64,000 nucleotides of DNA from positions 32,001 to 96,000 of the forward strand of contig JBBSXC010000001.1 of the NCBI GenBank assembly GCA_038045945.1. The letters run 5' to 3'. The DNA is from Nanobdellota archaeon. GTDB taxonomy: Archaea; Nanobdellota; Nanobdellia; Pacearchaeales; GW2011-AR1. This document shows, one piece after another, positions 1-64,000 of this stretch. The notes beneath the pieces were generated by a model. The model searched no databases, was not told where the DNA came from, and saw only the letters and a program-made list of their open reading frames with translations. A program made the translations under genes and the position numbers. Position 1 is the stretch's first letter, and each line of letters starts with the position of its first letter.

Positions 1-1
1 G

Positions 2-61
2 CTTGCTCTTTTAGAAGAAAGGGAAAGAGAACATCAGGAAAGTTTGAGAAGAAAGCGCTGA
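2..61 (+). CDS. 3' end of a CDS entering from outside the window
   Basis: Open frame LALLEEREREHQESLRRKR* ending TGA 59-61. Confidence 0.5.
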   Translation, partial: LALLEEREREHQESLRRKR

Positions 62-64
62 TTA

Positions 65-382
65 CTAACCAAATTTATATCCGTACTTTTTTAAGTCTAC
101 TTTTCCTTTTGTTATTGTTATTCCTTCTTTTTTTAGCATTAATTCTTTTTTGTTTATTCCCCATGCGAATCCGTGTAGTTCTCCTTTACTATTTACTACT
201 CTGTGGCATGGTACGACTGGTGCGTGCGGATTTCTGTTTAGTGCTCCCCCCACTGCTCTGTATCCTTTTGTTCCTATAACTCTTGCTATTTCTCCATAAG
301 TTGTTACTTTTCCTCTTGGTACTTTTTTGCAATAATAATACACTTTTTCTGCTAATTTCATCATTATTATAATAAACCTCAA
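65..382 (-). CDS. ogt: Methylated-DNA-protein-cysteine methyltransferase (MGMT); true start probably ~361
   Basis: VPRGKVTTYGEIA, RAVG and active-site PCHRVV motifs. Confidence 0.9.
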   Translation of the reverse strand: MRFIIIMMKLAEKVYYYCKKVPRGKVTTYGEIARVIGTKGYRAVGGALNRNPHAPVVPCHRVVNSKGELHGFAWGINKKELMLKKEGITITKGKVDLKKYGYKFG

Positions 383-420
383 AGTTTAAAACTCTTCATT
401 TCTCTCATTATTTCATCAGT

Positions 421-503
421 GCCTACATCGCGTAATGGTATCGCATCGGATTGCTAATCCGAGCCTCGTAAGAGGCCTCCAGGTTCGATTCCTGGTGTAG
501 GCG
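421..503 (+). tRNA. tRNA-Ser(GCT)
   Basis: Acceptor GCCTACA/TGTAGGC, anticodon arm TCGGA-TTGCTAA-TCCGA, long variable arm, GGTTCGATTCC T-arm. Confidence 0.97.
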
Positions 504-576
504 TCTTATCCTTTTTTTGCCGTAATATTTTTTTACAGCTATTATTTATATATTCATTATTCGTTCTTTTCTTTGT

Positions 577-1257
577 ATGAAGAAGTTGATTGTTCCTAGT
601 AAGAAGGAGCCTTTTGTTGAGAAGTTTCATTTTTTTCTTTTGTGGTTTATTCGTGCTACTTTGTTATTTTCTGCTGGTAGGTCTTTTTTGTTAGGTAACT
701 GGTACGTTTTTGGTATGTCGCTCTTTGCTTTAATGTTGACTTTTATTGTAGTTTTAGTTGAGCAGCGCTATAAGATTGATATACCAGCAGAGTTCAAAAT
801 AGGAGTAGCATTCTTAATTTATGGTTCTATTTTTCTTGGTGAAGTTGTTAAGTATTATTCTACTTTTTGGTGGTGGGATCTTGCTCTTCACACACTAACT
901 GGTGTTCTTGTTGGGCTTATTGGTTTTCTTATTCTTTTGGTTCTTTATAGGAGGCGCAATGTTGTTGCAGCACCTGGTAGTATAGCTTTGTTTTCTTTTG
1001 CTTTAGCTGCTGCTGTTGGTGGGGTTTGGGAAATTTTTGAGTTCTTAATGGACCAGTTTTTCGGCCTTAATATGCAAAAGTCAGGCCTTGTTGATACTAT
1101 GGGTGATATAATTGTTAATGATTTGGGCGCTTTACTTACTTCTTTAATTGGTTATTTTTATCTTAAGGGCGGGCAGATATCTTTTGTTAAGAGGATTGTT
1201 AAGCGTTTTAAGAAGGAGAATCCTAAAATTGCTAAAAACATTGTTAGTAGTGCTTAG
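577..1257 (+). CDS. Multi-pass membrane protein (DUF2238-like)
   Basis: ~6 TM helices; WWDLALH, WEIFEF and DTMGD motifs. Confidence 0.7.
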   Translation: MKKLIVPSKKEPFVEKFHFFLLWFIRATLLFSAGRSFLLGNWYVFGMSLFALMLTFIVVLVEQRYKIDIPAEFKIGVAFLIYGSIFLGEVVKYYSTFWWWDLALHTLTGVLVGLIGFLILLVLYRRRNVVAAPGSIALFSFALAAAVGGVWEIFEFLMDQFFGLNMQKSGLVDTMGDIIVNDLGALLTSLIGYFYLKGGQISFVKRIVKRFKKENPKIAKNIVSSA

Positions 1258-1296
1258 CTAACAAACCTTTTTATACTAGTTTTTCTTACCTACATT

Positions 1297-1653
1297 ATGG
1301 TTGGTAAAGGAAAAGGTGCTGCAAGCGGTAATAAGTCTGATGATTCTAAAATTTTCGCTTTTTTATCTGTTCTTTTAAGCATTGTAGGATTCTTATTAGC
1401 TTATTTTGTTAAGAGGGATGACAAGTATGTAATGTTTTATGCTAAGCAAAGCCTAATAATATTTTTTGGTTGGATAATACTGTGGGTTGTTGGGATGGTT
1501 TTATGGATTGTGCCTATAGTTGGTTCAATGATACACTGGGTTTTGTACTTAGGACTAATAATTTTGTGGGTTATAGGACTAGTTTATTCTCTTAGTGGTG
1601 AGATGAAAGAGATACCAATAGTTGGTAAGTACGCTAATAAAATTAACTTATAA
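1297..1653 (+). CDS. DUF4870/Tic20-like membrane protein
   Basis: YVMFYAKQSL and IPIVGKYA motifs; paralog at 57715-58098. Confidence 0.75.
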   Translation: MVGKGKGAASGNKSDDSKIFAFLSVLLSIVGFLLAYFVKRDDKYVMFYAKQSLIIFFGWIILWVVGMVLWIVPIVGSMIHWVLYLGLIILWVIGLVYSLSGEMKEIPIVGKYANKINL

Positions 1654-1687
1654 AAAGATTTTTATAGTTGTTGATTATTACCTTATT

Positions 1688-1897
1688 ATGAAAGCTAAGT
1701 CTAGAAGTGTTGGAATAGTTTATAATGATTATAAGAATAAGTCTGGCGGTGCTGTTTACGGTTTGGGTTTTGTTGGAGCAGCTATTTATTATATAAGTCA
1801 AGCAGCAACTTTTTGGTCTGGGGTTTTAGGTTTGCTTAAAGCTGTTGTTTGGCCAGCTTTCCTTGTTTATGAGTCATTAAAGTTTTTGGGAGCATAA
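1688..1897 (+). CDS. Small membrane protein
   Basis: ATG 1688 after a TATA-like element; GAVYGLGFVGA...GLLKAVVWPA hydrophobic hairpin. Confidence 0.65.
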   Translation: MKAKSRSVGIVYNDYKNKSGGAVYGLGFVGAAIYYISQAATFWSGVLGLLKAVVWPAFLVYESLKFLGA

Positions 1898-1958
1898 TTA
1901 TCATTTTTTGTTTTTTTATTAATAAAGGTTTATAAATTCTTAATCATTATTTTGTTCT

Positions 1959-2414
1959 ATGGACCCAACAAGTAATTTTGAGACGTTTAATAATGATAAG
2001 AAAGAGCCTATTACTGTTCAAGTAGCGATTAATAAGGATTCTAAGACTGTTTGGGAATTTTGGAAGAGTCCTGAGCATGTTAAGAATTGGTGTCATGCTT
2101 CTCCTGACTGGTACGCACCTAAGGCTACTAATGACTTAAAGGTTGGTGGAAAATTTAGTACTACTATGGCTGCTAGGGATGGAAGTGCAAGTTTTGATTT
2201 TGAAGGAGTTTACAAAAAAATTACTCCTTTCCGATTCATAGAGTATGATATGAGTGATGGAAGAAAAGTCATAGTCGAGTTTTTACCTGTTAATAACACT
2301 ACTAGGGTAATCCAGACTTTTGATCCTGAAAGTGAAAATCCTGTTAAGATGCAGAAGGATGGTTGGCAAGCGATACTTAATAATTTTAAGAAGTATGTTG
2401 AGAAGAATAATTAG
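1959..2414 (+). CDS. SRPBCC/AHSA1-family protein
   Basis: VWEFW.SPEHVKNW, DLKVGG, QKDGWQAILNNFKKYVE. Confidence 0.85.
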   Translation: MDPTSNFETFNNDKKEPITVQVAINKDSKTVWEFWKSPEHVKNWCHASPDWYAPKATNDLKVGGKFSTTMAARDGSASFDFEGVYKKITPFRFIEYDMSDGRKVIVEFLPVNNTTRVIQTFDPESENPVKMQKDGWQAILNNFKKYVEKNN

Positions 2415-2419
2415 GACGT

Positions 2420-3112
2420 TTATTTCATTTCTATAATTAGTATTTTTGTGTCTTTTTCTATCTCTAAAATGATTTCTTTTGCACTTGTTATTTCTGCTGC
2501 GTCTCCTTCTTCTAAACTATTATTTTCTAATATCGTTTTTCCTTTTATTACGAATAAGTATGCGTTGTTATGAGTCATTTTGTGACTTAACTTTTTGCTT
2601 TTTTCGAATGTTCCTATTAAGAATTTTGCTTCTTGATTAATAAAGACTGCAGGTTTATCTTTTTTGTCACCAGAGACTATTGTTGTTAATTCTTCTTTTT
2701 TTGCCTTAATCGTTTTTTGTTCGTATGATGGTTTAGTGTTTATTGTTTTTGGTTTCATCCATATTTGTAATAAGTGTACTTTTTCTTTTTTTGATGCGTA
2801 TTCTGAGTGTTTTATTCCTGTTCCAGCGCTCATTCTTTGTACTTCACCTGGTGTTATTATTCCGCTGTTGTCTTGGTTGTCTTTATGTATTAGTTCTCCT
2901 TCTAAAACTATTGATACTACTTCTGCATTGTCATGATGATGTGTCGGGAATCCTTTTCCTGCTTCTATGATGTCTTCATTAAAAACTATTAGGTCTCGAA
3001 AGTGCATATTTGCAGGGTTGTAATAGTTGCCAAAACTGAACGAGTGTTTGCTATCCAGCCAGTCCGTTACGGTTTTCCCCCTTTCTGATGATTTTCTTAT
3101 ATTAATATTCAT
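2420..3112 (-). CDS. Pirin-family protein (YhhW-like)
   Basis: HSFSFGNYY, GFPTHHH, MSAGTGIKHSE, LQIW. Confidence 0.9.
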   Translation of the reverse strand: MNINIRKSSERGKTVTDWLDSKHSFSFGNYYNPANMHFRDLIVFNEDIIEAGKGFPTHHHDNAEVVSIVLEGELIHKDNQDNSGIITPGEVQRMSAGTGIKHSEYASKKEKVHLLQIWMKPKTINTKPSYEQKTIKAKKEELTTIVSGDKKDKPAVFINQEAKFLIGTFEKSKKLSHKMTHNNAYLFVIKGKTILENNSLEEGDAAEITSAKEIILEIEKDTKILIIEMK

Positions 3113-3124
3113 TATCTTATTAGT

Positions 3125-3472
3125 TTGTTAAGGTTTATTAAGCTCTTCATGATTATAATAATCGTGGTTTCTTCAATTAGTGGTGATGTGTTAGTTGTTG
3201 ATGGGCTTAACAGTGTTTTTTCTAGCGTTCAGAAAGAGGTTGATTCCGGACTGGTTTTATTAACTGCTGATGTTTCTCTGAGTTGGGTTTTTCATAAAAC
3301 TCGTATTAATCGTACCGTTGATGGAGTTTCTGAACCTCCGGTTATTCAGGTTTGCCCTAAAGAAGAAAGGATTATTGTTTATGACGAATTATTTTCTGAT
3401 TTGGCAGTAAACATTAAGGAGTGTTTTTTTAGTAATGGTTATAATTATGCTATTAGTAGGCAAAGTTTTTAA
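3125..3472 (+). CDS. Hypothetical protein (start uncertain)
   Basis: ORF fills the gap between pirin and alkD; no recognised motif. Confidence 0.4.
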   Translation: MLRFIKLFMIIIIVVSSISGDVLVVDGLNSVFSSVQKEVDSGLVLLTADVSLSWVFHKTRINRTVDGVSEPPVIQVCPKEERIIVYDELFSDLAVNIKECFFSNGYNYAISRQSF

Positions 3473-3495
3473 TTGCTCTAAACATTAAATTTTTT

Positions 3496-4200
3496 ATGTC
3501 TCATGTTAATCATCTTCTTTCTTATATGAAGAGTCTTTCTGATAATAAGAGAGCTGTTTCTTCTACGCGTTTTTTTAAAACTGGTAAGGGCGATTATGGT
3601 GAGGGTGATAAGTTTTTAGGTCTTACTGTTCCTCAGTGTAGAATAATTGTTAAGGATTATTCTTCTTCTACCTCATTAGATGACATTAGCGTTCTTCTAA
3701 AAAGCGATTTTCATGAGGTTCGCCTTGTTGCTTTGCTTATTCTTGTTGATAAGTACGAAAAGTCCACTCTTGAGGCTAAGCCTTTCATTGTTGATTTTTA
3801 TTTGTCTAATACTTCTAGGATTAATAATTGGGACCTTGTTGATTCTACTGCTCACAAAATTCTTGGTGATTACTTATTAGACAAGGATAGAAGTATTCTT
3901 TACAAGTTAGCTAAGTCTAATAATTTGTGGGAGAAGAGGATTTCTATAGTTTCTACTTACACTTTTATTAGGAATAACGATTTTTTTGACGCTTTAAGGA
4001 TTTCCCAGATTCTTTTTAGTGATAATCATGATTTGATTCATAAGGCAACTGGTTGGATGTTGAGGGAGGTTGGTAAGAAGGATGAGCAAGCGCTTATTAT
4101 TTTTCTTGATAAGCATTATAAGACCATGCCTAGGACTGCTCTTCGTTACTCTATTGAGAGATTATCAAAAAAACAAAAAGATCATTACATGAAAAAGTAA
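3496..4200 (+). CDS. AlkD-like DNA alkylation repair protein
   Basis: FFKTGKGDYGEGDKFLG, NNWDLVD, HKATGWMLREVGK. Confidence 0.9.
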   Translation: MSHVNHLLSYMKSLSDNKRAVSSTRFFKTGKGDYGEGDKFLGLTVPQCRIIVKDYSSSTSLDDISVLLKSDFHEVRLVALLILVDKYEKSTLEAKPFIVDFYLSNTSRINNWDLVDSTAHKILGDYLLDKDRSILYKLAKSNNLWEKRISIVSTYTFIRNNDFFDALRISQILFSDNHDLIHKATGWMLREVGKKDEQALIIFLDKHYKTMPRTALRYSIERLSKKQKDHYMKK

Positions 4201-4250
4201 TGTTGTTCTTTACAATAATGTTTAAAAACTAGAATAGTTATTTTCTTTTT

Positions 4251-4715
4251 ATGGGAATTGCGGAGATTGATGGTGATCTAAGTTTGGATGTTAATTTTAG
4301 CGGGGGTTTTACTGAGGAGGAGTTTTCTTCTTATCTTGATGAGTTGCATAAAAAAACAGGTTTCGAATTAAGAGCAACTATGAGTTATATTATTATTAGG
4401 GGCGATTCTTCGCCAAAACTTGCTGGTATGGAAAGAGTTGCTGATGGTTTGAGAAGGCAAACGGGTCAGAGGGTTAGGACTTTAGAGGTTATTTCGAGTG
4501 ATAGTAGAAGGACTTCTTTTGATGCCGTGGCTAATATTTTTGGAGAACCTTATGAGATGAGTGACGGTACTAACTCCAGGTGCAGGTATTACGGATTAAA
4601 CGTTATTATGAATGGACAGAATAGATCTTTACAAACTAATGCGGAAGTGGTTGAGGAGATTAGTTCTTTCACTAAGTCTTATAGACCAAGAGGTTTTTCT
4701 GGAAAAAGTTCCTGA
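4251..4715 (+). CDS. Hypothetical protein
   Basis: 154-aa ORF with upstream TTTAAA box. Confidence 0.6.
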   Translation: MGIAEIDGDLSLDVNFSGGFTEEEFSSYLDELHKKTGFELRATMSYIIIRGDSSPKLAGMERVADGLRRQTGQRVRTLEVISSDSRRTSFDAVANIFGEPYEMSDGTNSRCRYYGLNVIMNGQNRSLQTNAEVVEEISSFTKSYRPRGFSGKSS

Positions 4716-4766
4716 TTTTACTGGAGAATAACTAAATTTATAAACTGTTATTATTAATTCTTCTTT

Positions 4767-5147
4767 ATGGAAAAGGATGTTGGTAAGGTTAAGAAGAATG
4801 CTGATACTGATATTATTATAAGAGTTGATGATTTTGGAGGTAAACCAGGCGTTACTATTAGAGAATTTGTTAATGGCGGTTCTGGTAAGTATTCTGGTTT
4901 TACTAAGTCAGGCACTAGAATATCTTTAGAAGAATTTCCTAAGTTTAAGGATTTGATAAACAGTATTGATATTGAGAGTTTGGATTTTTCTGATTCTACT
5001 CCTAAGATGCCTGAGAGAAAACCTTTTGTTAAGGGCGGTAATTCTTCTTATGGTGCTTCTAAACCCTCTTTTTCTGCTACTAAGAAGGAAGAGAAGGAAG
5101 TTGAGGATGATGATGCTGGAAGTGCTGATGGTGAAGAATACTACTAA
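4767..5147 (+). CDS. PC4/p15-like ssDNA-binding protein with acidic tail
   Basis: IRVDDFGGKPGVTIREF...GFTKSGTRI pattern; DE-rich C-terminus. Confidence 0.7.
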   Translation: MEKDVGKVKKNADTDIIIRVDDFGGKPGVTIREFVNGGSGKYSGFTKSGTRISLEEFPKFKDLINSIDIESLDFSDSTPKMPERKPFVKGGNSSYGASKPSFSATKKEEKEVEDDDAGSADGEEYY

Positions 5148-5192
5148 TTTTTTCCTCTTAAGCTTTAAATACTTATTATCTTTAATCTTTTT

Positions 5193-5570
5193 ATGAAAGT
5201 TCGTGATATTATGAGGCCTGTTTTTACTATTGATTCTAAATCCTCTGTTGCTGATGCTGCGACACTTATGTCTAAGAATCATACTCACTCTGTGGTTGTT
5301 GTTAGTAATAACAAAATTGTTGGTATTCTAACTGAGGATGACGTTTTTGACAACCTTGATTCTTTAGATGAAAAAGTGGTTGATGTTATGATTAAGGAAG
5401 TTAAAACTATTAGTGATGGTGAAGAACTTTCTGAGGCTGCTGAGATTATGAATCGTGAAGGGGTTAAAAAATTGCCTGTTCTTAAGGGTGAAAAGCTTGT
5501 TGGTATGATTACAGCTACTGACTTAATTGCTCATGCTGGAGAATTGTCGGAAATATTCCTTTTTGATTAA
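5193..5570 (+). CDS. CBS-domain pair protein
   Basis: VRDIM, VGILTEDD, LVGMITATD repeats. Confidence 0.9.
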   Translation: MKVRDIMRPVFTIDSKSSVADAATLMSKNHTHSVVVVSNNKIVGILTEDDVFDNLDSLDEKVVDVMIKEVKTISDGEELSEAAEIMNREGVKKLPVLKGEKLVGMITATDLIAHAGELSEIFLFD

Positions 5571-6160
5571 TCTGCTAGTTCAGTTCTGTTTTTACCTTTG
5601 TCTTTTGCTTTGTATAATGCTTTGTCAGCTCTTTTCATTATTGAATTCACGTTTTCTTTACCGTTAAATTTTGCTATTCCTCCAGAAAATGTTACTTTAT
5701 ACTTTTTTAGGTCATGATTATTCCACATCCCGTTTCTTATCCTTTCAGATACCCTCATAGCTTTTTTTGTTGGTGTCTCAGGCATTAATAGTACGAATTC
5801 TTCCCCACCAAACCTTGCTAGCGTGTCCGATTTCCTTATGGTTTTTTGTAAGTGGTCTGCTAATTCGTAGAGTATTTTGTCACCTGTCATGTGCCCGTAA
5901 TCAGTATTTATTTTTTTGAAGTTGTCTAAGTCAATTATTAGTATTGTGAAGTCTTGTTCTTTTTTGTTAATTTTGTCTCTTAGGTATCTTTGCATTTCTA
6001 GTTCAAGAACGGACTTAAAAAATCTGAAGTTGTATAGTCCTGTTTTTTCGTCTCTTGTGGATAATTCGTATAAGAATTCTATGTCTTTTCCTATTTCTTT
6101 TAGGAATTTATCAACTTTTACTTTTATTTCCTTCTTCATTAAAGAAATTTTTTGTGCCAT
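5567..6160 (-). CDS. GGDEF-family diguanylate cyclase
   Basis: DEKTGLYN, DLDNFKKINTDYGH, RKSD-x5-GGEEF, ADKALYKAKDKGKN. Confidence 0.9.
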   Translation of the reverse strand: MAQKISLMKKEIKVKVDKFLKEIGKDIEFLYELSTRDEKTGLYNFRFFKSVLELEMQRYLRDKINKKEQDFTILIIDLDNFKKINTDYGHMTGDKILYELADHLQKTIRKSDTLARFGGEEFVLLMPETPTKKAMRVSERIRNGMWNNHDLKKYKVTFSGGIAKFNGKENVNSIMKRADKALYKAKDKGKNRTELAD

Positions 6161-6297
6161 TAAACATTCATCACCCTTAAGAGTTTCTAGCCCTTATTCT
6201 TTTAATAACTTAACGGTTTCATCATTTTTTTGGCGCTATAACTGAGAAGTTTTCTGCTATCTTAAAGCTTTTAAAAGAGGGCAGTTTTGTATAATTC

Positions 6298-6585
6298 ATG
6301 GTTTATATTAGTCCTTTAATTAAGACTTGCATAATTTTTTTGTTTATGGCTACTTCTCCTCTAGTTGGCGTTATTCTTTCCAGGGTTACTAAGGAGGAAT
6401 TGTTTATTGGGAGGAAATATTTTGTTGGCGTTCTTTGGACCCTTATAATATTAACTTTATTCTTTGTTGATTTGTGGTTTTTTGGTTTTCTCTCTGGTTT
6501 GAATGCTTTAGTTATTGTTCTTACTTGTGCTTACTTCTTTGTTATTGTTAGTATTTCTTTGTTTATGAGTTATAAGCGTTCATGA
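6298..6585 (+). CDS. Small membrane protein
   Basis: Three hydrophobic segments. Confidence 0.55.
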   Translation: MVYISPLIKTCIIFLFMATSPLVGVILSRVTKEELFIGRKYFVGVLWTLIILTLFFVDLWFFGFLSGLNALVIVLTCAYFFVIVSISLFMSYKRS

Positions 6586-6620
6586 TTAAGTTTTAATATT
6601 GTTGTTTCTTCTACTATTTT

Positions 6621-7547
6621 ATGATTAATTGTGATGTTTTGATTATTGGTGGCGGCCCTGCTGGACTAACTGCTGCTATTTATGCATCTCGTGCTAACCT
6701 TAATACTGTTCTCTTAGAGGGTTCTAAGGATATTGGTGGCCAGTTGGTTCTTACTACTGAGGTTGAGAACTTCCCAGGTTTTCCGCAAGGGATTCTTGGT
6801 CCAGAATTAATCTCTCGTATGAAGAAGCAGGCGGAAAAGTTTGGTGTTAAAGTTTTGAGTGAGGATGCCATTAATGTTAATTTTTCTTCTAGTCCTTTCC
6901 TCATTGATAGTAATAAGAACAAGTTTAAGGCTAAGTCTGTGATTGTTGCTACCGGTGCTAGAACTAAGTGGCTTGGAATTCCTTCTGAGAAGAAGCTTCT
7001 TGGTAGAGGCGTTTCTTCCTGTGCTACTTGTGATGGTGCTTTTTTTAAGAATAAGGATTTATTCGTTATTGGTGGCGGTGATTCTGCTTTGGAAGAAGCA
7101 TTATTTTTGACCAGGTTTGCCAGTTCCGTTACAGTTGTTCATCGTAGGGATAAGCTTAAGGCTTCTAAGATTATGCAGGGTCGCGCTATGAAGAATGATA
7201 AGATTAAGTTTGTTTGGAATAGCGAAGTTAAAGAAGTTCTTGGTGACTCTAAAGTTTCCGGTATAAGGGTTATTAATAAGGTTTTGAATAAGAGTTCTGA
7301 TCTTAAGGGAGATGGTGTTTTTGTTGCTATAGGACATGAGCCAAATACTGAATTATTTAAAGGTCAGCTTGTTCTTGACCAAAAAGGTTTTTTAGTTGTT
7401 AAGAATAACGTTTTTTCTGATAAGCCAGGAGTTTTTGTTTGTGGTGACGTTCAAGATCATCGTTACAAACAGGCCATTACTGCTGCGGCCTATGGTTGTA
7501 TGGCTGCTATAGAAGCAGAGAAGTACTTAGAGGATAAAGAAAAATAG
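6621..7547 (+). CDS. trxB: Thioredoxin reductase
   Basis: GGGPAG, CATCDG, GGGDSA, QAITAA. Confidence 0.96.
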   Translation: MINCDVLIIGGGPAGLTAAIYASRANLNTVLLEGSKDIGGQLVLTTEVENFPGFPQGILGPELISRMKKQAEKFGVKVLSEDAINVNFSSSPFLIDSNKNKFKAKSVIVATGARTKWLGIPSEKKLLGRGVSSCATCDGAFFKNKDLFVIGGGDSALEEALFLTRFASSVTVVHRRDKLKASKIMQGRAMKNDKIKFVWNSEVKEVLGDSKVSGIRVINKVLNKSSDLKGDGVFVAIGHEPNTELFKGQLVLDQKGFLVVKNNVFSDKPGVFVCGDVQDHRYKQAITAAAYGCMAAIEAEKYLEDKEK

Positions 7548-7622
7548 TTATTTTTTGTTTATAGCTTCAATTGTGGTAAGACCTATCGCTTTCTTTAAAT
7601 ACTTGTTTTATTTATAGTTTTT

Positions 7623-8213
7623 ATGGGTAAGTACATTATGGTTTCATTAGATGATGATAGTGGTAAGAGTCTTTCTGAGGTTCTTACTAATGATACTTGT
7701 AAGAAAATCATTAATTTTTTATCTGATCATGATGAGTCTACTGAGTCTGATATTGCTAAGAAACTTAATCTTCCTCTTAACACTGTTAATTATAATATGA
7801 GGAAACTTATTCATTCTAAACTTGTTGATGAAGCCCCTCACTTTTTTTGGAGTAAGAAAGGTAAGAAAATTAGGGTTTATCGTATTTCTAACAAGTCTAT
7901 TCTTATAACTCCTAAAGTTAAGAGTAAGATGAATAAGACTCTTACTTCTATAATTACTATTGCTTCAGCGGTTGTTGCTGGTAGTATTATCAGGCTTGTT
8001 TTCCATAAGCAGATTTCTCCACTTGAGAGTCAAATTTATGATAGTAGTGAGTTTGCTATTGCTACTACTCAAAAGATTATTGCTGATAGTTCCGCTGAGA
8101 ATATTAGTCATTTGTCTACGATTATTGCTTCTGTTCCTTCTTGGGGTTGGTTTGTTGGTGGTAGCGTTTTTGCTCTTATTATTATGCTCATACTAAACTG
8201 GAAGAAATTATGA
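7623..8213 (+). CDS. ArsR-like wHTH regulator with two C-terminal TM helices
   Basis: ESDIAKKLNLPLNTVNYNMRKL HTH, SKKGK wing, hydrophobic segments. Confidence 0.8.
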   Translation: MGKYIMVSLDDDSGKSLSEVLTNDTCKKIINFLSDHDESTESDIAKKLNLPLNTVNYNMRKLIHSKLVDEAPHFFWSKKGKKIRVYRISNKSILITPKVKSKMNKTLTSIITIASAVVAGSIIRLVFHKQISPLESQIYDSSEFAIATTQKIIADSSAENISHLSTIIASVPSWGWFVGGSVFALIIMLILNWKKL

Positions 8214-8722
8214 TAATGAAAAAATCATTTTTTGTAACTTTAATTATTATTGTAAGTTTTTTTATAGTTGCTGCTTTGGCAATATTTAGTTATAACAGGG
8301 CGAATATTGACCCTATTCTTTCTGAGAAGGGGTTTTTTGGTGAGTTAGTACCACAATCGCAATCAGGCGTTATCGGTCAAGAAGTTTTTTATAATCTTAC
8401 AATAACTGATTATCATAATTACGGTACTCACGAGTACAGATTATTATTTGATCATAATCCAAGCCTCAATGGAGAATTCTATTATGATCATCCTAAAGAC
8501 GGCTCTAATCAGTTAGCGGTAGTTTCAAGTCAGGCTATTAGTGTCTTCTTAAAATCTGGTAAAACAAGTACTACTAGACTAATTGTTACTTCTAAGAATC
8601 CTAATGTTAACATTGGGGATTACAAGTTTTCTATAAAGATTAATGAAGTTAACTCAATTAAATATCAAAATATTGATGGAAGTTTAGAATTACTTCCTGT
8701 GATAATAGCAGTTAATAATTAA
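8210..8722 (+). CDS. Membrane-anchored/secreted protein, possibly Ig-like
   Basis: N-terminal signal anchor; ATGA overlap with the upstream gene. Confidence 0.6.
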   Translation: MIMKKSFFVTLIIIVSFFIVAALAIFSYNRANIDPILSEKGFFGELVPQSQSGVIGQEVFYNLTITDYHNYGTHEYRLLFDHNPSLNGEFYYDHPKDGSNQLAVVSSQAISVFLKSGKTSTTRLIVTSKNPNVNIGDYKFSIKINEVNSIKYQNIDGSLELLPVIIAVNN

Positions 8723-8757
8723 TTGTAAGGAGGTAAAAAAATAATAATATAATAACC

Positions 8758-9522
8758 ATGGAAAAATCTATTAAGATTACTCTTATTATTGCTAGTACTG
8801 TTCTGATTTTGGGTTTGTTAGGATTCATAACTTTCAACGGATTCGTTGATGACTCTAATCCTTCAAACACTGTTACATCTCAGGGTTCATCTGTGATAAA
8901 GGTTGTTCCTGATGTAGTCACTGTTTATTTTAGTGTTCAAACTAGAGATAAAACAGCTGATTCTTCTCAGAAGAATAATTCAGAGATAGTTGATAAGCTT
9001 ACAAATAAGCTTATTCTTGCTGGTTTTAGTAAGGATGATTTAAAGACTCAAGGTTTTAGTGTTTATCCGGAATACGATTGGAGTAACGGCGATAATAAAA
9101 TCAAAGGTTACCTTACTAGTCATGATTTGAAGCTCGAAATTAGTGCTGAGAATTCTGATGACATTGGTAAAGCTATTGATGCTGCTACGGAGTCAGGCGT
9201 TCTTGTTAGCTCCATTAATTTTGAGTTAAGTAAAGAACTTGAGGAGAAGTATAAGACTGAGGCTTTACAAGAAGCTACTGCTAATGCTAGAGCTAAGGCT
9301 GATGCTATTGCTAAGGGTTTAGATAAGGAAGTTGCTAGGGTTGTTTCTGTTAGCACTTCTGACTTTAACTATTACCCTTGGAGAAGTTACAGTCTTGATT
9401 CAAGTATTGCTGAGGCTAGTTATGGAGAAAGCGCAGCTTTAGCTAAACAAGCAGCTGTTAGCATTAATCCAAGTGAGAGAGAAGTAACTGCTCAAGTAAC
9501 AGTAGTATTCAAGCTGAACTAA
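8758..9522 (+). CDS. SIMPL (DUF541) domain protein
   Basis: VVPD, SVYPEYDW, ARAKADAIA, VTAQVTVVF; GGAGG SD. Confidence 0.88.
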   Translation: MEKSIKITLIIASTVLILGLLGFITFNGFVDDSNPSNTVTSQGSSVIKVVPDVVTVYFSVQTRDKTADSSQKNNSEIVDKLTNKLILAGFSKDDLKTQGFSVYPEYDWSNGDNKIKGYLTSHDLKLEISAENSDDIGKAIDAATESGVLVSSINFELSKELEEKYKTEALQEATANARAKADAIAKGLDKEVARVVSVSTSDFNYYPWRSYSLDSSIAEASYGESAALAKQAAVSINPSEREVTAQVTVVFKLN

Positions 9523-9605
9523 AAAAAACTTTTTTTTGTTTTTCTTTAATTTTTAGTTTAGTTTTTTTGTAGCATAATTAATGTTATAAAGTGTAAAGGA
9601 TTGTT

Positions 9606-9923
9606 TTGTTGATGTCTATAGATGAAAGATTAAGAAGCTTGGAAGGAATGCGTTTAGAATCATTTGTAGTTAATGCTGATGGAAGCTCGCCAAAGATTCC
9701 TCACAAATTAGAATTTGATTTTTCAAACAAGGGTTATGTAATGGTTAATCCAAAAGATACTATTTTCAGAGATAATGAATTTGAACTTCTTATGAGCGGC
9801 CCGGATGAGGTAGAAATAAGCGGTGCTGGCCTTTATAAAAAAACTTATGATAGGGGAATAATCAATAAAGGAATAACAGCTTCTAGAAGAATTGTTTATA
9901 GAAGAATACCAGATGAGGACTAA
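9606..9923 (+). CDS. Hypothetical protein
   Basis: ORF only. Confidence 0.55.
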   Translation: MLMSIDERLRSLEGMRLESFVVNADGSSPKIPHKLEFDFSNKGYVMVNPKDTIFRDNEFELLMSGPDEVEISGAGLYKKTYDRGIINKGITASRRIVYRRIPDED

Positions 9924-10348
9924 ATTTTTATTTCTTTAATGTTTTTTGTAGTGATCCATGCTACTCCGCTGCCGAAGCCCTTTTTGTTAATATTAAATGG
10001 TTCAATGGTTTGAGGGTTTTTTAGAAGTATTAGCACACAATAATTTTTTGTGCTGTAAAATTCGTTGTTTGGATCACGATTCTTCAAATTTATTCCCCCT
10101 TCACCGCCATACTTCTCTATTATTTCCTTAATTTTTTCTTTGTTTAGTTCGTACTGTAAGACTTTTTCTACTCCAGCTTTTGCTGTTATCTCTTTTCCAC
10201 TTTCTTTAAAGTATATTGTATCTCCAACGATTATTTTGTTCCATGGCACTCTTTTTGTTTTATACCATCTTGATTCTATTCTTTTCTTTCCAGATATAAT
10301 GTCAGGTATTAGCGCTAGTTTAGAATTCATTATTGCAACGTGATCCAT
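9920..10348 (-). CDS. ASCH/PUA-like domain protein
   Basis: IISGKKRIESR, GDTIYFK. Confidence 0.8.
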   Translation of the reverse strand: MDHVAIMNSKLALIPDIISGKKRIESRWYKTKRVPWNKIIVGDTIYFKESGKEITAKAGVEKVLQYELNKEKIKEIIEKYGGEGGINLKNRDPNNEFYSTKNYCVLILLKNPQTIEPFNINKKGFGSGVAWITTKNIKEIKI

Positions 10349-10402
10349 AGAAAATTAGTGTTTTCGTTCTTTTAATAACTATTTTATTATATTACCATTT
10401 TT

Positions 10403-11320
10403 TTACATTTTTTCTAGTATGCTTATTCTTTTTTCTATAGGAGGGTGTGACGATAGGAGGTTGCCTACTTTGTTTTTTATTGGGTTGCTTAAAAATAGTG
10501 GTGCTATTGCCTTGTTTACTTTTATTGTTCTGTCTTGTACGTTTTGTTCTTCTTTTATTTTTATTAGTGCGTTTCTCAGGCCTGTTGGGCTACGTACGAA
10601 TTTTACTCCGTTAGCGTCAGCTGCGTATTCTCTTTTTCTTGATATTGCCATGCCCACTAGTCTTACTGCTATTGGTGCTAGTATTGCTAGTGCTATTCCT
10701 ATGATCATTAGTATTGCGTTTCCTTTGCTATCATCGTCTCTTCCTCCACCAAACCATAAGCTTCTCAAAAATATTTCGCTCATTATTGCTATCATCCCTA
10801 TCATTACTGTTGCTATCGTCATGAATCTTATGTCGTAGTTTGCTACGTGTGATAATTCGTGTGCTAATACTCCTTCTAGTTCTTGTTTTGTTAGTTTTCG
10901 CAAGGCTCCTTCTGTTACGCAGACTGAAGCGTTTTGAGGGTTTCTTCCTGTTGCGAATGCGTTTATTTGTTCTCCCCTCATTACGTATAGTTTAGGTTTT
11001 GGCATTCCTGAGGCTATTGTTAATCCTTCTATTATGCTGTGGTATTCTCTTTCTAGGGGACTCGAGTGGTTTGCTAGTCTTGCCCCAACAGATGCTATTG
11101 CTATTTTGTCAGAATTGTAGTATCCTATGAATGTGTAAGTTATTGATATTATTATTGTTATTATCATTATTGTGAAGAATAGTGATGGGTTGAATGCTTT
11201 TGATATTACGTATCCTAAAGCTATCATTACTACTAGTATTACCATTATTAGTAATGTCGATTTTATTTTGTTTTTTCTTATTTGTTCATAGAACGATACT
11301 CTTTCTTTTTCTTTAGCCAT
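10403..11320 (-). CDS. htpX: M48 zinc metalloprotease HtpX
   Basis: NAFATG, HELSH, SRKREYAAD, SHPP. Confidence 0.92.
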   Translation of the reverse strand: MAKEKERVSFYEQIRKNKIKSTLLIMVILVVMIALGYVISKAFNPSLFFTIMIITIIISITYTFIGYYNSDKIAIASVGARLANHSSPLEREYHSIIEGLTIASGMPKPKLYVMRGEQINAFATGRNPQNASVCVTEGALRKLTKQELEGVLAHELSHVANYDIRFMTIATVMIGMIAIMSEIFLRSLWFGGGRDDDSKGNAILMIIGIALAILAPIAVRLVGMAISRKREYAADANGVKFVRSPTGLRNALIKIKEEQNVQDRTIKVNKAIAPLFLSNPIKNKVGNLLSSHPPIEKRISILEKM

Positions 11321-11375
11321 TATTAATATAGGCTTATTATTGTTTAAAAACGTTGTTTAGTTTAGATCTAGTAGA

Positions 11376-11771
11376 TTATATTTTTGCCTCAAGCCTTGAT
11401 TCTCTTACTTCTCTTATTGGACTAGTTACTATCATGTCCCATTCGTCTCCCTCTTGAACTTTGTCCCCTTCAATTTCTAGTAATGTTGCTACCATCCTTT
11501 TCCCAACTAGCGGTTCTTTAGGTAAAATTTTATAGAATTCTTCAAATGATAAGTCCCCTGGAACGATTTTCTCTTCTTCTCCCTCTTTTTTTAATGAGAA
11601 CACGTGACTTCTTCCACTGTAAACTGCATGTTTTATTCCGTCGCTTTCATTGAAATATCCATCCACTCTGTAATGTCTTCCAACGTGAGGTCCAGTTTGA
11701 GCAACAACGCATGGAATACCCCTTGAATCGTCTACTTCATAATCGCGATTTCTTGTTGTTATAAATGCCAT
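11376..11771 (-). CDS. Hypothetical protein
   Basis: ORF only. Confidence 0.55.
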   Translation of the reverse strand: MAFITTRNRDYEVDDSRGIPCVVAQTGPHVGRHYRVDGYFNESDGIKHAVYSGRSHVFSLKKEGEEEKIVPGDLSFEEFYKILPKEPLVGKRMVATLLEIEGDKVQEGDEWDMIVTSPIREVRESRLEAKI

Positions 11772-11845
11772 AATAATTCTTTGTCGTTTTACTTTTTAAG
11801 TATTATTGTGTTATCAGAGCTAGCAGTTTTTTATTAAAAGTTTTT

Positions 11846-13168
11846 TTATATTTTTGTTTCTGCTCTTATTGCGCTTGGTGCTTCTCCGCCGTGCCATGTT
11901 AGTCTTGGTTTTATTCTCATTGAGTATATTCTTTCGCTGTTGTCGTCTAGTATTATTGCTGATCCTTTTACTTTTGGTAGGTCGTCCATGTATTTGTTTA
12001 TTGATGATAACAAGTATGATTGCATCATGTTGTTTAGTGCTTTTAGGTCTATGTCTGATGTTACTCTGTGTGATATTACTATGTCTGATTGTGTTATTGC
12101 GTCTCTGTGCAAGGCTCCTGGTTGTTGTGTTGCCATTACTAGTGATATTCCTGGTTGTCTTCCTTCACGCAGGAGTTGTATTAGTGCGTCTGTTGCTGGT
12201 GTTTTGTGGTTTTCTGGTAAGAATTCGTGTATTTCGTCAATGAATAACCATATTAGTGGTACGTCTCTTTTTTGGGATATTCCTCCAAGATAGTTTACTC
12301 CTTTGTTTATTGCTTCTGTTTCTTCTTTTTTTCTCGCATTCATTCTTTCTGTGAATAGTTTTCTTACCACTAGGCCTATTACAAGTCCTCTTACGTTGAA
12401 TGCTCCCACTGCGTTGTATACTGATAAGTCAAGGACTGATGTTACTTCTGCTTTTGCTAAGTCTATTATTCTGCTAGCTTTCTTTTTGTTTTCTTTGTCT
12501 ATGAATACTCCCCACGTTTTTGCTGCCTCAAATAGTCCTTCAGCTATGTTTTTTATGCTTTGTGAAGAATTTTTTTCTGTTTTTATTTTTTCTGTTATGT
12601 CGCTTATGAAGAATTCTTCTCTTTCTATTTTTAGTTGGCTTACTACTTTTTGCATTAGTACTGCTACTTCTCCTGTCATTTCTAGGTTGAATGTTATTAC
12701 CCAGTCTTCAGGTTCTAGTTCGCTAGGCGTTACTCCGAATGATTCGTCTACAGGTATTCCTTTTTTTAGGTACGTTTCGTAATGTCCGTATGGTACTATT
12801 ACTCTTACCGGTAAGTTTTTTGGTTTTATGTTCCATGACTCTAATAATTCTTTTTCTTTGTCGTTTTTGTATTTCATAGTCCAGAATATTCCCATAGTGT
12901 CAAAGATTATTGGTGCTATGTTTTTTGATTCTTCTGCTGGTAGTGCTGATAATTGTTCTGCTATGCTTCCTAAAGTGTAACTTTTTCCGCTTCCTCTTTT
13001 TCCTGCTACTAGTACTACGTGTGTTCTTGCTACGTCTAGGTATATTGGGTTTGATAATGAGTTGTAATTTCCCATTTTTACGAACCCTTTTCCTATTAGT
13101 ATTTTTCCTCTTTCACCAAACTTTTTTTTGTCCTCAGGATCACGTCCTATTAGTATATCGTAAGGCAT
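11846..13168 (-). CDS. HerA/FtsK-superfamily ATPase (DUF87-like)
   Basis: Walker A GKRGSGKS, Walker B LFIDEIH, REGR, ATQQP. Confidence 0.88.
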   Translation of the reverse strand: MPYDILIGRDPEDKKKFGERGKILIGKGFVKMGNYNSLSNPIYLDVARTHVVLVAGKRGSGKSYTLGSIAEQLSALPAEESKNIAPIIFDTMGIFWTMKYKNDKEKELLESWNIKPKNLPVRVIVPYGHYETYLKKGIPVDESFGVTPSELEPEDWVITFNLEMTGEVAVLMQKVVSQLKIEREEFFISDITEKIKTEKNSSQSIKNIAEGLFEAAKTWGVFIDKENKKKASRIIDLAKAEVTSVLDLSVYNAVGAFNVRGLVIGLVVRKLFTERMNARKKEETEAINKGVNYLGGISQKRDVPLIWLFIDEIHEFLPENHKTPATDALIQLLREGRQPGISLVMATQQPGALHRDAITQSDIVISHRVTSDIDLKALNNMMQSYLLSSINKYMDDLPKVKGSAIILDDNSERIYSMRIKPRLTWHGGEAPSAIRAETKI

Positions 13169-13251
13169 GAATGTTGGAGGTTATTGGCGTTTTTAATAGT
13201 TATGCTCTCTTAACGTTAATGTTTATATAAAGAATAATCCTTTATTTTATT

Positions 13252-13632
13252 ATGGAAAAAGGTGTTTCTCAGAGTGGTGGTAGGCGGAAGGTTTTGACTC
13301 TTATTGGTGTTTTCTTAGTTGTTGGTTTGTTGAGTGTTATTCTCCTCTATCGTGGTGGTATAACTAGTAAGGTTACTGGTGAGGTTGTTAAGGATAATGT
13401 TGATCCTATTAGTGAGTCTGATGCTGTTAATAGGCTTGTTAGTTTTCTTAATACTAAGTATGGTGATGCTAAGTTTTTTCGTAGTGAGGATTTAGGTAGT
13501 GTTTATTTGGTTGTTATTGAGCATGATGGTCAAAAATATGACTTTTTTATTACTAAGGATGGTAGATACTTTTCTAATTTTATGGAGAAGTTAGAGCTTG
13601 ATAGTGCTTCTGGTAATGTTAGTTCTTCTTAG
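13252..13632 (+). CDS. Membrane-anchored hypothetical protein
   Basis: N-terminal TM followed by the ITG/VTG.VV motif typical of DPANN surface proteins. Confidence 0.6.
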   Translation: MEKGVSQSGGRRKVLTLIGVFLVVGLLSVILLYRGGITSKVTGEVVKDNVDPISESDAVNRLVSFLNTKYGDAKFFRSEDLGSVYLVVIEHDGQKYDFFITKDGRYFSNFMEKLELDSASGNVSSS

Positions 13633-14819
13633 GCTTCTATTGCGTTAATATACTTTATTTCTTCTTCGTTTAGTCCTAATTCTTTGTGCGTTTTAGGGTT
13701 TTTTAGTACTTTTATCATGTATGGGAATTCTTTTGTTGCTTTGCTTAGGCTTATATGGTTTTTTTCGCAGTATTTTGATATTACGGATTTTTTCTTTATG
13801 TTTTTTTGGTTTATTATCCAAGTTTTTAGTATTCTTTCAGGTCTTTTGTATGATGTGAATCCGAATTTTGGTTTTTTCTTAGCCAGGTTTATTCCGGCTG
13901 ATAAGAAGTTTGCTTGGTATATTAGAAACCTCCAGTGTTGTCTTCTTATTATTCTTCCTCTGTATAAGTCTGCTAGGCTTAGTGCGTTGTAGGCGTTGTA
14001 TAATTCTTCTCCTTTGTACTCGTTTGGTATGTTTTCGTCCATCCATAAGAATACTTCGTCTATTGATATGTCTGTTTTGTCGAATATGTTTATTAGGTCT
14101 GGTGTAAATTTTCCTTTTAGTATTTCTTTCATTACTGTGAATATGTCTTTTCTTTCGTCTCTTGATGTTAAGGCTTTTGACATTTGTGATGCCTCAACTC
14201 CCCCTTTTAGTATTTCTAAGTCGTTTATTGCTGCTCTTACGTCTCCGTCTGCTTTTATTGATGATCTCAGTAAGTCTTCATCATTGACTTGTATGTTTTC
14301 TTTTTGGCATATTTCTTTTATTATTCCGAATACTGATTTGTAGTCTAATTGTTTTACTGGTATTACTTCTGCTCCTTTTCTTAGTTCTGCGAATCTTTTG
14401 TCCCATATGTCGTTGGCCGTCATTATTATTGGGAATGCGCTATCATTAACTATTTCTATGAGTGTTGCTAGTCCTCCTTCGTCTATTTTTGATATTCCGT
14501 CTACTTCGTCAATTAGTATTATTTTGTTTTTGTTAAATAATGATTTTTGTTCTGATGCTGGCTTTACTACTTTTTCTAGTTCTCCTCTGTTTCTTAGGTC
14601 TGATGAGTTTATTTCTAGTATTTCTGATTTTGTTTCTATTGCTGCTACGTGTGCTATTGTTGTTTTTCCGCTTCCGCTTGGCCCGTAAAAGATTATGCTT
14701 TTTTTGTTTTTCGGGAATGTGCTTAAGAATGCTTTTAGTTTTTCTATCGCGTTGTCTTGCCCTTTTATTTCTTTGAATGTTTTCGGCCTGTACTTTTCTG
14801 ATAGAGAAAGGTTTATCAT
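13629..14819 (-). CDS. rfcL: Replication factor C large subunit
   Basis: EKYRP, GPSGSGKT, INSSD.R, LIDEVD. Confidence 0.95.
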   Translation of the reverse strand: MINLSLSEKYRPKTFKEIKGQDNAIEKLKAFLSTFPKNKKSIIFYGPSGSGKTTIAHVAAIETKSEILEINSSDLRNRGELEKVVKPASEQKSLFNKNKIILIDEVDGISKIDEGGLATLIEIVNDSAFPIIMTANDIWDKRFAELRKGAEVIPVKQLDYKSVFGIIKEICQKENIQVNDEDLLRSSIKADGDVRAAINDLEILKGGVEASQMSKALTSRDERKDIFTVMKEILKGKFTPDLINIFDKTDISIDEVFLWMDENIPNEYKGEELYNAYNALSLADLYRGRIIRRQHWRFLIYQANFLSAGINLAKKKPKFGFTSYKRPERILKTWIINQKNIKKKSVISKYCEKNHISLSKATKEFPYMIKVLKNPKTHKELGLNEEEIKYINAIEA

Positions 14820-14823
14820 TTTC

Positions 14824-15795
14824 TTATATTGATTTGCCCTGTCCTGCTAGGACAAATCCTGCTATTAGTGCTTCTAGTTGTATGAATTCGTCACTTCCTT
14901 CTATTAGTCTGAATTCTATTTCTCCCGTTTTTTCTATTAGTTTTACTTTTATTTCTGGTTCTATTGGTAAATTCCATATTTCTTTTTGTATTGCTTTTAT
15001 TATGTCTTCTCCTGAGAATCCTCCGTTTAGCATTATTTCTAGCATTTTATCTCTTGCTGTTACGAAGTCTCCGCTTAGTGCGTATTCCATCACTGTTTTT
15101 ACTTGTGATGGTTTTGCTGATGCTACTACTGTTTCTATTAGTCCGCTAGTGATTTTTGTTGATATTGATGCTGTCGACTGTATTAGGTTTATTGTTCTTC
15201 TGCAGTCTCCTTCGCTTGCTTCGTATATGTTGTCAATTGATTCGTCTGATATTTCTAGTCCTTCTCCTTCAGCTATTTTTTTAAGTATTTTTGCTATGTC
15301 CTTTTTTTCAAGTAGTGTGAATCTGAATAGTACACATCTTGATTGTATTGGGTCTATGATTTTTGATGAGTAGTTGCATGATAGTATGAATCTGCAAGTG
15401 TTAGAATAATTTTCCATTGTTCTTCGTAATGCGTTTTGTGCGTCTCTTGTTAGTGCGTCTGCTTCGTCTAAGAATATTACTTTGAATGGTATGTTTGTTA
15501 TGGCTTTTGTTCTTGCGAAATCCTTTACTTTTTCTCTTATTACCCCTATTCCTCTTTCGTCCGACGCGTTTAGTTCTAAGTAGTTTTCTCTCCATGATTC
15601 TCCGAAGAGTTTTTTTACCACTATTAGTGCTAGTGTGCTTTTTCCTATTCCTGCCGGTCCTGTGAACATTAGGTGTGGCAGATTCATTGATTCTGTTAGT
15701 CCTCTTACTCTTTTTACTACTTCTTCTTGACCTACCATTTCTTCGAACGTTGTTGGCCTGTATTTTTCTGTCCAAATGTTGCTTTTAGGAATCAT
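14824..15795 (-). CDS. rfcS: Replication factor C small subunit
   Basis: WTEKYRP, LELNASDERG, DEAD, QSRC. Confidence 0.97.
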   Translation of the reverse strand: MIPKSNIWTEKYRPTTFEEMVGQEEVVKRVRGLTESMNLPHLMFTGPAGIGKSTLALIVVKKLFGESWRENYLELNASDERGIGVIREKVKDFARTKAITNIPFKVIFLDEADALTRDAQNALRRTMENYSNTCRFILSCNYSSKIIDPIQSRCVLFRFTLLEKKDIAKILKKIAEGEGLEISDESIDNIYEASEGDCRRTINLIQSTASISTKITSGLIETVVASAKPSQVKTVMEYALSGDFVTARDKMLEIMLNGGFSGEDIIKAIQKEIWNLPIEPEIKVKLIEKTGEIEFRLIEGSDEFIQLEALIAGFVLAGQGKSI

Positions 15796-15880
15796 TTTTT
15801 GTGCACCTTTTTTTATTTCTCCTTTATATTCTTGTGATATTTTGAGTTATTATAAAGCTTATGATGATGAAAGATATAGA

Positions 15881-16246
15881 TTACTCAAGAATTGCTAATA
15901 ATCCGTCTACTTGCGAGGATGTTGATTCATCACCATTATCATACCCGCTTATGTATGAGAATAATGCTACTTCGTATAATAATGCTTTTTCTTTAGACTT
16001 AAAATTTCCTAGAATTGCTGCTACTTCTACGCTTGACTCATAGTTTCCCCTAACTACACCAGTCGTTTTCGGATTTTCTTCAACATTGTTTCTCGCCCAA
16101 GAACCAGCCATGTATCCTTCTGGCAGGATGTTTCTTAAGTACTCTTTTTTTTCTTCACTCAATTTTTCTTTTGCTCCCATAAGCCTCTTCTTAATTGTTA
16201 CAAATTTTGTGCTTTGAGTTTTAATCTCGAATACCATAGTTATCAC
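15881..16246 (-). CDS. Hypothetical protein
   Basis: ORF only. Confidence 0.5.
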   Translation of the reverse strand: MITMVFEIKTQSTKFVTIKKRLMGAKEKLSEEKKEYLRNILPEGYMAGSWARNNVEENPKTTGVVRGNYESSVEVAAILGNFKSKEKALLYEVALFSYISGYDNGDESTSSQVDGLLAILE

Positions 16247-16314
16247 TGATGATTGTTCTTTATATAGATTATTTTTCTTTAATATATAGTTGCCAACTAG
16301 AACTTTAGAGGTTT

Positions 16315-16422
16315 TTATGTTCTTCTTTGTTTTCTTTTTCTCTTCTCTTTCTTTAGGCGCTTACGCTGCCATTTCCATCTCATTTGTCTTTTCTTCTTCC
16401 ATCTTCGTGAACTTCGCTTCAT
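16315..16422 (-). CDS. rpl41e: Ribosomal protein eL41 (eS32), missed by the ORF track
   Basis: Translates MKRSSRRWKKKRQMRWKWQRKRLKKEKRKRKQRRT*; MRWKW motif; TTTAAA box ~25 nt upstream. Confidence 0.9.
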   Translation of the reverse strand: MKRSSRRWKKKRQMRWKWQRKRLKKEKRKRKQRRT

Positions 16423-16483
16423 GTTATTAATGTGCTAAGAGGGGTTTAAAAACCTTTATAAAAGTGATTTGTTTAAGTTCTTA

Positions 16484-18016
16484 ATGAGTAAAATAGAGGA
16501 AATTTTAGAGTCTCTTAGTCTTGTTGAGCGACAAATACTTCCTTTCGTTAGAGAGGGCATGGATGAAGTCGAAAAACGCTCTGGCCTTGATAATACTTCT
16601 ATTTTGCGTGCTTTACAATTCTTAGAAAATAAAGGTTTGATTGTTAAGGATGTTAAAAAATCTAAGGTTATTGATCTTGATGATAATGGTAGAATCTATC
16701 TGGGTGAGGGTTTGCCTGAGAGAAAACTTTTATCTTTGTTAATTAAGGAAAAATCTTTGACTATTAAGGATGCTAAAGTTGACAGCAAGCTTAATGATCA
16801 GGAGTTTAGTGTTGCTTTAGGATCGCTTAAGAATAAGGCTTTGGTTAGGATTGATTCTGGTAATGTGAGTTTTGTTGGTAAGAAGGATGATACGGATAAA
16901 AAGTTTTTTGAGGAAGAATTATTGGTTAAGCTTCCTGTAAGCCTTGATTCTTTGGAAGGTCCTTTGAGGCTTGCTTATGAGAATCTTAAGGAGAGGAAGG
17001 GTATCATAAAAGTTCGTGATGTTTCTGATTATGTCGTTAAGCTTACAAGTATTGGTGAGGATGTTGCTCGTTGCACTGTTGATTCTTCTTATGATAATAT
17101 GATTGAACAAGTTACTCCTGACATTATTAATAATGAGTCTTGGAGGGGTAAGAAGTTCCGTCGTTATGATGTTAAGAGTAGGGTTCCAGAGATAAGTGGT
17201 GGTAAGAAACATTTTGTTAATCAATCTGTTGATTATGGTAAGAGGATTTGGTCTGATCTTGGCTTTAAGGAAATGACTGGTCTTATGACTCAAACATCTT
17301 TTTGGAATTTTGATTCTTTATTCACCCCTCAAGATCACCCCGTTAGAGAAATGCAAGACACATTCTTTATTAAGGACGCCATTGGAAAGCTCCCTAACAA
17401 AAAAATAGTTGATGCAGTAAAGTCTTCTCATGAGGGAAAAATAAAAGGTAGTAAAGGTTGGCAATACGAATGGAAAGAAGAGGGAGCAAAGAGGGTTTTG
17501 ATGAGAACACAAACTACTGGCCTTTCGGCAAAAACTTTAGCTAAGCTTGGAGAATTAAAGAATAGTAATGAGAAAGAGGGGAAATTTTTTGCTTTAGGGA
17601 TGAATTTTCGTAATGAGACTGTTGATTGGAGTCATGGATTTCAATTTAATCAAACTGAGGGAATAGTAGTAGGAAAAGGATTAAACTTCAAAAACTTGCT
17701 ATGGTACCTCAGAGAGTTTTTTAAGAAGATGGGTTATGAGAAGGTCAGGTTTAGGCCTGCTTATTTTCCTTATACTGAGCCTAGTGTTGAGATTGAGGTT
17801 TGGCATCCAGAAAGAAAAATTTGGTGGGAGTTAGGTGGTGCTGGAATGTTTAGGCCTGAAGTAACAATTCCTTTACTGGGAGAGCATATACCTGTTTTAG
17901 CTTGGGGTCCTGGTTTTGATCGTACCATGATGGATTATTACAAAATTACTGATTTGCGAGAGTTTTATGAGAATGATTTGACTAAGTCAAGAAAGAAAAG
18001 GATGTGGATGAAGTAA
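16484..18016 (+). CDS. pheS: Phenylalanyl-tRNA synthetase alpha subunit (archaeal long form)
   Basis: WNFDSLFTPQDHPVREMQDTF, FRNE, YFPYTEPS, GAGMFRPE. Confidence 0.96.
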   Translation: MSKIEEILESLSLVERQILPFVREGMDEVEKRSGLDNTSILRALQFLENKGLIVKDVKKSKVIDLDDNGRIYLGEGLPERKLLSLLIKEKSLTIKDAKVDSKLNDQEFSVALGSLKNKALVRIDSGNVSFVGKKDDTDKKFFEEELLVKLPVSLDSLEGPLRLAYENLKERKGIIKVRDVSDYVVKLTSIGEDVARCTVDSSYDNMIEQVTPDIINNESWRGKKFRRYDVKSRVPEISGGKKHFVNQSVDYGKRIWSDLGFKEMTGLMTQTSFWNFDSLFTPQDHPVREMQDTFFIKDAIGKLPNKKIVDAVKSSHEGKIKGSKGWQYEWKEEGAKRVLMRTQTTGLSAKTLAKLGELKNSNEKEGKFFALGMNFRNETVDWSHGFQFNQTEGIVVGKGLNFKNLLWYLREFFKKMGYEKVRFRPAYFPYTEPSVEIEVWHPERKIWWELGGAGMFRPEVTIPLLGEHIPVLAWGPGFDRTMMDYYKITDLREFYENDLTKSRKKRMWMK

Positions 18017-19668
18017 TGGCTGGCGTAAAGTTTTCTAGAAAAGAGTTTGAGAAGAGATTGAAGATAACTCCTCAAATTATTGATAGGATTAACATGTTTG
18101 GTACTCCTTTTGAAGGAATGACTGATGATGAAGTGGAAATTGAGATATTTCCTAACAGGCCTGACATGTTAAGTATAGAGGGATACTTACGATCTTTAGA
18201 AGCATTCCTTGATAAGAGGGGGAAAACTGGGATGAAGCATTATAAGAAGGAGAAGAGTAATTACAAATTATTGGTTGATAAGTCTGTTCCTAAACAGTGG
18301 CCTTATGCTATTGCTTGTGTAATAAAAGGGGTTAAGCTTAATAGTGATAGGGTTAAGGACTTAATACAATTACAAGAAAAGCTTGGTTCTACACTTCTTA
18401 GAAGGAGAAAGAAGGGTGGTGCAGGACTTTATCCTTTGGGTAAGATAGAGTGGCCTATAAAGTTTGAGGGTAAAAAATTAAGAGAGATTATTTTCCGGCC
18501 TTTAGAAATGGATGATTACATAACTGCTGATAAAATCTTGGATTTACACCCAACTGGTAGGAAGTATGCTCATGTTTGCCAGTCGTGGGATAGTATGCCT
18601 GTTTTCACTGATAAGAAAGGCAGAGTTATGTCTATGCCTCCAATAATTAATTCTCATGATTTTGGCAGGATTGATGAGAAAACAACTGATATATTTTTGG
18701 AAGTAACTGGTAATGATATGAATACTATTCAGAGAACATTAACAATTATTTCTACTGCTTTAGCTGAGATGGGTGGTAAGATTTACGAGGTTGAGTGCGT
18801 ACAAGTAAATGGTGATAAGACTAATCAACCAATTCTTGATGTTGAGAAGATGAAAATTAATACTAAGAATATTCAGGGCACTTTGGGAATTATTGTTGAT
18901 GATAAGGATGTTAAGAAGCTTCTTGAGAGGATGGGTTATGATTATGATGAAAAAAAGAAGGAAGTTTCTATACCTTCTTGGAGGATTGATGTAATTGCTG
19001 AGTGTGACCTTATTGAGGATGTTGCTATAGCTTATGGTTATGAGAATATAGAGCCTCAAATGCCTCTTGGTGTCACAACTATTGGTCAGGAAAGTAATAA
19101 GAGTAAGTTTTGTAGGAAAGTTTCCGAGGCACTTATAGGTTTGGGGTTGTTAGAGGTTTCATCTTATTATTTGCTTAGAGGTTTAGATATTAGGAGAGCT
19201 AGGATTAAGCCTTCATTAGAGGTTGAGGATAGCAAAACTGATTATAAGTATCTCAGACCTAGTTTAGTTCCTGGAATTTTGAGAATTCTATCAGAAAATG
19301 TTGATTCTGAGTACCCTCAAAAAATCTTTGAGATAGGCACAACTTTTAGAAAGTCTAATAGCAGCCAAACAGGCATTGGTGAGAAGACTAAAATTTGTAT
19401 TTCTTCTACTCCAGGTAATTATACTGAGTCTAAGCAAGCTCTTGATTATCTTATGAGGATGATTGGTGTTTCTTATGAGGTTGTTGAAGGTAGGAAGAAG
19501 GATGGCCTTATAACCGGAAGAGTTGGTGACGTGATTGTTGGCGGGAAAAGAGTTGGTTTTATTGGTGAAGTTCATCCTCAAATTCTTAAAAATTTCCGCC
19601 TTAAAGAATCATTAGCTGTTATTGAGTTGAATCTTAAGAGTCTTTATAATTCTATAAAGATTATCTGA
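18016..19668 (+). CDS. pheT: Phenylalanyl-tRNA synthetase beta subunit
   Basis: NRPDMLS, MPPIINS, DLIEDVAIAYGY, GEVHP. Confidence 0.95.
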   Translation: MAGVKFSRKEFEKRLKITPQIIDRINMFGTPFEGMTDDEVEIEIFPNRPDMLSIEGYLRSLEAFLDKRGKTGMKHYKKEKSNYKLLVDKSVPKQWPYAIACVIKGVKLNSDRVKDLIQLQEKLGSTLLRRRKKGGAGLYPLGKIEWPIKFEGKKLREIIFRPLEMDDYITADKILDLHPTGRKYAHVCQSWDSMPVFTDKKGRVMSMPPIINSHDFGRIDEKTTDIFLEVTGNDMNTIQRTLTIISTALAEMGGKIYEVECVQVNGDKTNQPILDVEKMKINTKNIQGTLGIIVDDKDVKKLLERMGYDYDEKKKEVSIPSWRIDVIAECDLIEDVAIAYGYENIEPQMPLGVTTIGQESNKSKFCRKVSEALIGLGLLEVSSYYLLRGLDIRRARIKPSLEVEDSKTDYKYLRPSLVPGILRILSENVDSEYPQKIFEIGTTFRKSNSSQTGIGEKTKICISSTPGNYTESKQALDYLMRMIGVSYEVVEGRKKDGLITGRVGDVIVGGKRVGFIGEVHPQILKNFRLKESLAVIELNLKSLYNSIKII

Positions 19669-20071
19669 TTTTTGTTAAGTCGCCTTGAACAATTGTTGGG
19701 TTAAAGGCGTTTAGTTCATCTCTTAAGCTGCCATCAGGCAAGTCGTTATAAAAGAATATTTTTTTGTTTAGTTCCCAGGCCTTGAATACTTCTAAAAATG
19801 TTGCTCCCCCAACATAATTTTTGTTTCCGCTCTTATCAAAATTTAGCACTAGTATTGCATCATTGTTTATTATCTTTTTTACTTGTAACCTTAGCATTTC
19901 CCCTTTCCATTTTGAGTGTTCTCCAGGATTATTTTTTTTCACTTCTTCTTCTTTCATCGGATTACCATAACTGTTCGGTAAGGTTATTATGTGTCCTGCT
20001 TGTTCTAACTCATTTTTTATTGGTGGAACCTTATTATAGAAGTGTTTGCTTGAGCAAATAAATATTTTCAT
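19661..20071 (-). CDS. Nucleoside 2-deoxyribosyltransferase-like protein
   Basis: MKIFICSS, DAILVLN, YVGGATFLE. Confidence 0.6.
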   Translation of the reverse strand: MKIFICSSKHFYNKVPPIKNELEQAGHIITLPNSYGNPMKEEEVKKNNPGEHSKWKGEMLRLQVKKIINNDAILVLNFDKSGNKNYVGGATFLEVFKAWELNKKIFFYNDLPDGSLRDELNAFNPTIVQGDLTKIR

Positions 20072-20112
20072 AAAAAGATTATGATATCTATTAATAATAA
20101 ACCTTTCTTTTT

Positions 20113-20673
20113 TTATGCGAATACTCCAAGGATGATCATTGCGTTCCCTATTGCGTGCGCAATCATTGCTGGTAGTACGTCGCGTTTGTTAATTATGAAT
20201 AGTAATGAGTATGTTATCCCTATTATTGTTAAGTATATTATTCTTATTGTGTCTGTGTATCCGTGAATCCATACAAATACGAATAGTTGTATTATGAATC
20301 CTAGTATTATGAATGCCCATGATGCTTTCTTGTTATCTATTCTTGATGATAAGAAGAATGCTCCCCCTAGTATTAGCCCTCTTATGAATAATTCTTCGAA
20401 GAATGGCCCTATTATTATGTATGATAAGAGGGAAAAAATGTTCTTTGCTCCTGCTTCTATTAGGAGTATCCCCGCTGCGAATCGAAATATTGATAATACA
20501 ACAAATATTGTTATTGTTGGTATTATGAATGTTTTCATAATGCTTTGGTAGTTTAGGCTAAATATTGCGTGGTGGGGTATCATTTTTCTAAGCCAGAAGT
20601 ATCCTAATAAGAATATTATTCCAACACCGAACCATATCAGGTCCGTGGTTAATAACTGTGATATTAGAGCCAT
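20113..20673 (-). CDS. CPBP/CAAX intramembrane glutamic protease
   Basis: PFFEELFIRG, FVWIH, AHAIGN. Confidence 0.85.
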   Translation of the reverse strand: MALISQLLTTDLIWFGVGIIFLLGYFWLRKMIPHHAIFSLNYQSIMKTFIIPTITIFVVLSIFRFAAGILLIEAGAKNIFSLLSYIIIGPFFEELFIRGLILGGAFFLSSRIDNKKASWAFIILGFIIQLFVFVWIHGYTDTIRIIYLTIIGITYSLLFIINKRDVLPAMIAHAIGNAMIILGVFA

Positions 20674-20675
20674 CG

Positions 20676-21239
20676 TTACTTTTTGTTTATTCCGTAAAGC
20701 ATTTTAGTGTATCCAGAATTATCAATTGATCCTAGACCCTCACCAATCATCGATATTACTTCTTTAATCAATTTTTTCGCCCCCATTATTTCTTTTCTGG
20801 CGTGGCATAAGTATTCTATTTCCATCCAGTACCCTATATTGCTAACTTTGTTTATTTCTATGTGCAGCTTGTTATTCTTTTTGTAAGTGTAAACTTCGCT
20901 TATTTTTTTCTTGTGTATCCATTCTTTGAACCCTAAGTCTTTTTGCAGTTCTAAGAAGAATTTTACGTCGCTTTTATGGTTTAGCACTAGTTCGAATTCT
21001 TCTTTTACAACTACTTCCTTATCTGATAGGTTATCAGACTTTTTTTTGAAGTTTACAACATACTGGTTTTTTACTTTTCTTATCCTGAAGGACTTTTTTG
21101 GGTATCCTTTTATGTGTAATGCGAAATAATCATCATTTTTTGTTTGTTTTTCTTTAAATGTCGCTATTTTTGCTACTTCTTTTTTTATTTTTTTGTAGTC
21201 TAAAATTTTTATTTTTGATTCTACTTCGTACCATGACAT
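20676..21239 (-). CDS. CYTH-domain protein (CyaB-like/triphosphatase)
   Basis: YEVESK, FRIRK, MEIEY. Confidence 0.85.
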   Translation of the reverse strand: MSWYEVESKIKILDYKKIKKEVAKIATFKEKQTKNDDYFALHIKGYPKKSFRIRKVKNQYVVNFKKKSDNLSDKEVVVKEEFELVLNHKSDVKFFLELQKDLGFKEWIHKKKISEVYTYKKNNKLHIEINKVSNIGYWMEIEYLCHARKEIMGAKKLIKEVISMIGEGLGSIDNSGYTKMLYGINKK

Positions 21240-21354
21240 TATTTATTCACCATTCTTTTATGATTTATTAATGGTTTTTTAGTTTTATAAAACTATTCAG
21301 TGCAGAGCAATAGAATTTTTAAAGAAAAAGGTTTCTTTTTTGTGATCAACAGAA

Positions 21355-21711
21355 ATGACTAATACTAAAAAAGAATCTAAAGATAGAAGATTTTTAAGGC
21401 AACCTCGCGAATATGGACCGAATGATTTTTTTGAGGGTGAAAGAGTCGTTATATATTTATTTCCAGAACATGGTCTAGAAGCAGACTTGATTAGAGGTAC
21501 TGTGACGTCAACTGATTCTTATAAAAGATGGTATAACCAGACATTCCCTGCGTTAAGGGTGATAATTGAGGGTTCTGCTTTAACATCTAGTGTAAGAAGT
21601 AGAGTGCCAAGAGAGAATTTTTGGTTAAAAACATCTCTACCTTATGAAACACCAATAGCGTATTATAGAATTGCTAGAAAAAATCCTTATGTTCAAGACC
21701 AGGCTAAATAA
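21355..21711 (+). CDS. Hypothetical protein
   Basis: ORF only. Confidence 0.5.
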   Translation: MTNTKKESKDRRFLRQPREYGPNDFFEGERVVIYLFPEHGLEADLIRGTVTSTDSYKRWYNQTFPALRVIIEGSALTSSVRSRVPRENFWLKTSLPYETPIAYYRIARKNPYVQDQAK

Positions 21712-22220
21712 ACGTATAATTCTTCAAAGAATAATTTTTGTTTTGCTACTATTTTGAATTTGTATCCTTCTCTTACCAAGATTTTTTCTACGTCTGGTGT
21801 CATTGAGCTTGACAAAAATAATATTTTTCCATCTTCTACTAAGAAGTTTTTTGCTCCAATGAGAAATCTTTCTATTATTTCGTTGCCTTTTTCTCCTCCG
21901 CTGGTTATTACTGCGCTTTCTTCATCTTCTAATTCTTCTTTTGGTAGGTATGGTGGATTAAATATTATTATGTGGAATTTGTCTGATTCTGGTACGTTAT
22001 CGAATAAGTCTGATTGTTTTGTTTTTATTCCTAAATTTTTGCAGAATTTTACTGCTTCCTGGTTTATGTCTACTGCGTATACTTCTGCTCCGCACTCTTT
22101 TGCTTCTAGTGCTAGTATTCCGCTTCCTGTTCCCACGTCTAATACTTTCATTCCTTCTTTTACGTAGTCGCTTATTTCGTACTTTAGTAAAAACGAGTCT
22201 TCTGCTGGTTCGTAAATCAT
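21693..22220 (-). CDS. HemK2/PrmC-type release-factor glutamine methyltransferase
   Basis: YEPAEDSFLL, LDVGTGSG, NPPY. Confidence 0.9.
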   Translation of the reverse strand: MIYEPAEDSFLLKYEISDYVKEGMKVLDVGTGSGILALEAKECGAEVYAVDINQEAVKFCKNLGIKTKQSDLFDNVPESDKFHIIIFNPPYLPKEELEDEESAVITSGGEKGNEIIERFLIGAKNFLVEDGKILFLSSSMTPDVEKILVREGYKFKIVAKQKLFFEELYVYLAWS

Positions 22221-22412
22221 GAAAATTTCCCTCTTCTAATTTTCAGGATGTCGAAATGTACACATTTCTTAATCATAAATTTATTGTAATACTTCCCCAT
22301 ATAAACCTTTTTATGTCAAGAAGATTGTTTTTTTATTATCATAAATTTTTTATGCAGAACTTTAAAAGTTTGTAATCAGAACTTTTATATACTAGTTATG
22401 CTATAATGTATT

Positions 22413-22493
22413 ATGTTAGTTATAAGACAGCTTACAACAATGAATTCTATTAAGGCTGGCTGTGCTTATGATAATATTAAGTGCTTCTACTGA
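22413..22493 (+). CDS. Putative 26-aa leaderless peptide MLVIRQLTTMNSIKAGCAYDNIKCFY
   Basis: TTTTATATA box at 22383-22391, then ATG; precedes a wHTH gene. Confidence 0.45.
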   Translation: MLVIRQLTTMNSIKAGCAYDNIKCFY

Positions 22494-22543
22494 AGAGCTC
22501 TTAATAAATAACTAAAAATTTCTTAAGAAACATCTTCCAAAAC

Positions 22544-22861
22544 ATGACACTTAAATCTATAACCCCTGAACTTGAACATAAGCTGACAGTTAGCAACTTA
22601 GTCTTTTTAGCTATTAGTAAGCTTAGTATTAGGCAGCTTGAAATATTGAAGAAGGTTCACAAGTATCATAGTGTTAAGTCTTCTTCTCTTATTCGTGAGG
22701 TTGAGAGAAGGCTTGGTTTTTCTAAGAAGAAGACGATTAGTGAGATTGAGGAATTGGGTGAACTAAAACTTCTTGCTCCTAGGATTATTGATAATAGCAG
22801 GGAGCTTGAGCTTACTGAGCTTGGTGAACTTATAACTGCTGAAGTTGAAAGAGAAGTATAA
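22544..22861 (+). CDS. Small winged-helix DNA-binding protein
   Basis: HTH then wing ELELTELGE. Confidence 0.7.
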   Translation: MTLKSITPELEHKLTVSNLVFLAISKLSIRQLEILKKVHKYHSVKSSSLIREVERRLGFSKKKTISEIEELGELKLLAPRIIDNSRELELTELGELITAEVEREV

Positions 22862-22867
22862 AAAATT

Positions 22868-24139
22868 TTAGTCAAGAATAATTGGTTTTGCTGTATTCAA
22901 AATGTTATCAAAGACTTTTTTTACTTTTGTGAAGTTTTTGTTACCTAATGATTTGTGTAGTATCGCTACAGGATGGTAACCCAAGTATTCTCCAACCATC
23001 ATTTTGTCATTAACAGAATGCATTAATTCTTCATTGTCCACGATTATCATTGGTGCAGCTATTTTTCCAGGATAAGTGTAAACCGATAAGTTTTTTGATT
23101 TTCCAGAACGAAGATATATGTCTCTTAAATTTGCTACTGTTGCTAACCATTCATGCATCATGCGGCTGTCTTTAACATTTTTAACAAATTTTTCTTCTGT
23201 AAACACTCTTTCTTGAAATTCTTTAGTTGATGAGTCGGCTAATAACACTCTTACTTGCTGGTCTTTTTTTATTAGTTCTATTATTTTTTTACGCCCTTCA
23301 TGAACAGCTGATAGGCATGTTGATCCTAAAATATCTATTGACTTATTTGCTTTTTCGAAAAAGTTGTACAGGTTTATTTCGTGACGTGAATCAAAAACCT
23401 TTTTGTCGCTTAATGCTATTGCCCATAATTTTTCAAAATAACTTTGAAATGATGCTGCTGCGCTTTGAGAGTGGATAACTACTGATATTATTGGTCTTGC
23501 ATCCCATAAAACCCATGCTACTTTATCTCCATAAACCCATGTGGAGGTTGAGCTTTTGTGAGCGGACTTTAAAAAACGCAGTTCTCCGCTAATATTCTTC
23601 ATAAATGGTAGTGAGTCTGACAAGTCGTTAAGAATAACTCTTGATTTTACACCAAGCCTCTTTTTTTTCATTTGAGCTGATTTGTAGTAGTCTTCTCCGA
23701 CGTTACGAACCATTTCGCTACTTCTTCCTATTGCCACGTATTCCTTTTTCGTTTTAGCACACCAGTCTAACATTCCTTCAAAAAATGATTTGAAACCGTT
23801 AAATCCTATTAGTGTATCGATTTTTGATTCTTTTTCGGTTTCTCTTAATGATTTAGAACTATCAATTATTTTTTTTATTTTTGCTAGTTCGCTCTTTAGG
23901 TTATCTTTTGCTTCCTCACCATATCTTTGCAAGGCCATTATGTTAATAGAATAAACTTTTAGCCCGTTTGTTAGGTTGCATAAAACAAGGCCTTTTTCTT
24001 CTAATCTTCTTATAGAGTTGTAAGCTGTTCCTTTGTGAAGTCCTAGATGTTTAATTACGCTACCAAGTGATGTTTCTCCAGCTGTTAAAACTTCGTTAAA
24101 TATTGATTCTTCTACCTTTGTTAGCTTAAATGTCTTCAT
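22868..24139 (-). CDS. TrmB-like regulator with two effector/PLD-like domains
   Basis: GLHKGTAYNSIRRLEEKGLV HTH; TWVYGDKVAW; second domain IDILG...VRVLL...MIIVDN. Confidence 0.75.
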   Translation of the reverse strand: MKTFKLTKVEESIFNEVLTAGETSLGSVIKHLGLHKGTAYNSIRRLEEKGLVLCNLTNGLKVYSINIMALQRYGEEAKDNLKSELAKIKKIIDSSKSLRETEKESKIDTLIGFNGFKSFFEGMLDWCAKTKKEYVAIGRSSEMVRNVGEDYYKSAQMKKKRLGVKSRVILNDLSDSLPFMKNISGELRFLKSAHKSSTSTWVYGDKVAWVLWDARPIISVVIHSQSAAASFQSYFEKLWAIALSDKKVFDSRHEINLYNFFEKANKSIDILGSTCLSAVHEGRKKIIELIKKDQQVRVLLADSSTKEFQERVFTEEKFVKNVKDSRMMHEWLATVANLRDIYLRSGKSKNLSVYTYPGKIAAPMIIVDNEELMHSVNDKMMVGEYLGYHPVAILHKSLGNKNFTKVKKVFDNILNTAKPIILD

Positions 24140-24225
24140 AGTAGTCGTATAAGGCGACTAATCTTGTTTAAATATATTGTTATTTTGTTTTATTAATGAA
24201 TGATTGGAGGAATGACTGATTTATC

Positions 24226-25044
24226 ATGGGGATCTATATACCGTATCCCTCTTCAAATCATACTACATCTGTAAGTGACTTTGTTATAACTACTTTAACT
24301 TCTAAATGGCCTTTAACTGCTAAAAAACTCCATTACCATATTAAGTCTTATCAGAATTGTTCTTATCAGGGCGTTCATAAAGCTCTTAAACAACTTTTAG
24401 AGTTTCAAGTTGTTGAAAAGGTTGGTAGAGAGTACTTTATCAGTAAGGATTGGTTACGATCCACTGCTAATCATTTGAAGCTTATTGAGCAGCAGTATAA
24501 TAAGCCTAATAAAGCGGTTAATAACACTTTTATTTTTAATAGTTTAGAAGAAGCTGAGAGGTTTAAGAACGATCTTCATTGGAATCATCTTTATCATGGT
24601 GGACCTCAGGTCCTTTATGCTCATGTTTATCATTTAAGGTCTCCTATTATTAATACTGAGAGCATTCTTAAAAAGATTGAGAAGGATAGAGCTTCTAATA
24701 ATGAGTCTTTTATTATTGTTCATGGCCAGACTAAGCTTGATAAGCATTGTAAGCATTTTTATGAGCAGTCTGGCAAGAATAATGTTGTACTTGGTAAAAT
24801 TTTAGAAAATGATTGTGAGTTAAGAGTTATGGGTGATACTATAACTCAGATGTATCTTCCTAAAGAGCTTATTAGTCAACTTGACGAGTTTTATGATTCT
24901 GCTTCTATTAATAATCTCGAATTATACAAATTGTATGGTTTATTCAAAGAACAACACCAGATCAGGATTACTGTAACTATTAATAAGGAAATGGCTAACT
25001 TGTTAAAAAAGCAGATTCTTCAGTCTTTTATATCTTCAAATTGA
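24226..25044 (+). CDS. wHTH transcriptional regulator with C-terminal effector domain
   Basis: WPLTAKKL, SYQGVHKALKQL, VMGDTITQ. Confidence 0.7.
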   Translation: MGIYIPYPSSNHTTSVSDFVITTLTSKWPLTAKKLHYHIKSYQNCSYQGVHKALKQLLEFQVVEKVGREYFISKDWLRSTANHLKLIEQQYNKPNKAVNNTFIFNSLEEAERFKNDLHWNHLYHGGPQVLYAHVYHLRSPIINTESILKKIEKDRASNNESFIIVHGQTKLDKHCKHFYEQSGKNNVVLGKILENDCELRVMGDTITQMYLPKELISQLDEFYDSASINNLELYKLYGLFKEQHQIRITVTINKEMANLLKKQILQSFISSN

Positions 25045-25732
25045 ATACTCTGATGGCATTGCCATGTAATATCAGGTTTTTTTCTTCTTGTGTTAATTCA
25101 GATTTTAACACTTTTAGTATTTCTATTTGGTGATCTGAGAATGGTACGTCTGATCCGAACATTATTCTGTCTGCCCCTACTTGTTTTGCTCTTAGTTTTA
25201 TTATGAATGGTGATGATACTATTGATGTTTCCACGTACACATTGTCGCATGCTTGCATTCTTGAGAAGAATTCGTCTGAGTCTCCAGCAAAATGTCCAAA
25301 CACGAATGGTATTTTTGGGTAACGTTTAGCTAATGTTAATAATCTTTCTGGATCTGTTGATGATAATCCTTCTTTTCTTGTGTGTATTATTATGGGTTTT
25401 GATTTTTCTGATAATATTTTGAAGAACCATGATAATTGTTCATCTAAAGGGTCAAAGTCTTCTCCTCTAGGGTGGAGTTTTATTGCTACAAAATCGTCTA
25501 ATACTCTAACAAGTATATTACGATCAATCACTTTAGGATTGCATCTTAAGACTGGTAATAAGTCTTGATGTAAATCTCTTAACTCTAAACTATGCTCAAA
25601 AACATCTCTCTGAGATTTTAGAGGAAAAACAAGTGATTTAGTCACACCATGTTTTTTCATTGATTCTAACAGTTGTAGTGAGTTAAGACCTGTTTTTCCT
25701 TCTCCAACATGTGTATGGACATCAATTATCAT
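25028..25732 (-). CDS. Amidohydrolase_2-family metal-dependent hydrolase
   Basis: DVHTH, KLHP, IIHT, FGH, MFGSDVPF. Confidence 0.88.
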   Translation of the reverse strand: MIIDVHTHVGEGKTGLNSLQLLESMKKHGVTKSLVFPLKSQRDVFEHSLELRDLHQDLLPVLRCNPKVIDRNILVRVLDDFVAIKLHPRGEDFDPLDEQLSWFFKILSEKSKPIIIHTRKEGLSSTDPERLLTLAKRYPKIPFVFGHFAGDSDEFFSRMQACDNVYVETSIVSSPFIIKLRAKQVGADRIMFGSDVPFSDHQIEILKVLKSELTQEEKNLILHGNAIRVFNLKI

Positions 25733-26280
25733 AATAATTCTACTCCTATACCAAATGCGTCTCCTCTTTCATATCTTAATACACTATATGTTCTATTTAA
25801 GTTGTCATCCTTTGATAATGGACGAGTTTTTGTCAGCATTCGTCCATAACATCCCTCGACTATTTTTCTTGTTATTTTATAATCTTTTATTTTTTCTTCA
25901 GATACGCATTCATCTAGTATGTTTCTTAATGAATGTTCAATAATAGGGTTTTGTGTTGTTGTTTTTATATTCCTTAGTTTACGTGATAGTCCTTCATCAA
26001 CTCTGCACCTCAAAAGGCTATAATAATGACCATTTTTGTGTTTTTCTTCTCTTACTACTGAGCCTGCTAAGTAAAAACTTCCTTCTGATAGGCTCATTGA
26101 TGAAAAGCCTACAGCCTTCCCACGTTCATAAGTAACAAATACTAATTCTGGTTCCTGTATATGCCTCTTTACTTCTTCTGGGCTCATTCCTGAACCAAAA
26201 GTAGCAATTGATAAGTCTACTAGTTCATTCATAACACCTTCTGGTATTGGATTTGTTGATTTTTCGAACTTGTTTATCAT
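25729..26280 (-). CDS. GNAT-fold acyltransferase
   Basis: AVGFS, YLAGSVVREEKHKNGHY (motif-A-like), TTTQNP. Confidence 0.7.
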   Translation of the reverse strand: MINKFEKSTNPIPEGVMNELVDLSIATFGSGMSPEEVKRHIQEPELVFVTYERGKAVGFSSMSLSEGSFYLAGSVVREEKHKNGHYYSLLRCRVDEGLSRKLRNIKTTTQNPIIEHSLRNILDECVSEEKIKDYKITRKIVEGCYGRMLTKTRPLSKDDNLNRTYSVLRYERGDAFGIGVELL

Positions 26281-26846
26281 AATGGTTCTCCTAAAATTAT
26301 TCTATTCTCTCTTGATGTTACAGGTAAAAATTTTATTTCGGCTTCGAACCCTTCGCTTTTAACTCTTCTTAATCTTGCTTCATCTATGAAGTGTCCAACT
26401 GATTGATAATTCTGAACGCTTTCACCACGCATTAAGTCAGCATATGCCAGAAGATTTCTTTGTGTATGACAACATGTTTGCACAACAAATGGACTTTTGT
26501 TTTTTACTGCTGCTGATATTAATTTGTCTGTTAATTCTCCACATAAGTGCAAACCTGTTAGGAATGCATCTGTTGGTATATCCGTATAATCTTCTATTCT
26601 GCCTACAAATCTAATAAATGGCTTCTTTATTAGTGCAGAATAATAATCAGCTTTTCTTATTAATGCTGGTTCAACCGTTCTTACTGACTTAACACTGTCA
26701 TGTCTTGATAGCATGTAAGCTAATTGATGATCACCTGAGCCTACATCAACTATTTCATAACCGCCTGATATAGAATCAAAAAATTTTGTTGCTTCTTTAT
26801 AAAAAGCGAGAACCTTGTCATCAAGGTTAATCTTTCTCTTAGACAT
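26277..26846 (-). CDS. Class I SAM methyltransferase (Methyltransf_32-like)
   Basis: IVDVGSG, GLHLCGELTD, TCCH, SRENRII; start overlaps the upstream stop. Confidence 0.8.
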   Translation of the reverse strand: MSKRKINLDDKVLAFYKEATKFFDSISGGYEIVDVGSGDHQLAYMLSRHDSVKSVRTVEPALIRKADYYSALIKKPFIRFVGRIEDYTDIPTDAFLTGLHLCGELTDKLISAAVKNKSPFVVQTCCHTQRNLLAYADLMRGESVQNYQSVGHFIDEARLRRVKSEGFEAEIKFLPVTSRENRIILGEPL

Positions 26847-28401
26847 CTCTAGCCACCATTCTACCGACATGGTACAAGTGTTTAATTAATCCATTAACTC
26901 TTTCATCTGTATGGTGATTCATTATTTGGACGTATAATCCTCCAAATCCTTCCGCTTTTTCGTTTAGCCCTACTTTTCTTTTTGATTCTTTGTATGCTGC
27001 TAAGTCTTCTAGTGTTCTTACTTTCATAGTATCACTGTGGGATATGTAGTATCTTTCTTCGTCTCCTGATTCATTAATCCTGTGATATACTCGATCATTA
27101 GCTTTATGTCCCCCTTCTTTCATCTCAAATGGTATTATTGGGCATGCTGAACCAGTTATTAATTTGAACGGGCTTTCTGGGCTTTCTAGTGCTTGTGATA
27201 ATTTTTTTGTTAGTCCTTGCATCCTTTCTGCTTCTTTCCTTAGACCGCTCATTCCTCTGCTTGTTAAATAAGCCCATAGCATTACCGCGTTATGGCCTGA
27301 TCTTGATATGAACATTCCGGGTAATTGTCCCATTTCTTCAACAAATTCATAACCTTGGCTTTTATCACTGTGTAAATATGGTGATTCTAGACTTGTCTCG
27401 TTCATTAGTTCTGTATCTCTGAACATTACAACTCCTCCCCCGTATACTGCCCCTGGTGTTTTGTGAGGGTCTAAAATTATTGCTTTTACTCCTTCTATCC
27501 CAAAGTCCCATTCTTGATGGATTGATTTTTCTCCAATAACAGATGAGAACAAAAATTGTTGTGCTGCATCCACAATTATTGGTGGAGTATTTTTTCCTCC
27601 GTATTTTTCTTTTAGTATTTCAAACATCTCACTTACTTTGTCAAGTCTTCCCTTACTAACGTCACCTACTGTTGGAATAACTGCTAGTATATTATCTCCT
27701 TGCTTGTGAATTTCATCAATTCTTTCTCTAAAACTTTTAAGGTCTGTTTGATATTTATTATCTAATCCATAGTGTACGACTGAGTCAATACCTAAGCCTA
27801 AAACATCTGCTGCTCTCTCAACACATAGATGTGCGTCAACGGGTACAAGAATTTTTGGTTTGTCTCCTAAGAAACTTTGTAAGCCTGAAGCTCTAATTTT
27901 TGGTTTATCATGTTTGTTATTGTTTGCGAATGAAAAACCTTCTTTTTCTCTGAAATATTTGTTTCTAAAGGAATAAAGTGCTTGAGTCATTGATTCGCTG
28001 CCTCCCGAGGTAAACCAGGCGTTGCATCTTCTAATGTTTGGGTGGTGCATTAATTCGCCAAGCATGCTCATTGTTTCCCTTTCTAACTCAAACATTCCTA
28101 CAAACATTGCAGGATCAACCAGGTTAGGGTGTATTCTTCCAACTACACTAGCTGCTAGACTATAAGAGAATTGGTCTGGTAAAGTTCCAGGTTTAGCGTC
28201 CATTATTCCTTTATCATAACGAACGGCGCATCTTTCAACTGCTTTTTCCACTTCTTCGACTAATAATTCTTTATCAATGCCTTTTTCTGGTATTTTAAAG
28301 CATCTTTTTCTTTGTGGAATTATATCAACTAACTTTTTTTTGTTTTGTTGTTTTTCTGAAGAATGATAGCGCTGTATTGGATCAAAAAAATCTGCTGTCA
28401 T
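26839..28401 (-). CDS. Group II PLP-dependent decarboxylase (MfnA/TDC/GAD-like)
   Basis: TSGGSES, AH..ERAA.VLG, VDAA, Schiff-base DPHK, SPYL, SRSG. Confidence 0.85.
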   Translation of the reverse strand: MTADFFDPIQRYHSSEKQQNKKKLVDIIPQRKRCFKIPEKGIDKELLVEEVEKAVERCAVRYDKGIMDAKPGTLPDQFSYSLAASVVGRIHPNLVDPAMFVGMFELERETMSMLGELMHHPNIRRCNAWFTSGGSESMTQALYSFRNKYFREKEGFSFANNNKHDKPKIRASGLQSFLGDKPKILVPVDAHLCVERAADVLGLGIDSVVHYGLDNKYQTDLKSFRERIDEIHKQGDNILAVIPTVGDVSKGRLDKVSEMFEILKEKYGGKNTPPIIVDAAQQFLFSSVIGEKSIHQEWDFGIEGVKAIILDPHKTPGAVYGGGVVMFRDTELMNETSLESPYLHSDKSQGYEFVEEMGQLPGMFISRSGHNAVMLWAYLTSRGMSGLRKEAERMQGLTKKLSQALESPESPFKLITGSACPIIPFEMKEGGHKANDRVYHRINESGDEERYYISHSDTMKVRTLEDLAAYKESKRKVGLNEKAEGFGGLYVQIMNHHTDERVNGLIKHLYHVGRMVARDV

Positions 28402-28403
28402 TT

Positions 28404-29438
28404 CTAATAGTATTTTAGAAGCATTACTTTTCTTACTTCTTCCATAGTTTTGCTTGCTTCCTCCCTTGCTTTTTCTCCTCCTTCTCTTAGTACTGTCTCT
28501 ATTGTTTTGTCTGATATGCTGTCAAACCTGTTTCTGTATTCTTTGTATGTTGTTGACATTAATGGTGGTAGTTTTTGTTTGCATTCTCCACATCCTAGTA
28601 TTGCTTGCCTACAACCGTAGTATACTTCAGCGAATTTTTCTTGGTTGTATATTCTGTGAAGGTCGTAAACGCTGCATTCGTCTGGGTTTCCTGCGACTTG
28701 CATACTTGTTCTTTTTGGGTCTATTCTCATCTTTGCAACTTTTTCTGATAATGTTTTTCCTGTGTCTTGTGGGCTTATCGTGTTTGCGTAACTCTTTGAC
28801 ATTTTTCTTCCGTCTGTTCCTAGTATTCTTGGCGCGTTACTTGTCAGTATTTCTGGTACTGGGAATATTGGTCCGTATGTTGCGTTGAATCTTTTTGCTA
28901 ATTCTTGGCATAGTTCTATGTGTGGTTTTTGGTCGTCTCCTACAGGTACATATTTTGCTTTGTGTACTAGTATGTCTGCTGCTTGTAATAATGGGTATCC
29001 TAAAAACCCGTAACTTACTTGGTCTGCTTCTAATTTTTTTCTGTTATGTCCTTCTTCTTTCATTATTTGTACGTATTCTGTGAATGTTGGCATTCTCTGA
29101 AGTCTTGCTACTGTGTTTAGCATTGATAACGCTACGTGTAACTCTGCGTGTTGTGGTACGTCTGATTGTACAAATATTGTTGATTTTTTTGGGTCTATTC
29201 CGAAAGCTAACCAGTCACGAACCATGTCATAAGTGTTTTTTCTTATTTCTTTTGATTCTGTGTTTGTTGTTAGTGCGTGCCAGTCTGCTACGAAGAATTT
29301 GCATGCGTATTCTTCTTGTAATTGTAACCATTTTCTTAATACTCCTTCTATGTGCCCTATGTGTAGTCTTCCTGTTGGTCTCATCCCGGATAATACTGTA
29401 GGTTTTAATTCATCATTAGTTTTTTCTTCTAAACTCAT
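28404..29438 (-). CDS. trpS: Tryptophanyl-tRNA synthetase, bacterial type
   Basis: SGMRPTGRLHIGH, ADWHALT, QS.V, YPLLQAADIL, VPVGDDQ, KMSKS. Confidence 0.93.
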   Translation of the reverse strand: MSLEEKTNDELKPTVLSGMRPTGRLHIGHIEGVLRKWLQLQEEYACKFFVADWHALTTNTESKEIRKNTYDMVRDWLAFGIDPKKSTIFVQSDVPQHAELHVALSMLNTVARLQRMPTFTEYVQIMKEEGHNRKKLEADQVSYGFLGYPLLQAADILVHKAKYVPVGDDQKPHIELCQELAKRFNATYGPIFPVPEILTSNAPRILGTDGRKMSKSYANTISPQDTGKTLSEKVAKMRIDPKRTSMQVAGNPDECSVYDLHRIYNQEKFAEVYYGCRQAILGCGECKQKLPPLMSTTYKEYRNRFDSISDKTIETVLREGGEKAREEASKTMEEVRKVMLLKYY

Positions 29439-29603
29439 AATTATTCATTATTAAAAAGAAACGAAATAGCTTTGGTTGAAGCTTATTCTTTTTTTAGTGT
29501 TATTATTATAAACTAATAGTTGATTTTTTCCTTTATTACTTTAGTATTATGTAGTTTTTCTTGCACAAAACCTTTTTATAGCTCATTATTCCTTGTTTAT
29601 TTA

Positions 29604-29690
29604 ATGGAAAGAAGTTTTGGTTCATTAGTCATGGTTTGTAGTATTATGCCTAGATGGACTTATACACCTTCTTCTCATATTTTTGGTTAA
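29604..29690 (+). CDS. Putative 28-aa leaderless peptide MERSFGSLVMVCSIMPRWTYTPSSHIFG
   Basis: TTTTTATA box at 29573-29580, then ATG; precedes a wHTH gene. Confidence 0.45.
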   Translation: MERSFGSLVMVCSIMPRWTYTPSSHIFG

Positions 29691-29746
29691 GAGGCTAATT
29701 TTTTAGCACTTCTTAAAAAAATAAACTTTTTTACCTCTAAACCAAA

Positions 29747-30109
29747 ATGACTAATAAAAATAAATCTAATGCTTTTGAATTTGACTTAGTACTGTCAAGT
29801 GTTTTGTCTTTTGTTAAGTGTAAGATTCCTCAGAAACATATTGATGCTCTTAGAATAATTCATCAGGTTGATAGTGAGCTTAATGCTACTTCTCTTATTA
29901 CTCTTATTTCTGGTAGTTTGTACTGTTCTACTTCTACTTCTTGGAACATTTTAAGGTCTCTTAATAAGCACGGATTTATTGTTTGTGGTACTAAGGATGA
30001 TAAGGGTAAACTTGTTCGTCTTACAAATTTCGGTATAGTAGTAATAGGAGGTGTTTTTGATGACAAAAAAGTCTTGTCCAAGAATCATAGAAGAATATTT
30101 GCTTCATGA
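29747..30109 (+). CDS. Small winged-helix DNA-binding protein
   Basis: STSTSWNILRSLNKHGFI recognition helix; VRLTNFG wing. Confidence 0.7.
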   Translation: MTNKNKSNAFEFDLVLSSVLSFVKCKIPQKHIDALRIIHQVDSELNATSLITLISGSLYCSTSTSWNILRSLNKHGFIVCGTKDDKGKLVRLTNFGIVVIGGVFDDKKVLSKNHRRIFAS

Positions 30110-30272
30110 CCCTTTACTTATTGATGACGGCTTGAAGGGTAGAGAAGTTAGTAAGGGTTTAGATGTTCTCCTTAGTGATGGTATGCAGAACTCTAATAAT
30201 TCTTATGATGATCTTAGGAGTATTATTGTTCCCGGCTATGATGGAGGTAATAGTTATGGTGGTATGATCTAG
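30060..30272 (+). CDS. 70-aa hypothetical peptide
   Basis: Strong GGAGGTG SD just before ATG 30060. Confidence 0.5.
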   Translation: MTKKSCPRIIEEYLLHDPLLIDDGLKGREVSKGLDVLLSDGMQNSNNSYDDLRSIIVPGYDGGNSYGGMI

Positions 30273-30347
30273 TGCTCTTTTAGGATATAATTAGAAATAA
30301 TAGTTTTTAGTATAGATTTACTTAAAAGAGAACAGAAACTCATTAGG

Positions 30348-31418
30348 ATGATGTTAGCTGGTACATTCTCAAATACTGATATAAGAAAAGCCATAAGTAG
30401 CGGGGAGATTATTTCTAGAGCTGAAATAAGTGATGTTCAAGTTCAGCCTTCTTCTCTTGATTTAACTATTGGTAGAAAAATTTGGTGTTTACCTTACTCT
30501 TCAATACCTCAGGGGAGAATAGAGGATTACTTGGATGGGAAGAAGTCTGATGTTGAAGATAAAGACGAGACTTATTTGCATAAGAGAGTTTTATACGTTG
30601 CTGAAATAAATGAGGAGTTAAGATTACCTGGCGATGTTGAAGGAAAATCTGAGCCTAAGAGTTCAACTGGTAGGATTGATGTTCATGTAAGGCTTCTTAC
30701 GCAGGGCGGACAAGCTTATGATCAGGTGAGACCTGGTTATAATGGAAAATTGTTTTTAGAAATTTTTTCTAAAACTTTTGATTTAAAAATAAAGTCTGGC
30801 ACTTCTCTTAACCAGTTAAGATTATCTGATAATGGTTGCGAATTTTTGAGTAAGTCTAGGCTTGAGGAGTTATGCACTGATCAGAGAGTTATTTTTACCG
30901 GCGATGGTAAGGCTATTAGCCCTGATGAATTTTTGGAGGATGATTCTATATCTATGACTCTTGATCTTAGTGGTGATAATCCTGGCTATATTGGTAGGGA
31001 TGATGCTCCCCCTCTTGATCTTTCTCGCTTCGATCATGGTTTACTTAAATATTTTGATGTTCCTAAAGTTTTTGATGAGGGTCTTGTTACTAGGCCTGGT
31101 GCTTTTTATTTGCTTAGGTCTAGGGAGAGGGTTAGGATTCCTCGCAGGTATGGTGGTGAAATGGTTAGTATGGAAACAAATCTTGGTGAGTTTAGGGCTC
31201 ATTATGCTGGTTTTTTTGATCCTGGCTTTAATGCTCGTGCGGTTTTAGAGGTTAGGAATATTGGTGGTTCTCCTTTCTTGTTAAGGCATGGTCAAAGGAT
31301 TGCTAACCTCAAACTTTTAAGGTTGAAGACTAAGCCTTCAATAATTTATGGTAGGGGCATTGGTAGTAATTATCAGGGTCAGCAATTAAACCCCGGTAAA
31401 TATTTTAAAGCAATTTAG
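30348..31418 (+). CDS. dcd: dCTP deaminase (long two-domain DCD type)
   Basis: QPSSLDL, KSSTGRID, HYAGFFDPGF, YQGQ. Confidence 0.9.
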   Translation: MMLAGTFSNTDIRKAISSGEIISRAEISDVQVQPSSLDLTIGRKIWCLPYSSIPQGRIEDYLDGKKSDVEDKDETYLHKRVLYVAEINEELRLPGDVEGKSEPKSSTGRIDVHVRLLTQGGQAYDQVRPGYNGKLFLEIFSKTFDLKIKSGTSLNQLRLSDNGCEFLSKSRLEELCTDQRVIFTGDGKAISPDEFLEDDSISMTLDLSGDNPGYIGRDDAPPLDLSRFDHGLLKYFDVPKVFDEGLVTRPGAFYLLRSRERVRIPRRYGGEMVSMETNLGEFRAHYAGFFDPGFNARAVLEVRNIGGSPFLLRHGQRIANLKLLRLKTKPSIIYGRGIGSNYQGQQLNPGKYFKAI

Positions 31419-31463
31419 ATATTTGGAGTGTAGGTTTATTAATTTGTAAATCTCTGTTATAAT

Positions 31464-31733
31464 ATGTCAAAAAAAGAAATCTCTACTGGTGTAGTTCATG
31501 GTGTGCCTGATGATTTGCGTAAGACTCTTGCTTCTTCTTCGCATGCTCTAAAATCTTGGGAGAGTCTTACTCCTCTTGCTCGTAATGAGTGGATTTGTTG
31601 GGTTGAGTCTGTTAAAAAGGTTGAGACTAGGAATGATCATCTTAGAAGGCTTCTTCAGGATCTTATTAATGGTAAGCGTCGTCCTTGTTGTTGGGCTGGT
31701 TGTATTCATCGATTTAAAAATAAGAGAAATTAG
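31464..31733 (+). CDS. YdeI/OmpD-associated family protein
   Basis: VPDDL, LTPLARNEWICW, GKRRPCCWAGC. Confidence 0.85.
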   Translation: MSKKEISTGVVHGVPDDLRKTLASSSHALKSWESLTPLARNEWICWVESVKKVETRNDHLRRLLQDLINGKRRPCCWAGCIHRFKNKRN

Positions 31734-31746
31734 CCATATTTACAAA

Positions 31747-31792
31747 ACGCCCCCACCGCCGAAGGAGTCATCAATGCATCAAGCAGGGATAT
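31747..31792. repeat. Distal att core (31747-31758) plus inverted arm (31770-31792)
   Basis: ATCAATGCATCAAGCAGGGATAT matches the reverse complement of 35285-35307 at 19/23. Confidence 0.75.
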
Positions 31793-31796
31793 AAAA

Positions 31797-32015
31797 TTAA
31801 GTTTTCTTCTTATCAGAAATTTTTCTTATCCATTGTACATCAATTAATATTATTAAAAATGCTATGCCTATCTTTAACCACCATACTCCCTTAAAACCTT
31901 CCAGTAAATCTTGTATCCCTAGGGCTCCTAAACCGCCAGCAGCCATTATTAAGAACTCATCAAAAAGTGTCTGATCCATTTTACTATAAACTACAATCTC
32001 TCTCTTTTTTACCAT
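31797..32015 (-). CDS. Small membrane protein (island)
   Basis: Two hydrophobic segments. Confidence 0.55.
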   Translation of the reverse strand: MVKKREIVVYSKMDQTLFDEFLIMAAGGLGALGIQDLLEGFKGVWWLKIGIAFLIILIDVQWIRKISDKKKT

Positions 32016-32120
32016 ACCTAATGATTAATATCTTAGTTTATAATAATTATCGAGATAGAATATATCAGAGAAAGCTAAATAAACTAATTAAAACTGATAA
32101 TCTAATAAAAAGGTGATAAA

Positions 32121-32870
32121 ATGAGTATCCCAAAATTTAAAGATAAACATCTCTACGACTCTATGGTTAATCCCGCTAATGCTATGAGCATTATTAACAA
32201 AAAATTCAAGAATCTTCCCAAAAAGTATCTCTTTGTTTATGAAAAGTTCGCACTTCGATATTTTTTAAGAAAGTATAAGCCTAAGAAATTGGTTCTTTCA
32301 GGGAGAATGACTATTTATCTGCATAAAGATATCGGTTTTGTTAGAATGGAAGGTATCGGTGCTCCTTACACTGTGGGTTTCATGGAAAACCTAATTGGTC
32401 TTGGAGGGAAGGTCTTCCTCAATATTGGCTTTGCTGGAGGACTTCATAAAGAGGGAATTATCCTTTGTAAAAAATCTTTAAGGGATGAAGGAACTAGCCA
32501 TCACTATATCCCTCATGGAGATTATGCTCATCCAGATGAAGAATTAACAAAAAAGCTTGCTAATTTTCTTGATAAGAACAAGGTAGAATATTCTGCTGGA
32601 GACTCCTGGACTACAGACTCTTACTTTAGAGAAACTAAAGAAGAAGTTGCAAAGTATTCTAAAGAAGGAATAATAGCTGTAGAAATGGAAAGCTCTGCCT
32701 TGTTTACGGTTGGTAAATTCAGAAACGTAAAAGTAGCATCAGCTTTTGTTGTTAGCGATATCTTAAGAGACAAGTGGGAACAAAAAGCTGAACACTATAA
32801 TGTTAAGGGCGGTCTAAAGAAATTAGTTGATCTGGGAATAAAGTTTTTAGGAAATAACGGAGTTAAATGA
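32121..32870 (+). CDS. Nucleoside phosphorylase (PNP/UDP family)
   Basis: GIGAP, RDEGTS.HY, WTTDSYFRET, VEMES, VSD; GGTGA SD. Confidence 0.9.
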   Translation: MSIPKFKDKHLYDSMVNPANAMSIINKKFKNLPKKYLFVYEKFALRYFLRKYKPKKLVLSGRMTIYLHKDIGFVRMEGIGAPYTVGFMENLIGLGGKVFLNIGFAGGLHKEGIILCKKSLRDEGTSHHYIPHGDYAHPDEELTKKLANFLDKNKVEYSAGDSWTTDSYFRETKEEVAKYSKEGIIAVEMESSALFTVGKFRNVKVASAFVVSDILRDKWEQKAEHYNVKGGLKKLVDLGIKFLGNNGVK

Positions 32871-32873
32871 ATA

Positions 32874-33233
32874 ATGGCTAGAGACAGAGGAATAGAACAC
32901 GCAGACAGGCAATTTGATCTGATCAAACTGATAAATGATAAGCTCAAACATAAGAGGAAGATAAGAATTCTCGATGCTGGTTGCGGTCATGGAGTAGCTA
33001 TGATAGAAATAGCAAAAAAGTTTGGAGATAAAGTTGAGATTCATGGATTTTTAGACAATCCTGCTGTTGGAAATCCAAAAATAATTCGTGAAGAGTTTCT
33101 TCAGTTACTCTGGTTATGTCATCAATTTTGTAAACTTCTGTTATTTTTCTCATTATCCAAGCAATCCTTGAACGAATATTGTTTAACCTTACAAATCCTC
33201 TTGGTCCTTTCTGAGAATTCGATGCCACATTAA
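32874..33233 (+). pseudogene. Truncated class I SAM methyltransferase
   Basis: ILDAGCGHG motif I, then plausible sequence breaks at ~33090 where it runs into the antisense integrase. Confidence 0.65.
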
Positions 33234-33369
33234 GACCCATCTCCATATCAGAAACATAACGCAACAATATATCAGAGTTCTGAGTGCTTAAACCAGGAAT
33301 GCCTTCTCTGGTCTTTTTCTTCCAATTCTCATACTGTTCCTTATGTTTGTAGGGGTCTATTTTTACCAT
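32998..33369 (-). pseudogene. N-terminal fragment of a tyrosine recombinase/integrase
   Basis: KIDPYKHKEQY..WK...NSDILLRYVSDME.G.N...KG.R...RLN recalls the N-terminus of DPANN integrases; no catalytic domain. Confidence 0.6.
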
Positions 33370-33512
33370 TTTTTGTTTTTTATACGCTCCGCTAAGTTTT
33401 AACCTAAAAGAGCGTTGAAGTCACATGGACTATTAAGTTTAAAAGTCTTGTCGCAAAACAATATATCCGTTCAGAAGCATGGAGTCACGCAAGAATAAAA
33501 GTTTAAAGCCCT

Positions 33513-34307
33513 CTACTTTTCTTGGTTTGATGTGAGGACTTTGCCTAAAGATTTCTTAACTATGTAATCTGAACCTAAACTGCCGGCTAAAAATGCTATT
33601 ATAGCCCATATCAGATTATCTTTAAACGCCTCTAAAGAAACTTGGTATCGGTCATAAAGAAAGTAAACTAAAGCTCCGCATATAATTATTCTTAGAATCC
33701 ATTTCCAGATATTTCTCCAGTTTATATTTGGTAAATGAAATCTTATTGTTATATCCTTTTGTAAAAATGGCTTTAATTTCGGATATTTTTCTGATAGGCT
33801 ATCAAAAAACCTATAAAACATCAGAGAAACTATTCTACTAAAGAACGCAATTGATAGCCCTATAAACATAAAAGAAACTAACATCACTATCAAAGCCCAT
33901 CCGATATTTCCTTTTTTTATAAGCATTAAAGTTAGGTTAAAAGCTAACAATGAGAATACGCTATAAAAAAATGTATTCTCTATAGTGTAAAGCCGATAGT
34001 TATAAGCGATTTCTATTGGTAAAATCTTTAGAAACTCTTGATAGTCTTTTTCCCTAAGTTTTTTTAATTCTTTGTTAAGGTGTTTTTTACCTTCTTCGGT
34101 TATAAAAAACATTAGACCCCAATCCTCTTGAGATTCAGCTATATACTTGTCTTTTTGTAGTAAATCTTGAATACTTAATGTAACATGTTTATTAATCTCT
34201 GGATATCTTGTTGTCTTACCCCAAATTTCAGACCAATTTGTTCCGCCTCTCTTAGAATAATAGTTTACTAAAAGAAGTACCAATAGCTTAACTTTTTCTT
34301 TATCCAT
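33513..34307 (-). CDS. Membrane protein with wHTH-like N-terminus (island)
   Basis: FFITEEGKKHL wing-like segment; ~4 TM. Confidence 0.6.
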   Translation of the reverse strand: MDKEKVKLLVLLLVNYYSKRGGTNWSEIWGKTTRYPEINKHVTLSIQDLLQKDKYIAESQEDWGLMFFITEEGKKHLNKELKKLREKDYQEFLKILPIEIAYNYRLYTIENTFFYSVFSLLAFNLTLMLIKKGNIGWALIVMLVSFMFIGLSIAFFSRIVSLMFYRFFDSLSEKYPKLKPFLQKDITIRFHLPNINWRNIWKWILRIIICGALVYFLYDRYQVSLEAFKDNLIWAIIAFLAGSLGSDYIVKKSLGKVLTSNQEK

Positions 34308-34331
34308 GTTCTTTAGTTTTATAAGGAAAAT

Positions 34332-34982
34332 TTATTTTTTCTCTTTTGTTATTGAATCGCTTATTATTTTTATTATTCCTAAAATCGCTGGTGAGATAAG
34401 AGCTACTGCGGTTATATGTGTTTGGAAAAAAATCAATGTTAAGGCGATTATAACAATCCAAACTATACTGCCTATCAAATAGTATCTTGCACTACTTGAT
34501 AACCTGTAGAATAAATCCTTTTTATCTATAGCCAGAGTTATTGCAGTGTTAATTATATTGGATGTGATAAAAATAGCCATAATACTTAGTATAAATCCTG
34601 CGATAAATATTTGTAGTGGTGTGATTGTTCCTACTAGGAGCTTGGGTAGAATTGCTGGAACTTTATCTAATACTATGAACCATAATATTGTTATCAAGAC
34701 GTAAATTACTCCTATTGGACTAGCTTTCCAGTGTTTTATTCTTTCTTTCATAAACTTTTTATGTCTAGAAGGATAATAAATTTCAAAAGAAATTTTATCT
34801 TCTATTATGTCTTTATCTTCTTTAAGTTCTTCAATTATCTCATCTATTTCTCCTTCAGAATATTTTTTGCTAAAGCTTTCTTTTATCTTTTTGTCTGTTA
34901 AATTTATCAAATCTTTTGATTTTGTTACTTTTTCTATATAGCTAAAAACTTCTTTCTTCTTTTCCTGTTTTATTTTAGTCAT
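34332..34982 (-). CDS. Membrane protein (island)
   Basis: Soluble N-terminus plus ~4 TM. Confidence 0.6.
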   Translation of the reverse strand: MTKIKQEKKKEVFSYIEKVTKSKDLINLTDKKIKESFSKKYSEGEIDEIIEELKEDKDIIEDKISFEIYYPSRHKKFMKERIKHWKASPIGVIYVLITILWFIVLDKVPAILPKLLVGTITPLQIFIAGFILSIMAIFITSNIINTAITLAIDKKDLFYRLSSSARYYLIGSIVWIVIIALTLIFFQTHITAVALISPAILGIIKIISDSITKEKK

Positions 34983-34983
34983 T

Positions 34984-35247
34984 TTAGCTTAAATCTGAAA
35001 GCTGTTTTTTAAAATAATAAACTAGGGCAGCTAATAATCCCCCTGAAAATATAATCCATCTAAAAAGTTCGTTAGCTCCTACAAATTGTGTAATTATTAC
35101 TGAAACAACATAAAGCCCTAGTAAAAATAAGACCGGTAAAATTATGAATCTAAAAACTGCATTATTGTATGCATCCTCAATATCGAATCTAGCCATAAAA
35201 ACATATAATCCTCTTGATTTTAAACCTTTTTGTATCATCTTATACAC
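34984..35247 (-). CDS. Small membrane protein (island)
   Basis: Two TM; stop 1 nt before the next ATG. Confidence 0.55.
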   Translation of the reverse strand: MYKMIQKGLKSRGLYVFMARFDIEDAYNNAVFRFIILPVLFLLGLYVVSVIITQFVGANELFRWIIFSGGLLAALVYYFKKQLSDLS

Positions 35248-35284
35248 TTAGTTTAAATGAGATAAATAGCTCAAATTAAAATTC

Positions 35285-35326
35285 ATATCCCTGAAAGATG
35301 CACTGATAGATTCACGCCACAACCGG
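35285..35326. repeat. Internal degenerate att copy
   Basis: 38/42 identical to 37404-37445 (tRNA-Glu 3' end plus 30-nt arm). Confidence 0.85.
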
Positions 35327-35366
35327 CAAGTTGCCTATTTTGTGATTTTAAGGGGCGTACTTTTTA

Positions 35367-36122
35367 TCATTTTTTAGCCAAACCCCATAGTAGTCTAGCA
35401 TATGTTTTAAAAGAATCTGCAACATCTTGGTTTTGTATAACTACGGAAAATGACTTCCCCTTATTAATACCGATAGTAATAGTGTCAGCATATATCTCCA
35501 TCCACGCATGAGTGATTAACTCTTTTGGCATATAACGAACCTCACTTAATGGATAAGAAGCAGATTCTTTACCAAAAGGATACCGAGCATAATCATTATA
35601 CAGATAATAACATTTAATTCCCTTTTTGTATCGGCGTTTGTGATAGTCTGAAAAGTATGGAGTTAGCTTATCATAAGGAGTTCTTGCAATTCCTATAATC
35701 CACATTTCATCACCTTTTTTCATAATATTTAGGGTTCTTTCTCTAGCCGTTTGAATGCCCTTTAGTCCATCATAAACTTGGGCTGTCTCAGAAGTAAGAG
35801 CTGTTTTGTGCTTAGATTCTAACTGAGGAATAATCTCTTGAAGTTCATGTTCTTGTTGTTTAAGTCTGTCTTGCTTTTCTTTATTGTATACTAAGAGTCT
35901 TTCGGGGTTAGTGGCTTTGAAACGTTTAATATCGTCCTTGATAATATGAGAAACAAGACCTTTCTTAGCTAAACGACTTAAAATTTGGTACACTTTAGAG
36001 AGAGAAACTCCAGATTCTTCAACAATCGGTCCAGAGGTGACTTCTCCTAGGCCTATAAGAGCAAGGTAAACTTTTATTTCTCCCGAAGTAAGACCTAATT
36101 CACGTAATGGTTCGATATTCAT
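35367..36122 (-). CDS. TrmB-family transcriptional regulator
   Basis: LRELGLTSGEIKVYLAL, KVYQILSRL..KGLV, YDGLKGI. Confidence 0.88.
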   Translation of the reverse strand: MNIEPLRELGLTSGEIKVYLALIGLGEVTSGPIVEESGVSLSKVYQILSRLAKKGLVSHIIKDDIKRFKATNPERLLVYNKEKQDRLKQQEHELQEIIPQLESKHKTALTSETAQVYDGLKGIQTARERTLNIMKKGDEMWIIGIARTPYDKLTPYFSDYHKRRYKKGIKCYYLYNDYARYPFGKESASYPLSEVRYMPKELITHAWMEIYADTITIGINKGKSFSVVIQNQDVADSFKTYARLLWGLAKK

Positions 36123-36188
36123 TATACCCCACTAAGGGGGAAATAGTATTTATATATTTAGTATCTCCTTATAGTAGTAAATAATAAC

Positions 36189-37391
36189 ATGAAACAGCAA
36201 ATCATAAAACTCCTAGACCCAAGGGAAGTGCAAGAGGAGTTCAATTTAAGGGCGAGAAAGAGAAAAGGTATAGCCAAGGTGCTCTCAAATCGTTTCTCAA
36301 ATTACATTAATGAAAAGTTTGACAGTGATGTGAAAACTCTCCTCAATAAGCACTTCAAAGAATCCCATTTTAAGAATGTTCTAGAAGTAGGAGTCGGGAT
36401 AGGAAGAATAGCCCCATTCTTTATAGAAAGATCAGAAACGTTCTACGGAGTGGATTTTTCTGAAGGTATGCTTAATGAAGCTTCAAAAAACCTTTCTCCT
36501 CATAAAAATATAGAATTAATCTATGGAGATGCTTCAGAGTTAGAATTCAAAAAGGGATTTTTTGACCTTGGAATACTCAGCCTTATACTTAAGCATAACA
36601 ATGATAAGCAGACAAGAAAGATTATCAAAAATATGAAAAAATGGTGTAAAAAAATACTTCTTATAGAACATGTAATCGGAGGGGCTCTTGGAAGTAAAAT
36701 AGCAGTTATAAGAACTTTTGATTGGTATAAAAGAGAGTTCTTACCAAAAAGAATAACAATTCATGAATCATTTCACAGAGATAAAGATTGCATTGTCTTC
36801 TGTTTTTTTGAATCATCTTTACAAACTTTTTTACTTATAAGACACGGAGTTGTAGAAGTCCCTCATGAAAATTTCATTTATGGTCAAAGACATAACCCTC
36901 CTCTATCTATGAAAGGCAAAAGAGAAATGAGGGAGTTAGCTAGAAAGAAAAGTCTTTTTTTTAATTCTATAGATCAAGTTTATTCTAGTGCTCTTCATAG
37001 GTCACTTGAGACTGCACATCTACTCTTTAGAAATAAGCCTATTATTCAAGATGAAAGACTTAAAGAAATAGATTTTGGTGCTTATAGTGGCGTAGATATA
37101 AGGGATCATCCTAAAGTCTTTTCTTCTAAGTACAAATCTCTACTAAAACATAATCAACCTTTCACTGATGGAGAGAGTATTCTTAGTGTAAAAAAGAGAT
37201 TAAACCTGTTTAATAAAGAGATTCTTAAGAGTGGAAAATCTTCTTTTTGCATTGTTTCTCATCAATGGCTTCTAAACTGCTACATGAAGCTACTCTTGCA
37301 TACTAACGAGGAATTTATCTTTGAACAAGGAAAGATAACACAGATTATCTTAGAAGATGGAGAAGTAATTTCCTATAAACACAATGTCTAA
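36189..37391 (+). CDS. SAM methyltransferase-histidine phosphatase fusion
   Basis: VLEVGVGIG and GVDFSEGML; then LIRHG, SSAL.RS.ETA, LKEIDFG, GES, VSH. Confidence 0.85.
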   Translation: MKQQIIKLLDPREVQEEFNLRARKRKGIAKVLSNRFSNYINEKFDSDVKTLLNKHFKESHFKNVLEVGVGIGRIAPFFIERSETFYGVDFSEGMLNEASKNLSPHKNIELIYGDASELEFKKGFFDLGILSLILKHNNDKQTRKIIKNMKKWCKKILLIEHVIGGALGSKIAVIRTFDWYKREFLPKRITIHESFHRDKDCIVFCFFESSLQTFLLIRHGVVEVPHENFIYGQRHNPPLSMKGKREMRELARKKSLFFNSIDQVYSSALHRSLETAHLLFRNKPIIQDERLKEIDFGAYSGVDIRDHPKVFSSKYKSLLKHNQPFTDGESILSVKKRLNLFNKEILKSGKSSFCIVSHQWLLNCYMKLLLHTNEEFIFEQGKITQIILEDGEVISYKHNV

Positions 37392-37433
37392 TGCAGGATA
37401 AAAATATCCCCGAAAGATGCACTGATAGGTTCA

Positions 37434-37506
37434 CGCCCCCACCGGGATTCGAACCCGGGTTACAAGCTTGAGAAGCTTGTGTCCTTGGCCTCTAGACGAT
37501 AAGGGC
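37434..37506 (-). tRNA. tRNA-Glu(CTC)
   Basis: Anticodon arm CAAGC-TTCTCAA-GCTTG; GGTTCGAATCC. Confidence 0.96.
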
Positions 37507-37549
37507 GTTACTGTGAAAGAAGCTTTTTAAGCATTAAAAAGCTTATGGG

Positions 37550-38416
37550 ATGATGACTGATGAGGTAATAATTGTTAATAAGGAAGATTTTGATAAGAAG
37601 GTTTTATCAATGAGTAGGGCCGGCTCTGGTAGTTTGCAGATTATTAGTGATTTTGATAAGACTCTTACTAAGAGTGTTAATATTAAGGGAGACAAAGTTC
37701 CATCAATTATTTCTTGGCTTCGTAGGGGTAAGTACCTGAATGATAATTATTCTGATAAAGCTGAAGCTTTATTTTCTAAGTATCATCCTTATGAGTTATC
37801 AACTGATATTTCAGATAAGGAAAAGTCTTCTATGATGCATGAGTGGTGGGAGACTCATTTTAGGCTTTTGGCTGATTGTGGTCTTGACACTTTTACTATA
37901 AGGAAGGCAACTCAGGAGATGGTTGATAAGGGAGAATTACTTTTAAGGGATGGAGCAGAAGAATTTTTTGTTCGTTTATGGAAAGCTAAAGTTCCTTTAG
38001 TTATTATTTCTGCCAGTATTGGTGATATTATTAAGGAATATTTAAAGATTAAAAGTTTTCATTTTGATAATGTTCACATAATTGCTAATATGTTAAAGTA
38101 TGATAATAATGGAAAATTCTTGGGCGTTATTGAGCCTATTATCCATAGTATGAATAAGAAGGAGATTGAGATTAAGAATCATTCAGAATACAAAAATTTG
38201 TCAGGTAAGAATAATATTATTCTTTTGGGTGATGGTTTAGGTGACTTGGGCATGAGCGAAGGTTTACATTACGACAACATTATTAGGGTTGCTTTTTATA
38301 ATGATGGTGAATCTGACTCTTTAGATTTGTACAAGAAGTCTTTTGATGTTATTATTAAGGGTGAAGCAAGTTTAGAATATGTTAATGATTTGATAGAAAA
38401 GATAGAGAATAATTAA
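37550..38416 (+). CDS. Pyrimidine 5'-nucleotidase (cN-III/UMPH-1, HAD)
   Basis: ISDFDKTLT, MHEWW, LRDG, ISAS.G, IH.MNK, LLGD..GD..M. Confidence 0.85.
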   Translation: MMTDEVIIVNKEDFDKKVLSMSRAGSGSLQIISDFDKTLTKSVNIKGDKVPSIISWLRRGKYLNDNYSDKAEALFSKYHPYELSTDISDKEKSSMMHEWWETHFRLLADCGLDTFTIRKATQEMVDKGELLLRDGAEEFFVRLWKAKVPLVIISASIGDIIKEYLKIKSFHFDNVHIIANMLKYDNNGKFLGVIEPIIHSMNKKEIEIKNHSEYKNLSGKNNIILLGDGLGDLGMSEGLHYDNIIRVAFYNDGESDSLDLYKKSFDVIIKGEASLEYVNDLIEKIENN

Positions 38417-38489
38417 TAGCCCCACCAGGACTCGAACCTGGATTTGCGGCTCCAGAGGCCACTGTACTTACCAATTATACTATAGGGCT
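38417..38489 (-). tRNA. tRNA-Gln(CTG)
   Basis: A1-U72 archaeal Gln signature; anticodon arm GTGGC-CTCTGGA-GCCGC. Confidence 0.95.
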
Positions 38490-38589
38490 ATTGAGATATT
38501 GATTCTTTTAGCGCTTTTAAAATTATCTGCTAGGAAAATATATTTAAAGTGGTAAATTCATTGTTTTCTTATAAAGAGATGAATAATTA

Positions 38590-38919
38590 ATGGCTAGTCC
38601 TATAATAATAATGATTGGTATCCTTTTAGTGTTGTGGATACTTGTTAAGTTTAAGGAGATGAGGCACAGATTTTTAGGCACTATTCTTCTACTGCTTATA
38701 CTTTCTTTGTTCCTTTCTGCTACTTATGTTATTAATAAGGAAAATATTGATTTGAAGAGTGGTGATGGTCTTAGTAAGTTTACTAAGTATTATGTTTTTT
38801 GGTTAGGTAACATTTTTTCTAATGCTAAGCAAATAACTGGTAGTGTTATTAATCAGGATTGGGCTTTAAATAATACTAATCTTGAGTTGCCAAAGATGGG
38901 TAATAGTACTGCACAATGA
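38590..38919 (+). CDS. Membrane protein
   Basis: Two TM helices. Confidence 0.65.
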   Translation: MASPIIIMIGILLVLWILVKFKEMRHRFLGTILLLLILSLFLSATYVINKENIDLKSGDGLSKFTKYYVFWLGNIFSNAKQITGSVINQDWALNNTNLELPKMGNSTAQ

Positions 38920-39173
38920 GGTTTTTTACTATAATCATTGTTTTTTTGCTTGTTGGTGTTTTCTTTATTATTTCTGAGAAGGGCCTTAATGTTGCTTCTT
39001 CTTCTGACTTGAAAATTCTTAAGAGTGATTATTCTTCATGGCTCTTGACTACTGCTAAGAATTCTGCTTTTTTTGTTGGTCAGGCAATAAAGATGGAATG
39101 GTTGCCTGAAACTAATATGTCCGATTCATCATTAGGGATCATTGAGAGTAACGATAGTAATAAGAGTGAATAA
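38916..39173 (+). CDS. Small membrane-anchored protein
   Basis: ATGA overlap; N-terminal TM; MEWLP. Confidence 0.6.
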   Translation: MRFFTIIIVFLLVGVFFIISEKGLNVASSSDLKILKSDYSSWLLTTAKNSAFFVGQAIKMEWLPETNMSDSSLGIIESNDSNKSE

Positions 39174-39249
39174 TTAGTTTTTTCTCTTAATGGAACAAGT
39201 TTTTTTTCTTTAGCTTAATTTTATAAACCTCTCTGGACTTGTTTACTTT

Positions 39250-39774
39250 ATGGTTAAAGAAAATGATTCTAATCCTGTTAAGGAGTCTAAAGAGGGTAAG
39301 CTTGATAAGTTTAGAGCTAATTATGAAAAGTTAGCTAAGAAGCATTCTTTACCTTCTTTTGATATGCTTAATAATTATTTTGATATTGAGGAATTGTCTA
39401 GTAAGAGTACTGATAGGGTTTTGAGGATTATTAGAAGAAGAATTACTGAGAAGACTAGTTCATACTTGAGATTCATGGAAGTTTTCCTTAATCCTTCACA
39501 AGCACCCTTATTTTACATGGTTTTGACTAAGAATATGCCTGATGAGGGTAGGAAGATCATTAATGAGTCTTATTTTGATCTTGGTAGGATTGAGATTGAT
39601 CATTTGCGTATGGAACTGCAGGATTATGATGAAAAAGCAGAATCTGAATTAATTAAGGATTTTTGTGCTATTTGGTCAACTGTTAAGAAACAAATGAAGG
39701 TTTTAGTGGAAATTTTTGATAAGCAGTGGAAGCAGAAAAGGTCTGAGTCGCGAGAGAAAACTTATTTAGGATGA
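39250..39774 (+). CDS. Conserved hypothetical protein
   Basis: LPSFD.LN..FDIE, LNPS, C-terminal YLG. Confidence 0.65.
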   Translation: MVKENDSNPVKESKEGKLDKFRANYEKLAKKHSLPSFDMLNNYFDIEELSSKSTDRVLRIIRRRITEKTSSYLRFMEVFLNPSQAPLFYMVLTKNMPDEGRKIINESYFDLGRIEIDHLRMELQDYDEKAESELIKDFCAIWSTVKKQMKVLVEIFDKQWKQKRSESREKTYLG

Positions 39775-39818
39775 TAATTTACAACAGATATTAATATAAA
39801 TAGATAAATCTGGTTTTA

Positions 39819-40202
39819 TTGATGGCTGGTAGCGTTGATACACTAGTTGATTCTTACGTTGTTTCTCTTGCTAAACATTTTGTTTGTGAGGATGGGGAAA
39901 ATTTTGATTTTTTGAGAGATGCTTACTTATCAAACTATAATCTTTTAGGAATGATTGCTCACCGAGGTTTGAGAGATGTTAGAGATAGGAAAAGCTTTTG
40001 CGATCTATCTGAGATGACCCTTGGTTTGTATGATCTTATGATAACGATGAATGTCGATTACTCTAGGGACAGTTTTTTGTTTGATGAATTAGAAGCTACT
40101 AAGGCATTAATGGAAACTGAAGAATTCATTAATGAAGCCCCTGATTCTTATTGGAATGATGATAATAATTGGTCTATTGATTCAAGACCAATAGTTAGAT
40201 AG
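39819..40202 (+). CDS. Hypothetical acidic protein
   Basis: ORF only. Confidence 0.5.
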   Translation: MMAGSVDTLVDSYVVSLAKHFVCEDGENFDFLRDAYLSNYNLLGMIAHRGLRDVRDRKSFCDLSEMTLGLYDLMITMNVDYSRDSFLFDELEATKALMETEEFINEAPDSYWNDDNNWSIDSRPIVR

Positions 40203-40233
40203 ATTATTTAAACATTATTCCCTTGCCCTTTTC

Positions 40234-40947
40234 ATGACTGTTGATTTTAATGATTTGATTGATAATTATCTTAAGAAGGAGTCTTATCCTCGTACTATTG
40301 GTAGGTATTGGCCTAGTGAGGCTGGTGGATGCTTGAGGAAGAATTGGTATAGTTTCAGGATTCCTAAACCTGTTGATAAGCCTTTATCTAGAATATTTGA
40401 GGCTGGTAATATGATTCATGAGTTTGTTGCTGATGTAATTCAGTCTGATAAGAATAGTCATGTTGAACTCCTTGATAAGGAGTTGCCAATTAAGATTCAG
40501 AGAGATGGTTATGTTGTTTCTGGTAGGATTGATGACTTAATACTTGTTTTGTTAGAGGGCAGGGAGTACTTGGTTGAGGTTAAGTCTACAAAGTATTTGC
40601 CTGTTCAGCCCCGTGTTGAGCATTTGATGCAGTTGCAATTATATATGAGTTCTTTGGGCGTTCACGATGGTATTATGCTTTATATTAAGAAGGATGATTT
40701 GCAAACTAAGCAGTTTAGTGTTGATTATGATGAATCGCAAGTTTTGGAGGTTTTGGAAAGGTTTGATAAGTTGCATAAACACTTAGTTAGTGATAAGATC
40801 CCAGAGGCTGAGGCTAAAACTGTTTATGACAAAAATTGGATGTGTGCTTTTTGTCCTTATCTTAAGGAGTGTGATGAAGAAGTAATTAGGAGTAAGGTTG
40901 TTCGCGACTTGGAAAATTCTAAGAATCAAGAATTAGTTGGCAGTTGA
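40234..40947 (+). CDS. Solo Cas4-like PD-(D/E)XK nuclease
   Basis: PSE...C.RK, G..IH, GRIDD, EVKS, QLQLY, CAFCP...C Fe-S cysteines. Confidence 0.85.
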   Translation: MTVDFNDLIDNYLKKESYPRTIGRYWPSEAGGCLRKNWYSFRIPKPVDKPLSRIFEAGNMIHEFVADVIQSDKNSHVELLDKELPIKIQRDGYVVSGRIDDLILVLLEGREYLVEVKSTKYLPVQPRVEHLMQLQLYMSSLGVHDGIMLYIKKDDLQTKQFSVDYDESQVLEVLERFDKLHKHLVSDKIPEAEAKTVYDKNWMCAFCPYLKECDEEVIRSKVVRDLENSKNQELVGS

Positions 40948-41328
40948 GTTTTTTGCTAGGTTTGTTGATGATCCTATTGTTAGTAGGAATGATTGCACGT
41001 TTCTTGATTCCCAATTTTTAGGATAAATAATTTTTGTTTTGTTTCCGAACTTGTTTATTAGCATTATGTTTTGTATTATTCTTGCTAGTGTTTCTGCTCT
41101 CATTTTTCCTTCAGTATTTTTTAGTTCTTCCAAATTTATTATGAATGATACTCCTTTTTGTTTTGCTATTTTGCATAATACTTGGTTTAGTCCTGAGTCT
41201 CTTTCGTATAATGAGTCGCGTTTGTTGTCAGAGTGGTTTAGTACTAAGAATTTTGTTTTTTTGTTTTCTATTATTTGTCTGTTTTGGTCTGAGTTTCCTC
41301 CGTAGAATAATCCTTCTTTTTCTTTCAT
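40933..41328 (-). CDS. Short RNase P Rpp30-like protein
   Basis: GG....NR..IEN, RDSGLNQVLCKIAK, LARIIQNI. Confidence 0.65.
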   Translation of the reverse strand: MKEKEGLFYGGNSDQNRQIIENKKTKFLVLNHSDNKRDSLYERDSGLNQVLCKIAKQKGVSFIINLEELKNTEGKMRAETLARIIQNIMLINKFGNKTKIIYPKNWESRNVQSFLLTIGSSTNLAKNSTAN

Positions 41329-41330
41329 GA

Positions 41331-42020
41331 CTATATTGTTATTTCTGTGCCTATAAATTCTTTTCCTTCTATTAGGTTAACAAAGTTTTTCACGTCGTTT
41401 CCTATGATGAATGTTTTTATTTTTTTGTTCATTACTATTTTTGCTGCTTCTTGGTCTATTACGAAGTGTTGTCCTGGTGTAAACTTCATTTTGTTTGCCA
41501 TTTTTTTCATTTCTTTAGCGCTTATTTTGCTTATTAGTTTAGCATCCTTGTTTTTTCTTGGGTCGCTTGTGTATAGTCCGTTAACGTTTGTTAGATTGAT
41601 GAATTCTGCGTTTAGGAAGCTTGCTAGTTTGGCTGATGTTGAGTCGCTTGTTTGTTTATCAGCGTATCTTAATGCTCCGCAGAATACTATGTCGTGTTTG
41701 TTCAGTAGTCTGTCTACGTGTTTCATATCGTGGGGTATTCCTTCGTCTGGGTCGTGGTCGAAGAAGTAGCTTACGAATCTTGCGTTTGTTCTGGTTATTG
41801 ATATTCCCATCAGGCTTTGTAATCGTTCTGATACTCCTGCTTTTTTTAGTGAGTTTATGTATGTTCTTGCTACGCTTCCTCCTCCGCATACTATCACGAA
41901 CTTGTTTTTTCTTGATAATTTTTTTATTGCTGTTTTTATTTCTGTTAAGAATTCGTTATCAACGCCGCTGCTAGGCACTATTAAGCTGCCGCCAAGACTT
42001 AGCACAAAAACCCTCTTCAT
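41331..42020 (-). CDS. pyrH: UMP kinase
   Basis: SLGGS, GGG..AR.Y, TSD, TNVNGLYTSDP, GT. Confidence 0.93.
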   Translation of the reverse strand: MKRVFVLSLGGSLIVPSSGVDNEFLTEIKTAIKKLSRKNKFVIVCGGGSVARTYINSLKKAGVSERLQSLMGISITRTNARFVSYFFDHDPDEGIPHDMKHVDRLLNKHDIVFCGALRYADKQTSDSTSAKLASFLNAEFINLTNVNGLYTSDPRKNKDAKLISKISAKEMKKMANKMKFTPGQHFVIDQEAAKIVMNKKIKTFIIGNDVKNFVNLIEGKEFIGTEITI

Positions 42021-42101
42021 TTAGTCATCCTCTCTTTAGTCTTAATGTGTACTAACTACTATTTAAATGTTTGAGGATTATTTTATAGTAACAAAAGATC
42101 C

Positions 42102-42389
42102 TTATTTTATTATGAATATTTTGTCGTTGGTTACGTCGAAGAATCCTAGTTTTGATCCTGTGTCTAGCCATCCGTGCGCGTAGTTTAGTGCCGCAAAACA
42201 GTTTACTAAATCTTCCTTTTTTTTGAAGTATTCTGCGTCGCTTATGTATCTTGATGCCATATCTAGTATTGTTTCTGCTTCTTCTTTGTGTGATTTGTTT
42301 ATTGCTTCTTTTGCTTCTTTGAATGCGCTTTTTGATATCTCAAAATATTTTTCTATTTTTTCTGGTGTTATTTTGTCTGATTTTTTCAT
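42102..42389 (-). CDS. DUF357 protein
   Basis: Y.SDA.YF, NYAHGWLD.G. Confidence 0.85.
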   Translation of the reverse strand: MKKSDKITPEKIEKYFEISKSAFKEAKEAINKSHKEEAETILDMASRYISDAEYFKKKEDLVNCFAALNYAHGWLDTGSKLGFFDVTNDKIFIIK

Positions 42390-42488
42390 GTTTATTTGAT
42401 GTTTTCTCTCCTTATAAATTTAAACCATTTCTTGGCTGATGATACTAAAGTTTATATACGATTTTTGTCCTTTTAGTTATAGCTTAAC

Positions 42489-44726
42489 ATGAAAGAAATA
42501 AGAGGTGGTAAAGTACTTTTGGGTTTTTTGTTAATAATTGTTTTCTTATTTTCCTTATTTCTTTTTGCTAATAATGGTTCTTATTCTGGTTTAGCTGTTT
42601 ATAATTTTGGCCCTTTTGATGATAGTAATAGTTTTGGTCTTTGGACTTCTAGTGGTTCTAGTATGGACGGTTCTTACTCTATTGACAATCAAGTTTTTTC
42701 TGGTGGTACTGGTAGTTTGAAGGGTTCTACAGCCGGTCATAATAAGTCTTTTGTTGGCGTTACTCTTAGTCAGAAGCTTTCTCCTAATATGACTCAGAAT
42801 GGTGAATACCTCAATTTTTATTGGCGTAAGTCTTATCAGAATTCTTTATCTGTTACTAATAATATGTCTATTATTCTTTTAAGACCTGATAATAGTAAGG
42901 TTGTTTTGTGGAATGATTTGTCTAATAATTATGATTCTTGGTCTGGTGAATCTGTTCAGATTAATTCTTTTAATCAACAGGGGGATTATTATCTGGTTTT
43001 GGGTTGTGATTTGAAAACTGGTGAACTTTCTGATAATTCTTCTTCTACTTCTTGTTATTTTGATGAGGTAGTTATTGATACTCAGGGGAGTCCTTCTTCG
43101 CCCATTAGCCCTTTCTTTTATTCTTATCAGCAAACTCCTTCTAGTGGTGTTTCTTATAATGTTTCTACGGTTTATGATTTTAGGGTTTCTGTTTCTAATT
43201 CTGATGGTAAACCTTGGATTGATTTGGATAGTGCTAATAGGAGTCTTTCTCAAGTTTCTGGTAATACTTATCGTTTATTGGCCAGTAATTTGAGTGCTGG
43301 TACGCATTCTTTTTATTATTGGAGTTGGAATAATGGCGGTATTGCTAGTAGAGCTAGGAATTCTTCTCCTGTTATGACTTATCAGGTAACTAAAGGTTTT
43401 GGGGAGCTTAAGACTATTATTAATGGTTATAGGGGCGATTACACTGTTTCTAACAACACTGTTATTTGTTTTTCTGTTATTGCTCCAGATTCTGCTGATG
43501 GTTTGAGAACTATTTCTGTTAATGGTAAGTTGTTTGGTAAGCACGATAGTAACTTTCAGAATTGTACTTCTTTCTCTACCCCTCAGGTTGTTAATATTAG
43601 TTCTTATTGGGATGGCGGTACTAACTACTTTTCTGATTCTGAGTCATGGCAACTTAGAGTTATTAAGGAGTCTGAAATAGTTAATTATAATGAGACTGTG
43701 ATTAAGGTTCTTTCACCTTTCAATATAGATTATTCTTCTGATACTAAATTTTTAGATTTCTCTCTTGTTTCTAATACTGATCTTCGTGAGTGTCGTTATT
43801 CCTTAAACGGTTTAGAATCAGTACTTATGGATAAGGCTAATGGTACTTCTTTCTCTAAAAACGTTATTACAACTCCTGGCTCTCACCAATTGTTCTTTAT
43901 ATGTAAGGATAATCTTGGTACTGTTTTTAATGTTCAACCAGTTATTAATTTTAATGTTAAGGATCAGCCTAAAGTTGGTGTTATTAAGTCTAATTTGAAT
44001 TTTTCTTCAGTTAATGATTCTTGTACTCCTTCTTGGAAGTGTTCAGAGTGGTCTGATTGTTCTGCTGTTTCTTATGATCCTAGTGAAATAATTAGTGGTA
44101 AGATTGATGTTAGGGGTGAGCAGAGGAGGATTTGTTATGATACTACTATTTGTAAGAATGCGGTTATTGAGAAGCAGGTTTGTGATGTTAGGATCCCTGT
44201 TAGGGCTGAGGCTAAGTTTTGGTGTGAACAAAACTATATTGAGATTTATGATTTAGTTACTAACCAGTTAGTTAGTAGGATTAAGGAGAGGGATATTGGC
44301 AATACTAAGACTGCTGATATTGGTTTTGTTATGAGTGAATTTGGTGATTATTGTGATTATTGTTATAATGATGCTCGTGATTTTGATGAAGCTGGTATTG
44401 ATTGTGGTGGTAAAAATTGTCCTGCTTGTTACAATAAGAGTTCGCAGAAGGCTCTTTCTTCTAATGCTTTAAGGTTTTCTTTAACTATTATTGAAGTTTT
44501 AGTTTTGGGTAGCATTATTTCTTACTTGTTTTATTGGTTGATTGTTAAAAGGTTGTGGGCTGGTGAAGAGTCTGAAGAGTTGGTTAGTCCTGCGATGTCG
44601 CTTGTTAAGCAGGCTATGAAGAGGGGTTATTCTAAGGACCAAATTTATGAATTGTTCAAGAAGAAGGGTTGGAAGGATAGGGATATTGATCAGTTAATAA
44701 GGGAATCGCAAAAAAAGTTTGATTAA
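42489..44726 (+). CDS. Large membrane-anchored surface protein with Cys-rich modules
   Basis: Signal anchor, many N-x-S/T sequons, CTPSWKCSEWSDC, CYND...E.GIDCGG.CPAC, C-terminal TM. Confidence 0.8.
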   Translation: MKEIRGGKVLLGFLLIIVFLFSLFLFANNGSYSGLAVYNFGPFDDSNSFGLWTSSGSSMDGSYSIDNQVFSGGTGSLKGSTAGHNKSFVGVTLSQKLSPNMTQNGEYLNFYWRKSYQNSLSVTNNMSIILLRPDNSKVVLWNDLSNNYDSWSGESVQINSFNQQGDYYLVLGCDLKTGELSDNSSSTSCYFDEVVIDTQGSPSSPISPFFYSYQQTPSSGVSYNVSTVYDFRVSVSNSDGKPWIDLDSANRSLSQVSGNTYRLLASNLSAGTHSFYYWSWNNGGIASRARNSSPVMTYQVTKGFGELKTIINGYRGDYTVSNNTVICFSVIAPDSADGLRTISVNGKLFGKHDSNFQNCTSFSTPQVVNISSYWDGGTNYFSDSESWQLRVIKESEIVNYNETVIKVLSPFNIDYSSDTKFLDFSLVSNTDLRECRYSLNGLESVLMDKANGTSFSKNVITTPGSHQLFFICKDNLGTVFNVQPVINFNVKDQPKVGVIKSNLNFSSVNDSCTPSWKCSEWSDCSAVSYDPSEIISGKIDVRGEQRRICYDTTICKNAVIEKQVCDVRIPVRAEAKFWCEQNYIEIYDLVTNQLVSRIKERDIGNTKTADIGFVMSEFGDYCDYCYNDARDFDEAGIDCGGKNCPACYNKSSQKALSSNALRFSLTIIEVLVLGSIISYLFYWLIVKRLWAGEESEELVSPAMSLVKQAMKRGYSKDQIYELFKKKGWKDRDIDQLIRESQKKFD

Positions 44727-44782
44727 AATCTTTAACCTATTAGTGTTTTTATGCTGAGAAAACTTTTAAGTTTTCGAGGCAA

Positions 44783-45373
44783 TCAAGAAGCACTTATAAG
44801 CTTCTTTATGTCTAAGTACTTTGTTATTATGAATCTGCTTCCGGCTAGGTCTGATAGTACTGCTGTTATAGAATAATTTTTGTAAGCGGCATTGAATACT
44901 CCTTCTGTTGGGTATGTTTTTGCTAGGTTTGCGAAGTCTGCTATTACTCTTTTTATTTCATCTTCCGATAATGTTACTGCTGTTGTTTCTTCTCCACCTG
45001 GCTTCTTTATCACTAATGGCTTTTCTGGCCCCTGGCATTCTACTACGTATACGTCTCCTCCTATAACCTCGCTTACTTTTCCTAAATCTATTTTTTCTTC
45101 TTGATAAAACTTCTTGTTAGTTAAAGGAGTTGTTATTGTTTTGTTTTCTGTTTGTGGTGTTACAGTGGCGAATTTTACTTTTGGTAAGTCTTGCGGATTA
45201 ATTCTTTCGTTTATTTCTTTTAGTATGTAATCTTTGTTTTTTATTACTTCTTTTAGTCTTCCTTTTATTTCTCTTCTTATTTCTTCACGGAACTTGTTAG
45301 AATTAATGTTTACTAGTATTTCTCTTGTGAATTCTCTTAGGAAGAACCATGATTGTTCGTCACTGCTTAGCAT
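44783..45373 (-). CDS. Conserved hypothetical protein
   Basis: VECQGP.KP and LSEDEI motifs. Confidence 0.6.
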   Translation of the reverse strand: MLSSDEQSWFFLREFTREILVNINSNKFREEIRREIKGRLKEVIKNKDYILKEINERINPQDLPKVKFATVTPQTENKTITTPLTNKKFYQEEKIDLGKVSEVIGGDVYVVECQGPEKPLVIKKPGGEETTAVTLSEDEIKRVIADFANLAKTYPTEGVFNAAYKNYSITAVLSDLAGSRFIITKYLDIKKLISAS

Positions 45374-45375
45374 TA

Positions 45376-45894
45376 TTACACCTTTGGTTCTTCTTTGACT
45401 TGGAATCTTGTTGGTCCTAAATCTATTCTTTCCATTCTTTGTCTAGTTATTTGAGGTATTGTTGGTTGTGGAAATGATCTATTGTTTTGTGATCCTGGTG
45501 CCGGAGTCTCTCCGTACAATTTTTCTTTTAGGTCGTCTCCTAATAATGATAATCCTTTTGCTATTGTTTTGTTTTGGTCTAGTAGTGTGTTTAGTTTTCC
45601 TAAGAATTCTGCTTCTTTTTGTAAGTCTCCGCTTCCTACTGCTCCGCTAGGCCTAAAGTTTTTTTCTGCGAAGCTTCTTGCTGATACTTCGAATATTTGC
45701 AGTAGTTTGCTTATGTTCATTGTTAATAAGTCCATTTTTTCAGCGTTTGTTACTAGCACTTTTTGCAGCCTTACAAAGTTGTCTATTAGTACTTGGTTTA
45801 GGTGTTCTGATCCTGATGTAGAAAATCCGCTTCTGTTTGATTCTTTGTGGCCGCTCACCCTTTTCTTAACCATAAAATATTCGAGGTTTAGCAT
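45376..45894 (-). CDS. Hypothetical coiled-coil protein
   Basis: LIDNFVRLQK, LLDQNKTIAKGL. Confidence 0.6.
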   Translation of the reverse strand: MLNLEYFMVKKRVSGHKESNRSGFSTSGSEHLNQVLIDNFVRLQKVLVTNAEKMDLLTMNISKLLQIFEVSARSFAEKNFRPSGAVGSGDLQKEAEFLGKLNTLLDQNKTIAKGLSLLGDDLKEKLYGETPAPGSQNNRSFPQPTIPQITRQRMERIDLGPTRFQVKEEPKV

Positions 45895-45980
45895 ATTTAT
45901 AAAGGTTATGCAGAGACTATGTGCTTTTGAGGAGATAAATCCTTAAAAGTGTCTTTTACTCTTTTTTTGTCGTGACTTGG

Positions 45981-47408
45981 ATGTTGTTTAACTCTTTGCA
46001 GTTTTTGGTGTTTTTCTTAGTTGTTGTTTCATTATACTTTATTCTTCCTCATAAGTATCGTTGGTTTTTGTTGCTTGTTTCTAGTTACTATTTTTATATG
46101 AGTTATCTTCCAGAGTACGTTCTTGTTTTGTTGTTTGCTACAGTCATGGACTATTTTTTGGCTATTAGGATAGCTTCAATTAAGGATTATACTAAGAGAA
46201 AGTTATTCCTTGTTTTTAGTATTTTTTCTAATCTTGGTTTATTGTTTGTTTTTAAGTACTTTAATTTTTTTGGTGATTCTTTAAGGTCTCTTCTTAGTTT
46301 GGCTTCTTTGGATGTTAGTATTCCTTATAGCTCTTTGATTCTTCCTTTGGGTTTGTCTTTTCATACTTTTCAGAGTTTGGGTTATATGATCGAGGTTTAT
46401 AGGGGTGAGATTAAACCTCAGAAGCATTTTGGTATTTTTGCTTTGTATATTGCTTTTTTTCCTCAGCTTGTTGCTGGGCCTATTGAGAGGGCTAAGAATC
46501 TTATTCCTCAGTTTTATGTGAGTCACAAATTTGATTTTTTGAGAATTGTTGGTGGTCTTAAGATTGTTCTTTGGGGTTTTTTCTTAAAGGCTGTTCTTGC
46601 TGACCGTTTGGCTGTTCCTGTTGATTATGCTTTCACTCATCCTTCTTGGCCTGGTGGTATTTCTCTTCTTTTGGCTACAATATTTTTTGCTTTCCAAATC
46701 TATGGCGATTTTGCTGGTTATACTTTCATTGCTATTGGTACTGCTAAAATTATGGGTTTTTCTTTAATGGATAATTTTCGCAGGCCTTACTTGTCTGGGT
46801 CTTTCGTTGATTTTTGGCGTAGGTGGCATATTTCTTTGTCTTCTTGGTTTAGGGATTACTTGTATATTCCTCTAGGTGGTAGTAAGAAGGGTTTTGTTAG
46901 GACTCTTGTTAATTTGTTTATTGTTTTCTTACTTAGTGGTTTGTGGCATGGTGCTGCTTGGACTTTCGTTATTTGGGGTATTATTCACGGATTATTAGTA
47001 ATTGGTAATACTTTAGTTATCAAGCTTAGTGGTAAGAAAAAGAAGGTTAAGCATAATTTTGGTACAGGCATTATTAATTTCTTTAAGTCTGTCTTTGTTT
47101 TCTCTTTTGTTTGTTTTGCTTGGATTTTTTTCCGTGCTAATTCTGTTTCTGATGCTTTAATAATCATTAAAAGGATTTTTTCTTGGACTGCTCCTAAAAT
47201 TATTACTTTGAGTTTGACTTCTATTGATTTGTCTATTGCTGTTTTCTTAATTTTGTTTGTTATGATTGTTGATTTCTTTACTGAGAAAAGGTTTTTTGGC
47301 GATAAGACTCCTTGGTGGGCAGAATTATTGTTTTATCTTTTGGTTTTTTGGTTTATTATTATTTTAGGCTCCTTTGGGGGTAGGGAGTTTATTTACTTCC
47401 AATTTTAG
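45981..47408 (+). CDS. MBOAT O-acyltransferase (AlgI/PatA-like)
   Basis: MLFNS, LPLGLSF.TFQ, FPQLVAGPI, DFAGY, FWRRWHISLS.W.RDY, GLWHGA. Confidence 0.93.
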   Translation: MLFNSLQFLVFFLVVVSLYFILPHKYRWFLLLVSSYYFYMSYLPEYVLVLLFATVMDYFLAIRIASIKDYTKRKLFLVFSIFSNLGLLFVFKYFNFFGDSLRSLLSLASLDVSIPYSSLILPLGLSFHTFQSLGYMIEVYRGEIKPQKHFGIFALYIAFFPQLVAGPIERAKNLIPQFYVSHKFDFLRIVGGLKIVLWGFFLKAVLADRLAVPVDYAFTHPSWPGGISLLLATIFFAFQIYGDFAGYTFIAIGTAKIMGFSLMDNFRRPYLSGSFVDFWRRWHISLSSWFRDYLYIPLGGSKKGFVRTLVNLFIVFLLSGLWHGAAWTFVIWGIIHGLLVIGNTLVIKLSGKKKKVKHNFGTGIINFFKSVFVFSFVCFAWIFFRANSVSDALIIIKRIFSWTAPKIITLSLTSIDLSIAVFLILFVMIVDFFTEKRFFGDKTPWWAELLFYLLVFWFIIILGSFGGREFIYFQF

Positions 47409-47409
47409 T

Positions 47410-48570
47410 ATGGACAAAAGAATGTTTTTCTTATCGGTAATTGTTGTTTTGTTATTTTTAATGCCTTTGATTGTTCAGTTACTTTTGCCTTTTGGTTATG
47501 ATAGTTTTCGCATTTGGGATTCTGTTTCTAGGGCTTTTATTAATTCTGATAAGCCTTTTTATTCTAATATTAACATTAGTAGGGTCGAGGTTGGTGATTT
47601 GGCTCATGGTACCGAGTTTGAGGTTAATAGGTCTGTTACTTGGTTTACTGATAGTAGAGGTTTTAGGACGCAAGAGTCTATTGATGATTTTTATGATGTT
47701 GTTATTCTTGGTGACTCTACTATTGCTGGTGCTGGTTTGAGTCAGGAGGATATGCTTTATTCTGTTATTAGTAATAAGACTGGTTTGAGGGTTTATTCTA
47801 TGGGTCAGGTTGGTATTAATCGTTTTTTGAGTGATTCTCGTTTTGTTCTTAATCCTCCTAAAGTTTTGGTTTTTGGTGTTCTTGAGAGGAATATGAATAA
47901 TATTGATGTGTTGAATAAAAGTGTTATTGTGAGGAGTAAATACTTTTTTCCTATTAAGGAGAGGCTTGTTGATTTGCTTGATCGTTCTTTAAAACTTAAT
48001 TTTATTAGAAAGAAGATTTCTCCTTCTATTTCTTCTGATAATTTAGCTGTTAATAATAGTACTAGGATGGTTTTTTATGATGTTTCTCTTACTCAACAAT
48101 TAACTAATTCTTTTGTTGTTACACAGTTGGTTGATGAAATTTCTTCTTATAATGATTTGTTAGCTGATCGTAATATTACTTTGATATTTTTGCCTGTTCC
48201 TAATAAGGAGACTGTTTATTATGATGATTTGCCTCAGAATTTTAAGAATAGGTATTCTAAGTCTAATTTTACTTCTCATATTTCTTTCTTAACTAATAAT
48301 GCTGGTGTTAAAACTGTTGATTTATTACCTATTTATAATAAAGAAAAATCTCAGAGTTTTTTGTATCAGTTGGATGATACTCATTGGAATAGGGATGGTG
48401 TTTTGATTGCTGCTGATGAGGTTATTAAACTGATGAATGTTTCCGACATTAATCACTCTGTTTTTAAGAAGCCTATTGTTAGTGATTTGGTTTTTGAGTT
48501 GTTAGTTTATGAGGCTTTTTTCTTACTTTTCGTTCTTGCTTTTCTTCTTAGAATTTTTGATCGTAAATGA
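47410..48570 (+). CDS. AlgJ/AlgX-like SGNH O-acetyltransferase
   Basis: LGDS, VPNK, DTHWN; directly follows the MBOAT gene. Confidence 0.85.
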   Translation: MDKRMFFLSVIVVLLFLMPLIVQLLLPFGYDSFRIWDSVSRAFINSDKPFYSNINISRVEVGDLAHGTEFEVNRSVTWFTDSRGFRTQESIDDFYDVVILGDSTIAGAGLSQEDMLYSVISNKTGLRVYSMGQVGINRFLSDSRFVLNPPKVLVFGVLERNMNNIDVLNKSVIVRSKYFFPIKERLVDLLDRSLKLNFIRKKISPSISSDNLAVNNSTRMVFYDVSLTQQLTNSFVVTQLVDEISSYNDLLADRNITLIFLPVPNKETVYYDDLPQNFKNRYSKSNFTSHISFLTNNAGVKTVDLLPIYNKEKSQSFLYQLDDTHWNRDGVLIAADEVIKLMNVSDINHSVFKKPIVSDLVFELLVYEAFFLLFVLAFLLRIFDRK

Positions 48571-48573
48571 TTA

Positions 48574-48645
48574 TGGGTCCGGAGAGATTCGAACTCTCAT
48601 CCTTCGCTCTGGAGGCGAAGAGACTAACCGTTATCCTACGGGCCC
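48574..48645 (-). tRNA. tRNA-Trp(CCA), intronless, G1-C72, A73
   Basis: Anticodon arm TTCGC-CTCCAGA-GCGAA; GTTCGAATC. Confidence 0.95.
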
Positions 48646-48702
48646 TTTGCTAGTTATTGTTTGGAATGAAATGCTTAAAAATGTTGCTAACTAAGAATTA
48701 TC

Positions 48703-49101
48703 ATGGTTGAAGTATTACTTGACACTAATTTTTTGATTAGTTGTGTTAAGCAAAAGATTCATTTTGTTGATGCTATTAAGGAGTTATTATCTGACTCCGA
48801 GATAGTTGTGCCTGCGCAGGTTGTTTCTGAGCTCCAGAGGATTTCTACCGATCATGATCGTAAGTATCGTTTGGAGGATCGTGAGCATGCTAGTCTAGCT
48901 CTTCAACTTATTGTTAAGTATCGTGTTATTAAGGGTAAGGGCAAGTATGCTGATAAGGCCATTATTGGTTATGTTCATGAGAAGAATTATCGTAGTGAGC
49001 AAGTTATTGTTGCTACTATTGATTCTGGTCTTGTGTCAAAGGTTAGGAATGTTTCTAGAGTAATTAAGATTAGGGGTCTTAAGCGTTTAGTTATCGAATA
49101 A
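48703..49101 (+). CDS. PIN-domain protein (Fcf1-like)
   Basis: LLDTNFL, V..EL, AD..I, VATID; conserved position before rpo7. Confidence 0.85.
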   Translation: MVEVLLDTNFLISCVKQKIHFVDAIKELLSDSEIVVPAQVVSELQRISTDHDRKYRLEDREHASLALQLIVKYRVIKGKGKYADKAIIGYVHEKNYRSEQVIVATIDSGLVSKVRNVSRVIKIRGLKRLVIE

Positions 49102-49217
49102 AAAACCTATTTTTTATTTGTAGTAACCTTTAAAAACATCGAAATTTTCGGAAAAAATTTCGTGGCTTAAAAAGCTGCACTCCAAAGCTTTTTAAACTAA
49201 CTTTTTCTAACATTTTG

Positions 49218-49820
49218 ATGTTCTACTTAGCAGAAGTTGAAGATTATATTAGAGTTGAACCTAAATTATTTGGGCTTGATACTCGCGAGGCTGTTAAAGA
49301 ACAACTTAAGACTGCTTATAGCGGTTTTGTTAGTAAGGAATTAGGTTATGTTGTTTCCGTTTTGGATGTTTTGACTGTTCAGGAAGGAGTTGTTATTCCA
49401 GGGGACGGTGCTGTTTATTATAATTCACGATTCAAACTTTTAGTTTGGAAGGCTGAACTTGGAGAGCTTGTTTATTGTATGGTTAAGGAAGTTGCTAACT
49501 TTGGTGCTTTCATGAGTTTGGGTATTACTGATGGTCTTATTCATGTTACTCAGGTTACTGATGATTATGTTAGTTTTTCCAAAACTGGTACTTTGGTTTC
49601 CAAGTCTGGTAAGAAAAGCCTTAAGAAGGGCGATTTATGTTTAGCTAGAATAGTTGCTGTCTCTTATAAGGCTGGAGAACCTAAGATGAGTTTAACTATG
49701 AGACAGCCAGGTCTTGGTAAGATTGAGTGGATTAAGGATGATAAGAGAAAGTCTAAAGTTAAGGGTAGGGGCGAAAGTGAAGAGAAAGAATCTAAACCTA
49801 AAAAGTCTAAGAAAGAATAA
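49218..49820 (+). CDS. rpoE1: RNA polymerase subunit Rpo7 (E')
   Basis: RVEP..FG, IPGDG, FGAF, DGLIH, TMRQPGLGK. Confidence 0.95.
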   Translation: MFYLAEVEDYIRVEPKLFGLDTREAVKEQLKTAYSGFVSKELGYVVSVLDVLTVQEGVVIPGDGAVYYNSRFKLLVWKAELGELVYCMVKEVANFGAFMSLGITDGLIHVTQVTDDYVSFSKTGTLVSKSGKKSLKKGDLCLARIVAVSYKAGEPKMSLTMRQPGLGKIEWIKDDKRKSKVKGRGESEEKESKPKKSKKE

Positions 49821-50008
49821 TGGGTAACAAAAAAGCTTGCAAATTATGCAAAAGAATATATGAAGAAGGGAATTGTCCTAGTTGTGGAAGTAACGAATAC
49901 GTGAAAGATTACAAGGGAATTCTTGTTGTTTTCGACCCTGTAAATTCTGATATTGCTAAAAGTATGAAAATAAACAATGCTGGAGAATACGCTGTTAAGG
50001 TTAAATAA
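49820..50008 (+). CDS. spt4: Transcription elongation factor Spt4 (E'')
   Basis: KACK.CK...CPSCGS, DP..S.IA, GEYAVKV. Confidence 0.93.
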   Translation: MGNKKACKLCKRIYEEGNCPSCGSNEYVKDYKGILVVFDPVNSDIAKSMKINNAGEYAVKVK

Positions 50009-50013
50009 TTATC

Positions 50014-50316
50014 ATGGAACATCATAATATACTCAGTGATAAGGATAACAAAACTTTAGGTTTTAGAGAGGTTGAAATATTGATGCCTTTCTCTAAGACA
50101 CCAACAACTGTTGAAATAACTAAAATAATTGCTGATAAGTATAAGGCATCTGAGGATTCTTGTTCTATTCAGATGATTAAGGGTAGTTTTGGTAAAAACC
50201 TTTTTTCTATTAAGGCTAGAATTTATGCTAATAAGGAAAATAAGGATAAGATTGAACATAAGAATAAGAAACCTAAAAAGGCTCCTGGAGCCGCTGTCGG
50301 AGGTAAGAAGAAATAA
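50014..50316 (+). CDS. rps24e: 30S ribosomal protein eS24
   Basis: N..L..RE, TP, FG, A.IY; operon position. Confidence 0.85.
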   Translation: MEHHNILSDKDNKTLGFREVEILMPFSKTPTTVEITKIIADKYKASEDSCSIQMIKGSFGKNLFSIKARIYANKENKDKIEHKNKKPKKAPGAAVGGKKK

Positions 50317-50552
50317 TGGCTGGTGACAAAGGCAGTAAAGGTAAAAGGAAGAGGAAAAAACACCCTTCTTCTAAGAGATACAAAATGTATACTGTTAGCG
50401 GTGATAAAATTACTTCTAGGAAGAGAATGTGCCCAAGATGCGGCCCTGGAATATTCTTAGCAGTTGCACCTAACAGAGTATTCTGTGGTAAGTGCGCTTA
50501 CACAGAATTTGCAGCAAGCACAACATTGAAAGCACAAGAAAAGAAAAAGTAA
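50316..50552 (+). CDS. rps27ae: 30S ribosomal protein eS31 (S27ae)
   Basis: CPRCGPG.FLA, CGKCAYT. Confidence 0.95.
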   Translation: MAGDKGSKGKRKRKKHPSSKRYKMYTVSGDKITSRKRMCPRCGPGIFLAVAPNRVFCGKCAYTEFAASTTLKAQEKKK

Positions 50553-50567
50553 AAATTTTATAAAAAA

Positions 50568-51560
50568 TTATCTCTTAGTTTCAACACTATCAAAGAGAGC
50601 ACTCAAACTATCACCCTTAATTGTTCTGTAAATAGCTTCACCAAATAATGGAATCAGAGATATGGTTTCAAGATTGGGACTTCCACTGTTTACTAGGGTA
50701 TCAGAAACAAATAGTTTGTCTAGTGTAGAAAATCTTTCTAGTCCTGCGCTGAATAGTCCGTGAGTTCCATAAGCATAAACGCTTTTAGCCCCATTCTCTC
50801 TCAAAGATGCTTCAGTCATGGCTATAGTCCCACCAGTATCAATCATGTCATCAACAATTAGACAATTCCTGTCTTTAACATCACCTATTATTACAACTTT
50901 ATCAACAACATTATCTTTAAGTCTAATTTTGTCACCTATAGCAACATTCACTTCTAGACCGCTGGCCCTTAGCCTCTTAGCAAGACTTCTAACTCTTTTA
51001 GCCCCACCCATGTCCGGTGAAACAACAGCTAAATCCTCAAAAATTAATGGGTGTTTACTTCCCAGATAATCGATTAGTGTTGGAAAAGAATAAAGATTAT
51101 CAAAAGGAATATCAAAAAATCCTTGCATTGCAGGGTTATGAAGATCAACGGTCATTGCTCTGTCAGCATAAGTAGAGATCATCTTAGCAAGAGCTTTAGC
51201 ATTAACACTAACCCTACTTTCATCCTTTCTTTCTTGACGAGCGAAACGAGTATAAGGAAGAACAACATTTATTTCTTCAGGCGAAGAGAACTTTAGTGCA
51301 TCAAGGACAAAGTTAAGTTCTGTGTACCAGTCTGATGGGGACTTGTTAGAATCATGAATTAGATAACATTGCCTTCTGCGAACGTTCTTAGCAATACGAA
51401 GTTTGAATTCTCCATCCTTAAAGTCTTCTCTTTTGACAGTGACTAAGTCTACCTCAAAATCTCTTTTTGGCTTATATAGAAGGTGATTATAAACACCGAT
51501 AGCAAAATCGTAACCTTTACTGTTAGGATCGGCAATTATTGCAGCATCACCATTTTCCAT
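50568..51560 (-). CDS. prs: Ribose-phosphate pyrophosphokinase
   Basis: F.DGE, PY..ARQER, VDLH, SPD.GG, VDDMIDTGGT. Confidence 0.93.
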   Translation of the reverse strand: MENGDAAIIADPNSKGYDFAIGVYNHLLYKPKRDFEVDLVTVKREDFKDGEFKLRIAKNVRRRQCYLIHDSNKSPSDWYTELNFVLDALKFSSPEEINVVLPYTRFARQERKDESRVSVNAKALAKMISTYADRAMTVDLHNPAMQGFFDIPFDNLYSFPTLIDYLGSKHPLIFEDLAVVSPDMGGAKRVRSLAKRLRASGLEVNVAIGDKIRLKDNVVDKVVIIGDVKDRNCLIVDDMIDTGGTIAMTEASLRENGAKSVYAYGTHGLFSAGLERFSTLDKLFVSDTLVNSGSPNLETISLIPLFGEAIYRTIKGDSLSALFDSVETKR

Positions 51561-51705
51561 AAAATCTTTTGCCGTGTTAGCTATTTAAGGATTATTGGTA
51601 TAGAAAAATAAATGTATGATTATGAAAACACGGTGCATCTTATATAAATAACTGCTTTCTTTCTCCGTGAAAAGCGGAATGCTTTTTTTTTTGTTTGAAT
51701 ATGAA

Positions 51706-52338
51706 ATTCTTTGCTGTAATTAACTTCTAAATCAAGCTTGTACCATATTTTAGAATGGTTTGCTTTCTAGTTAATAATTCTGCAAAGAATCATTTTTGCT
51801 TTTAGGATAAGCGGCTATATCAAGTTTGTACCCTGTTTTAGAAGGGTTTACTTTCTAGCTTATCACTTAAAGCTTCAAGAATGTTAATTCTTGAGACCCA
51901 AAAATCTTATAGATTTTTGAGTTTTTTTTTATCAAGTCGAGTTGATTATTATTTTAAGAATTCTTTATGAGGACTTCTTTGTTAACTTTTAGATATAGAA
52001 AATCTTTCTTATCCTTACTGTATAAATTATTTGTCCTAGAATTCTTGTCTGAAATCTAACTTTTCTTTACTTCTTATCTAAGTACCAGTAGTACTTAAAC
52101 TTATCTATTGATCACCCTTTACCATCTTTTTGCCACCCTCAATCCTCTAATTACTCAGATTTGTATTGGTGAAAGTGAAAGGTGATGATCTTTTGATTAT
52201 AAAACCCTGGAAGAGGCTTTTATGCACTTAAATTAGGTTGCACTAAGCCTCTTCTGGGTAAAAAGAGGTGATATAATATGTAGGCAAAAGACCTATTTAA
52301 ACCTTTCGATATTGTTATCATTACACAATGACAATATC
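51706..52338. ncRNA. Candidate structured non-coding RNA/cis element (identity unknown)
   Basis: No ORF >=60 aa; at least 8 stem-loops; tandem 40-nt motif with compensatory changes. Confidence 0.5.
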
Positions 52339-52393
52339 TGCTCTTTATTTTTGACCCGTGGGTTTATAATATTTGTTTGTTTGTGTTTTATTG

Positions 52394-53371
52394 ATGGATG
52401 ATCAGCCCAAAATTGAGGTGAATAAAGTAGAGGTGAGTAGTACTGTTCTTGATAGTATGAATCAGGACGAGGTTTACGGTCTTCTTCTTGATAATGAGGT
52501 TGGTTGGCAGGCTATTCTTTATGATTTGATTAATACTGAGCGGCTTGATCCTTGGAATCTTGATCTTGTTGCTCTTACTCAGAAGTATTTGGAGAAGGTT
52601 AGGATTCTTGAGGAGGCTAACTTCTTTATTTCTTCTAATATTATTCTTGCTGCTTCTTTGCTTCTTAGGATTAAGTCTGAGATTCTTCTTGACCATTATA
52701 TTCCTTCTCTTGATGCTATTCTTTATGGTAAGAAGGATGAGGAGAAGAAGTCTTTGGAGAGGATTCATATTGATGAGTCGCAGCTTCCTTTGATTTATCC
52801 TAGGAGTCCTATGCCTAGGAACCGTCAGGTTACTCTTTCTGAGCTTGTTAGTGCTCTTTCTCATGCTATTAAGACTGAGAATAGGCGTATTCGTAAGGAG
52901 CTTATTATTAGGTCTGCTAGGCGTGAAACTGATATTGTTTTTCCTAAGATGAAGATTCGTATTCAGGATCGTATTAGGCAGATTTATGCTAAGATTCTTT
53001 CTAAATTCCAACAAAAGAAGGAGCGTATTCCTTATTCTGATATTGCTTCTGGTCGTGAGGATCGTATTGCTGGTTTTTTGCCTGTTCTTCATCTTGATAA
53101 CCAACAGAAGGTTTTTTTGCAGCAGGAGGCTCATTATGAGGAGATTTATGTTTGGGTTTACAAGCATTATAAGGAATTGAATCCTCATGTTGTTTCTGCC
53201 GAATTAGAAGAGGTTGATTCTTCTGAGATTGCTAATCACGAGCAACTTGAAAATTTTGATGCTCAGGAGCAGGAAATTATTGATGAACTAAACAAGTCTA
53301 GCAAGCTTTCTGATAAGACTGGTTTTGATAATCCTTTAGGTAATTTGCTTAGTGAATCGGGTGCAGAATAA
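52394..53371 (+). CDS. scpA: Segregation/condensation protein ScpA (kleisin)
   Basis: DPWNLDL..LT.KYL, LLRIKS, R.VTL.EL, FLPVLHL. Confidence 0.88.
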   Translation: MDDQPKIEVNKVEVSSTVLDSMNQDEVYGLLLDNEVGWQAILYDLINTERLDPWNLDLVALTQKYLEKVRILEEANFFISSNIILAASLLLRIKSEILLDHYIPSLDAILYGKKDEEKKSLERIHIDESQLPLIYPRSPMPRNRQVTLSELVSALSHAIKTENRRIRKELIIRSARRETDIVFPKMKIRIQDRIRQIYAKILSKFQQKKERIPYSDIASGREDRIAGFLPVLHLDNQQKVFLQQEAHYEEIYVWVYKHYKELNPHVVSAELEEVDSSEIANHEQLENFDAQEQEIIDELNKSSKLSDKTGFDNPLGNLLSESGAE

Positions 53372-53375
53372 TTTT

Positions 53376-54536
53376 TTATTCTAATAATTCTTTTTCTCCT
53401 ACTTTTTCTTCTTTTCCGCTTGTTAGGTCTTTTATTGTGAACTTTTTTTCTTTTATTTCCTTTTCACCTATGAATACTGCTTTGTTTATACTGTAGGAAT
53501 TTGCGTATTCTAGTGCTTTGCTTGGTTTTCCGTAGAATATTACGCATGATTTTCCTTGTGATCTTAATTTTTTTGTTATTTCTATTGTTTTTTCGTCTTG
53601 GTTTAGTGATACTACTAAGTATTGTGTTTTTGGTAATGGGATTTCTGCTAATACGCTTAGTCTTTCTATGCTTGTTCCAAAGCCGATGCCTTCAATATTG
53701 CCTATGATGTATCTTCCGCCGCCTAGTATTGTTTGTTTCATAACTTTAGATTTTATTTCAAAAATTGTTCCTGTGTAATAGCTAAGTCCTCTGGCTAGTG
53801 ATGGGAGGAATTGTACTTCGAATCCGAATTGCTTGCAATATTCTTTTACTTCTTTTATTTCAGAGTAGTTTTTGTATTTTTCAAAGTAACTTTCTGGTTT
53901 GCTAAATATTTTTATTAATGATTCAGCACCGAATTTTTTAAGGTTTTTTGTTACTTCTTCGTCTGTTAGTTTGTCTAATTTGTCTATTTCTCTTATTACT
54001 TGTTTTCTGTCTTCTTCTTTTATTCCCTCTCCTGAGAGTATTTCGTCAATTAGTTTTCTATTGTTAAAGTATATGTTTACTTCCCCTAAATTAAGTTTTT
54101 TTGTTATTTGGTTTGCCACGGATAATATTTCTGCGTCGCTTTTTATGTTAGAGTCTATTATGTCTACTTCGCATGTTGTAAACTGTCTAGTCCTGTTTTC
54201 TGCTACAGGTTCATCTCGGAATACTGGCCCTATTTGGTATCTTCTGTAAGGTAATTTTTTTCCTTGGGCTATTCTTTTAAGTTGGAATGTGAACTCGTAT
54301 CTTAATGCTAGTTTTCTTTTCCCTTTGTCTGTAAGTTTGTATGTGTCGCTTACTGCTTCATCCGATGGGTTGTCTCCTCTCACGAATTCTTCATCCTCAA
54401 TTATTGGTGTTTCTGCTGGTTCGAATCCGTAACTTCTAAAGATGTCCTCAACGATTCTTTGTGTTTCTTGACGCTTAAGAGCTTCTAGGCCAGTATAGTC
54501 TCTAAATCCTTTAACTGGTTCTTTTATGTTTGTCAT
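53376..54536 (-). CDS. hisS: Histidyl-tRNA synthetase (start corrected to ATG 54536)
   Basis: VKGFRD, LRYEFT, VFRDE...R.RQF, ARGLSYYTG, GGGRY, ER; GGTGA SD. Confidence 0.95.
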   Translation of the reverse strand: MTNIKEPVKGFRDYTGLEALKRQETQRIVEDIFRSYGFEPAETPIIEDEEFVRGDNPSDEAVSDTYKLTDKGKRKLALRYEFTFQLKRIAQGKKLPYRRYQIGPVFRDEPVAENRTRQFTTCEVDIIDSNIKSDAEILSVANQITKKLNLGEVNIYFNNRKLIDEILSGEGIKEEDRKQVIREIDKLDKLTDEEVTKNLKKFGAESLIKIFSKPESYFEKYKNYSEIKEVKEYCKQFGFEVQFLPSLARGLSYYTGTIFEIKSKVMKQTILGGGRYIIGNIEGIGFGTSIERLSVLAEIPLPKTQYLVVSLNQDEKTIEITKKLRSQGKSCVIFYGKPSKALEYANSYSINKAVFIGEKEIKEKKFTIKDLTSGKEEKVGEKELLE

Positions 54537-54562
54537 TTTTTCACCTTTTTTGTGATTTTGAA

Positions 54563-54634
54563 AGCGGAAGGAGGGAGTTGAACCCTCGTCTCGAGAGCCA
54601 CAGTCTCGCATACTACCGTTGTACTACAACCGCC
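54563..54634 (-). tRNA. tRNA-His(GTG) with encoded G-1
   Basis: Anticodon arm CGAGA-CTGTGGC-TCTCG; T-arm GAGGG-TTCAACT-CCCTC. Confidence 0.9.
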
Positions 54635-54816
54635 ATATTTATTACACTTACGAGTAAGTGATTGTGAGGGTATAAAAGAATTGCTATTTGTTATGAAGTT
54701 GAAACTAGGGTTTTCTTTACTGCGAACAATGATTAAACTCCTGTAGTTTTGTGTTCATAGTATTGTTAGTGTTTTATCAGTTTATAAAATTATTGTTTGG
54801 AAATTCTTGTAGATTT

Positions 54817-55116
54817 TCAAGCCACAAAATTCAAAGAATTTTGATGTTTAGTAATGTTTGTAGTTGTTGTTTCTAATAATAAGAGTTTTTCACCTTTGGG
54901 CACTTGTTTTATTTTGTATTCTAGTTTTGATGCTTCTGATCTGTTTCCTGCTGTTTTTACCAGTAATAGTTTTCCGTACCCTTTTCTTTTTACATATTTG
55001 CTTCCGCGTCCGTTTATGTGTGCTTTCATTCTTTTTTCCAGGTTATTTGTTATTCCTGTATAATAAGTCCCATCTAAGCATTCTATTATGTAAACGCACC
55101 AATCTTTTTTTATCAT
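54817..55116 (-). CDS. GIY-YIG nuclease (UPF0213/YhbQ-like)
   Basis: VYIIEC.DGTYYTG.T....R...H..G.G.KY, A.KLE..IK. Confidence 0.9.
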   Translation of the reverse strand: MIKKDWCVYIIECLDGTYYTGITNNLEKRMKAHINGRGSKYVKRKGYGKLLLVKTAGNRSEASKLEYKIKQVPKGEKLLLLETTTTNITKHQNSLNFVA

Positions 55117-55230
55117 TTATTTAGTCGATTTTTTTGATGATGCTGCTATTACTCTTTTCTTTGCTTTTTTTACTCCACGCATTCTTCTTGTCATGGATCT
55201 GTGTTTGTGTGCTGCGTATCTTCTTCCCAT
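55117..55230 (-). CDS. 37-aa very basic peptide MGRRYAAHKHRSMTRRMRGVKKAKKRVIAASSKKSTK
   Basis: TTTATAA box ~25 nt upstream; stop abuts the GIY-YIG ATG; host-like codon skew. Confidence 0.6.
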   Translation of the reverse strand: MGRRYAAHKHRSMTRRMRGVKKAKKRVIAASSKKSTK

Positions 55231-55287
55231 GTTTTTTCTTAAGAAATGGTGCCTTATAAAGTTTTAGAAGAGGGATCCAGAGTTTTT

Positions 55288-56136
55288 TTATGTTGTTATT
55301 ATTGTTTGGTTTGCTAGCTTGTTTATTACTGGTACGAAGTATTCTGCTGGTAGTGCGAACCCTATGTTTTCTGCTTCTCCTACTTTGAAGTTGTTTATTC
55401 CTACTACTTTTCCGTCTTGGTCTATTAGCGGTCCTCCCGAGTTTCCCGGGTTTAGTGCTACGTCTGTTTGTATATATCTTGCTGGGCTTGAGCTTACTTG
55501 TCTGTCTAGCGAGCTTATTATTCCTTGTGTTACTGAGAATGATAATCCTAATGGGTTTCCTATTGCTATTACTTTTTCTCCTACTTTTGGTTCCTTGTTT
55601 AGTTCAAGTGGTTCGTAAGTTGTTTGTACTCTTAGTAGTGCTACATCCATTTTTTGGTCGTACCCTACTAGTTCTGCGTATTCTGAGTTTTTGTTTGAGT
55701 CTATTATTTGTGTGTATCTTCCCCCTTCTAGTACGTGCGCGTTTGTTACTATGTAGCTTTCTCCGTTCACCTTAGCTATTACAAATCCTGTTCCTTGCCC
55801 TACGTCTGTTTTTATGCTTAGTACACTCACGATTGATTGTTCTATTACTCCTGAGAAGTCATCTGTTGTGTGTGCTTTTAGTATGTTTATTTCTGCTTTT
55901 ATTGTTGATTGTGTTTGTACTAGCGCGTTTGATAAATCGCTTATTTTTGTTTGTGCGTCTAGACTGTTCGTCGCTATTGTTTTCTTTATTTCGTTTATGC
56001 TTTCGTTTAATGCGTTGCTTATTTGTTTGTTGTTTTGGTAGAAGTATGTGAATGTTACTATTTGTGTTATTAGTAGTACACCGATTATTGTGTATAGTAA
56101 TATTATGTGTGTGTTTTTATTATAAGCCATAAGCAT
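55288..56136 (-). CDS. Membrane-anchored trypsin-like (HtrA-type, no PDZ) serine protease
   Basis: TNAHV, DVALL, GNPLG, GNSGGP. Confidence 0.92.
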   Translation of the reverse strand: MLMAYNKNTHIILLYTIIGVLLITQIVTFTYFYQNNKQISNALNESINEIKKTIATNSLDAQTKISDLSNALVQTQSTIKAEINILKAHTTDDFSGVIEQSIVSVLSIKTDVGQGTGFVIAKVNGESYIVTNAHVLEGGRYTQIIDSNKNSEYAELVGYDQKMDVALLRVQTTYEPLELNKEPKVGEKVIAIGNPLGLSFSVTQGIISSLDRQVSSSPARYIQTDVALNPGNSGGPLIDQDGKVVGINNFKVGEAENIGFALPAEYFVPVINKLANQTIITT

Positions 56137-56262
56137 TTTTTGTTGTTTTTGCTTTAAAAGAGTTATGAAGATAGAATACTTTCAAAAAAATTCTTTATTT
56201 GAACATTTTCTTCAAAGTTTTAGAAATTTTATTATTATAAGACTTGAGCATAATCCTTTTTT

Positions 56263-57003
56263 TTATATTCCTAAATCCTTTGCTATTTTGTCTGCCGCGA
56301 TTATTTCCGGTATTGTTACTATTTCTGCTCCCGCTCTTTTTAGTTTTGATACCATCCCCGGACTTTCGCATCTTGAGTGTACTTCTATTTTTGGGTTTAG
56401 TTCTTTTGCTGTTAGCGTTAGTAGTATGTTTGTTTCTGTTTTTGGTAGTGTTAGTATTATTTTTGCTGCTTTTTCTATATTTGCTGCCTTTAGTGCTTCG
56501 TCGTTTTGTGCGTCTCCTTTAACAACCAAGTATTTTTTCTTTCTTAGTTGCGATACCATTTTTTGTTCCGATTCTATGATTAAGAAGTCTCTATTCTTTG
56601 TTTTTAGTACTCTTGCTATTTCTTCTCCCACTCTCCCACCCCCCACTATTATTATGTGGTTTTTCATCTTCATCACTTTTGATATGGATATTCTTCTTTT
56701 TAAATACTCTCTGACCTTTCCCTCGAGGATTAAGTCTGCTATGCTCCATAATACCCACCACACTAAGAATACTCCTACTATTGCTAGTGTCATCTCCATG
56801 AATCTTTCTGGTATTGTGCTATCATCATTGAACATGAATGCTAATGTGTGCGTTGTTCTGTATAATGATGCACTTATTGTTTCTTCTGATGTTACTCTAA
56901 AACCTATTGTTCCAAAAACGAATAAGAATAGTATCACCCAAAAAAATATTCTTAATCTTTTTGGTAATTCTTCTATTTCTTTTATTCCTGCCCCTTTTGA
57001 CAT
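56263..57003 (-). CDS. K+-channel-like protein with TrkA-N/RCK domain
   Basis: 2 TM, HIIIVGGGRVG, GDA; no GYG filter. Confidence 0.8.
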   Translation of the reverse strand: MSKGAGIKEIEELPKRLRIFFWVILFLFVFGTIGFRVTSEETISASLYRTTHTLAFMFNDDSTIPERFMEMTLAIVGVFLVWWVLWSIADLILEGKVREYLKRRISISKVMKMKNHIIIVGGGRVGEEIARVLKTKNRDFLIIESEQKMVSQLRKKKYLVVKGDAQNDEALKAANIEKAAKIILTLPKTETNILLTLTAKELNPKIEVHSRCESPGMVSKLKRAGAEIVTIPEIIAADKIAKDLGI

Positions 57004-57098
57004 GTTATTGCTATTTTTTCCCCTCCTTCTAAATTAACTAAAACCTCCATAGTTTAAAAGCCCTTTTATAAAAAATAGAACAAATAAATAATATAGAA

Positions 57099-57171
57099 CG
57101 CCCCCACCGGGATTCGAACCCGGGTTACCAGCTCGAAAGGCTAGTGTCCTTGGCCTCTAGACGATAAGGGC
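57099..57171 (-). tRNA. tRNA-Glu(TTC)
   Basis: Anticodon arm CTAGC-CTTTCGA-GCTGG; body identical to tRNA-Glu(CTC). Confidence 0.96.
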
Positions 57172-57224
57172 ATTAAAGAGATAATAAGAAATACGTTTTT
57201 AAAGGTTTGGAGTGATAAATTTTT

Positions 57225-57659
57225 TTATTTTGTTTGAACTTTTTCTGTGTAAGCTACAGATGCTACATTTCCTGATACTACTTTATTAAATGTTGATGCA
57301 ATTAGTTCTAACTCTTCTCTTTGGCCGTTTATTAATGCTAAAGGTGATTTGTTTAGGTATAATAATCCAGAGTATCTTTCTAAGTCTCCTTCTATTGAGG
57401 GATTTAGTGGTAGTTCTGTGTATGATTCTGCTTTTAGTTCTAATGATCTCATTGAGTTTACACCTCTTATTTCTACACTTTCAACCCACGAGTCTTCTTT
57501 TCTATGCTCGCCTTTATAGAATTCTTCTGTTCTTCTTCCAGAAATTCTTACTTCTCTATTATTAACTCTTGCAAGACGACTAAGAGAATCTGTAAGTTGT
57601 CTTCTTGTGATGCCATATGAGAAATTAATCCTTGCTACTACTTCTGATGGATTTTTCAT
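57225..57659 (-). CDS. Hypothetical protein
   Basis: ORF only. Confidence 0.55.
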   Translation of the reverse strand: MKNPSEVVARINFSYGITRRQLTDSLSRLARVNNREVRISGRRTEEFYKGEHRKEDSWVESVEIRGVNSMRSLELKAESYTELPLNPSIEGDLERYSGLLYLNKSPLALINGQREELELIASTFNKVVSGNVASVAYTEKVQTK

Positions 57660-57714
57660 AATGAATAATTATAATAATCCTTTTTTAAGATTAGTGGTGA
57701 CTGTTTTCTACTGT

Positions 57715-58098
57715 TTATAGCTTCATCATTTTTGCGAATTTTCCTACTATTGGTACATTTCTGTATTCGCCTTTTATTGCGTAGAACCAGCTCAAGACCC
57801 ACAGTAGTACTGCTATAACGTATACTATTGGTCCGATGATCCATCCGAATCCAGGTATGCTTACAGCTACTGCTGATATTAGGTATACTATGAATATCAT
57901 TAGTGATTGTTTAGCGTAGAACATTACGTAGTGGTCTCTTCTTCTTACTAGTAGTGCTATGAAGAATCCTACTATGCTGAAGAATGTTGCTATGAATGCG
58001 AATAGTTTGCTGTCATCGTTAAGCACCAGGTTTATTCTTGATTCAATTCCTGCTAAACCTTTTTCTTCCTTCTTTTTTGTGTTTCTTCTTTTTGCCAT
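57715..58098 (-). CDS. DUF4870/Tic20-like membrane protein
   Basis: DDSKLFAF, YVMFYAKQSL, VPIVGKFA; paralog of 1297-1653. Confidence 0.75.
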   Translation of the reverse strand: MAKRRNTKKKEEKGLAGIESRINLVLNDDSKLFAFIATFFSIVGFFIALLVRRRDHYVMFYAKQSLMIFIVYLISAVAVSIPGFGWIIGPIVYVIAVLLWVLSWFYAIKGEYRNVPIVGKFAKMMKL

Positions 58099-58104
58099 TG
58101 TTTA

Positions 58105-58419
58105 TTATTTTTTGTGTGTTTCTCTTATTAGTTTAATTCCTGTTACTATTCCCCATATCCATGCTGCTGTTGGTGCTATAATTATTATTGGCACTCCTAG
58201 GGCTATTCCTACTCCGCTGATTATTAGCATTGTTCCTAAAAGTAGTCCTCCGAGGATTATTGCTATTTGCCATACTCCTTCTTTTATTTTTCCAGCTATT
58301 AGGCTTCCTAATCCTGGTAAGATTATTATGTTAAGTATTAGTGCTAGAATTGCTATGCTTTGTTCGTGATTAGCGTTGTTAATAGATTCTTTACCACCAC
58401 TCTTTTTCTTTGCAGTCAT
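58105..58419 (-). CDS. Small membrane protein
   Basis: LN...PGLG.L..G...G. Confidence 0.65.
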   Translation of the reverse strand: MTAKKKSGGKESINNANHEQSIAILALILNIIILPGLGSLIAGKIKEGVWQIAIILGGLLLGTMLIISGVGIALGVPIIIIAPTAAWIWGIVTGIKLIRETHKK

Positions 58420-58494
58420 GAAAATTGTAAGATTTAGTAGTATTTAAATATTAATACTGAAGAAAAATTGTTATTTTTTTATAAGAAATTAGAA

Positions 58495-58632
58495 TGAGCC
58501 TATGCGGATTTGAACCGCAGACCTCCGGCTTTCTTAGCACGTATATGCCACTAAAGCATTAGTTCGCTCAAGTTGCTTGAGAGAACAACGTCTTATAAGA
58601 CCGGCGTTCTAACCGGGCTGAACTATAGGCTC
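58495..58632 (-). tRNA. tRNA-Ile(TAT) with a 63-nt intron at 37/38 (58531-58593)
   Basis: Acceptor GAGCCTA/TAGGCTC; CCGGT-CTTATA|intron|A-GCCGG; BHB helix CTTA/TAAG with 3-nt bulges. Confidence 0.88.
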
Positions 58633-58814
58633 ATTCCCTAAAACCCATATCGCTACTAGCTAAAAAAGTGAAGTAAAAAACTCTATTTAAAGGTATTGTC
58701 CAGGTTCTTCACTTAACCTTTTCCCAATCCTCAATTCTGCCCTTAACAACTGCAAATAAGGTGTTATTTTCAGGTATGAAGAACTTTTTTGTTATTTTTT
58801 CTTTAAGGAAACCT

Positions 58815-59135
58815 TTATTTTTTATCAATAAATTTTGAGAATTCTCTAACTACTTTTCTAAACTTTTTTGTGTGCCCTCTTTTAGAGCCGCTTATTTGTC
58901 TGCTGTAGGCGTGGGCTAATTCATGTATTAATGTATTTATTTGTGATAATAAAGAGTTATTCTCTCCTATTGATATTATCCTTTTTTTTATTTTGTAGTA
59001 TCCCTTAACTTCTCTTTTTTTGTGGAATCCGTCAAAAAGGTTTATTTCTTTTATTACTAGTTTTCCTTTACAAAATTTTTTGTTAATTAGAAGTGTTATC
59101 TTCTTAAAAAGTAAGATTTTTTCTTTATTCTCCAT
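58815..59135 (-). CDS. SprT-like zincin metallopeptidase
   Basis: TLIHELAH...GHTKKF. Confidence 0.7.
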   Translation of the reverse strand: MENKEKILLFKKITLLINKKFCKGKLVIKEINLFDGFHKKREVKGYYKIKKRIISIGENNSLLSQINTLIHELAHAYSRQISGSKRGHTKKFRKVVREFSKFIDKK

Positions 59136-59242
59136 TGTTATTGTAATGTTTTTCTCGTATAAAAGGGCTTTTGTTGGACCGTTTTTTTAATTGATAATGA
59201 GTTATAGGATAGTTTTTAATACTAAGATTAAGAAATAATTTT

Positions 59243-60427
59243 ATGTTAATAGGACTTGTTGGTGCCCCTAATGTTGGTAAAAGTACTTTTTTTAAGGCTG
59301 CTACTTTAGCTGATGTTTTAATAGCTAATTATCCTTTTGCTACTATAAAGCCTAATCATGGAGTAGCTTATGTTCGTATTGATTGTATTGATAAAGAATT
59401 AGGCGCTAAGTGTAATCCTCGTGAGGGTTATTGTGTTGATGGTCAACGTTTTGTTCCTTGTGAATTAATGGATGTTGCTGGTTTAGTTCCTGATGCTTCT
59501 AAGGGTAAGGGTTTGGGTAATCAGTTTTTAGATGATTTGCGTCAGGCTGATGCTTTTATTCAAATTGTTGATTTGTCTGGTAAGAATAATGAAGAAGGTA
59601 AGGCTGTTGATGATTATTATCCTGGTAACAGTATTGCTTTTTTGGAGAAGGAGTTAGATTTGTGGTATTTGGGAATTCTCAAAAAGGTTTGGCCTGTTTT
59701 TGTTCGTACTGCTGAGATGCAAAAGCAGAATTTTGCTCAGGCTGTAACAAAACAGTTTTCAGGGCTGAAAGTAACTGAGGATGATGTTAAGAAAGTTTTG
59801 TTAAAGACGGGTTTAGACCCCCTTCATCCAACTAAGTGGTCTGATGATGAATTAATGAAGTTTTCAAACATGCTTCGGTCTTTGACTAAGCCTATGATTA
59901 TTGTTGGTAACAAGATTGATTCAGCTAAGGGTAAGGAGAATTATGATAAGATTAAGAAGGATTTTTCTTATGAGGTTATTCCAGTATCAGCTGAGAGTGA
60001 ATTAGCTTTGCGTGAAGCATCAAAGAATGGAATAATAGATTATGTTCCTGGCGATAAGGACTTTATTATAAAAGATGAGTCTAAACTTACTGATAAGCAA
60101 AGAATGGCTCTAAAGTTTGTTAAAGAAAAAATTCTTGACGTTTATGGCTCGACCGGTGTTCAAAAAGTTCTTAACATGGTAGTTTTTGATTTGTTAAAGT
60201 ATATCGCTGTTTTCCCTGCTGGTACAAAAAAGTTAGCTGATAGTAAAGGAAATATTTTACCAGATTGTTATTTGATTCCTTCAGGTAGTACTGCTTTAGA
60301 TTTTGCTTTTAAGCTTCATACTGATTTAGGTAAAAACTTTATTAGAGCAATTGACGTTAGAACTAAACAAACTGTTGGTAAAGATCACAAACTTAAAAAT
60401 CGTGATGGTATTGAGATAGTAACTTAA
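59243..60427 (+). CDS. ychF: YchF/OBG-family ATPase with TGS domain
   Basis: GAPNVGKST, NYPFAT, DVAGL, GLGNQFL, NKID, HTD. Confidence 0.93.
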   Translation: MLIGLVGAPNVGKSTFFKAATLADVLIANYPFATIKPNHGVAYVRIDCIDKELGAKCNPREGYCVDGQRFVPCELMDVAGLVPDASKGKGLGNQFLDDLRQADAFIQIVDLSGKNNEEGKAVDDYYPGNSIAFLEKELDLWYLGILKKVWPVFVRTAEMQKQNFAQAVTKQFSGLKVTEDDVKKVLLKTGLDPLHPTKWSDDELMKFSNMLRSLTKPMIIVGNKIDSAKGKENYDKIKKDFSYEVIPVSAESELALREASKNGIIDYVPGDKDFIIKDESKLTDKQRMALKFVKEKILDVYGSTGVQKVLNMVVFDLLKYIAVFPAGTKKLADSKGNILPDCYLIPSGSTALDFAFKLHTDLGKNFIRAIDVRTKQTVGKDHKLKNRDGIEIVT

Positions 60428-60490
60428 GAATTCTTCTTTAGTTTCTTTTGCACATAAATCTTTTAATACGTATTAATCATTATCCTAATT

Positions 60491-61864
60491 ATGAGTTTTG
60501 ATGAAAAGTTAGATCATTATGTTAATGGTATGGTTGATTCTTATTCTAGTGAGTTGTGTGATTTGGTTAATATTCCAAGCGTATCAAACGATCCTACAAA
60601 GAAGGATGATTTACAAAGAATTTTGTTAAGAGTTAGTGAAATCGTTCAGCCTATTGGTTTTGTTACCCAAATTGTTCCAACAAAGGGTAATCCTGCTATG
60701 ATAGCAACACTAAAAATTAGTGATGATAAACCCTGGCTTATGATTTATAATCATATGGATGTTCAGCCTGCTAATGAGCCTGAGTGGAAGACTCAAGCGT
60801 TCACCGCTACTATTACTAACGGTAAAATTATTGGTAGAGGTAGTACTGATGATAAGGGTCCTGCTCTTTCAGTTATTCATGCTATAAAGTTTTTGAAAGA
60901 TAATAATCATGATTTGCCTAATATTCAACTGGTTTATGAAACTGAGGAAGAAATTGGTTCTCCCAATTTTGGTTCTTTTATTGAAGAAAACCTTAAGATT
61001 GGTAAACTCATGATTCCTTCATCAATTCTTGTTTCTGATACTATTTTTGAGGGTGATAGTCCTAGTATTTCTTATAAGCTTAGGGGTGTTGTTAGGGCTT
61101 TTGTTACTCTTCAGACTGCTGATAAGGAAGTTCATTCTGGAATGGCTGGTGGTATTGCTAAGAATCCACTTAAGATTTTGATTAAGGCTCTTAATTCTTG
61201 TTATGAGGAAAATAATATTTTGATTCCTGGTTGGCATGATGGGATAATACCATTAACTGATAAGGAGAAGGAATCAACGAAGAAGGCTTCAACATCGCTA
61301 ATTATTGAGAAGTTTAAGAGTGATTTAGGATTGCTTGAAACTCATACTGATAACTCGCAAGAGGCTATTATGAGGCTTTGGCATCAGCCTACTTTTGAGG
61401 TTCATGGCTTTGAGGGTGCTCAGCATTTGCCTGGTTCTATTAAGACTGCTATTCCTAAGTCTGTTACTGCTAAACTCACCATGAGGATTGTTCCAGGTCA
61501 AGATGTTGATAACTTGTTATTTCTCTTAGGCGAGCATTTGAGGAATACTCATCCTGGAATAATTGTTAGAGGTGATGGTCTTCCAGCATCAATTACTGAT
61601 ATTAATAATCCTTTTGTTAAGAGGGCTGAGCAAGCATGTCTTTACGGTTTTGGTAAGGAGCCTTTGTTTGTTGGTTGTGGTGGCTCTATTGGTGCTGTTA
61701 CAGAATTTCAGAGATTACTTGAGGGTGTTCCAGTTGTCTTAATCGCTCAATCTCTTCTTTCTGATGGTTATCATGCTCCTAATGAAGAATTTCGTTTAAC
61801 TCAGGCTCAGGCTGGTTGTAAAACAATGGCTAAGTATATTAGTAGTATTGCGTTAATGAGGTAA
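60491..61864 (+). CDS. M20/M25/M40 dipeptidase
   Basis: HMDVQP, GRGSTDDKG, EEEIGS, HSG, GGSI, HAPNE. Confidence 0.92.
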   Translation: MSFDEKLDHYVNGMVDSYSSELCDLVNIPSVSNDPTKKDDLQRILLRVSEIVQPIGFVTQIVPTKGNPAMIATLKISDDKPWLMIYNHMDVQPANEPEWKTQAFTATITNGKIIGRGSTDDKGPALSVIHAIKFLKDNNHDLPNIQLVYETEEEIGSPNFGSFIEENLKIGKLMIPSSILVSDTIFEGDSPSISYKLRGVVRAFVTLQTADKEVHSGMAGGIAKNPLKILIKALNSCYEENNILIPGWHDGIIPLTDKEKESTKKASTSLIIEKFKSDLGLLETHTDNSQEAIMRLWHQPTFEVHGFEGAQHLPGSIKTAIPKSVTAKLTMRIVPGQDVDNLLFLLGEHLRNTHPGIIVRGDGLPASITDINNPFVKRAEQACLYGFGKEPLFVGCGGSIGAVTEFQRLLEGVPVVLIAQSLLSDGYHAPNEEFRLTQAQAGCKTMAKYISSIALMR

Positions 61865-61905
61865 TTACAATAATTTTTATAAAGTGAAACAATCATTTTT
61901 TTGTT

Positions 61906-62424
61906 ATGGATTCTAAACAAGCTGATTCTTTTTTGGGTTTTACTTATTTAAGTCTTGATGCTTTGCAACAATTCTTAAGTGTTGATATTCCAAAGGCGAG
62001 GGATCCTTCTGTTCGTTTTCCTTCTTTAAGGCTTGATGATATAAGAGTTGTTGGTGTTGGCTCTTCTCATGATGGAACTAAGGCAGTTAGAGCTACTATT
62101 AGGGATTATTTTAGTTCTAGGAACGGAGATGTTTCTGGTAAGATAGTTTATGGCAAGGTTTTAGCTACTATGTCTGATGATCATAAAGGGGTTGTTGAGG
62201 CTGTAAGGTTTAGGCTCGATAGAGAAATACCTTTGATTAATCCTAGAAGTGGTGGTAGGCGTTGTAATTTTGCTCCTGAAACTAGTATTAGTCCTTGTAA
62301 TACGAAAGTTTTAGCTCTTCATAATAAGGATAATTTTAGGTTGATGTTTGGTGCTGGTACTCTTAGTTTTTCTCAGGATTATTTTATTTCTGAGAAAGGT
62401 CTTGATCTTATGTATTCTTTCTAA
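61906..62424 (+). CDS. Hypothetical protein
   Basis: ORF only. Confidence 0.55.
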   Translation: MDSKQADSFLGFTYLSLDALQQFLSVDIPKARDPSVRFPSLRLDDIRVVGVGSSHDGTKAVRATIRDYFSSRNGDVSGKIVYGKVLATMSDDHKGVVEAVRFRLDREIPLINPRSGGRRCNFAPETSISPCNTKVLALHNKDNFRLMFGAGTLSFSQDYFISEKGLDLMYSF

Positions 62425-62436
62425 AAAAAAAGTTTT

Positions 62437-63999
62437 TTAGTGGTATTCGTTTCTTGCTTTGAATGAGTCTATGAATTTGCTGTTGTCGTCTCTGTTTACT
62501 ACGCTGTTTAGTTCGTATGCTTCTGTGTCTCCTTTAACTATCTTTTTGACTTTTGTTGCTGATGCTACTCTTCTTTGCATTTGTTGTGATAGTAATACTT
62601 CGCTTGTTGCTCCGTCTGCTAATTTTTTTGCTAGGCTTAGTGTTTGTCCTAGGCTTGTGAATTTTAGTTTTTTTGTTTGTTTGTCTATTTCTACTACTAG
62701 GTCTCCGTGGTTTATTCCTATTCCGAATTCTATTTTGTTTGCTGGGTTTGATTTTGAGTTGTGTAGTGTTAGTACGGATTTTATTTCTTGTGCTATTATT
62801 AGGCTTGTGTTTTCTGTTTTGTATGTTTTCGTTGCGCTTGGTGCTAGTATTCCTATGATGAATTCTTCTGCTTGGTATACTGATCCTTTAACTTTTGTTA
62901 TTTGTGCTATTATTGTTTCTAGTGCTGTTTTGTAGTAGTCTTGTTTTTCTATTTTTTGTTTGTTTTTTATTTTTATTGCTATTATTGAGCATGGTTCTTT
63001 AACTCCCCTTATTACTAGTGAGTGTTCTGCTTCTTTTGGTGTTACTCTTCCTATTGTTACGTCTGAGCTTCTTATTGTGCTTATGTTTGGTGCTTCGTAG
63101 TTTGTGTTTCCGTACTTGTTTCCTTTTACAAGCCTACTTAATGCTGCCAGTGAAGGCATGTAGTGTATGAATTTTTGTTTTCCTAAGCCTTTTGATACTC
63201 CGAATATGAATAGTCCTAATACGCCTAGTATGAATAGCCATACTAGCGAGTATCTTGTTATTATTGATGTGCTGTCTGCTACGTCGATAAGTCTTACTGC
63301 ATTACCTGTTAGTGATATTCCTGATGCTGAGAATTTTCCTACCCCATCTGTTGCTGATACGTCGTAACTTCCGTCTGGTGCTTGTAAACTGTATATTGCG
63401 CTTTCACCAACTCCTAATTCTAAGTCTATTATTTCTTTGTTTGGTCCTATTCCTACCTCAACGCTTTTTTTGTATGGTACGTTTCCCGTATTTGCTATTT
63501 TTAGTGTTGTGTTGACTATTTCGAATGTTACTTTTTCTACTTCTGGTACGTAGAAGAATCGTTTGTTGCTTAGTGATTCTACTTTTACTACTATTGTTCT
63601 GTATCCTGGTGTTTCGTTTATTGGTAAATCAATCATTATGTCTTCTCCCGAGTTTACTATTTGGTCGTTTATTTTTGTGTCTTCTCCGTTTAGTAATGAG
63701 TATCTTGCTTGTGTTGTTATTTCTTTATCTGTTTGGTCGTATACTAATATTTTGAATTTGTATGGTGTTCCTGGTGTTGCTTCTTGGTTTTCTATTGATA
63801 CTTCTATTTTTCTTGCTTCTTGTTTTACGAATATGTTGCTTTCTAGGTTTGCGTCGTTTATTATGTTTCCTTGTTTGTCTTTTTCGTAAACTTTTGTTTT
63901 TATTGAGTATGTTCCTGATGCCATGTTTTGTGGTAGGCTGAAGTTGTATACTGCTACTCCGTTAATTACTGGTAAGTCTAGTGATATTCCTGCTTCTGC
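62437..63999 (-). CDS. 5'-partial membrane protein: extracellular beta domains, TM, degenerate class III nucleotide-cyclase domain
   Basis: Frame stays open to the window end; FGIGINHGD, SLGQTLSLAKKL, EVLLS. Confidence 0.7.
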   Translation of the reverse strand, partial: AEAGISLDLPVINGVAVYNFSLPQNMASGTYSIKTKVYEKDKQGNIINDANLESNIFVKQEARKIEVSIENQEATPGTPYKFKILVYDQTDKEITTQARYSLLNGEDTKINDQIVNSGEDIMIDLPINETPGYRTIVVKVESLSNKRFFYVPEVEKVTFEIVNTTLKIANTGNVPYKKSVEVGIGPNKEIIDLELGVGESAIYSLQAPDGSYDVSATDGVGKFSASGISLTGNAVRLIDVADSTSIITRYSLVWLFILGVLGLFIFGVSKGLGKQKFIHYMPSLAALSRLVKGNKYGNTNYEAPNISTIRSSDVTIGRVTPKEAEHSLVIRGVKEPCSIIAIKIKNKQKIEKQDYYKTALETIIAQITKVKGSVYQAEEFIIGILAPSATKTYKTENTSLIIAQEIKSVLTLHNSKSNPANKIEFGIGINHGDLVVEIDKQTKKLKFTSLGQTLSLAKKLADGATSEVLLSQQMQRRVASATKVKKIVKGDTEAYELNSVVNRDDNSKFIDSFKARNEYH

Positions 64000-64000
64000 G

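What the first reader, a model, noticed from the sequence alone, without database searches (positions are those of the whole stretch)
25028..29438. Candidate undescribed Trp/arylamine metabolite operon: TrpRS - PLP decarboxylase - methyltransferase - GNAT - amidohydrolase
Seen: five minus-strand genes joined by a 2-nt gap, an 8-nt overlap and two ATGA overlaps, so very likely one translationally coupled operon, with four regulators around it. Known: group II PLP enzymes decarboxylate Trp/Tyr to tryptamine/tyramine; GNATs N-acylate arylalkylamines, and some (Fem-like) use aminoacyl-tRNA as donor; extra TrpRS copies occur in Trp-analogue clusters such as indolmycin. Inference: a decarboxylate-acylate-methylate pathway (melatonin-like logic without a hydroxylase) with an amidohydrolase for turnover, or Trp-tRNA-dependent amide synthesis. 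A small-molecule signal or toxin pathway would be striking in a biosynthetically minimal DPANN symbiont. Substrates are not shown by the sequence. The TrpRS looks more host-skewed than the downstream genes and may be the housekeeping copy.
Basis: partly seen in the sequence, partly recalled or inferred. Interest (0 to 1): 0.85.

Follow-up and report, generated by a model that had tools for sequence, protein, structure and literature searches.

The report
Extra TrpRS–decarboxylase operon in DPANN
A tiny groundwater archaeon carries a second, bacterial-type tryptophan-charging enzyme welded to a rare amino-acid decarboxylase and three helper enzymes, a conserved arrangement that resembles the tyramine and histamine gene clusters of lactic acid bacteria but has not been described in archaea.

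Summary
The five minus-strand genes and their junctions are as described. The interpretation needs revising. The TrpRS is not the housekeeping copy. It is an extra, bacterial-type, Thermotoga-like four-cysteine enzyme, and an archaeal TrpRS lies just outside the window. Its downstream partner belongs to a rare MfnA-like group II PLP decarboxylase family: 12 relatives in 5.8 billion proteins, and 3 of 401 sampled genomes of the phylum.

The operon is modular. The methyltransferase family follows aminoacyl-tRNA synthetase genes (Trp, Tyr, Lys, Arg, Phe), not decarboxylases. The GNAT and hydrolase form a separate recurrent pair. The GNAT folds like acyl-CoA acetyltransferases, not Fem-like enzymes. 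Sister genomes carry parallel bacterial-type TyrRS–decarboxylase–methyltransferase modules.

My best reading (0.45) is a tryptophan decarboxylase with a dedicated spare TrpRS, analogous to tyrS–tdcA in lactic acid bacteria, plus a tRNA- or synthetase-directed methyltransferase and an N-acylation/deacylation pair. The substrates are inferred, not shown. I rate it a new variant of a known kind.

The parts
28404..29438 (-). Auxiliary bacterial-type tryptophanyl-tRNA synthetase (344 aa). HIGH and KMSKS motifs are intact, and it carries a Thermotoga-type four-cysteine (putative [4Fe-4S]) motif.
   Evidence: TIGR00233 304.5 bits against 176.75. Best solved relative is 2G36, T. maritima TrpRS, at 301.6 bits. 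C255/C276/C283/C286, H26-G28 and K212-M-S-K-S216 are invariant in 34 sequences. The genome also has an archaeal TrpRS and TyrRS.
26839..28401 (-). Rare MfnA-like group II PLP-dependent decarboxylase (520 aa). Trp is the proposed substrate.
   Evidence: PF00282 103.9 bits. The MfnA model scores 114.2, below its cut-off of 299.4. There are 12 relatives at 30-36% identity. K314 (DPHK), D278, H191, Y342 and S366-R367 are invariant in 20 sequences. AF2 model: pLDDT 80, pTM 0.84; top folds are MfnA, GAD1 and DfoJ. TrpRS lies immediately upstream in 9 of 10 lineages.
26277..26846 (-). Small class I SAM methyltransferase of the Methyltransf_32 type, with weak TRM13 likeness. This subfamily travels with aminoacyl-tRNA synthetase genes.
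   Evidence: PF13679 34.8 bits against 27; TRM13 18.5 bits. Motifs DxGxGxG-like, HxCGxLTD and PCC[HY] are shared by 4 members. Found in 14 of 401 genomes, directly downstream of an aaRS in 9 and in the same aaRS cluster in 2 more.
25729..26280 (-). GNAT-fold N-acyltransferase (183 aa), of the acyl-CoA type by fold.
   Evidence: 178 representatives in the 1.84-billion-protein library. 29 of 50 aligned members hit PF00583. AF2 pLDDT 96.6. Top Foldseek hits are RimI 5ISV, CBU0801, 1Y9K and EctA 6SK1. Paired with a hydrolase in 9 of 23 other loci.
25028..25732 (-). Metal-dependent hydrolase of the amidohydrolase superfamily (234 aa), the partner of the GNAT.
   Evidence: PF04909 86.8 bits; TatD 27.8 bits. 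Nearest solved structures are 3CJP (47 bits) and ACMSD (about 27 bits). A 44%-identical homolog lies directly downstream of a GNAT homolog in G390.
25005..25010 (-). T6 run 18 nt after the last stop codon, a candidate archaeal terminator.
   Evidence: Sequence only; not tested.
29439..29746 (-). Upstream non-coding region of about 300 nt with A/T-rich TATA-like stretches, the presumed promoter region.
   Evidence: Read. No transcript data are available.
24226..25044 (+). Convergent 272-aa ORF whose N-terminal part recurs beside related clusters; a candidate dedicated regulator.
   Evidence: No Pfam hit. Relatives at 23-36% identity lie next to the G443 TrpRS cluster, the G454 TyrRS-MT cluster and the G256 MT locus.
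48574..48645 (-). The only tRNA-Trp(CCA) found in the genome. Its discriminator is A73 (archaeal identity), and the acceptor stem has a C4/A69 mismatch.
   Evidence: ARAGORN on the whole genome, with and without introns; sequence read.

Best explanation
The locus is a tryptophan-specific 'synthetase island' built from three modules. (1) The conserved core is an auxiliary bacterial-type TrpRS translationally coupled to an MfnA-like PLP decarboxylase. I infer that the decarboxylase converts L-tryptophan (or a close aromatic analogue) to tryptamine. The spare TrpRS would keep tRNA-Trp charged while the free Trp pool is drained and tryptamine, a competitive TrpRS inhibitor, accumulates; or it would sense Trp. 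This is the logic proposed for tyrS-tdcA and hisS-hdcA in lactic acid bacteria. (2) The small Methyltransf_32 enzyme belongs with the synthetase, not with the amine. It most likely methylates tRNA (TRM13-like) or another synthetase-related substrate. (3) The GNAT and the amidohydrolase form an N-acylation/deacylation pair acting on an amine or amino acid, plausibly Trp or tryptamine. Shown: gene order, family and fold assignments, the extra-copy status of the TrpRS, and conservation of the modules. Inferred: every substrate.
For: The TrpRS is an extra copy. The genome holds an archaeal TrpRS, an archaeal TyrRS and this bacterial-type TrpRS; the same holds in G094 and G443. The pair is conserved. 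Among 10 independent lineages with upstream sequence, 9 have a TrpRS-type gene immediately upstream of the decarboxylase: the window, G094/L008, L010=L011, L012, L013, L016 and G443 with bacterial-type TrpRS, and L014 and L015 with a divergent archaeal-type TrpRS paralog. A different TrpRS lineage recruited to the same decarboxylase family argues for a link to Trp rather than co-transfer. Pairwise identities of the two proteins correlate (r = 0.92; 6 of 720 permutations reach it). The TrpRS looks catalytically intact. The decarboxylase keeps the PLP lysine, the aspartate, the stacking histidine and the loop tyrosine that align with MfnA, and it has the group II fold. Parallel modules exist in the same class. 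A bacterial-type TyrRS (TIGR00234 368-370 bits) lies next to another roughly 560-aa group II decarboxylase in G154, G127, G292, G411 and G454; it is an extra copy in the 3 genomes checked. An extra ArgRS lies next to an arginine-deiminase-like gene in G335. Precedent: synthetase genes next to tyramine and histamine clusters are called 'a general feature', and tyrS is proposed as a Tyr sensor (PMC3315439, passages; PMC12607914, passages). The latter paper also states that tryptamine competitively inhibits TrpRS. Methyltransferase: 9 of 14 genomes have it directly downstream of an aaRS (TrpRS, TyrRS x4, LysRS x2, ArgRS, PheRS) and 2 more have it in the same cluster. GNAT-hydrolase: 9 of 23 other GNAT loci have an adjacent AstE/AspA-type or Amidohydro_2 hydrolase.
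Against: No substrate is shown. The decarboxylase scores far below the MfnA equivalog cut-off and is no nearer to known Trp decarboxylases (4OBU, 61 bits) than to MfnA (97), SPL or GAD. No amino-acid/amine antiporter lies in or near any of the clusters, unlike the lactic acid bacterial clusters, so the pH/energy rationale is missing. The only tRNA-Trp has A73, whereas bacterial TrpRS pairs with G73 tRNA (PMC5370408), so efficient charging by this enzyme is not assured. One lineage (L009) has the decarboxylase without any TrpRS in 10.4 kb. The L014 and L015 partner paralogs have a degenerate KMSKS motif, which fits a sensor or regulatory subunit better than a spare synthetase. Neighbours in some islands are biosynthetic rather than catabolic: chorismate-mutase-like, TrpD-like, prephenate dehydrogenase/dehydratase and an aminotransferase. 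Three of the 6 bacterial-type TrpRS genes in the sample are not next to this decarboxylase (G165, G039, G388).
Confidence: 0.45

Rival explanations
1. Antimetabolite pathway with self-resistance. The PLP enzyme, methyltransferase, GNAT and hydrolase make and/or detoxify a Trp-derived TrpRS inhibitor, either an indolmycin-like analogue or a modified aminoacyl-adenylate in the style of microcin C. The bacterial-type TrpRS is the insensitive target copy.
For: A second, evolutionarily distinct aaRS beside biosynthetic genes is the classical resistance signature; indolmycin-resistant TrpRS is an example (PMC9437257, passages). The enzyme set (MT-like, PLP decarboxylase, GNAT, hydrolase) matches microcin C's MccD, MccE-N, MccE-C and MccF by type (PMC12250964, passages). 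Two other bacterial-type TrpRS loci carry natural-product-like genes: radical SAM-SPASM with extra aaRS paralogs in G039, and an S66 (MccF-family) peptidase with a SAM_HAT enzyme in G388.
Against: Only TrpRS plus decarboxylase is conserved; the other genes vary from locus to locus. No adenylating MccB-like, NRPS or exporter gene was seen. The methyltransferase also follows LysRS, ArgRS and housekeeping-type PheRS. The decarboxylase and MT families differ from MccE-N and MccD. The histidine equivalent to the one I recall as the site of indolmycin-resistance mutations is invariant in 34 sequences (H54).
Confidence: 0.15
2. The TrpRS is not a spare translation enzyme. It either supplies activated Trp (Trp-AMP or Trp-tRNA) to the neighbouring enzymes, or it is a Trp/tRNA-sensing regulatory subunit of the decarboxylase, as HisZ is for HisG.
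For: The A73 tRNA-Trp is a poor formal match for a bacterial-type enzyme. The L014 and L015 partners are TrpRS paralogs with a degenerate KMSKS motif. Tight translational coupling suggests 1:1 production. The sensor idea has been proposed for tyrS. The tRNA-type methyltransferase sits in the same cluster.
Against: The window enzyme keeps every catalytic and anticodon-domain motif of an active TrpRS, and its closest solved relative charges tRNA efficiently (PMC2954223). A PLP decarboxylase cannot decarboxylate an esterified amino acid. The GNAT is of acyl-CoA type, not Fem or L/F-transferase type.
Confidence: 0.15
3. Tryptophan salvage island. The hydrolases (Amidohydro_2, AstE/AspA, M28) release Trp from N-acyl-Trp or peptides scavenged from the host, and the extra TrpRS captures it. 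The PLP enzyme and GNAT set the pool size or act on another compound.
For: A deacylase or peptidase is present in most loci: AstE/AspA in L012 and L016 (Pfam), and by BLAST likeness in L017, L018 and G165; M28 in L008; Amidohydro_2 here. LysRS-MT islands carry M20 DapE/ArgE-type deacylases or a dipeptide-epimerase-like gene. Terminal aromatic-amino-acid genes lie nearby in G127, G165 and G443. DPANN cells depend on imported amino acids (general knowledge).
Against: This gives no role to the most conserved partner, the decarboxylase, which destroys an amino acid. GNAT-hydrolase pairs mostly occur without any TrpRS: 19 of the 20 genomes with the GNAT lack this decarboxylase family.
Confidence: 0.15
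4. There is no common function. The genes are neighbours because the genome is compact and the block was transferred together.
For: Overlapping starts and stops are common in small genomes. The accessory genes vary between loci.
Against: The adjacency persists at 28-36% decarboxylase identity in 9 of 10 lineages and with two different TrpRS lineages. Analogous TyrRS and ArgRS modules exist. Composition gives no sign of a recent foreign block.
Confidence: 0.05

Closest known systems
Tyramine (tyrS-tdcA-tyrP-nhaC) and histamine (hdc-hisS) clusters of lactic acid bacteria
   Same: A cognate aminoacyl-tRNA synthetase gene sits immediately beside a PLP group II amino-acid decarboxylase. The synthetase is a second copy distinct from the housekeeping one (PMC3315439; PMC12607914).
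   Different: This is an archaeal host with Trp instead of Tyr or His. No precursor/product antiporter or Na+/H+ antiporter is present. No T-box is expected in archaea. The synthetase is of the other domain's type. The added methyltransferase, GNAT and hydrolase are absent from the bacterial clusters.
MfnA, the archaeal L-tyrosine/L-aspartate decarboxylase (PDB 3F9T, 6JY1)
   Same: It is the best solved sequence and fold relative (97 bits; Foldseek E 1.7e-19). The PLP lysine, aspartate, histidine and loop tyrosine align.
   Different: Identity is only about 20%, with about 120 extra residues. The score is 114 against the equivalog cut-off of 299. The family is rare (3 of 401 genomes), so it is not a housekeeping cofactor enzyme.
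Thermotoga maritima [4Fe-4S] TrpRS (PDB 2G36)
   Same: It is the closest solved relative (301.6 bits). A C-x21-C-x6-C-x2-C motif lies in the anticodon-binding domain, and HIGH and KMSKS are conserved (PMC2954223, which notes the motif occurs in one copy when several TrpRS genes are present).
   Different: Here it sits in an archaeon whose tRNA-Trp has A73. Cluster binding is inferred from the cysteines only.
Auxiliary TrpRS enzymes: Deinococcus TrpRS II with NOS, and indolmycin-resistant TrpRS of Streptomyces
   Same: A second TrpRS is tied to Trp-derived small-molecule chemistry or to resistance (PMC9437257).
   Different: The partner enzymes differ (no NOS, no indolmycin genes). The relation to 1YI8/2A4M is only family-level (about 166 bits).
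TrpRS-A / TrpRS-A-like / ORF1 clusters of groundwater DPANN and CPR (Mukai et al. 2017)
   Same: [quoted passage not shown] The L014, L015 and G039 paralogs may be of this kind.
   Different: That paper concerns archaeal-type paralogs. Its main text has no occurrence of 'decarboxylase', 'pyridoxal' or 'methyltransferase'. I did not test membership of the L014, L015 or G039 paralogs in TrpRS-A.
Microcin C maturation and immunity enzymes (MccD, MccE, MccF)
   Same: The same four enzyme types occur together around an aaRS-directed molecule: a class I MT-fold enzyme, a PLP decarboxylase, a GNAT that acetylates the aminoacyl alpha-amine, and a hydrolase (PMC12250964).
   Different: The protein families differ. 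No MccA or MccB equivalents were seen. This is a resemblance of logic only.
TRM13 tRNA 2'-O-methyltransferase / Pfam Methyltransf_32
   Same: The window protein passes PF13679 and has a weak TRM13 hit over the HxCGxLTD...CCH region. A close relative carries both Pfam labels (P0314).
   Different: No zinc-finger N-terminus was seen. The substrate is untested. The subfamily is small: 24 proteins found, and the two named by a source are both Woesearchaeota records.

Membership tests
Bacterial-type tryptophanyl-tRNA synthetase (TIGR00233, class Ic) | Whole-protein score above the curated cut-off | tested here: met
   304.5 bits against 176.75. Archaeal-type models score 62-122 bits, far below their cut-offs.
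Bacterial-type tryptophanyl-tRNA synthetase (TIGR00233, class Ic) | HIGH and KMSKS signature motifs | tested here: met
   LHIGH and RKMSKS were read. H26, G28 and K212-S216 are invariant in 34 sequences.
Bacterial-type tryptophanyl-tRNA synthetase (TIGR00233, class Ic) | Charges tRNA-Trp with tryptophan | not testable with these tools
   Only one tRNA-Trp was found, with A73. Bacterial systems use G73 (PMC5370408).
[4Fe-4S] TrpRS subfamily (T. maritima type) | C-x21-24-C-x6-C-x2-C motif in the anticodon-binding domain | tested here: met
   C255-x20-C276-x6-C283-x2-C286 aligns with the Cys motif of 2G36. All four cysteines are invariant in 34 sequences. The motif is defined in PMC2954223. The first spacing is one residue shorter than the published range by my count of the printed sequence. 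Metal content is not testable.
Group II PLP-dependent decarboxylase (PF00282) | Score above the gathering cut-off, and the group II fold | tested here: met
   103.9 bits against 27. Foldseek probability is 1.00 to MfnA, GAD1, DfoJ, SPL and TyrDC.
Group II PLP-dependent decarboxylase (PF00282) | Schiff-base lysine, pyridine-N aspartate, stacking histidine and catalytic-loop tyrosine | tested here: met
   K314 (DPHK), D278, H191 and Y342 are invariant in 20 family members and align with the MfnA motifs. The functional roles of these residues are recalled from the literature on the family.
MfnA (TIGR03812) tyrosine/aspartate decarboxylase | Equivalog score cut-off | tested here: not met
   114.2 bits against 299.4. 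It is not filed as MfnA.
Tryptophan decarboxylase activity | Decarboxylates L-Trp to tryptamine | not testable with these tools
   Inferred only from linkage to TrpRS in 9 of 10 lineages.
Pfam Methyltransf_32 (PF13679) | Score above the cut-off, and a SAM-binding glycine-rich motif | tested here: met
   34.8 bits against 27. VDVGSGD aligns with DLCAGDG in relatives.
TRM13 tRNA 2'-O-methyltransferase (PF05206) | Score above the cut-off | tested here: not met
   18.5 bits against 26. This is a lead only; the tRNA-directed role is inferred from aaRS linkage.
GNAT acyl-CoA N-acyltransferase | Pfam GNAT model above the cut-off | tested here: inconclusive
   The window protein scores 19.7 against 23.6, but 29 of 50 family members match PF00583 at E up to 0.01 (best 1.6e-7).
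GNAT acyl-CoA N-acyltransferase | GNAT fold | tested here: met
   AF2 pLDDT 96.6. Foldseek top hits are RimI, EctA, AAC(6') and Gcn5/PCAF.
GNAT acyl-CoA N-acyltransferase | Q/R-x-x-G-x-G/A acyl-CoA pyrophosphate loop | tested here: inconclusive
   The family consensus is QGxGxY; the window protein has HKNGHY at that place.
Fem / aminoacyl-tRNA transferase type GNAT | Fold likeness to Fem, L/F-transferase or related enzymes | tested here: not met
   None appears among the listed Foldseek matches. The protein is a single 183-aa domain.
Amidohydrolase superfamily (PF04909 Amidohydro_2) | Score above the cut-off, and an N-terminal HxH metal motif | tested here: met
   86.8 bits against 26.4. DVHTH was read at residues 4-8.
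Lactic-acid-bacteria-type biogenic-amine cluster | A cognate aaRS gene adjacent to the decarboxylase, present as an extra copy | tested here: met
Lactic-acid-bacteria-type biogenic-amine cluster | An amino-acid/amine antiporter in the cluster | tested here: not met
   No transporter was seen in the window cluster or its flanks, nor next to the pair in the other loci.
Resistance-gene-marked biosynthetic cluster | A second, divergent copy of the target enzyme beside biosynthetic genes | tested here: inconclusive
   The second divergent TrpRS criterion is met. No recognised core biosynthetic enzyme or exporter was found, and the gene content varies.

The most novel reading that the evidence does not exclude
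These are 'private synthetase islands'. A DPANN cell acquires a bacterial-type synthetase (for Trp, Tyr, Lys or Arg) together with a dedicated TRM13-like methyltransferase that marks the cognate archaeal tRNA, for example in the acceptor stem, where this tRNA-Trp has a C4/A69 mismatch. The foreign enzyme can then charge that tRNA, or a separate methyl-tagged tRNA pool is created. The coupled catabolic enzyme (decarboxylase or deiminase) and the GNAT/hydrolase pair set the free amino-acid level. This would be a previously unrecognised way of wiring amino-acid supply to translation in host-dependent archaea.
Probability: 0.15. Interest if true: 0.85.

Novelty: new variant of a known kind. Interest (0 to 1): 0.62.

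Why it matters
The locus extends a principle known only from a few Firmicutes, a spare cognate synthetase wired to an amino-acid decarboxylase, to ultra-small archaea, and to tryptophan, for which I found no described example. It also defines a rare new decarboxylase family with a strong, testable substrate prediction. It shows that a small methyltransferase family is linked to aminoacyl-tRNA synthetase genes of five specificities. And it gives a concrete case of a bacterial-type TrpRS living beside an A73 tRNA-Trp, which bears on how rigid tRNA identity rules are across domains. For DPANN biology it points to active management of scarce aromatic amino acids, or to production of aromatic amines that a host could sense.

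Tried and rejected
(1) Complex prediction of TrpRS with the decarboxylase (collected) gave 'no answer', with score 0.00 in both runs. It is not evidence either way.

(2) Expression: no RNA holder was listed for the stretch. The four DNA holders come from one groundwater study, and two are possible sources of the assembly. I did not lay reads.

(4) Recent foreign origin of the block: GC, GC3, skews and codon-usage distance of all five genes lie within the genome's range (|z| below 2; codon distance at the 7th to 67th percentile). Rejected as unsupported.

(5) Fem-like GNAT: rejected on fold.

(6) MfnA identity: rejected on score.

(7) A degraded TrpRS upstream of the L009 decarboxylase: tblastn found nothing better than E = 3.6.

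(8) The ESM Atlas look-up gave only generic group II decarboxylase neighbours.

(9) Sequence search of the methyltransferase against solved structures gave one marginal hit, 7QIU at E = 0.041.

(10) Literature. Zero papers hold 'tryptophanyl-tRNA synthetase' + 'decarboxylase' + 'DPANN'. None of the 12 listed papers from a DPANN/decarboxylase/tryptamine search held both a DPANN term and a decarboxylase term. PMC8204110 has no occurrence of the synthetase or decarboxylase terms.

(11) A second tRNA-Trp with G73: none was found by ARAGORN in the 93%-complete genome.

(12) In the third, weak stretch of the alignment to MfnA, the MfnA arginine mutated in 6M4Y appears to align with a tyrosine of this family. 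That stretch scores too low (2.6 bits) to use.

Full report
**Observation.** ORF listing and direct reading of the minus strand confirm five consecutive genes at 28404-29438, 26839-28401, 26277-26846 (alternative start 26870), 25729-26280 and 25028-25732. The junctions are a 2-nt gap, an ATGTCTAA overlap and two ATGA overlaps. Family assignments are:
- TrpRS: PF00579 217.9 bits; TIGR00233 304.5 bits against a cut-off of 176.75.
- Group II PLP decarboxylase: PF00282 103.9 bits.
- Methyltransf_32: PF13679 34.8 bits.
- A sub-threshold GNAT: 19.7 bits against 23.6.
- Amidohydro_2: PF04909 86.8 bits.

A T6 run follows the last gene. The flanks hold a threshold TrmB-type HTH protein and ORFs without family hits. 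No transporter is present.

**The organism and the TrpRS.** The window lies in an 847-kb, 34.6% GC, 93%-complete genome. That genome has archaeal-type TyrRS and TrpRS and intron-bearing tRNAs. Named relatives of the cluster proteins are Woesearchaeota, Nanoarchaeota and Pacearchaeota records.

The genome has three class Ic synthetases. One is an archaeal TyrRS (NF006330, 395 bits). One is an archaeal TrpRS just beyond the window's end (NF008927, 512.5 bits against 478). The third is the cluster gene, which is bacterial-type.

Its best solved relative is the T. maritima enzyme 2G36 (301.6 bits). The four cysteines that bind a [4Fe-4S] cluster there (PMC2954223, abstract and passages) are invariant in 34 aligned sequences, as are HIGH and KMSKS.

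In a maximum-likelihood tree of 49 rows, the window protein falls in a 28-row clade with 100/99 support. That clade holds all the decarboxylase-linked copies and is set among Firmicutes- and Thermotogota-type sequences.

The only tRNA-Trp found has the archaeal A73 discriminator. Bacterial systems use G73 (PMC5370408, passages).

**The decarboxylase.** It belongs to a very small family. A search of 5.8 billion clustered proteins gave 12 relatives at 30-36% identity, and the next hit was at E = 8e-14. The family was not found in 60 close relatives' genomes, apart from two weak hits. True members occur in 3 of 401 high-quality genomes sampled from the phylum.

The PLP lysine (DPHK), aspartate, histidine and loop tyrosine are invariant and align with MfnA. 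The AF2 model (pLDDT 80, pTM 0.84) matches MfnA, GAD1, DfoJ, sphingosine-phosphate lyases and bacterial tyrosine decarboxylases. The Atlas gives the same picture. The MfnA equivalog cut-off is not met (114 against 299). Nothing in sequence or fold names the substrate.

**Conserved linkage.** I fetched one genome locus and ten metagenome loci encoding family members, and G443 from the phylum scan. After merging L010 and L011 (99.3% identical DNA), ten lineages have sequence upstream of the decarboxylase.
- Seven have a bacterial-type TrpRS immediately upstream: the window, L008/G094, L010=L011, L012, L013, L016 and G443.
- Two distant, longer family members (L014 and L015) have a divergent archaeal-type TrpRS paralog there instead (PF00579 77 and 70 bits; NF008925 252 and 184 bits), with a degenerate KMSKS motif.
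- L009 has none.
- L017 and L018 are cut at the contig end.

G094 and G443 also keep archaeal TrpRS and TyrRS genes. TrpRS and decarboxylase identities co-vary across six pairs (r = 0.92; 6 of 720 permutations reach it). That shows inheritance as a unit, not physical contact.

**The other three genes are modular.** Downstream content differs by locus:
- methyltransferase homolog in L013;
- GNAT homolog followed by an AstE/AspA deacylase in L016, and by BLAST likeness in L017;
- AstE/AspA plus another methyltransferase in L012;
- methyltransferase plus an M28 peptidase in L008;
- chorismate-mutase-like, TrpD-like, BtpA and methyltransferase genes in G443.

The GNAT family is broader: 178 representatives, found in 20 of 401 genomes. 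In the 23 other loci it sits next to an AstE/AspA-like gene in 8, and next to a 44%-identical homolog of the window amidohydrolase in 1. So GNAT plus hydrolase is a recurrent pair of its own. The GNAT model (pLDDT 96.6) resembles RimI, EctA and AAC(6'), not aminoacyl-tRNA transferases.

The methyltransferase subfamily is small: 24 proteins, and the two that carry a source name are both Woesearchaeota records. It occurs in 14 of 401 genomes.
- In 9 genomes it lies directly downstream of a synthetase gene: TrpRS in G165; bacterial-type TyrRS in G154, G292, G411 and G454; bacterial class II LysRS in G363 and G263; ArgRS in G335; and PheRS alpha/beta in G253.
- In G000 and G443 it is in the same synthetase cluster.
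- G094 (contig break), G256 and G340 are the exceptions.

G335 has two ArgRS genes, and G363 also has a class I LysRS. The common denominator of this enzyme is therefore a synthetase, not a decarboxylase. Together with the weak TRM13 likeness, this points to tRNA or a synthetase-related substrate.

**Parallel modules.** Five of the 13 weaker decarboxylase hits of the phylum scan are a different, roughly 560-aa group II decarboxylase adjacent to a bacterial-type TyrRS (TIGR00234 368-370 bits). In the three genomes checked this TyrRS is an extra copy. In four genomes it is followed by the methyltransferase. An arginine-deiminase-like gene precedes the extra ArgRS of G335.

Bacterial-type TrpRS itself occurs in 6 of 401 genomes. 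Besides the three decarboxylase loci, these are G165 (TrpRS-methyltransferase-GNAT-AstE, with a chorismate mutase type II gene next door), G039 (radical SAM-SPASM, a Zn-dehydrogenase and two tandem archaeal-type TrpRS paralogs) and G388 (a degenerate synthetase-like gene, a SAM_HAT enzyme and an S66 peptidase).

**Interpretation.** The closest known arrangement is the tyramine and histamine clusters of lactic acid bacteria. There a second cognate synthetase gene lies beside the decarboxylase and is thought to sense the amino acid or protect translation (PMC3315439, passages; PMC12607914, passages). I recall, without a call, that some arginine deiminase clusters of lactic acid bacteria also carry an argS gene.

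By that analogy the decarboxylase should act on tryptophan. Its product tryptamine is a competitive TrpRS inhibitor, which gives a reason for a second, differently built TrpRS.

Several facts weigh against a simple transfer of the model:
- no antiporter is present;
- the tRNA discriminator is A73;
- the L014 and L015 paralogs have degenerate motifs;
- L009 lacks a TrpRS;
- some islands have biosynthetic-type neighbours.

Rivals are a resistance-marked antimetabolite pathway (the enzyme types mirror microcin C's MccD/E/F; PMC12250964; review PMC9437257), a TrpRS that donates activated Trp or regulates the decarboxylase, and a salvage island. I put the main reading at 0.45.

**Novelty.** I found no description of a TrpRS-decarboxylase pairing or of the synthetase-linked methyltransferase. 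The searches were made; PMC5370408 (sections read), which treats extra TrpRS paralogs in groundwater DPANN, does not mention decarboxylases or methyltransferases. Papers outside the held library and supplementary files were not seen. PMC2954223's supplementary list of organisms with the cysteine motif could bear on the TrpRS distribution. The kind (a synthetase-linked amino-acid catabolic cluster) is known. The host domain, the amino acid, the decarboxylase family and the added modules are new.

**Limits.** All functions are inferred from sequence, fold and neighbourhood. The 401 genomes are a sample, and relatives are not independent. Most loci are short metagenome contigs. ORFs in loci were called mechanically and labelled by BLAST to a small query set, with Pfam or NCBIfam checks on selected ones only.

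Noticed in passing
window 1-64000: Third-position A-versus-T bias follows the DNA strand. Nearly every plus-strand gene has T3 above A3 (down to -0.81), and nearly every minus-strand gene has A3 above T3 (up to 0.87). Genome-wide the distribution is bimodal. The stretch from about 22.8 to 36 kb shows a weaker skew, apart from the TrpRS.
   Followed up: partly
window 48574-48645 (-): The single tRNA-Trp has a C4/A69 mismatch in the acceptor stem as well as A73. This is of possible interest given the TRM13-like methyltransferase; TRM13 acts at position 4 by my recollection.
   Followed up: no
window 28384-28390 (-): A T7 run lies on the coding strand within the first ten codons of the decarboxylase, just after the TrpRS stop. 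It could act as an archaeal termination or attenuation signal between the two genes.
   Followed up: no
L082 (G039:C1:18000-34000): A bacterial-type TrpRS is followed by a radical SAM-SPASM gene. On the other strand lie two tandem archaeal-type TrpRS paralogs (366 and 349 aa) and a Zn-dehydrogenase. These may be the TrpRS-A / TrpRS-A-like kind described by Mukai et al. 2017.
   Followed up: partly
L083 (G388:C18:1-15000): A long-branch bacterial-type TrpRS is followed by a degenerate synthetase-like ORF (341 aa), a SAM hydroxide adenosyltransferase-type protein and an S66 (LdcA/MccF-family) peptidase.
   Followed up: partly
L107, L108, L106, L111 (G292, G154, G454, G256): A 674-705-aa protein with a PPDK_N ATP-binding domain recurs beside the TyrRS-decarboxylase-methyltransferase modules. 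In G154 and G454 it comes with a roughly 200-aa partner.
   Followed up: partly
L104, L105, L103, L110 (G363, G263, G335, G253): The same methyltransferase subfamily sits directly after a bacterial class II LysRS (with a dipeptide-epimerase-like gene or M20 DapE/ArgE-type deacylases upstream), after a second ArgRS (with an arginine-deiminase-like gene upstream), and after archaeal PheRS alpha/beta.
   Followed up: partly
L109 3234-4966 (G411:C10): The TyrRS-linked decarboxylase is split into two overlapping ORFs (315 and 286 aa). This could be a frameshift, a sequencing error or a decaying gene.
   Followed up: no
L053 782-1420, L056 2221-2910, L060 139-825, L102 6900-7538: An unannotated 212-229-aa protein family recurs next to GNAT-AstE pairs and next to the G340 methyltransferase fragment. 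Two members were scanned against Pfam and gave no hit.
   Followed up: partly
L112 (G127:C4:29000-45000): The TyrRS-decarboxylase pair lies within about 4 kb of prephenate dehydrogenase, two prephenate-dehydratase-like genes and a class I/II aminotransferase. These are the terminal Tyr/Phe biosynthesis steps, in a roughly 1.1-Mb DPANN genome.
   Followed up: partly
L085 11422-13400, L101 1278-4061, L009 2683-4676: A TrpD-family (PF00591) protein of about 400 aa and a BtpA-family TIM-barrel protein recur together beside the decarboxylase or methyltransferase in three lineages. In G094 a PfkB kinase lies between them.
   Followed up: partly
window 30348-31418 (+): An ordinary two-domain dCTP deaminase (DCD_N plus DCD_C; NF005734 274 bits, just under its cut-off of 283) lies upstream of the cluster on the other strand.
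   Followed up: no

Follow-up and report, generated by a model that had tools for sequence, protein, structure and literature searches.

The window analysed here is a stretch of 64,000 nucleotides of archaeal DNA, in which genes for RpoE/Rpb7, Spt4, S24e and S27ae lie to the left of the locus under study—an AT-rich, hairpin-rich spacer of 812 nt (51561-52372) between prs and scpA. It belongs to an 847-kb assembly (G000; 7 contigs, 93% complete, 34-37% G+C) in whose coordinates the locus falls at C1:83.7 kb; a second genome from the same genus is referred to below as G001. The spacer contains an array of hairpins and, closer to scpA, a predicted small RNA gene. In window coordinates, the features are:

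50568-51560, minus strand: prs coding sequence (Pfam)
51582-51599, minus strand: predicted BRE/TATA of prs (score 9.4), 22-40 nt before its ATG
51703-51790: repeat period 1, in which an outer stem ATTCTTTGC/GCAAAGAAT encloses unit 1 (alignment, sequence and MFE folds)
51718-51776: hairpin unit 1, ~59 nt, with its core at 51731-51770 (covariance model score 90.5 bits)
51782-51799: degenerate B-like palindrome at the period junction, GCAAAGAAT-CATT-TTTGC (proposed from alignment to hairpin B)
51787-51882: repeat period 2, with TTCAAGAAT at its 3' end serving as the 5' arm of hairpin B (alignment)
51806-51864: hairpin unit 2, ~59 nt, an in-register paralog of unit 1 with its core at 51819-51858 (covariance model score 92.1 bits)
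51875-51894: hairpin B, a dispersed repeat specific to the genus, here as a perfect palindrome, TCAAGAAT-GTTA-ATTCTTGA
51896-51922, minus strand: hairpin A, an inverted repeat with A-run and T-run arms, the usual partner of B
51922-51930, plus strand: T9 run directly after hairpin A, a putative oligo-T terminator
52201-52311, minus strand: predicted small RNA and promoter (BRE/TATA at 52294-52311, score 12.1; RNA of ~73 nt from ~52273 down to 52201)
52373-53371, plus strand: scpA, diverging from prs

Local alignment reveals that a whole period of approximately 88 nt is duplicated in tandem (51703-51790 vs. 51787-51882), with one hairpin unit inside each period. An earlier sequence-only reading had described two 40-nt copies with five differences, four of them forming two compensatory pairs and the fifth changing a loop base, and we confirm this description in full: the plus-strand cores at 51731-51770 and 51819-51858 differ at 51737 (C/T), 51745 (A/C), 51747 (A/G), 51756 (T/G) and 51762 (G/A), and the one difference outside the two compensatory pairs lies in the apical loop. 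A degenerate consensus of the core matches only twice in the 64-kb window, and two matches were obtained in 0/100 shuffles.

From the outside inward, unit 1 consists of a closing stem, a 9/4-nt internal loop, a 4-bp stem, a 4/2-nt internal loop, a 5-bp stem and an 8-nt loop. Its closing stem pairs TTAACT (51720-25) with AGTTAA (51769-74) and is itself surrounded by the outer stem of ATTCTTTGC (51706-14) and GCAAAGAAT (51782-90), while that of unit 2 pairs GATAAGC (51806-12) with GCTTATC (51858-64). All of these stems had been named before and are present in the sequence; a new observation is that the inner closing stems are in register. When 63 nt around each core are aligned, core position -7 pairs with position +40 in both copies, so the homologous hairpin extends beyond the 40-nt core to approximately 59 nt.

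Comparison of the two units over their 16 base pairs reveals four double changes that are still Watson-Crick (T-A to A-T, A-T to G-C, C-G to T-A and A-T to C-G), one gained pair (A.A to G-C) and no one-sided change. All 10 changed paired columns thus make up five complete pairs, an arrangement whose probability on position alone is 6.8e-5. When 17 differences were introduced by random mutation, at least four double compensatory changes arose in only 74 of 200,000 simulated trials, and no pair was broken in 79 trials of the same simulation. As a control, sliding the pairing partners by 1-3 columns left 0-1 double compensatory pairs, compared with four in the true register; a second control based on two-sequence shuffles (38/500) was uninformative, since the alignment has only two rows. 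The unpaired positions follow a different trend, with differences in 1/21 unpaired and 4/19 paired columns of the core vs. 12/23 columns of the flanks (Fisher p = 7e-4 when the loops of the core are compared with the flanks), in agreement with the earlier observation that the loops are nearly invariant while pairing is maintained through paired substitutions. Collectively, these results establish the two units as a real pair of paralogous hairpins under structure-preserving evolution. The structural part of the sequence-only reading therefore holds, in that pairing has been kept, while its proposal of tandem aptamers is not supported, nor is the more specific idea of a PRPP-type riboswitch for prs, for reasons given below.

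We also compared the folding of a 191-nt stretch with that of shuffled sequences on both strands, obtaining z = -2.95 on the plus strand (1/200 shuffles as good) and z = -5.28 on the minus strand (0/200 shuffles as good). The stems of the units are Watson-Crick throughout, with no G.U pair, so that they give no indication of which strand an RNA would come from and would suit a hairpin formed at the DNA level just as well.

The ends of the two periods tie the units to a second type of hairpin. The alignment sets GCAAAGAAT, at the 3' end of period 1, against TTCAAGAAT and matches the ends of the periods to the arms of hairpin B; ATTCTTTGC and CATT-TTTGC, with which the periods begin on the 5' side, resemble the 3' arm of B. 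The array consequently reads B-like palindrome, unit 1, B-like palindrome, unit 2, perfect B, hairpin A, T9. By inspection, hairpin A has a U.G wobble on the minus strand where the plus strand has a C.A mismatch, and the A copies located before the RNase P RNA gene and in a tRNA intron have the same wobble.

Hairpin B, searched as TCAAGAAT-N4-ATTCTTGA, has 6 exact sites in G000, 3 in G001 and none in 139 other genomes, and the reversed sequence, used as a control, has 0 sites. It stands beside an A-type hairpin at 8 sites in all (two variants included), namely the present array and 7 others with similar mosaics, and the arms of the A-type hairpins vary in sequence while keeping the form C-R-A-run...T-run-Y-G. 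The other B/A sites in G000 are found at C1:139192, C7:35272 and C5:38144, where the stop codon of an upstream gene in the same direction precedes A-then-B, and at C4:2311, C4:119400, C4:240748 and C3:124052. One B/A copy borders the RNase P RNA gene immediately on its 5' side; another is located within the tRNA-Tyr(GUA) intron, where it is antisense relative to the usual order of A before B. Note additionally that the 3' end of an LSU rRNA gene lies at C4:825-1114, approximately 1.2 kb before the RNase P RNA gene, and that archaeal SSU rRNA has no match in G000.

Within G001, a spacer at L105 (G001:C26) contains, at approximately 1528-1629, three tandem B variants with arms AAT/ATT, AAG/CTT and AAC/GTT, whose innermost pair is T-A, G-C and C-G, respectively, along with an A-like hairpin. 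The flanks of this spacer have their counterparts at G000:C3:219-221 kb, a region without any B. On sequence comparison, this contrast indicates gain or loss of modules together with arm-symmetric evolution, which makes tandem hairpin arrays with compensatory differences and rapid turnover a property of the repeat system itself. We regard the motif between prs and scpA as an instance of that system, with an inner hairpin that is unusually long and well kept.

Searches against known RNA families offered no identity for the units. With Rfam 15, the whole window gave only 7 tRNA matches at gathering thresholds, and 51400-52500 gave at E<=10 only three sub-threshold chance matches to miRNA/snoRNA families (one at 19.5 bits, for example, where the gathering score is 96), which upholds the earlier statement that no family is recognised. 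SRP RNA and RNase P RNA were rejected as identities, with both genes found elsewhere in the genome on other contigs. BLAST against the own genome places the units at a single locus in two tandem copies, with no partial match longer than 13-16 nt and no mimicry of rRNA or other sequences seen.

The same holds for relatives. A covariance model of both units (R1), searched at E<=1 with Infernal's stricter filters in 141 genomes from the genus, family, order and class, recovered only its own two copies and nothing in the 140 other genomes. A strict loop pattern had 0 matches in metagenome_contigs, while a relaxed 19-base pattern matched 37 loci in metagenome_contigs, 30 in genome_contigs and 4 in viral_contigs, which we attribute to chance because none has all five apical pairs together with the variable stem-2 pair; these collections may omit records of the own genome. 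Palindrome B with its flanks had 0 matches in viral_contigs. Using the 812-nt spacer as a BLAST query, we found some match (E<=0.01) in 55 of 61 genomes, nearly all of it in a conserved small RNA; no match covers a core, and a few matches of 22-33 nt (E 0.002-0.009 per genome) touch the stretch between the cores.

The most direct comparison is the syntenic prs spacer of G001. Its ends are kept (query 21-151 at 77% and 636-746 at 79%), homology between G000 and G001 ends exactly at the start of the array, and the middle of the G001 spacer contains other hairpins, TCAAGATGC...GCATCTTGA and TCAAGATT-TAAC-AATCTTGA, with the motif absent. Within the searches run, the tandem motif is restricted to one genome. 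The sequence-only reading had named missing homologs, together with missing transcription, as evidence against itself, and the former is what we find as far as these searches reach. A literature search, judged from titles and abstracts, turned up no report of such intergenic palindromic repeats in DPANN and nothing specific on covariation in DPANN non-coding RNA.

To place the array relative to transcription, we used an 18-nt BRE/TATA matrix trained on sequence upstream of 41 tRNA genes, whose own promoters have a median score of 10.8 and a minimum of 1.6; scores of at least 8 occur at 7.6e-4 of genome positions. The spacer contains three matches at or above this score, all on the minus strand and none on the plus strand: those of the small RNA gene and of prs, and a weak match (8.5) in the loop of unit 2, which is at about chance level given that the equivalent position in unit 1 scores 4.8. 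The matrix misses some true promoters (as the tRNA minimum shows, and scpA is unmatched), so the absence of plus-strand matches is weak evidence. From the position of the predicted prs promoter, the prs mRNA appears to be leaderless or near-leaderless, with the array outside the transcript, which makes a prs riboswitch unlikely. On the minus strand, the array lies between the small RNA gene and the prs promoter, its first element being hairpin A, which carries a U5 tract; on the plus strand, the chain of hairpins is bracketed by T10 (51683-51692) and T9 (51922-51930).

Between the prs promoter and the array, we also observed a segment (51612-51692) conserved with G001 at 77%, which contains a hairpin CACGG...CCGTG followed by the T10 run on the plus strand, and a TATA-like TTTATATA on the minus strand. 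This segment could be a small plus-strand RNA or a terminator.

The conserved small RNA that accounts for most of the BLAST matches in the 55 relatives is a more general lead from this locus than the array. Its predicted gene consists of the promoter, a variable spacer of approximately 20 nt, an invariant 5' tail UAUCACCUCUUUUU, a covarying hairpin and GGGUUU(U). Among 19 sequences, one pair of the hairpin is AU in 9, GC in 8 and GU in 2. A model built from these sequences finds the RNA, usually as a single copy, in 96 of the 151 high-quality genomes sampled across the phylum and in 84 of their 119 genera. The downstream genes vary from genome to genome (ScpA, an oxidoreductase, HPr and unknowns), which identifies a stand-alone gene and not a leader. 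No Rfam family matches it (51400-52500, E<=10), and its 13-nt invariant tail, UAUCACCUCUUUUU, resembles the anti-Shine-Dalgarno end of 16S rRNA. Class-wide conservation, the lack of an Rfam family and the anti-SD-like tail are what give it wider interest.

Beside the small RNA gene, at 52110-52190, there are several short repeats with GGTGA/TCACC, among them a plus-strand GATCACCC...ACC stretch that resembles the 5' end of the small RNA but is oriented the other way. A similar TATCACCTC is present on the plus strand of G001. From this resemblance, 52110-52190 may be a decayed, inverted second copy of the small RNA.

Our leading reading, held tentatively, is that the array is a lineage-specific, REP/BIME-like one, produced by a species-specific tandem duplication of approximately 88 nt within a genus-restricted mosaic of palindromic hairpins. 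Each period is a composite module made of an imperfect hairpin of ~59 nt and a flanking B-type palindrome, and the hairpin modules of this mosaic are scattered in spacers, gained and lost between orthologous spacers, and diversified by arm-symmetric changes. The result would be a very stable hairpin block that is passively transcribed, most probably on the minus strand, where it would form the trailer of the small RNA gene, which lies 270 nt upstream and has a strong predicted promoter. In that position, the hairpins and the U-tract of hairpin A might stop or pause read-through before it reaches the prs promoter and protect RNA 3' ends, and the invariant loops may be bound by a protein. On this reading the array is not a ligand-sensing leader of prs.

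Several observations constrain this reading. The units exist in only two copies and are not dispersed, so that their membership of the repeat family depends on the B-type flanks and on adjacency. The B/A copy in the tRNA-Tyr intron is antisense to the proposed orientation, which counts against it. A Y1/RAYT transposase (PF01797) has 0 matches in this 93%-complete genome, while control searches matched in 6 of 14 reference genomes, and a REP-like mechanism of mobilisation is thus not supported. Finally, the near-invariance of 21 loop positions is beyond what a terminator or insulator needs and fits specific binding, which would favour an independent non-coding RNA.

Such an RNA, lineage-specific, structured and encoded on either strand, with hairpins that act as sequence-specific sites for a protein or another RNA, is the serious alternative, even though we consider it unlikely on balance. 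One example would be a plus-strand RNA of approximately 230 nt running from after the T10 run to the T9 run, so that oligo-T runs flank the hairpin chain on its own strand. In its favour, the stems covary while the loops are nearly invariant, and the folding energy is well under that of shuffles on both strands. Against this, the plus strand has no promoter match of at least 8 and none placed to start the RNA, neither G001 nor the 139 other relatives have a homolog, and the ends of the periods are B-type palindromes of a dispersed repeat.

Slightly less probable is that the array is selfish or neutral palindromic DNA, in which template switching within a hairpin restores pairing and recent gene conversion accounts for the similarity of the cores. 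The absence of G.U intermediates among the exclusively Watson-Crick pairs of the units is in line with such a mechanism, and hairpin modules in this genus do turn over between orthologous spacers. One published account (PMC8794818) reports that template switching creates and maintains hairpins with apparent compensatory changes. The units resemble the hairpins described there in having perfectly complementary arms and copy differences that come in pairs, while the conservation of unpaired bases seen here is not predicted by the mechanism in that description. Template switching leaves the roughly tenfold better conservation of the loops relative to the flanks unexplained, and gene conversion would need to be confined to a core of ~40-49 nt. 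The conserved loop bases suggest that at least some of these hairpin modules are more than selfish DNA.

It is also conceivable, though improbable, that the units are paralogs acting as sensors or binding sites within a regulatory RNA of recent, lineage-specific origin on the minus strand, whose invariant loops couple expression of the small RNA to prs. The RNA would be transcribed by read-through of the anti-SD-like small RNA gene, and its loops would bind a protein or a metabolite. If true, this would be a structured regulatory RNA born from palindromic repeat modules, next to a gene, prs, that supplies a nucleotide precursor.

The remaining identities fare considerably worse. A DNA-level array of protein-binding sites—a replication origin, a centromere-like site next to scpA or an operator for a transcription factor—would suit a long AT-rich spacer adjoining scpA with a repeated palindromic sequence, and is nonetheless very improbable: the single Cdc6/Orc1 gene is on another contig (Cdc6_C at C4:192899-193171), cumulative GC skew rises through the locus (C1:83.7 kb) with no turn, and the arm-symmetric changes appear unlike those that selection by a fixed dimeric DNA-binding protein would leave.

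Tandem riboswitch aptamers (for PRPP or a nucleotide, for example) in a long minus-strand 5' leader of prs have a smaller chance still. Tandem aptamers are a known architecture, exemplified by glycine riboswitches, and PRPP riboswitches of a ykkC subtype are known as well; here too, two adjacent and similar structured units lie upstream of a metabolic gene, 150-300 nt from the prs start and on the prs strand. However, each unit is a plain hairpin with no multi-helix junction, no relevant Rfam match appears even at E<=10, and the predicted promoter, 22-40 nt before the prs ATG, falls between motif and gene and would leave the motif outside the transcript, which tells against a PRPP-type riboswitch. 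Phylogenetic conservation is likewise lacking: G001, with the same prs spacer, has other hairpins in its place, and 140/140 other genomes and three public collections gave no homolog. The tandem-aptamer proposal is further weakened by the finding that the units are the inner parts of an 88-nt duplication around a dispersed, genus-specific palindrome.

We give equally little credence to a double-hairpin archaeal H/ACA guide RNA on the minus strand, for which two ~59-nt hairpins with a large internal loop each, and (by inspection) a minus-strand ACA after the closing stem of unit 1, approximately 16 nt from the upper stem, could be cited: inspection of both strands finds no tandem G.A (K-turn/K-loop) in the upper stem or loop, unit 2 has no ACA after it, one strand of the pocket is just 4 nt, guides for conserved rRNA sites would be expected in relatives, where none was found, and there is no Rfam match. 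Also by inspection, we rejected a CRISPR mini-array (the unit, 40-59 nt long, has just 2 copies, which differ at 5-17 positions, and the "spacer" is itself homologous between periods) and an integron attC-like site.

Returning to the REP/BIME-like reading, the tandem motif taken alone is a one-genome curiosity and, on present data, not developable into an RNA family. Its wider value is as a clean, statistically solid case of structure-preserving evolution of paralogous hairpins within the repeat mosaics of very small archaeal genomes, which have been poorly described so far, and, if the array is transcribed and bound, as a demonstration that repeat modules can be recruited into functional RNA.

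Bacterial REP and BIME elements have been proposed to act as transcription terminators, protectors of mRNA 3' ends and protein binding sites, and their loops are typically much less conserved than those of the units described here. The present array differs from them in its archaeal host, in the direct and not alternating orientation of its units, and in the lack of a detected RAYT/Y1 transposase. It differs in copy number as well: where REP/BIME elements have many dispersed extragenic copies, the units form one tandem pair only, and it is the flanking B palindrome that is dispersed, at a low copy number of 6 sites. The likeness lies in the architecture and its evolution, with short, imperfect palindromes located in spacers and clustered there—as we observed in this array and its relatives—into mosaics of several hairpin types, with copies that carry compensatory changes, and with fast gain and loss between close relatives.
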